The translations under genes and the position numbers were made by a program. The notes below the pieces were generated by a model that made no database searches, was not told where the DNA came from, and saw only the letters and a list, made by a program, of their open reading frames with translations. Source: a virus (lineage: Duplodnaviria > Heunggongvirae > Uroviricota > Caudoviricetes). From it: DNA of 13,401 bases. The first letter of the stretch is position 1; each line of letters opens with the position of its first letter. The stretch spans positions 1 through 13,401 of the IMG/VR virus record IMGVR_UViG_2737471844_000004; one strand, 5' to 3'. This document shows positions 1 to 13,401 of the stretch, piece by piece.

Positions 1-51
1 ATGTGTTGTAAAATCAGTCGAAGCCTAACAAGTGTGAATGACCTTTTAACC

Positions 52-762
52 ATGACGCAAGTGTTCAATGTTTACTGTGATGAGTCCTGCCATTTAGAAA
101 ATGATGGTCAAAAAGCAATGGTGCTCGGGGCTGTTTGGTGTCCTCTCAATAAGAGGTTTGGTATTGCTAATCGAATACGAGAGATAAAGCTCAAACATGG
201 CTTGGACCCACGTTTTGAAGTCAAATGGACTAAGGTTGGGGCTTCTAAAATTGAGTTTTATAAAGATTTGGTGGATTACTTCTTTGATGATGATGATCTT
301 CATTTCCGGGGATTGGTTATTCCTGACAAAACTCAGCTAAAGCATGATGATTTCGATCAAAGTCATGATGACTGGTACTATAAAATGTATTTTGTCATGT
401 TGAAAACTATTTTTGAGCCAGGAAGTCAATATAGAGTCTTTATTGATATAAAAGATACTCTTGGTCATGAGAAAATACTCAAGTTACATGATGTATTATG
501 TAACAATGCATATGATTTCTCTAGGAAAACAATTTCTAATATTAAGAGAATTAATTCTCATGAAGCTGAGCAATTGCAACTTGCTGATTTATTAATAGGT
601 GCCCTTAGTTATATGCATAGAGGTTTAAATGAAAGTAAGCCAAAACTTTTATTAATTAACAGGATCAGAGAAAGGAGCGGCTATAATCTAACCCAAAATA
701 CTTTGCTTCGAGAGTTAAAGTTTAATCTAATGATCTGGCAATCTAATGGGGGATGTCGATGA
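52..762 (+). CDS. DUF3800-like protein (family call from motif memory); start could instead be ATG at 1
   Basis: ORF 1..762; N-terminal MTQVFNVYCDES and later QLQLADLLIGALSY match the two motifs I recall for DUF3800 (N-terminal DES, C-terminal QxADxL). AT-rich. Stop TGA 760-762 overlaps next start (ATGA). Confidence 0.65.
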   Translation: MTQVFNVYCDESCHLENDGQKAMVLGAVWCPLNKRFGIANRIREIKLKHGLDPRFEVKWTKVGASKIEFYKDLVDYFFDDDDLHFRGLVIPDKTQLKHDDFDQSHDDWYYKMYFVMLKTIFEPGSQYRVFIDIKDTLGHEKILKLHDVLCNNAYDFSRKTISNIKRINSHEAEQLQLADLLIGALSYMHRGLNESKPKLLLINRIRERSGYNLTQNTLLRELKFNLMIWQSNGGCR

Positions 763-1244
763 GTCCGGTTTGGCTACCCGAGCAAATTTTATTAGAACAC
801 TATCAAGGTGAGTGGGAGGCCTACTTTGATAGTGTTTATCAAGCATTCCACCGCGATTTCGTTTTATCTAAACCAGTTTTTCGTGGCGTTCGATTAGGAT
901 TGAAACGTCATCCAGAATATGAAGGTAAATCAGCCACATTCTGGCATATGATTAGCACTGGAAATGTAGAAAGTGAGAGAGTGCCGGATATTCGGCGCTG
1001 CGAAAGAATTAGTTGGCCTAAGCCTGTTATAGATAATAGTACCGATACCTGTTTGAAAGTCTGGGCTGAGCCCAAAGGTAAAAATAGACGTATCCACATT
1101 TGGTTTGAGGATGAGGGATATCTGGTGGTTTTAGATGATAGAGGCGATTTTATGCTTCCATGGACAGCGTTTTATATTGAACATAACCATCAACGAAAGA
1201 AATACAATAAGAGATGGGAAAGACACAATCATAACGGTATTTGA
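759..1244 (+). CDS. Hypothetical protein, translationally coupled partner of the DUF3800-like gene
   Basis: ORF 753..1244; ATG at 759 has GGGGGA 6 nt upstream and overlaps the upstream stop. No recognisable motif. AT-rich like its partner. Confidence 0.6.
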   Translation: MSPVWLPEQILLEHYQGEWEAYFDSVYQAFHRDFVLSKPVFRGVRLGLKRHPEYEGKSATFWHMISTGNVESERVPDIRRCERISWPKPVIDNSTDTCLKVWAEPKGKNRRIHIWFEDEGYLVVLDDRGDFMLPWTAFYIEHNHQRKKYNKRWERHNHNGI

Positions 1245-1548
1245 TAGTAGGCTGGCCGCGCCCTTCCTAGAAGGACGGGGCCGTAACTCCTTCTACACTT
1301 ACGCTAGAAGCTGGTAGATGAGATAGCCTAACTTTAAGTAAACCTGCCTTGCGAGTCAATTAACATTAGAAAGCGATTATGTAAATGTGGATGCTGACTT
1401 GGCGAAAAATCCTTATAAATCAATAGATAGTAGGTTTATTTTCAACTCATAGTTTTTGACTATTAATAGTATGTTATCTATCTAAAAAAAGTTTTCTGTA
1501 TTCATCGCAAAATCAATACTGCTTTAGCATTGTAGTTAGCCATCAGTT

Positions 1549-1575
1549 GCAAAAAGCCTTACCCGTAGGCTTAAC
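1549..1575 (-). terminator. Possible intrinsic terminator downstream of the 59-aa gene
   Basis: On the minus strand AAGCCT-acgggta-AGGCTT followed by TTTGC; the stem is short (6 bp). Confidence 0.3.
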
Positions 1576-1611
1576 GTTTGGCTTGGCTGTAGTCTTACCG
1601 TAACGCTCCGC

Positions 1612-1791
1612 TCACCGTCGTGGCCTGTCCGGTTTCTTCCACTGATACGGCCTCACATCATCCTGCTGGTGGCGTTCCTGTTGCAGCACAACGGAAACAG
1701 GCGCTGAACACCTGTTAATTTTGCTTGCTGGTTGTTTGATTTCGGCAATGCTGCGGATCATCTCCAGCATATCGGCTTCGGTGATGGTCAT
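1612..1791 (-). CDS. Small hypothetical protein (59 aa), below the ORF-track cutoff
   Basis: Hand translation of the minus strand: MTITEADMLEMIRSIAEIKQPASKINRCSAPVSVVLQQERHQQDDVRPYQWKKPDRPRR, stop TGA (plus 1612-1614). SD AAGGTG 6 nt upstream of the ATG (plus 1789-1791). Confidence 0.4.
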   Translation of the reverse strand: MTITEADMLEMIRSIAEIKQPASKINRCSAPVSVVLQQERHQQDDVRPYQWKKPDRPRR

Positions 1792-1823
1792 GATTTACAC
1801 CTTAGGAAATCTTAGGGGGCTGG

Positions 1824-2080
1824 TTGACACTTTCCGGCTTAAGACCTTAACAAACCTTAACATCGCAGGTTGACACACTTGACACTTTTTCGCGAAAAAC
1901 CTTATCAAACCTTAGCATTTCTAAGCATGGCAACTTGACACTTTTCGCGATTTTTTTCGGCTTTTTGACGTGGTAAATCTGGCGCAAGGCCAGTAACGGC
2001 GGGGCTTACAGCGAGGTTGACACTTTTTCGCGTTCAGAGTGTAAAGTGTCAACCCGGCAAGCTGCTCAACTTGACACTTT
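1824..2080. repeat. Array of TTGACAC(TTTTTCGCG) motifs with a second ACCTTA(A/T)CAAACCTTA family; candidate packaging-recognition or protein-binding site
   Basis: TTGACAC at 1824, 1870, 1879, 1935, 2017 and 2071, an inverted copy GTGTCAA at 2046-2052, and a TTGACG variant at 1965. Three copies carry the extension TTTT(T)CGCG. CCTTAACAAACCTTAAC at 1844 and CCTTATCAAACCTTAGC at 1891. Spacing is irregular. Lies directly 3' of the TerS-like gene. Confidence 0.6.
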
Positions 2081-2086
2081 TTGATG

Positions 2087-2614
2087 TCATTGATGGTCTG
2101 ATTTTTCCCATTCAGCTAGGGCGTTTAGCCCGGCTTCACTCCATGATTCCAGTTCATCGGCATAATCACCTGCAACATAGCAGAGTTCGCAACGCAGCAT
2201 ACTAATTGCCAGCCTGGCATTACCTCGCAAATTGTATTGTTCAAAGTAATGCTGCCCGTCGCAATCCTCAAGGCAGATAGCACCATCATCAAGAAATTGC
2301 ACTTCCCAGCCTAATTCCCCGGCTGCATCCAGCACACGCTGCTGTATGCCCTCGTCCGTTGCTGGCGCAGGAATTTTACCGTCTCTGGCCTTAACTGCTT
2401 TCCAGAACTCGCCCCACGTCATTTCCAGCGTTCTCTCTGGCCACATTTCAGAAACTGTGTCTTTTCCCTGTGCTGGTGGGCTGTTCCGCTGCTCTGTCGC
2501 TTCCACATCGATTTTTTTACCGGACATGACCACTTCGCCTTTCTCGATCCAGTCGTAAACTGTCTGGCGGCTTACGCCTTTGTGTTTGGCATATTCTGCC
2601 TTACTCATCAGCAT
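2087..2614 (-). CDS. TerS-like / Nu1-like HTH DNA-binding protein with C-terminal Cys4 cluster; candidate packaging-redirecting (Rpp-like) protein
   Basis: ORF 2087..2614. N-terminus MSKAEYAKHKGVSRQTVYDWIEKG has the HTH pattern of small terminase N-termini. C-terminal C-x3-C-x23-C-x2-C (CLEDC ... CELC). Last gene of the operon, 4 nt after the upstream stop. Confidence 0.55.
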   Translation of the reverse strand: MLMSKAEYAKHKGVSRQTVYDWIEKGEVVMSGKKIDVEATEQRNSPPAQGKDTVSEMWPERTLEMTWGEFWKAVKARDGKIPAPATDEGIQQRVLDAAGELGWEVQFLDDGAICLEDCDGQHYFEQYNLRGNARLAISMLRCELCYVAGDYADELESWSEAGLNALAEWEKSDHQ

Positions 2615-2620
2615 TATGAC

Positions 2621-3292
2621 TCACCCTTCTTTTTCCAGTTGAGCCAGCCGCCCGGATATTTCTTCCAGTTTTTCCAGGGCTGGCTTGCAGGCCGCATCAA
2701 TAACGTCCCGGACCATTCCGGCAAGCTGTTCTTCTGCTGTCGGCGTTGTTACTTCCACGCCCGATGGTTTCCCGCCCTTATCCCAAACACCAAGCGGCAC
2801 GAGCGCAACGTGATCGATAAGAAATGGCGTACCCTCAATAAAAAAATTGTCCTCGCCCATTACATCAGGAACTTCTGCCCCACCTGAGGCACCACAAAAC
2901 ACAACCGACGGACTGGTGGATACCTCCCCTCGGGCTTTCTGGATGTAATCGATGATTTCCTGTCCGTAAATCCGGCATACGCCCCACACCTCGTCACCGC
3001 GAATATACGGCAACATGACGGTGCCAATAATGCGCGACCGTTCGCCCACGTCTTCAAGGGTTTTGCTTTCGGGATGGTCGATAATGACGGGTACTCCGGC
3101 GCAACGTTCCAGGAACTGCGGATTGAGATAAGTTTGCGGTGAACGCCAGACAAATTCTTTTTCTTCGGCGCGGTAGGCCATTCCGGTTCCTGTGATACGC
3201 AGGTTAACCAGCCACATGTTGGAAAACTGATAAGGCGACGGTAGCTGTCCGTCCCGAATCTGCTTCGCCGCCTCAATTTCTGTTAAAAGCAT
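2621..3292 (-). CDS. Hypothetical protein; weak prohead-protease-like pattern plus C-terminal coiled-coil-like tail
   Basis: ORF 2621..3292. VPVIIDHPES ... IIGTV ... GEVSTSPSVVF loosely recalls HK97-type prohead protease His and Ser regions; C-terminus PALEKLEEISGRLAQLEKEG looks scaffold-like. Weak RBS. Confidence 0.55.
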   Translation of the reverse strand: MLLTEIEAAKQIRDGQLPSPYQFSNMWLVNLRITGTGMAYRAEEKEFVWRSPQTYLNPQFLERCAGVPVIIDHPESKTLEDVGERSRIIGTVMLPYIRGDEVWGVCRIYGQEIIDYIQKARGEVSTSPSVVFCGASGGAEVPDVMGEDNFFIEGTPFLIDHVALVPLGVWDKGGKPSGVEVTTPTAEEQLAGMVRDVIDAACKPALEKLEEISGRLAQLEKEG

Positions 3293-3356
3293 AATGTTAT
3301 CCGGTTATAAGCAATAAGCCCCGCCAAATCCGGCAGGGCTGAACTCAGCACGTTTT

Positions 3357-3935
3357 TCATGCCCCCGCGAGGCTTGCAACGTTAATTTTGACCAGGCGAC
3401 GGGGAGGGATTTTGAAGGCGTTCAGCCAGACGTTCGGATCTCCCTGATATTCAGTAATACGACGACCAGCTTCATCCATTCTTACGGTTTTACCCAAATG
3501 GCCCGGCGTGTTTTCCACGGCCCACTGAGCACTTTCCTGAGCAGCCTTGTAAATCTGATCTTCCAGCACCGCCAGCGTTGCAGAATCTGAAACGGAACGA
3601 ATATCCACATCACTGAATTTTTTAGCCAGCTTCTGTGCGCCAATTAATGCACGTTTGCGGTAATCCATCGACTTTTCACCAGCAAACGGGGCCGGAGCGC
3701 GACGGCCCATATTGCTGTATGCGGAATCCGCTTTAGCCTGGGCTTCTGCCAGTGAGGATTCATCTTCGACTGACGCGACGATGTTTTGATTAGCGTTATC
3801 CTCTTTTATGAAATCCTGTGCGGGGATCGCATTCAGAATTTCGATAATCTCCTGCGGAGTGCTTCCCTGCGACTCTGACAGAGCGTTAACCACCTCCATC
3901 AGTTTTAATCGCAAATCTTCTTTGCTTGCTGGCAT
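3357..3935 (-). CDS. Hypothetical protein (192 aa from internal ATG), morphogenesis/packaging module by position
   Basis: ORF 3357..3944 opens at GTG; the ATG at plus 3933-3935 follows GAGAGGTGG at good spacing. No family recognised. Confidence 0.6.
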   Translation of the reverse strand: MPASKEDLRLKLMEVVNALSESQGSTPQEIIEILNAIPAQDFIKEDNANQNIVASVEDESSLAEAQAKADSAYSNMGRRAPAPFAGEKSMDYRKRALIGAQKLAKKFSDVDIRSVSDSATLAVLEDQIYKAAQESAQWAVENTPGHLGKTVRMDEAGRRITEYQGDPNVWLNAFKIPPRRLVKINVASLAGA

Positions 3936-3974
3936 TTTTACCACCTCTCTTTTTTCACCAAAAAATCACGACCA

Positions 3975-4148
3975 TCAGGCCGGACGTTCTACGGGATAAA
4001 GCGCCCGCTGCATTAAACGCCGGGCGACCTCATGAATGCTCGGAGCAATCCCCAGCGGAGAATTGCGGCGTTCCTCGTCCTGGATGCGCTGTAATGCTTC
4101 AATCTGATCACGAGCGAGTAAAACGGGTTTCACGCTGGCTTTTCTCAT
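3975..4148 (-). CDS. Small putative DNA-binding protein (RHH-like pattern), first gene of the module
   Basis: ORF 3975..4172; preferred start MRKASVK at 4148 with AGGAGA 7 nt upstream. Pattern beta-strand KPVLLARDQ followed by two helices. Confidence 0.5.
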   Translation of the reverse strand: MRKASVKPVLLARDQIEALQRIQDEERRNSPLGIAPSIHEVARRLMQRALYPVERPA

Positions 4149-4270
4149 AGTCATATCTCCTGAACAAAACAATGATTATGATTGCACAAACTGAAATGAC
4201 GATCTACATCATTGCAATTTATGAAACAATAACGCATGATGATCGCGTTCTTCCCATTGACTTCAATCAC

Positions 4271-4313
4271 CTGCAAAAATAAAACCCGCAACACTTCTGG
4301 CTGCGGGTTTTTT
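4271..4313. terminator. Bidirectional rho-independent terminator
   Basis: AACCCGCA-(11 nt loop)-TGCGGGTT at 4283-4309, flanked by an A-run (4271-4282) on one side and a T-run (4308-4313) on the other, so it has a U-tract on either strand. Confidence 0.7.
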
Positions 4314-4321
4314 ACTGGCAC

Positions 4322-4345
4322 AAAAAAGCCGGGAAAAATCCCGGC
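4322..4345 (-). terminator. Intrinsic terminator directly after the PerC-like gene
   Basis: GCCGGG-aaaaat-CCCGGC at 4328-4345, preceded on the plus strand by A6 (4322-4327), which gives a U-run on the minus-strand transcript. Sits 6 nt past the stop at 4351. Confidence 0.65.
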
Positions 4346-4350
4346 CTCCG

Positions 4351-4638
4351 TCACTGACTGCAATTTTTCGATCCAGGGTATTTCCTGAATGCCTTACCAT
4401 TGGGCTGATGTAATCCCATCCCGGCATGTGCCCGGCTGATGGTTTCGCGCATCTCCCCGAAATTATCCTGCCGTGCTGGTGGGCGTGCTGCCTTGCGGAT
4501 ACATTCCGCGCGACGTTTTGCCGCCTGTTCCCGTGCCTTGTCATCATTCGCCAGCATGATGACCTCAGCCCACCGCGCCGCCGCTCTCCGGTACAGACCA
4601 CGCGCTTCCAGTGCTTCCGCTTTGCTGTCGTGAATCAT
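4351..4638 (-). CDS. PerC-family-like transcriptional regulator
   Basis: ORF 4351..4638. N-terminus MIHDSKAEALEARGLYRRAAARWAEV and KRRAECIRKA match the PerC/Pch signature as I recall it. Start ATG overlaps the FinO-like stop (ATGA). Confidence 0.6.
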   Translation of the reverse strand: MIHDSKAEALEARGLYRRAAARWAEVIMLANDDKAREQAAKRRAECIRKAARPPARQDNFGEMRETISRAHAGMGLHQPNGKAFRKYPGSKNCSQ

Positions 4639-5231
4639 GCGCCTGTTTTCTCCTTTGCTGCCCGGCGCTGACGTTTGCGCTTCTCATTCAGCGCCACCAG
4701 CCGCGTTTCTGCGTCCTGTTGTTCCTGTGGTGTCACCTCGCCGCACGGCTGGCCTTTCAGGTCGTAGCGTACCCCACCAGCCATTAAGGCGCGGTAATAG
4801 CGCGGACACTGCGCATAAGATGCCAGCGTCGCACGTAATGCCCCTGGCCCGAATGCCAGCCCCCTGACGGCGAGATCCTGCATCAGGTCGTCGAATATCC
4901 CCACCTTAAGCGGCTTCGGTGCTTCCCGGCTGAATAATTCAGGCCACAACTCAGTGAGGCGGTTAATGCGCCTGCGGTTTTTTCGCTGCCGTTTGGTCAT
5001 ATGCCGCCACGGTGTCGCCCCTGTGGGCTTCTGCTGCGCTTTCTGGTTACCGGGCATCACTTTATGCGCCGATGTGGTTTTATCCTGCTGCTGCTGCTGC
5101 TGCTGCTGCTGCGCCGCCTGCGTCGTTTTCTGCGGCGTGCCGTAAATGCCTTTCGGTTTTCTGTTAATAGTCAGCTTAGTCATGCTTTGCCCCATCGTTT
5201 TTACTGATTGTTTCATATCCGGTACTTTCAT
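4635..5231 (-). CDS. FinO/ProQ-domain RNA-binding protein with N-terminal poly-Q tract; start codon uncertain
   Basis: ORF 4635..5231. LWPELFSREAPKPLKVGIFDDLMQDL ... YDLKGQPCGEVTPQEQQDAETRL parallels the ProQ N-terminal/FinO domain. Q9 run encoded by the repeat at 5086-5112. No clear SD at the first ATG; internal ATGs are possible starts. Confidence 0.7.
   Translation of the reverse strand: MKVPDMKQSVKTMGQSMTKLTINRKPKGIYGTPQKTTQAAQQQQQQQQQDKTTSAHKVMPGNQKAQQKPTGATPWRHMTKRQRKNRRRINRLTELWPELFSREAPKPLKVGIFDDLMQDLAVRGLAFGPGALRATLASYAQCPRYYRALMAGGVRYDLKGQPCGEVTPQEQQDAETRLVALNEKRKRQRRAAKEKTGA
5086..5112. repeat. Perfect (CTG)9 / (CAG)9 trinucleotide repeat, in frame within the FinO-like CDS
   Basis: Plus strand reads CTG nine times from 5086 to 5112. 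Confidence 0.95.
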
Positions 5232-5236
5232 CTTCT

Positions 5237-5522
5237 GGGTAGAGGGGTAGACGGCGGGTAGATAACAAAAAATAGTCCTCTACCCACTTAACTTAATGAA
5301 AAAAAACAACTTTCACACATTAGGTAGAGGGGTAGACCGTAAAATAGAAAAGTTTGAAACTTACTTTCTTACAATCTGTGTTTTCCTCTCGCTGTATAAA
5401 AAGTTTTTTGAGCGGGGATGTTGTCTACCCCTCTACCCACTTCTCTGAAAGCCTTGTGCTACGAGGGATTCAGCGGGTAGACAATAAAAAATCACCATCT
5501 ACCCTGTGTCTACCCATCTACC
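5237..5522. repeat. Iteron cluster flanking AT-rich spacers; candidate replication origin
   Basis: About 12 copies of GGTAGA(N)/TCTACC in both orientations (5237-5264, 5277-5287, 5321-5338, 5423-5440, 5473-5483, 5497-5522), including the inverted pair AGGTAGAGGGGTAGAC / GTCTACCCCTCTACCC around an AT-rich core. Immediately 3' of the primase-helicase gene. Confidence 0.65.
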
Positions 5523-5539
5523 TGTTACGGGTATTACTC

Positions 5540-7288
5540 TTATAAAAATTCCTCGGTTCTCTCCGTTTGTATAACGTTGGTTTGTATTCGTCCTTTAAAA
5601 CCTCTTGTCAGGTATTCAGCCCCATATTCTCTTGCTGCTGACTTCATGGCCTTACCAAAATCACCGACACTTAATATTTCTTCTTCCCCCATATACTCCA
5701 TAAAGGCGAGATATAGTCTGTACAGGCTTGTACGCGGATTAAGATCAGTTAATCTCTTACCGCCTCCCATCATCATCCCATGCGGTTCATCAAGAAATGC
5801 AAGCGCCGCACATAACCCAATGACAGGATCAGTTTCCTGTTTTATTTTCAGAGCTTCGGCACCGTCGCGCTGCTCCAACAATAATTCCCGTGCTTTTTCT
5901 GGATCGGAAAAGTTAGCCAGTAATCGACGAATAATGACAGGTATTTCCGCCGCTATCTTTTGCGGTAACTCTTTATCCTTTTCGGTCTCCCTTACAATAT
6001 TATCGAACCGAAAAATTACACGTCGACGCGCAACGCCTCCGGCCCGTTCGGTGAATGTCATCGGCACGTTATTTGTTGCCAGCACGACGGACCTGATAAT
6101 TGTTGTGAAACGCTTTTCATATTTCGGGTTAATTTCAACTGGATCTCCACCCGTTATTTTTTTGATGCCGGATCCTTCACCTGTATATTTCGGCTGGTCT
6201 GCCAGGACAATAAGACGACTTCCGACAACCTGCGCACGCCCGCCAGCATCATCAAGCGATGTCATTTCAGCGCTTACCGTGTTCTGTTTCCCTGCCAGAA
6301 GGGTGGCTATGTGCGTGATTGTGCTCTTGCCGCTCCCGCCTTCCCCTGTGGCCTCAATAAACATCTGCCAGTCGTACCGGTTCGCCATAATCATGTACAG
6401 CGCGGCGCATATACGCATCATCTTTCGCGGGTCTTTTCCTGCGGCGTGATCAAGCCATTTATGAAAGTTTGGCGCGTTGTCGCGGATGTTCTCCCCTGGT
6501 ACTGGTGGCGTGTACTCAATGCCGTTATGCGTGGTGATCCAGTTATCCGGCGAGTGCGGGGAAAATTCGCCAGTTTTCATGTCAAGCACGCCATTAGAGA
6601 ACGGCAATAAATCACCTGACGGTTCCCCCATTGGCCTGGCCATAACTTTTAAAGCATCCACAGCATTACTTATTGCTCTCCGACTAAACGATGTTCCGTT
6701 TTCTTCGTAAATAGCCACCATTTCACGACTAAGATCCAGTGTGCTTACCGGAACCCAAAAATCATCGCGCCAGACGTGGACAACCTCACTCTCCTGATTC
6801 ATTGCTACATCCTGAAATCGTTCAGCTAAAAGTTTTGCCCTTTGGCTGTCCGCCATTCTGGAAAGAGATATTTTGTGTTTTTTCTCGGTCCTTCCTGACA
6901 GAATTTCTCCGCGCTCAGCCTGTTCGCGGATCCGTTGCAGGTAGTCGCGCCAGTTCTCCGGTTCCTGGTCGGTGATGCCTTTGTATAATTTCGCCTCCTG
7001 TACGCCAGCCAGCGCCAGCTTTTCAGCGATAGTATTGATCTGGATTGGCTCTATCTCCCCCGCGATATAGACACGCGCAAAACGGCGTTTCTCGTCAATA
7101 ATGCGGATATTCGCCAGGTCTGCCAGTTGCTTTGGCCCCAGGTAAACAGGAGGCACGTTATCGCCGTGTTTTCGTCCTTCACTTTCAATCCAGTGTTGAG
7201 CATGGGCGTAAGCATCCGTCCCGGCAAAAATGATTACCTCAGTGAATTTATCCTTCGGCTGATATTTTAGACTCGGTGCGTTTTTCAC
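5540..7288 (-). CDS. Primase / SF3 (D5-like) helicase replication initiator, P4 alpha-like
   Basis: ORF 5540..7288, 582 aa. Walker A GEGGSGKST, Walker B-like LIVLAD, motif C VLATNN. GTG start overlaps upstream stop (GTGA) with GGGAGG 6 nt upstream. Confidence 0.85.
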   Translation of the reverse strand: MKNAPSLKYQPKDKFTEVIIFAGTDAYAHAQHWIESEGRKHGDNVPPVYLGPKQLADLANIRIIDEKRRFARVYIAGEIEPIQINTIAEKLALAGVQEAKLYKGITDQEPENWRDYLQRIREQAERGEILSGRTEKKHKISLSRMADSQRAKLLAERFQDVAMNQESEVVHVWRDDFWVPVSTLDLSREMVAIYEENGTSFSRRAISNAVDALKVMARPMGEPSGDLLPFSNGVLDMKTGEFSPHSPDNWITTHNGIEYTPPVPGENIRDNAPNFHKWLDHAAGKDPRKMMRICAALYMIMANRYDWQMFIEATGEGGSGKSTITHIATLLAGKQNTVSAEMTSLDDAGGRAQVVGSRLIVLADQPKYTGEGSGIKKITGGDPVEINPKYEKRFTTIIRSVVLATNNVPMTFTERAGGVARRRVIFRFDNIVRETEKDKELPQKIAAEIPVIIRRLLANFSDPEKARELLLEQRDGAEALKIKQETDPVIGLCAALAFLDEPHGMMMGGGKRLTDLNPRTSLYRLYLAFMEYMGEEEILSVGDFGKAMKSAAREYGAEYLTRGFKGRIQTNVIQTERTEEFL

Positions 7289-7575
7289 TTCTTACCTCCC
7301 GCAACCAACATTGCCCGGATTTTTTTTATATTCGTGGCTGCACGTCTCGCCACTGCCTGTTGTTTGTTTTCCACCAGAATAAAATCACGATCAAACTGAC
7401 GGCGCGGCATTACGCAGTCATATTCGTAAGCCTCACGGCGGTAGGTGATATTGCCTGGCGTAACGTGACGAATAACCACCCGTCCCCCGCGTCTGGTGTC
7501 CCGGAAAATATCACCGGGGCGGATTTCAGGCCGAGAGAGGCCGCTGGCAGTAAAGCCAGAATTTTTCTTTTTCAT
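7285..7575 (-). CDS. Hypothetical basic protein (96 aa)
   Basis: ORF 7285..7575; ATG 4 nt after the upstream stop; coupled to the primase gene. Confidence 0.6.
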   Translation of the reverse strand: MKKKNSGFTASGLSRPEIRPGDIFRDTRRGGRVVIRHVTPGNITYRREAYEYDCVMPRRQFDRDFILVENKQQAVARRAATNIKKIRAMLVAGGKK

Positions 7576-7579
7576 GGTT

Positions 7580-7780
7580 TTATTTTCCTGTCAGCAGTTC
7601 CGGTTTTATTTCCGCACGAATACAAAGTTCAGAAAAAAATTCAGGAGAACCAACAATCTCATTACTTTTCAGTCGGCATTGTGATTTCACTTTCCCTTTA
7701 TCCAGGTAAACCAGTACGCGTCCGGTGAAATCATCTGGCACATTAAGCACTACGGGTACATGCACTTCATGATTATGCAT
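7580..7780 (-). CDS. Small hypothetical protein (66 aa), FTGR-motif family
   Basis: ORF 7580..7780; GGAGGATG SD; start ATGCATAA overlaps upstream stop. Shares DDFTGRVLVYLDKGKV ... PEF motif with both halves of the 7999..8364 protein. Confidence 0.6.
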   Translation of the reverse strand: MHNHEVHVPVVLNVPDDFTGRVLVYLDKGKVKSQCRLKSNEIVGSPEFFSELCIRAEIKPELLTGK

Positions 7781-8006
7781 GGCTTACATCCTCCGTGAAT
7801 TTTCTTCTGTAACGCGCCTCTGCCACATATTCCGCATAGTCCGACGCAATACTAAGAATCATTTCACCCTCTGACTTGTAGCCACTGGTATTGATAAGAA
7901 AATATGCAGCTTTCATCATGTCAGCAACGCTCAACAATGCGCCCGATGTATCTTCCGGTGCGCCATCAAATTCCCGTTTCAGGGAATTAAAACGATCATC
8001 ACGCAT
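7773..8006 (-). CDS. Small hypothetical protein (77 aa)
   Basis: ORF 7773..8006; G-rich SD; start ATGCGTGA overlaps upstream stop by 8 nt. Confidence 0.6.
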   Translation of the reverse strand: MRDDRFNSLKREFDGAPEDTSGALLSVADMMKAAYFLINTSGYKSEGEMILSIASDYAEYVAEARYRRKFTEDVSHA

Positions 8007-8364
8007 GTTTACCCCCCTGAATGACCTGATAACCGCAACTGGTCAGCAACTCGATAAATTCCGGCAGTGTGCCGAAACAGCAATCATCACGCAGCCGTTC
8101 GCAGGATACCTCGACGCCGTTTTCGTAGTGACTCACCATACGTCCGGTAAAATGCAGATCATCATCGTGATGGCTCGTTGACGGCTTAATCAGTCGCGCA
8201 CGTTCCGCCAGTTCCAGCAATGCTTCAACGCTTCCGGCAATTGCACCATCCGGCAGGTGGTAATTACGCACTATGCGCCCGTTCTCCACATGGACCAGTA
8301 GCTGCCCGGTAAATTTCTCGTCAAACTGAATGCTGTTAAGGTCAGAAATTGACAGGTTATGCAT
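7999..8364 (-). CDS. Hypothetical protein with internal tandem duplication of an FTG(Q/R)-x-LV-x-x-E-N-G motif domain
   Basis: ORF 7999..8382; preferred start MHNLSIS at 8364 with AGGAGG upstream, overlapping the upstream stop (ATGCATAA). FTGQLLVHVENGRIV and FTGRMVSHYENGVEV repeat within the protein. Confidence 0.6.
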   Translation of the reverse strand: MHNLSISDLNSIQFDEKFTGQLLVHVENGRIVRNYHLPDGAIAGSVEALLELAERARLIKPSTSHHDDDLHFTGRMVSHYENGVEVSCERLRDDCCFGTLPEFIELLTSCGYQVIQGGKHA

Positions 8365-8581
8365 GGTGCACCTCCTGCACATCAGCCATGATAATTTTTC
8401 CGGCCTTATCCAGTGCCTGATCGGCTTTTAGCTGCACAAATGCTAAATAATGGGAGATGCATTCTGATTCTCTGGCTGCGTGTTTATGCGCCACACCAGC
8501 GATAGCAGAAATCTCAATAAGTGAATCCATCAGCGTTTTGATAGCGTCTACCGCTGCATCAGGCCATGTTGCATTACACAT
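8357..8581 (-). CDS. Small hypothetical protein (74 aa)
   Basis: ORF 8357..8581; AGGAGGTGG SD; start ATGTGTAA overlaps upstream stop by 8 nt. Confidence 0.6.
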   Translation of the reverse strand: MCNATWPDAAVDAIKTLMDSLIEISAIAGVAHKHAARESECISHYLAFVQLKADQALDKAGKIIMADVQEVHHA

Positions 8582-8939
8582 GTTCCACCTCCTGGCGAAT
8601 ACGGGCGGCGAATACCATCACGCAGCCATCAGGAGATTGCTGACGTGCTTCCTGTTCGCTGGTGGCCTCGATGTGAATTACGCGCGGTTGTGCCGTGCTC
8701 AGGGCGATAAAACGCCAGATAAAATTGTTCTCGCATTTCTGAATAAACAGCGTGTTTTCTTCGCGCCCTTTCCATGTTGCCGAGATATAGCCCATGTCAT
8801 TGAGCATCTCGCAGGCATCAACCAGCGTATCAGCAGCTACGTGTACAGTGTTTTTACCGTCAGCTATGCAATCACGGTGCACCGCCAGGAAGGTGTATAT
8901 AAATTTAGGGTGAGTTTGGGTATGCTGTGTTCCAGCCAT
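8574..8939 (-). CDS. Hypothetical protein (121 aa), first gene of the leftward operon
   Basis: Internal ATG (plus 8937-8939) of the long minus-strand open frame, with GAGGT 7 nt upstream and a promoter/operator region immediately 5'. Natural-looking sequence MAGTQHTQTHPKFIYTF... Confidence 0.6.
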   Translation of the reverse strand: MAGTQHTQTHPKFIYTFLAVHRDCIADGKNTVHVAADTLVDACEMLNDMGYISATWKGREENTLFIQKCENNFIWRFIALSTAQPRVIHIEATSEQEARQQSPDGCVMVFAARIRQEVEHV

Positions 8940-9028
8940 AATCGTTACCTCATTTAACGGTTTGGTTAGACGCCCCGCTACTGCCGCAAACAGTTCGGGG
9001 CGTTGTCGTTTACATCCTCTTACTGAGG

Positions 9029-9104
9029 TGTGATTTAAATTAAATTTAACTGAATCACAGGTCAAGTATTTTTTGTGATTCTTTTTTGTGTATACTGAAT
9101 CACA
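9029..9104. promoter_or_regulatory. Divergent promoter region with two TGTGATT-N17-AATCACA operator-like palindromes
   Basis: Palindromes at 9029-9059 and 9074-9104. Plus-strand -10-like TATACT at 9091-9096 lies inside the second; minus-strand -35 TTGACC (9060-9065) and -10 TAATTT (9037-9042) overlap the first. Confidence 0.55.
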
Positions 9105-9126
9105 TCTTTTGTTTAGGAGAATGCAC

Positions 9127-9432
9127 ATGGCAAAAAACACTATCAACGACAAATCAAAACAGATTTCAATTCGTATCCCACATGATGCTTTTGAAGGCAT
9201 GGAATCCGTAAAACTGGACGGTGAAAGCAACGCCGGATTCATAGTAACCGCCATGCGCGGTGAGATCGCCCGCCGCCAGGCAGAAGGAAGCGGAGAAAAT
9301 CCCCTGGTTTCTTCGCTCGATGCGCTGGCGCAGGTGGAAAAAATCGGAGTCAAAGCTGCCGAGGAGATCGGGCAGCTCGTCACCGTCGCACGTGAAGAAC
9401 TCCAGCGCCGCAAGGCCAAAGAATCAGAATAA
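9127..9432 (+). CDS. Small putative DNA-binding regulator (RHH-like); candidate island repressor
   Basis: ORF 9088..9432; ATG at 9127 with AGGAGA 6 nt upstream. Pattern ISIRIP (beta), HDAFEGMESVKL, NAGFIVTAMRGEIARR (helices). The only plus-strand gene in the backbone. Confidence 0.65.
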   Translation: MAKNTINDKSKQISIRIPHDAFEGMESVKLDGESNAGFIVTAMRGEIARRQAEGSGENPLVSSLDALAQVEKIGVKAAEEIGQLVTVAREELQRRKAKESE

Positions 9433-9667
9433 TAACTATCATCGCCGTGGTGTGAGGAACTCCGGCGCATTGCTTTACAGGTACACAGAATGACCAACAA
9501 AGAATCAACCAATACACCATCACCGGCACGGAAAAGACGGCGCAGAAAGATAGAGCACGAATCAGAAAGATTCGCGCCATGTGCTTTTGCCCTTGAGCAA
9601 TTCCTTAAAGAGTACAGGCGCACAAAAATGGGATCGCATACCTGGAAAACATCGCGGCATGGCAATG

Positions 9668-10106
9668 TTAAAGAGCATGAATAGCCCACCAGCAAGCCAG
9701 CACACTGATCACATTGCCCACCAGCCGCAAATCTGGCATTGTTGGCAATGTGTTCAAGTGTGTAGCTTTCCCACTGGTGGCCCTCTGCAGTCGCCTTTGT
9801 TTTATCCAGAACGAAATCAGACATCAGATTGATCAGCACCTGGTGACCTGACAAAATCGCATCAGTCACGCCACCAGCAAAATTTTTTGCTTTCCGGACA
9901 GCGTGGCCAACGGCATTTTGCAGCGAAATATTCTGCATTTCTGGCGTGCTGTAGTAACGGTGATCAGTGCCTTCACTCTGTGCGACCACAACGCTATAAT
10001 CTGCCTCGTAGACAGTAAGCAATATGGCGCAGTAGGCTATTCGTTCACAAAGGCGCTCCGGCAACGGGGCGCTTTCTCTTTTTGTAACGGTCAGAGCGTT
10101 ACACAT
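9668..10106 (-). CDS. Hypothetical ORF with well-defined 5' end but unresolved 3' end; possibly frameshifted
   Basis: ATG at 10106 overlaps the AntA-like stop by 8 nt (ATGTGTAA) and starts MCNA like the gene at 8581. First ~130 aa look protein-like, then Cys/Ser-rich junk; no in-frame stop until 8574. An alternate frame ends at plus 9668. Confidence 0.3.
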
Positions 10107-10899
10107 GGCTGTTTTCCTCCATGCGACGGGCTAACCAACGCTGCGAAAGGCGAATTAATTCAGCTTTCCGCTGGTGGTAGTCCTGGCCTAACTCAATCAG
10201 CGTGATATTGCTCTGCTCAAGGTAAGAAAGGTGCTCAAGCTGCAACACGCTCATGTGGTCGCGTGGTTCACCTGTAATGCCGTTCGCCTGCGCCCACTGT
10301 TTTGCAGTCATGCCACCCAGCACGATACGCGCCAGCATGTTCGCTTCCGTGGTGTAGTGGTGCTGGAGTGTGTTTTTACCCAGTTCAGCCCGGTACGCCT
10401 CCAGCGCGGCACACATTGGCTTAAAGTAGCTGGCAACTGTGATACGGGCTTTCAGTTCCCGGCGTAACGCTGCGGAACGTACAGGCGCAACCTTGTGTAG
10501 CTCCTCCTCGCATTTGATAAAGTACTGACGAACGGCGCGCCCCTGTTCGGTGCGCTCGACCATCGCCAGTTCTTTCGCCATGTTGATAGTGCTCAGGTAG
10601 TCGTGCTCTACACGTTGGCGAGATTTTGCGCTCACCGGATTGGGGGAGGTCAAATTTTCTACGAATTCAAAATCCACGCCCTTTTTAAATCCGTACTCAT
10701 CAATGCGTCCTTTAATCCAAGTTGTGAAATCACGCTTCACACCCAGCGCCTTATGCAACGCTCTGGCGCTAACAATATTGGTTTCACGCCCGCCAATAAC
10801 GCCGGAAATAACCGGGATAATTTCGCCGAAATTTTGTTGGCTCTGGTTTTCAGGCCGAACGAAGCCCTGCCCCTGTACGGGCGTTTTTCGCAGTTTCAT
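10099..10899 (-). CDS. AntA/AntB-type phage antirepressor-like protein
   Basis: ORF 10099..10899. IPVISGVIGGRETNIVSARALHKALGVKRDFTTWIKGRIDEYGF ... MAKELAMVERTEQGRAVRQYFIKCEEEL matches the AntA N-terminal pattern I recall. SD AGGAG 5 nt upstream. Confidence 0.6.
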   Translation of the reverse strand: MKLRKTPVQGQGFVRPENQSQQNFGEIIPVISGVIGGRETNIVSARALHKALGVKRDFTTWIKGRIDEYGFKKGVDFEFVENLTSPNPVSAKSRQRVEHDYLSTINMAKELAMVERTEQGRAVRQYFIKCEEELHKVAPVRSAALRRELKARITVASYFKPMCAALEAYRAELGKNTLQHHYTTEANMLARIVLGGMTAKQWAQANGITGEPRDHMSVLQLEHLSYLEQSNITLIELGQDYHQRKAELIRLSQRWLARRMEENSHV

Positions 10900-10977
10900 A
10901 AAAACTCCTGCTATCGAATTAAGTTACTTTTTATTTGCTGGTGGATAGCTGGGGCTTCTGGCCCCGTAGCTGTTTTA

Positions 10978-11196
10978 TCAGGCTGATGTGTTTCGGCGTT
11001 CTTCCAGCCAGCGATTAACCTCTACCGCATCGAATGCAGTGCTTTTCTCACCCAGTTTGATGGGCTTAGGCATCTTCCCGCTACGCACCCAACGATCGAG
11101 CGTTGATAAGCTGGTACCCAGCAATTCAGCCAGGCGATAGCGGCGGATATAGCCAGTTGCAGGGATTGCGGTTTGAAGTATTGGTTGGTTTTTCAT
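10978..11196 (-). CDS. alpA: AlpA-family DNA-binding regulator (excisionase-like)
   Basis: ORF 10978..11289; probable start MKNQPIL at 11196. RRYRLAELLGTSLSTLDRWVRSGKMPKPIKLG ... VEVNRWLEERR is the typical AlpA signature. Confidence 0.8.
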   Translation of the reverse strand: MKNQPILQTAIPATGYIRRYRLAELLGTSLSTLDRWVRSGKMPKPIKLGEKSTAFDAVEVNRWLEERRNTSA

Positions 11197-11308
11197 ATGC
11201 CCCATTACCTTTGTTGTTGGTTTGTGATTCGTAATAGGGGCATTAAATAACAAATGAAATGATGTGTGTGTGAGTTTTAGAAAAAACACTGTGACTTTTC
11301 TTATTTCA

Positions 11309-12091
11309 CTATCTAAAACGCTCTCGCCAGCTTTTCCAAGTGTTCTTATCTGGTTGTGGGATTACAATGCCTTTTTGAGCACCTATTTGTGCAATTTTTT
11401 TATTTAACTTGTTAGGCGGCAAAGATATTATCTCATTGTCTGTTAATCCGGCAATTCTTAATAATCCATATATCATTTTAAATTGATGTATTGTTAATCT
11501 TGGTAACTTGTGATTTTCTTTTTTTATAGTGTTGTTTATGGAGTAAATTGGAAATCCATTTGTTATTGATTTATAAAGGTTGTCAATGTGCTCTCTGGTT
11601 ATTAATAATGAATCAGGTGTAATCTTAATGTTGCCGCTTGTTTTTGCATGGCATGAAAAAATAAATGTGGGATTCGCAGTGCGACGTGAAAGCGGTATGG
11701 ATGTATTCATAGAGATAGTTTTGTTTCTTACTATAGTCTCTTGAATATCAAAAACTCCAGAAACCTTTGCCTCAAAAATAACACCATTTTCTTTTATTTC
11801 ATCACTATATTCATGAATAATTATGCCAAGAGAGGAAATTTCTTTTTTGATGAGAAAAGAAATAAAATCAATATAGTCTTCATCCTTTGGCCATGTAAAA
11901 TCACGATAACCAAAATACCCCTCACAGTAAGCATTTTTTATTTTTGTGGCAAAATTAATTCTGTTAATATCCTGCCAATGCCATAAATCATCTATCTCAC
12001 ATTCTAAAATTTGAGCTGCTCTATCTAAAGAGCAGAATTCTAATGGAGGTAATTGTTTTTTTTGCCATATTGTTTCATTAATATTTGTCAT
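11309..12091 (-). CDS. Hypothetical protein (260 aa), AT-rich orphan cargo gene between int and alpA
   Basis: ORF 11309..12091. Markedly AT-rich with Asn/Ile/Lys-rich protein composition, unlike the flanking int and alpA. No motif recognised; weak RBS. Confidence 0.6.
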   Translation of the reverse strand: MTNINETIWQKKQLPPLEFCSLDRAAQILECEIDDLWHWQDINRINFATKIKNAYCEGYFGYRDFTWPKDEDYIDFISFLIKKEISSLGIIIHEYSDEIKENGVIFEAKVSGVFDIQETIVRNKTISMNTSIPLSRRTANPTFIFSCHAKTSGNIKITPDSLLITREHIDNLYKSITNGFPIYSINNTIKKENHKLPRLTIHQFKMIYGLLRIAGLTDNEIISLPPNKLNKKIAQIGAQKGIVIPQPDKNTWKSWRERFR

Positions 12092-12147
12092 GATTGCACT
12101 ACCGTTATGAAAAAATATATTCGTTAATGAATTAGCCTTAATGTCTA

Positions 12148-13401
12148 TTATTTATTAGATTGCGTGATGTCAGAACATATCATGTTTTCTAAATTCACCA
12201 GCAAATCAGTCCACTGTGCCAGCGCCGCTTTGCGCTCATCAAAATATTGATGGCGGTTATAAATGCCCTCTACGCCTTTTATGCGGTGGTTAAGGCATCG
12301 TTCAGCAACGATCGGGTCAACTCCCAATGCTGCTAAATGTGTTCGTGCTGTTCGCCGGAAGTCGTGAATTGTAAAGTTGGGGACGTTCGGCATTTCTGCT
12401 CTGACTTTTGCCAATGCAACAGGAAGGGTGCTTTCCTGGATGTGAGGGATCATTCTGTGCTGCATTTTTCTGGCAGGTAATACCCATGCGCTATTGCATG
12501 AAAATGTGTGCAATTCTCGCAACCATTCTATGGTCGCTGGTGGTAATGGTATGTCGATAGCATCGCCATTTTTAGTTCGTTGTTCTGGTAGATGCCAAAT
12601 CGCGCCATCTAAGTCGAATTCATCCCACCTGGCGGCGCATAACTCCATTTTTCTGACACACAATGCTAAGAGCAACTTAAAGGTTAATTCGTTCTGGCGG
12701 CTGAATCCTTTGGCTTTACGCATGGCCTGAAAAAATTGGATTAATTCGTCACGGTTCAGCCAGCGATCACGAGATAATTCTTTCCCACCAGCATCTGATA
12801 CTTCAAAAGCTGAGCAGGGGTTAACCTCCAAAGCAAGGCGTTTAATACCGTAGTCAAATATTCGACGTGTCCACCGAAGAACGTCAGTAGCAATTGTTGG
12901 AGCGCCTCTATCAACAATGCTTTTAAGCATGGCATCAATATGGCGTGGTTTTACATCTTCAACCTTCATGTGGCCTATGGCAGGATTTATGTCTTTATCA
13001 ATGCGCCTGCGGAGAATATCTGGGTGTTTCCATCGGGGAAGTATTTGCCGTGCAAAGTATTCGGCGGCAAGTTCAGAAACATGCAGCGCGTTTTTTTCAG
13101 CTTCTATTTTTGCCAGTGCTTCGGCTTTACGCTGCTGTTTTTCTGCGGCTACGTCATATCCCAAAGCAACTCGTGCGGAAAGTTCTTTTGCCAGTTCCCT
13201 GGCTTTTGATAACGATAATTCAGAATATGAACCAATAAGCATGGCACGAGATTTTCCTGCCAGTTTATATCGAAACCGCCATGTCGGGGATCTATCCACC
13301 TCTCTATACCGGAGATATAGCCCACCACCATCAGCACGACCTTCGAAATGTTCTCCGGCTTTTATCCATGCGCGGATCTGCATATCTGTGAGTTTTGGCA
13401 T
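12148..13401 (-). CDS. int: P4-type tyrosine integrase (site-specific recombinase)
   Basis: ORF 12148..13401, 417 aa. N-terminus MPKLTDMQIRAWIKAGEH...DGGGLYLRY and C-terminal HDFRRTARTHLAALG...ERCLNH...IYNRHQY carry the R...HxxR...Y catalytic signature. ATG sits exactly at the window edge. Confidence 0.95.
   Translation of the reverse strand: MPKLTDMQIRAWIKAGEHFEGRADGGGLYLRYREVDRSPTWRFRYKLAGKSRAMLIGSYSELSLSKARELAKELSARVALGYDVAAEKQQRKAEALAKIEAEKNALHVSELAAEYFARQILPRWKHPDILRRRIDKDINPAIGHMKVEDVKPRHIDAMLKSIVDRGAPTIATDVLRWTRRIFDYGIKRLALEVNPCSAFEVSDAGGKELSRDRWLNRDELIQFFQAMRKAKGFSRQNELTFKLLLALCVRKMELCAARWDEFDLDGAIWHLPEQRTKNGDAIDIPLPPATIEWLRELHTFSCNSAWVLPARKMQHRMIPHIQESTLPVALAKVRAEMPNVPNFTIHDFRRTARTHLAALGVDPIVAERCLNHRIKGVEGIYNRHQYFDERKAALAQWTDLLVNLENMICSDITQSNK

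What the first reader, a model, noticed from the sequence alone, without database searches (positions are those of the whole stretch)
8940..9432. Divergent promoters overlapped by two identical-geometry palindromic operators, with an RHH-like candidate repressor
Two TGTGATT-N17-AATCACA palindromes lie 45 bp apart centre to centre. One overlaps the plus-strand -10 and the other the minus-strand promoter elements. This is the layout of a lysogeny-type genetic switch. The spacing does not fit CRP or LexA sites. The adjacent plus-strand gene has an RHH-like pattern and is the natural candidate repressor, in an island type usually described as AlpA-activated.
Basis: partly seen in the sequence, partly recalled or inferred. 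Interest (0 to 1): 0.5.

Follow-up and report, generated by a model that had tools for sequence, protein, structure and literature searches.

The report
Swappable repressor-operator switch in phage satellite
An E. coli phage-satellite island of a type thought to lack its own repressor carries a small ribbon-helix-helix protein gene next to four matching binding sites that cover two back-to-back promoters, and comparison with related islands indicates the protein reads those sites and most likely keeps the island's replication genes silent.

Summary
TGTGATT-N17-AATCACA occurs twice, at 9029-9059 and 9074-9104, with centres 45 bp apart and 0.07 matches expected by chance.

The sites are better described as four 9-bp TG-N5-CA subsites with centres 22, 23 and 22 bp apart. 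They cover a leftward promoter (TTGACC-17-TAATTT) for the Icd-like/primase operon. They also cover the -10 (TATACT) of the rightward promoter of gene 9127-9432.

In 20 related loci the geometry is fixed, but the subsite sequence falls into about 8 classes. These classes track the protein's beta-strand. They do not track AlpA type, the first leftward gene, primase type or the protein's C-terminal domain. Operators plus codons 1-18 behave as one swappable cassette.

The model island EcCICFT073 carries the module with a truncated protein. EcCIMP1 lacks it.

A plus-strand-specific hairpin at 8969-9004 also suggests an ~80-nt antisense RNA against the Icd-like start region.

Verdict: a new, uncharacterised member of a known kind.

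The parts
9029..9059 (.). Left operator (OL): TGTGATT-N17-AATCACA. It consists of subsites H1 (9029-9037, TGTGATTTA) and H2 (9051-9059, TGAATCACA).
   Evidence: The same position and geometry occur in 20 related loci with class-specific sequence.
9074..9104 (.). Right operator (OR): TGTGATT-N17-AATCACA. It consists of subsites H3 (9074-9082, TGTGATTCT) and H4 (9096-9104, TGAATCACA).
9060..9065 (-). -35 element TTGACC of the leftward promoter PL, directly abutting subsite H2.
   Evidence: TTGAC at this position in 13 of 20 loci, and TTGAAA, TTGCAA, TTAACG or TTGTTG in the others.
9037..9042 (-). -10 element TAATTT of PL, 17 bp from the -35, inside the OL spacer. The inferred transcription start is near 9030, within H1.
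   Evidence: A TAnnnT hexamer lies at 17-bp spacing in 15 of 20 loci. This is inferred, not mapped. The strict scanner did not call it.
9091..9096 (+). -10 element TATACT of the rightward promoter PR, inside the OR spacer. The -35 is weak and T-rich. The inferred start is near 9103, within H4.
   Evidence: TATACT, TATAAT, TATAGT or TATATT lies at a fixed distance (29-30 nt, mostly 30) before the ATG in 13 of 20 loci.
9127..9432 (+). Gene for the 101-aa YlcI/YnfO-family RHH protein, the candidate repressor. The beta-strand is residues ~11-18 (KQISIRIP), the helices are 19-28 and 35-52, and a long C-terminal helix spans 61-100.
8574..8939 (-). First gene of the leftward operon, an Icd-like protein of 121 aa. 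It is followed by small genes, DUF4222 (7285-7575) and a D5_N/DUF5906 primase-helicase (5540-7288).
   Evidence: NCBIfam NF033153, E 6e-23. RefSeq annotation of a 99.9% identical locus. Pfam.
8969..9011 (+). Plus-strand hairpin (8969-9004) followed by the U-rich tract TTGTCGTTT. It is a probable intrinsic terminator of a transcript antisense to the Icd-like 5' region.
   Evidence: RNAalifold gives -18.3 kcal/mol and 12 pairs on the + strand, against -9.3 and 8 pairs on the - strand. 98.6% of cells pair on +, including 25 G.U, against 86.8% on - with no G.U.
8934..8967 (+). Putative first stem-loop of the antisense RNA. The anti-Shine-Dalgarno CCUC sits in the loop and the anti-start codon in the stem.
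   Evidence: The MFE fold of 8933-9013 on the + strand is -31.6 kcal/mol with z -4.5; the - strand gives z -1.6. 76.8% of cells pair across loci, and 8 of 11 pairs show double changes, but the alignment is imperfect.
8921..8926 (+). Putative -10 (TATGCT) of the antisense promoter, lying inside the Icd-like coding start.
   Evidence: TATGCT, TATGAT or TACGAT is conserved at this position across loci whose first genes differ, often with a TG extension or a TTGTGT 17 bp upstream. This is inferred only.
9490..9684 (+). 64-aa basic protein gene downstream of the RHH gene, probably co-transcribed. Function unknown.
   Evidence: ORF and RefSeq annotation. Matches phrog_21027, function unknown. Present in EcCICFT073, L016, L019 and L020; absent in L013, L015 and L017.

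Best explanation
The 101-aa product of 9127-9432 is a ribbon-helix-helix DNA-binding protein. Dimers of it recognise four 9-bp TG-N5-CA subsites (consensus here TGAATCACA), spaced about two helical turns apart across 9029-9104. Base specificity comes from the N-terminal arm and beta-strand (codons 1-18).

The long C-terminal helix most likely joins dimers into tetramers or larger assemblies, so that widely spaced subsites are bound cooperatively. Occupied sites cover the -10 and start of the leftward promoter PL, abut its -35, and cover the -10 and start of the protein's own promoter PR.

In the resting island the protein therefore shuts off the Icd-like/DUF4222/primase (replication) operon and limits its own synthesis.

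Shown here: the sites, their fixed geometry, the RHH fold, and the co-inheritance of subsite sequence with the beta-strand.

Inferred: actual binding, repression rather than activation, the oligomeric state, and how a helper phage or AlpA lifts repression. Leftward read-through from the alpA promoter or a helper anti-repressor are possibilities.
For: The palindromes are exact and far above chance.

The same four-subsite layout occurs at fixed distances from the conserved TTGAC and from the ATG (66 nt in most loci). This holds in 20 loci from Escherichia, Klebsiella, Enterobacter, Edwardsiella, Serratia, Yersinia, Salmonella, Erwinia, Xenorhabdus, Photorhabdus and Phytobacter.

Within each locus the four subsites match each other. 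Between loci they fall into about 8 classes paired with beta-strand motifs:
- KQISIRIP with TGAATCACA
- QLTTVRVP with TGAAACACA
- QSLTARIP with TGTCTTACA
- QQLNARFP with TGAATACCA
- QMTTLRVP with GTGATATAC
- QMKNIRFP with GTGTACACA
- QLKNIRIP with AATACACAC
- QALKARVP with GTGGCCCAC

Controls exclude the other candidates:
- L019 and L025 share 97% identical AlpA but have different subsites.
- L019 and L020 share identical subsites but their AlpA proteins are 24% identical, and they carry different primase families.
- L013, L015, L020 and L025 share 86-92% identical first leftward genes but belong to four subsite classes.
- The window and L015 or L025 share a 96% identical C-terminal domain but have different subsites.

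The DNA is mosaic. Against L025, codons 19-101 are 90-92% identical but codons 1-18 only 57-58%. Against Edwardsiella L023, codons 1-18 are 83-88% and the operators 91% identical, but codons 19-101 only 65-72%. Most E. coli matches to the gene begin at nt 45-50.

A Mantel test of beta-strand against subsites gives r 0.42, p 0.0008.

Against: There is no experimental binding or expression data.

The promoter hexamers fail a strict consensus scan, and PR has no recognisable -35.

Operators and N-terminal codons are adjacent, so part of their co-inheritance could be simple linkage. The non-subsite intergenic bases also correlate with the beta-strand (r 0.37).

Beta-strands QLTTVRVP and QMTTLRVP differ by only two conservative residues yet pair with different subsites. 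Residues outside the strand must therefore contribute.

In EcCICFT073, AlpA over-expression alone induces the island (PMC6092414). This protein is therefore not an absolute block, at least in its truncated form.

EcCIMP1 lacks the gene.
Confidence: 0.72

Rival explanations
1. The RHH protein does bind the sites, but its main role is not repression of the replication operon. It could be a pure autoregulator, an activator of PL, an RHH antitoxin paired with the downstream 64-aa protein, or a ParG/omega-like centromere-binding protein.
Against: The 64-aa protein matches no toxin family and is absent from several loci that keep the switch. No ParA-type ATPase is nearby. Two of the four subsites flank the -10 and abut the -35 of the leftward promoter, a position that normally blocks RNA polymerase.
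Confidence: 0.15
2. The palindromes are bound by a different factor: AlpA, the primase/initiator (as origin iterons), the Icd-like protein, or a host protein such as CRP. In that case the RHH gene is merely adjacent.
For: TGTGA/TCACA resembles CRP half-sites. PICI genes are reported to be AlpA-activated (PMC6092414). PHROG labels Icd-like families 'transcriptional repressor'.
Against: Subsite sequence varies between islands of the same species, which excludes a host factor. It does not follow AlpA type, the first leftward gene or the primase family. The CRP spacing of N6 is not met, since the pentamers are 21 bp apart.
Confidence: 0.06
3. The repeats are chance or a relic, and the switch no longer functions in this island.
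For: Many such islands are degraded, and EcCICFT073 carries a truncated protein and a degenerate right operator.
Against: Here the gene is intact, both palindromes are perfect, and the chance expectation is 0.07. The module is conserved across many genera with concerted change of all four subsites.
Confidence: 0.03

Closest known systems
Phage P22 immI region: Mnt repressor with Pant/Pmnt and sar RNA (from general knowledge, not tested here)
   Same: An RHH repressor with an extra C-terminal helical oligomerisation segment acts at divergent promoters of a mobile element. An antisense RNA against a ribosome-binding site adds a second layer of control, if the antisense RNA proposed here is real.
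   Different: There is no detectable sequence relationship beyond the fold; hhalign to Mnt covers 14 columns at probability 1.4%. Mnt uses one 17-bp operator with half-sites one turn apart, whereas here four subsites lie two turns apart. The controlled genes differ: an antirepressor there, an Icd-like/replication operon here.
NikR and FitAB operator geometry: RHH dimers held about 22 bp apart, GTATGA-N16-TCATAC and TGCTATCA-N14-TGATAGCA (recalled from the literature, not tested here)
   Different: The bridging element here would be a single 40-residue helix, not an ACT-like metal-binding domain or a PIN toxin. There are two such units side by side, with no ligand or toxin evident.
SaPI/Gram-positive PICI master repressor Stl (Rpr) with divergent stl/str promoters (PMC6092414)
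   Same: The position and logic within a phage satellite are the same. A repressor gene is transcribed towards int, divergent from the excision/replication operon, and repressor alleles vary strongly between islands.
   Different: Stl proteins are large HTH repressors relieved by binding helper-phage proteins. This is a 101-aa RHH protein, no inducer is known, and the literature attributes Gram-negative PICI induction to AlpA.
YlcI/YnfO small proteins of lambdoid prophages DLP12 and Qin (NCBIfam NF041551)
   Same: The N-terminal 42-residue domain matches the family model at E 4e-18. Most database relatives are 45-65-aa proteins that consist of this domain only.
   Different: Those proteins lack the C-terminal helix. 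No function has been described for them in the searched literature, and PHROG lists them as unknown. Their genomic context was not examined here.
P4 and P1 immunity by processed RNAs (CI / C4) upstream of kil/icd-type genes (PMC10111431)
   Same: The controlled operon is the same kind, an Icd/Kil-like first gene followed by a primase. EcCIMP1 at the same thrW site has an ash-family segment in place of the RHH switch.
   Different: There is no C4 or IsrK match here, even at E up to 10. Control here is by a DNA-binding protein plus, probably, a cis-antisense RNA from the opposite strand.

Membership tests
Ribbon-helix-helix (MetJ/Arc) superfamily | Beta-strand followed by two helices in about 45 residues. 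| tested here: met
Ribbon-helix-helix (MetJ/Arc) superfamily | Strand with alternating residues ending in R-x-P, and a G-x-S/T/N turn before helix 2. | tested here: met
   R16 and P18 are invariant, and the motif [GD]-E-[ST] sits at 32-34. hhalign places Arc R13-W14-P15 on R16-I17-P18, pairwise E 0.002.
Ribbon-helix-helix (MetJ/Arc) superfamily | A curated sequence model of an RHH family matched above threshold. | tested here: not met
   The best hit is PSK_trans_fac at 16.6 bits against a cutoff of 28.3. It is sub-threshold in 30 of 45 homologues. A PDB sequence search found no RHH protein.
Ribbon-helix-helix (MetJ/Arc) superfamily | Dimer formed by an antiparallel two-stranded sheet that enters the major groove. 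| not testable with these tools
   Only monomer models were available. Palindromic 9-bp subsites in some classes fit one dimer per subsite.
YlcI/YnfO family (NCBIfam NF041551) | Score above the curated cutoff of the family model. | tested here: met
   65.3 bits against a cutoff of 30, residues 9-50. RefSeq annotates the identical gene under this name.
Gram-negative phage-inducible chromosomal island (PICI) | Integrase, AlpA-type regulator and primase in one orientation, in an island of about 10-20 kb at a tRNA or other specific att site. | tested here: met
   int at 12148-13401, AlpA at 10978-11175 and primase at 5540-7288, all on the minus strand. In the 99.9% identical locus the island lies at tRNA-Thr next to proA, the same site as EcCIMP1.
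Gram-negative phage-inducible chromosomal island (PICI) | Excision, replication and packaging induced by a helper phage. | not testable with these tools
   This has been shown only for relatives, EcCICFT073 and EcCIMP1 (PMC6092414, PMC11773190).
Lambda-type two-repressor switch (CI/Cro) | A second DNA-binding regulator, made from the opposite promoter, competes for the same operators. | tested here: inconclusive
   The first leftward gene is Icd-like, with no HTH or RHH Pfam or NCBIfam hit. PHROG nevertheless labels its families 'transcriptional repressor'. It does not co-vary with the operators.
Type II toxin-antitoxin pair with an RHH antitoxin | A toxin gene immediately downstream in the same operon. 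| tested here: not met
   The 64-aa downstream protein matches no toxin family. It is missing in L013, L015 and L017.
CRP binding site | TGTGA-N6-TCACA, conserved for a host factor. | tested here: not met
   The pentamers are 21 bp apart. The half-site sequence differs between E. coli islands.
C4 / IsrK (P1/P4-type immunity RNA) | A match to Rfam C4 or IsrK upstream of the icd-like gene. | tested here: not met
   No Rfam match at gathering score in the window. No match at E up to 10 in 8850-9200.

The most novel reading that the evidence does not exclude
This RHH protein is the long-missing resident repressor of a large subset of Gram-negative PICIs. Its N-terminal arm and strand, together with the four subsites, form an exchangeable specificity cassette that defines at least eight island 'immunity groups'. 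It works together with an ~80-nt cis-antisense RNA that blocks translation of the Icd-like first gene. That RNA may be assisted by the island's own ProQ/FinO protein, in the manner of FinP/FinO. AlpA-dependent induction then acts by overriding or bypassing this double lock.
Probability: 0.3. Interest if true: 0.72.

Novelty: new member of a known kind. Interest (0 to 1): 0.52.

Why it matters
The founding paper on Gram-negative PICIs states that a global repressor in these islands is 'unclear', and that it is 'a mystery' why they seem to rely on an activator (AlpA) while Gram-positive islands use a master repressor (PMC6092414). Later papers list the YlcI/YnfO gene only as an accessory 'prophage-associated protein' (PMC13612085).

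The comparative evidence here points to a concrete repressor-operator pair at the head of the replication operon. The gene is found in 12% of complete E. coli genomes, and in truncated form in the model island EcCICFT073. There the small genes carry late-added locus tags, which I take to mean they were missing from the original annotation. This makes the open question directly testable with simple reporter and gel-shift experiments.

The naturally occurring set of about eight matched protein/operator classes is also a ready-made panel of orthogonal small repressors. It gives a clean system for studying how RHH strands read DNA.

Tried and rejected
- Rfam scans of the window at gathering thresholds, and of 8850-9200 at E up to 10, found no C4, IsrK or other family. 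A P4/P1-type immunity RNA was therefore rejected.
- The strict sigma-70 and terminator scanner found nothing in 8800-9300. Promoter calls were instead based on positional conservation.
- A PDB sequence-profile search gave only a weak match (E 0.014) of residues 45-86 to the helix-hairpin-helix domain of Hef. AF2 models this region as one continuous helix, so the resemblance was not adopted. The invariant Gly74 remains unexplained.
- hhalign against P22 Mnt was not significant.
- tblastn of the protein against 50,697 phage genomes found nothing, so the module appears to belong to islands rather than to the phages in that collection.
- Extra TGAATCACA-like sites were sought as further targets. 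One lies just upstream of alpA (11223-11231), but the count is not above chance: 5 found against 3.8 expected. No consistent alpA-proximal site appears in other loci.
- AlpA, the first leftward gene, the primase family and the RHH C-terminal domain were each tested as alternative correlates of operator class, and each was rejected.
- I first assumed the island was EcCIMP1-like throughout. EcCIMP1 in fact lacks this gene.

Full report
**Context**

The window is an E. coli chromosomal island. A 99.9% identical copy in strain JNU lies at tRNA-Thr beside proA. On the minus strand it carries:
- a tyrosine integrase (12148-13401)
- an AlpA-type HTH gene (10978-11175)
- an AntA/AntB antirepressor gene (10099-10899)
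- a leftward operon that starts with an Icd-like gene (8574-8939), runs through small genes and DUF4222, and ends with a D5_N/DUF5906 primase-helicase (5540-7288)
- ProQ/FinO, PerC and DUF2213 genes further left

This is the gene set of a Gram-negative phage-inducible chromosomal island (PICI). Only two genes, 9127-9432 and 9490-9684, point the other way.

**Observation**

TGTGATT-N17-AATCACA occurs exactly twice, at 9029-9059 and 9074-9104. The chance expectation is 0.07 even when two mismatches are allowed.

Extending the arms shows four 9-bp TG-N5-CA subsites: TGTGATTTA, TGAATCACA, TGTGATTCT and TGAATCACA. Their centres are 22, 23 and 22 bp apart, about two helical turns, so all lie on roughly one face of the DNA.

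**Promoters**

A strict consensus scan finds none. I therefore aligned the same region from 20 related loci, anchoring on a conserved GTCAAG.

- On the minus strand this anchor reads TTGAC(C), a -35 directly abutting subsite H2. A TAnnnT hexamer (TAATTT here) lies 17 bp further on, in the left spacer, in 15 of 20 loci.
- On the plus strand, TATACT or TATAAT lies in the right spacer at a fixed distance (mostly 30 nt) before the ATG. Its -35 is poor.

The inferred starts fall inside H1 and H4. The two promoters are thus back-to-back, and each is bracketed by a pair of subsites. This is inference from conservation, not mapping.

**The protein**

NCBIfam places residues 9-50 in the YlcI/YnfO family. 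PHROG lists it as function unknown, and Pfam gives only a sub-threshold hit to PSK_trans_fac.

AlphaFold2 models an extended segment at 11-18, helices at 19-28 and 35-52, a flexible linker, and one long helix at 61-100. The N-domain modelled alone reaches pLDDT 86.7.

**Who binds the sites?**

Homologues fall into discrete beta-strand motifs. I fetched loci for each. In every locus the geometry is the same. The four subsites of one locus resemble each other, and the subsite sequence changes with the strand motif; the eight pairings are listed under the best explanation.

The same motif in E. coli, Klebsiella and Edwardsiella goes with the same subsite, while different motifs within E. coli go with different subsites.

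Controls show that subsite class is independent of four other features:
- AlpA type: 97% identical AlpA proteins go with different subsites, and 24% identical AlpA proteins go with identical subsites.
- The first leftward gene: genes 86-92% identical span four classes.
- The primase family.
- The protein's own C-terminal domain: 96% identical domains go with different subsites.

At the DNA level the pattern is reciprocal. Against E. coli locus L025, codons 19-101 are 90-92% identical but codons 1-18 only 57-58%. Against Edwardsiella L023, codons 1-18 and the operators are 83-91% identical but the rest only 65-72%. In 654 E. coli genomes that carry the gene, most matches begin at nt 45-50, just past the strand codons.

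Operators plus the N-terminal arm and strand therefore behave as one exchangeable specificity cassette. Physical linkage contributes to this; the non-subsite bases also correlate with the strand. Linkage alone does not explain why four separate subsites change in concert while the promoter hexamers between them stay put.

**Mechanism proposed**

One RHH dimer binds per subsite. Several classes have subsites that are themselves 9-bp palindromes, which fits this.

The C-terminal helix would bridge dimers two turns apart, as a separate domain does in NikR and a partner protein does in FitAB (recalled from the literature). Binding would occlude PL and PR. The island's replication operon is then held off and the repressor autoregulated.

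How induction occurs is open. alpA lies upstream and is co-oriented with the leftward operon. Leftward read-through from the AlpA-activated promoter across the convergent RHH operon is therefore one untested possibility, and a helper-encoded anti-repressor is another.

**What is known**

The 2018 description of Gram-negative PICIs says a global repressor is 'unclear' and that AlpA is an activator. The EcCIMP1 paper and a 2023 survey describe these islands as unidirectional and AlpA-driven. A 2026 survey lists YlcI/YnfO only as a prophage-associated accessory gene. I found no paper that treats this switch, though the library lacks most subscription journals.

The model island EcCICFT073 carries the module between alpA and the Icd-like gene. 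Its three small genes carry late-added locus tags. Its RHH protein is only 59 aa, which looks like an in-frame loss of residues about 52-94 (the whole C-terminal helix), and its right operator is degenerate. This may be why no repressor phenotype was seen there.

EcCIMP1, at the same thrW site and with a near-identical integrase, has no such gene. An ash-family remnant sits upstream of its Icd-like gene instead. The RHH switch is thus one of at least two alternative control modules.

The family is small: 70 clusters at 50% identity among 1.84 billion representatives, of which about 15 have both domains. It is absent from the phage genome collection.

**Second layer: a probable antisense RNA**

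Between PL and the Icd-like start lies a GC-rich hairpin (8969-9004) followed by TTGTCGTTT. Across 18 loci it is conserved with compensatory changes.
- On the plus strand 98.6% of cells pair, including 25 G.U cells.
- On the minus strand those same 25 cells are mismatches, and only 86.8% pair.
- The RNAalifold energy is -18.3 kcal/mol on the plus strand and -9.3 on the minus strand.

The structure therefore serves a plus-strand RNA, and every annotated gene to its left is on the minus strand.

The stretch 8933-9013 folds on the plus strand into two stem-loops (-31.6 kcal/mol, z -4.5), while the minus strand gives z -1.6. The first loop shows the anti-Shine-Dalgarno CCUC.

A -10-like TATGCT, TATGAT or TACGAT sits at a fixed place inside the first codons of otherwise different first genes. 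I read this as an ~80-nt cis-antisense RNA that blocks translation of the Icd-like protein, a likely toxic division inhibitor. It would be comparable in logic to sar, SymR or FinP. My confidence in this is about 0.55.

No Rfam family matches. The island's own ProQ/FinO gene is a speculative partner for the RNA.

**Verdict**

It is an uncharacterised member of a well-known kind, an RHH repressor with repeated subsites at divergent promoters. Its interest comes from where it sits and from its modular specificity classes.

Noticed in passing
window 8921-9011, + strand: A conserved hairpin that is structured only on the plus strand, with a U tract after it, a second stem-loop showing the anti-Shine-Dalgarno, and a -10-like element before it. 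Together these suggest an ~80-nt RNA antisense to the start region of the Icd-like gene. No Rfam family matches.
   Followed up: yes
L027 (E. coli CFT073, EcCICFT073) 9243-10053: The model Gram-negative PICI has the same divergent module. Its RHH protein is only 59 aa, an apparent in-frame loss of the C-terminal helix (…EIKRRQ|RRKAKEQE). Its subsites are GTGGCCCAC, and the right-hand pair is degenerate. The three small genes carry late-added locus tags.
   Followed up: partly
L028 (E. coli MP1, EcCIMP1) 16352-17067: EcCIMP1 sits at the same tRNA-Thr site with a near-identical integrase, but lacks the RHH gene. An 'ash family' pseudogene lies upstream of its Icd-like gene instead. Islands at one site therefore carry alternative control modules.
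   Followed up: partly
L023 2380, L025 2381, L011 3862, L021 2382: Some loci have a fifth cognate subsite 21-23 bp to the left of H1, downstream of the inferred PL start. The window has none at the equivalent place, about 9007.
   Followed up: partly
window 11223-11231: A one-mismatch copy of the subsite (CGAATCACA, minus strand) lies about 18 nt upstream of a possible alpA start codon. The count of such matches in the window is not above chance, and no consistent equivalent was seen in other loci.
   Followed up: partly
window 9292-9432 (protein residues 56-101): The C-terminal domain shows a weak sequence resemblance to the helix-hairpin-helix domain of Hef (E 0.014), and has an invariant Gly74 in what AlphaFold2 draws as one continuous helix. 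Its real fold and role (oligomerisation or DNA backbone contact) are unresolved.
   Followed up: no
window 9490-9684, + strand: A conserved 64-aa, very basic protein (KRRRRK motif) is encoded just after the RHH gene. It is present in EcCICFT073 and several other loci, absent in others, and matches only a PHROG of unknown function.
   Followed up: no
window 4635-5231, - strand (about 5080-5120): The island's ProQ/FinO-family protein contains a run of nine glutamines encoded by a CAG/CAA-type repeat. The island also encodes a PerC-family protein (4351-4638).
   Followed up: no
window 8574-10106, - strand: An open frame of 510 codons runs from inside the convergent region through the whole switch into the Icd-like gene. 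It is antisense to the RHH gene and is almost certainly not a gene. RefSeq annotates only 8574-8939.
   Followed up: no
window 10050-10075, + strand: A terminator-like hairpin (11 pairs, then CTCTTTTTGT) lies just before the convergent antA stop. It is a possible end of the RHH operon transcript, leaving about 360 nt untranslated after 9684.
   Followed up: no
window 1-1244, + strand: The left-end cargo here is a DUF3800 protein plus an unknown 163-aa ORF. The otherwise near-identical island in strain JNU carries an orc1/cdc6-family gene at that end, which fits a variable accessory or defence slot.
   Followed up: no

What the first reader, a model, noticed from the sequence alone, without database searches (positions are those of the whole stretch)
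11309..12091. Strongly AT-rich orphan gene in the int-alpA slot
The 260-aa ORF between the integrase and alpA has clearly lower GC and different amino-acid composition than both neighbours, and no motif I can place. In P4-family elements the position between int and alpA is a known variable slot (yfjH in E. coli CP4-57 occupies it). This is a second candidate for exchangeable cargo such as an anti-phage or abortive-infection effector.
Basis: partly seen in the sequence, partly recalled or inferred. Interest (0 to 1): 0.6.

Follow-up and report, generated by a model that had tools for sequence, protein, structure and literature searches.

The report
Integrase-linked hypervariable satellite gene
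The AT-rich gene is real, but it is not an orphan or loose cargo: it belongs to a large, unnamed and fast-diverging protein family that sits between the integrase and alpA of phage-satellite islands in many gut bacteria, so it probably belongs to the island's excision and induction switch.

Summary
A 260-aa ORF (11309-12091, minus strand) lies between a P4-type integrase and alpA, at 31% GC against 46-52% for its neighbours.

- **Not an orphan.** An exhaustive profile search finds 391 cluster representatives in Enterobacterales and Aeromonas. All named ones are "hypothetical", and none matches Pfam, NCBIfam, PADLOC or a named PHROG.
- **Fixed position.** In 14 of the 15 independent lineages examined, the homologue lies int -> X -> alpA, on one strand. 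The islands differ in attachment site and replication genes.
- **Moves as a block.** The window's backbone is 98.8% identical in islands that carry another int module, and similarity ends at the 3' end of alpA.
- **Low GC is a family trait.** It holds in 10 of 11 loci.
- **Fast divergence.** Integrases 83-86% identical flank X alleles only 22-38% identical. Other E. coli int types carry unrelated genes in the slot.

AlphaFold (pLDDT 85) gives a small HTH-like N-domain, a variable alpha/beta middle and a basic helical C-domain. No solved or viral structure resembles it.

The closest precedent is the int-overlapping or int-contiguous gene of Vibrio PICMI satellites, which is needed for excision. 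The best reading is an integrase-coupled accessory or specificity factor. A defence role is not excluded.

The parts
11309..12091 (-). X: a 260-aa protein of an unnamed integrase-linked family. Residues ~16-47 form a conserved HTH-like N-domain with the signature P-L-E-Y-C-x3-R-A-A-x-L-L-x-C-E-x2-D-x2-H-W. Residues ~48-160 form a hypervariable alpha/beta middle carrying a G112-x-W114 motif. Residues 162-178 form a conserved helix and ~180-200 a linker. Residues 198-260 form a basic four-helix C-domain.
   Evidence: ORF. Family. Per-column conservation. AlphaFold2 model with pLDDT 85.3 and pTM 0.71. Domain charge: N-domain pI 5.6, C-domain pI 9.4. GC 0.312.
12148..13401 (-). int: a P4-type tyrosine integrase of 417 aa, and the upstream partner of X. 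In closely matching E. coli islands it integrates next to yicC.
   Evidence: Pfam Arm-DNA-bind_3, Phage_int_M and Phage_integrase. yicC lies beside int in E. coli A17 and EcPF14.
12092..12147 (-). 56-nt int-X spacer. No terminator-like site is predicted on the coding strand, which is compatible with int-X co-transcription. Co-transcription is an inference.
   Evidence: Sequence. Terminator scan.
10978..11196 (-). alpA: a 72-aa AlpA/excisionase-type HTH protein, and the downstream partner of X. The module break-point lies at its 3' end.
   Evidence: Pfam Phage_AlpA and HTH_17. RefSeq start codon. Backbone similarity to thrW-type islands stops at 10982.
11270..11309 (-). Palindrome followed by a T-run, directly after the X stop codon. 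It resembles a terminator and is weak in this window.
   Evidence: Alignment of X-alpA spacers from 7 loci. Fold of the window spacer.
11188..11251 (-). alpA leader hairpin. The core arms are 11231-11240 and 11200-11208. The 3' arm lies between the SD-like AGG and the alpA ATG, and the extended stem covers the ATG.
   Evidence: RNAalifold on 8 loci. Pair counts: 94% paired, 4 compensatory pairs, 0 of 500 shuffles. Window fold z = -2.8. Similar hairpins in distant alpA leaders. No Rfam match.

Best explanation
X is a component of the satellite's int-X-alpA module, not cargo. It belongs to the same positional class as the int-overlapping and int-contiguous genes (iolg/icg) of Vibrio PICMI satellites.

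**Proposed mechanism (inferred, not shown).** X is made together with Int from the att-proximal transcript. Its conserved small HTH-like N-domain anchors it to a conserved partner: Int, AlpA or their DNA sites. The basic C-terminal helical domain contacts nucleic acid. The hypervariable acidic middle domain sets specificity. When the helper phage switches on alpA, X acts with Int and AlpA to permit or tune excision and integration.

**What is shown.**
- The gene is real.
- The family is large.
- The synteny is fixed.
- The module is inherited as a unit.
- The predicted fold has three domains.
- Divergence is extreme relative to int.
- Low GC runs through the family.
For: - **Synteny.** The order int -> X -> alpA on one strand is found in the window, Leclercia, Pluralibacter, Raoultella, Klebsiella, E. 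coli 64A:C and eight metagenomic or other lineages. These differ in att site (yicC, mipA, der, nadA and others) and in replication genes. A degraded remnant still keeps int-X-alpA (L024).
- **Module exchange.** Window 1550-10982 is 98.8% identical in E. coli JNU, which carries a thrW-type int module. Similarity ends at the 3' end of alpA. In E. coli A17, int-X-alpA is 99.7% identical while the next gene and the replicase differ.
- **Family size.** 391 representatives at E <= 1e-3 and 157 at E <= 1e-10. Among 141 members there are four isolated sub-threshold Pfam hits (one member each, best E 0.0022), one marginal PADLOC hit and a few hits to unnamed PHROGs. tblastn finds nothing in 50,697 phage records.
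- **Fold.** pLDDT 85.3 with the 141-sequence alignment, against 39.7 with 5 sequences. The N-domain is the most conserved part.
- **Precedent.** In PICMI115 the gene between int and alpA is required for excision and transduction. PICMIs carry 13 unrelated families of such genes (PMC10803314).
Against: - No experiment bears on X itself.
- Homology to any PICMI iolg/icg could not be tested, so the link is positional only.
- The slot is empty in some satellites: three PICMI subfamilies have no such gene. No single family is therefore universally required.
- Extreme allelic divergence, tandem paralogues and low GC also fit an arms-race or defence gene.
- One Klebsiella family member stands alone, without int or alpA.
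Confidence: 0.45

Rival explanations
1. X is anti-phage or abortive-infection cargo carried in a variable slot. The variable middle domain would recognise a phage component, and the conserved ends would act as effector or scaffold.
For: - X diverges very fast relative to int. Integrases 83-86% identical pair with X alleles 22-38% identical, and in E. coli 64A:C the figures are int 86% and X 24%.
- Tandem diverged paralogues occur in two genera.
- Three unrelated families fill the slot in E. coli.
- GC is low.
- Satellites are known to carry defence genes, and this island has a PDC-M04 pair at its other end.
Against: - PADLOC gives one marginal hit among 141 members (E 4.6e-4), consistent with chance.
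- No enzymatic or toxin-like domain is detected. The fold searches return only weak, generic ferredoxin-like matches.
- The position is strictly fixed and the gene is inherited with int and alpA.
- The PICI and P4 defence hotspots described in the papers read lie elsewhere.
Confidence: 0.2
2. X is a helper-phage sensor and regulator of the alpA switch, functionally like the Stl repressor of Gram-positive SaPIs. It would hold alpA, or Int/AlpA activity, in check until its variable domain binds a helper-phage protein. Different alleles would then define which phages can induce the island.
For: - The architecture is a conserved anchor domain plus a hypervariable middle.
- X lies directly upstream of the alpA control region.
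- Gram-negative PICIs have no known repressor, and how the helper phage switches on alpA is unknown (PMC6092414).
- Tandem paralogues could widen the range of helpers.
Against: - No XRE-, CI- or Stl-type HTH is detected.
- X is co-directional with alpA, not divergent as stl is.
- Some satellites have nothing between int and alpA (three PICMI subfamilies), so this could not be the general induction route.
- No convincing operator-like repeats are found in the flanks.
Confidence: 0.2
3. The ORF is incidental. On this view the AT-rich DNA itself is what is selected, for example as an H-NS-bound silencer or spacer between int and alpA.
For: Low GC and low GC3 are conserved across the family in 10 of 11 loci.
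Against: - Protein-level conservation is clear, with near-invariant residues C20, R24, A25, L29, C31, D35, H38 and G112.
- A deep alignment gives a confident AlphaFold model.
- The frame is intact in all 12 E. coli copies, and the two differences between the window and EcPF14 are both synonymous.
Confidence: 0.03

Closest known systems
iolg / icg (int-overlapping gene / int-contiguous gene) of Vibrio PICMI satellites (Nat Commun 2024, PMC10803314)
   Same: Both are unknown-function genes lying between int and alpA on the same strand of a small phage satellite. Both classes contain many mutually unrelated or very divergent families. X is the contiguous type, with a 56-nt gap. The 216-aa gene that replaces X in related E. 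coli islands overlaps int by 4 nt, like iolg.
   Different: The satellite type (Enterobacterales PICI-like, about 13 kb, integrated at yicC) and the hosts differ. Sequence relatedness was not testable here. The excision requirement has been shown only for PICMI115 iolg. The three-domain architecture, family-wide low GC and tandem paralogues have not been described for iolg/icg.
AlpA / excisionase-type winged HTH (Pfam PF05930, PF12728; MerR superfamily)
   Different: None of these matches is significant. The domain is acidic and carries two near-invariant Cys plus Asp and His that AlpA lacks. X is also three to four times longer than AlpA.
Stl master repressors of SaPIs (Gram-positive PICIs)
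   Same: Both are encoded next to int, are of similar size, and have highly divergent alleles in otherwise related islands.
   Different: stl is transcribed divergently from the genes it controls and has a recognisable HTH repressor domain. X is co-directional with alpA and has no such domain.
yfjH of E. coli K-12 prophage CP4-57
   Same: It lies between intA and alpA.
   Different: It is on the opposite strand, is 318 aa long, and shows no similarity to the X family profile (E 0.2 in a five-sequence search).

Membership tests
PICMI-type iolg/icg class (gene between int and alpA) | Lies between int and alpA on the same strand | tested here: met
   Window and 13 further lineages.
PICMI-type iolg/icg class (gene between int and alpA) | Overlaps int by 1-13 nt (iolg) or is contiguous to it (icg) | tested here: met
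   Contiguous type. The gap is 56 nt in the window and 6-160 nt in homologous loci.
PICMI-type iolg/icg class (gene between int and alpA) | Required for satellite excision and transduction | not testable with these tools
   Shown only for PICMI115 iolg (PMC10803314).
PICMI-type iolg/icg class (gene between int and alpA) | Sequence relatedness to one of the 13 PICMI iolg/icg families | not tested
   The paper's supplements give locus tags only, and no Vibrio sequence was reachable. The 20 sampled clusters came from Enterobacterales and Aeromonas, with no Vibrio.
Known or candidate anti-phage defence systems (PADLOC-DB 2.0) | Match to a defence-protein profile | tested here: not met
   No hit for X. 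One of 141 members hits at E 4.6e-4, consistent with chance.
Known or candidate anti-phage defence systems (PADLOC-DB 2.0) | Located in a described satellite defence hotspot | tested here: not met
   The hotspots described lie downstream of pri in PICIs, between prim and fis in PICMIs, and between psu and int in P4. X lies between int and alpA.
Known or candidate anti-phage defence systems (PADLOC-DB 2.0) | Protects against phage when expressed | not testable with these tools
   Needs plaque assays.
AlpA / excisionase HTH (PF05930, PF12728) | Profile match above the family threshold | tested here: not met
   No Pfam hit for X. Among 141 members there are only four isolated sub-threshold hits, one member each, including one MerR_1 hit at E 0.0022.
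AlpA / excisionase HTH (PF05930, PF12728) | Profile-profile or fold similarity of the N-domain | tested here: inconclusive
SaPI Stl-type master repressor | Recognisable HTH repressor domain, transcribed divergently from the controlled operon | tested here: not met
   No HTH family hit. X is co-directional with alpA.
Gram-negative PICI (the host element) | int, alpA and a primase/replicase in one orientation, about 10-15 kb, integrated at a specific site | tested here: met
   int, alpA and a D5_N/DUF5906 primase. Island lies between yicC and dinD in closely matching E. coli genomes.
Gram-negative PICI (the host element) | Induced and packaged by a helper phage | not testable with these tools
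   No experimental data for this island were found.

The most novel reading that the evidence does not exclude
The X family is the missing helper-specificity determinant of Gram-negative PICI-like satellites. On this reading it is an Int/AlpA-anchored sensor whose hypervariable middle domain recognises a helper-phage or host cue and gates excision or alpA activation. Allelic diversity and tandem paralogues would then set which phages can mobilise the island.
Probability: 0.2. Interest if true: 0.8.

Novelty: new member of a known kind. Interest (0 to 1): 0.5.

Why it matters
How a helper phage switches on Gram-negative PICI-type satellites is an open question stated in the literature. So is how Int, AlpA and the int-adjacent gene cooperate in excision (PMC6092414, PMC10803314).

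This work shows that a large unnamed protein family occupies that position across Enterobacterales and Aeromonas. The family is the fastest-diverging part of the int-alpA module. It also occurs in tractable E. coli strains such as ABU 83972.

The question therefore becomes directly testable in E. coli. The family also warrants its own profile model, because current annotation calls every member "hypothetical".

Tried and rejected
**Profile libraries.** Pfam, NCBIfam, PADLOC and PHROGs gave nothing usable for X or for 141 family members. Domain consensus sequences searched against Pfam at E <= 10 gave only faint MerR_1 and NUMOD-like hints.

**Solved structures by sequence.** The only hits were designer PPR repeats, built up from many stretches of 3-5 bits each. 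I treat them as an artefact.

**Fold searches.**
- The first AlphaFold run, with 5 sequences, was unusable (pLDDT 39.7).
- Foldseek against PDB gave a best E of 0.06.
- Foldseek against BFVD gave a best E of 0.03.
- The afdb50 library was not available.

**Locus searches.** With the shallow alignment it returned only 2 loci per collection.

**Tests of homology with other slot genes.**
- 216-aa slot gene: BLASTP found nothing, the HMM scored 5.4 bits, and hhalign gave a probability of 0.3%. I rejected homology.
- yfjH: rejected.
- thrW-type slot gene: rejected.

**Operator or arm-site repeats around int, X and alpA.** Only short, chance-level matches in AT-rich DNA.

**Promoter scan.** The number of sites was not clearly above the shuffled expectation.

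**SEN1998 of ROD21 islands.** This is an AlpA-like directionality factor, not an X relative.

Full report
**1. The observation**

The window has an ATG-started ORF of 260 codons at 11309-12091 on the minus strand. Upstream on the same strand is a 417-aa tyrosine integrase at 12148-13401, with Arm-DNA-bind_3, Phage_int_M and Phage_integrase domains. Downstream is alpA at 10978-11196 (Phage_AlpA, E 3.4e-08). After alpA come an AntA-domain gene, small ORFs, DUF4222 and a D5_N/DUF5906 primase.

GC of the ORF is 0.312 (GC3 0.25), against 0.458 for int, 0.516 for alpA and 0.528 for antA. The protein is rich in Ile, Lys and Asn. Pfam, NCBIfam and PADLOC return nothing for it, and PHROGs only a sub-threshold hit. 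The description is correct.

**2. The element**

The int-X-alpA stretch is 98.7-99.7% identical in 12 of 5426 complete E. coli genomes. One of them is ABU 83972. In the two of these examined, the island lies between yicC and dinD.

The gene set is int, alpA, an Icd-like gene, DUF4222, primase, ProQ/FinO, PerC, DUF2213 and a distal accessory end. This is the layout of a Gram-negative PICI-type satellite, not of P4 itself. The far end of the window (1-1244) encodes a PDC-M04A/B pair with a DUF3800 domain, which is a candidate defence system.

**3. X is not an orphan**

The word-indexed search found only six clusters. Four of them are full-length relatives at 36-38% identity, from Leclercia, Raoultella, Pluralibacter and an unnamed source. 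Their N- and C-terminal blocks are invariant and the middle varies.

A profile of these sequences, scored against 1.84 billion representatives, found 391 proteins at E <= 1e-3 and 157 at E <= 1e-10. Most are 260-355 aa long. Named members come from Escherichia, Salmonella, Citrobacter, Cronobacter, Serratia, Klebsiella, Morganella, Providencia, Pectobacterium and Aeromonas. All are called "hypothetical".

Among 141 members, Pfam gives only four isolated sub-threshold hits (one member each, best E 0.0022), PADLOC gives one marginal hit, and 7 hit an unnamed PHROG. tblastn finds nothing in 50,697 phage records.

**4. Anatomy**

With the 141-sequence alignment, AlphaFold2 gives a mean pLDDT of 85.3 and pTM of 0.71. 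With five sequences it gave 39.7.

- **N-domain (about residues 16-47).** It has a strand-helix-helix pattern and is the most conserved part. C20, R24, A25, L29, C31, D35 and H38 are each conserved in at least 91% of members. It is acidic, with a median pI of 5.6.
- **Middle (about 48-160).** This is an alpha/beta domain whose length ranges from 82 to 186 residues. It has almost no conserved positions apart from G112-x-W114.
- **Helix (162-178) and linker (about 180-200).** The helix is conserved and the linker is modelled with lower confidence.
- **C-domain (198-260).** It is a four-helix domain and is basic, with a median pI of 9.4. Some members carry a different C-terminal domain.

hhalign places X residues 16-51 in register with the AlpA HTH, but without significance (E 0.092). 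The HTH assignment is therefore tentative.

**5. Context of the family**

I examined 15 independent lineages, ranging from close to very distant. In 14 of them the homologue lies immediately after a P4-type integrase and immediately before alpA, on the same strand, wherever the contig reaches far enough. These are:

- the window;
- Leclercia L002, Pluralibacter L003 and Raoultella L006;
- metagenomic or other loci L011, L012, L016, L018, L020, L024, L026 and L027;
- Klebsiella L030;
- E. coli 64A:C, L031.

The islands differ in attachment site (yicC, mipA, der, nadA and others) and in replication genes (D5 primase, Toprim/DUF927, and RepA in A17). A degraded remnant still keeps int-X-alpA (L024). 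Leclercia and Pluralibacter carry two tandem paralogues, 31% identical, in the slot.

The single exception is a K. pneumoniae member beside tRNA-Arg(CCT), with no int or alpA nearby. It is probably a remnant.

**6. The module moves as a block**

Window positions 1550-10982 are 98.8% identical in E. coli JNU and 97.1% identical in TUM9757. In both, similarity ends at the 3' end of alpA. Beyond that point those islands carry a thrW-type int, a 253- or 265-aa slot gene and another alpA.

Conversely, in A17 the int-X-alpA stretch is 99.7% identical to the window, while the next gene and the replicase differ. X therefore travels with int and alpA and is not exchanged on its own.

**7. The slot is nonetheless diverse**

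- About 277 E. coli genomes carry an int about 76% identical to the window's. In the two examined, the island also lies at yicC. Their slot gene is 216 aa and overlaps int by 4 nt.
- The 216-aa gene is unrelated to X. BLASTP finds nothing, the HMM scores 5.4 bits, and hhalign gives a probability of 0.3%.
- The thrW-type slot gene is a third unrelated family. Its two alleles are 66.7% identical, although their ints are 99.5% identical and their alpA genes are identical.
- Within the X family, ints that are 83-86% identical flank X alleles only 22-38% identical. In E. coli 64A:C the int is 86% identical to the window's, alpA 68% and X 24%.
- Over short time spans the pattern reverses. Between the window and EcPF14, X differs at 2 of 783 nt, both synonymous, while int differs at 33 of 1254 nt.

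The slot gene is thus the fastest-diverging member of the module over long spans, yet it is maintained intact.

**8. Low GC is a family trait**

In 10 of 11 loci the X homologue has lower GC than its neighbours. In the eight cases it is 0.10-0.23 below int and alpA, with GC3 of 0.25-0.41. The pattern holds in hosts from about 47% to 56% GC.

Low GC is therefore not evidence of recent foreign origin. I cannot explain it. Weak selection on codon usage in a gene expressed at a low level is one option, and selection for H-NS binding is another. Neither was tested.

**9. Comparison with what is known**

[quoted passage not shown] It is called iolg when it overlaps int and icg when it is contiguous. 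There are 13 unrelated families of them, all of unknown function. In PICMI115, iolg is required for excision and transduction. The authors propose that Int, AlpA and IOLG form the excision complex, and they pose that as an open question (PMC10803314). X fits the icg type, and the 216-aa E. coli gene fits the iolg type. Sequence relatedness could not be tested.
- **E. coli PICIs.** No repressor is known, and the route by which the helper phage activates alpA is unknown (PMC6092414).
- **Defence hotspots.** Those described for PICIs and P4-like elements in the papers I read lie elsewhere.
- **yfjH of CP4-57.** It is on the opposite strand and is unrelated.

**10. Verdict on mechanism**

The most likely reading (0.45) is an integrase-coupled accessory or specificity factor of the excision and induction module. 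The conserved N-domain would anchor it, the basic C-domain would bind nucleic acid, and the variable middle would set specificity. Only the position, inheritance, family and predicted fold are shown. The mechanism is inferred from the PICMI precedent.

A defence or abortive-infection role (0.2) and an Stl-like helper sensor (0.2) remain open. An incidental ORF is very unlikely (0.03).

**11. Seen in passing**

The X-alpA spacer carries a conserved hairpin directly 5' of the alpA start codon.

- The core arms are at 11231-11240 and 11200-11208.
- Across 8 loci, 94% of cells are paired and 4 of 9 pairs show compensatory changes. No shuffle out of 500 reached either measure, and sliding the partner columns drops pairing to 29-52%.
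- The window's own spacer folds with z = -2.8.
- Seven of nine distant alpA leaders, including that of K-12 CP4-57, fold into a similar long-loop hairpin that covers the SD-like purines. Individual significance varies.
- No Rfam family matches.
- A TTTAAT-like -10 element sits just 5' of the 5' arm.

One idea follows from the known fold-back inhibition of IS10 (from my own knowledge, not checked here). Read-through int-X transcripts could not translate alpA, whereas transcripts that start at the alpA promoter would lack the 5' arm and could be translated. This is an idea, not a result.

Noticed in passing
window 11188-11251 (minus strand); core arms 11231-11240 and 11200-11208: A conserved hairpin lies directly 5' of the alpA start codon. 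Its 3' arm sits between the SD-like purines and the ATG. Across 8 loci it is 94% paired with 4 compensatory pairs (0 of 500 shuffles). Similar hairpins appear in 7 of 9 distant alpA leaders, including K-12 CP4-57, and there is no Rfam match. A TTTAAT-like -10 element just 5' of the 5' arm suggests IS10-like fold-back inhibition of read-through transcripts.
   Followed up: partly
window 11270-11309 (minus strand): A palindrome followed by a T-run lies immediately after the X stop codon. It is clearer in the Leclercia, Pluralibacter, Raoultella and L011 homologues than in the window. It may be a weak terminator between the int-X unit and alpA.
   Followed up: partly
window 1-1244 (plus strand): Two overlapping genes match PADLOC candidate system PDC-M04A (8.3e-98) and PDC-M04B (8.8e-74). 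The first is annotated as DUF3800 in E. coli A17. This AT-rich pair at the distal end of the island is the more conventional candidate for defence cargo.
   Followed up: no
L002 10001-11569 and L003 10001-11572: Leclercia and Pluralibacter islands carry two tandem X paralogues, 31% identical to each other, between int and alpA.
   Followed up: partly
L021 5004-5825 (K. pneumoniae; the record is labelled a plasmid but carries chromosomal genes): A family member (139.8 bits to the X profile, with a different C-terminal part) stands alone near tRNA-Arg(CCT), with no int or alpA. Its GC is 0.47 against 0.59 for its neighbours. It is probably an island remnant that has been kept.
   Followed up: partly
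L028 2439-3200 and L029 4499-5296 (E. coli JNU and TUM9757, thrW-type islands): A third, unrelated slot gene (253 and 265 aa) is only 66.7% identical between two islands whose integrases are 99.5% identical and whose alpA genes are identical.
   Followed up: partly
L031 2980-3945 (E. coli 64A:C; record labelled a plasmid but 4.9 Mb long): A yicC island has an int 86% identical to the window's. Its X-family allele is only 24% identical, is 321 aa long and has a different C-terminal domain.
   Followed up: yes
window 11309-12091 compared with L008 14410-15192: Within E. coli, X is far less diverged than the adjacent int: 2 of 783 nt against 33 of 1254 nt between the window and EcPF14. This suggests a recent spread of one X allele across int variants.
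   Followed up: no
window 8574-10106 (minus strand): The 510-aa ORF listed here is probably not a gene. In matching E. coli islands this stretch is annotated as an Icd-like gene, an opposite-strand YlcI/YnfO gene and non-coding DNA.
   Followed up: no
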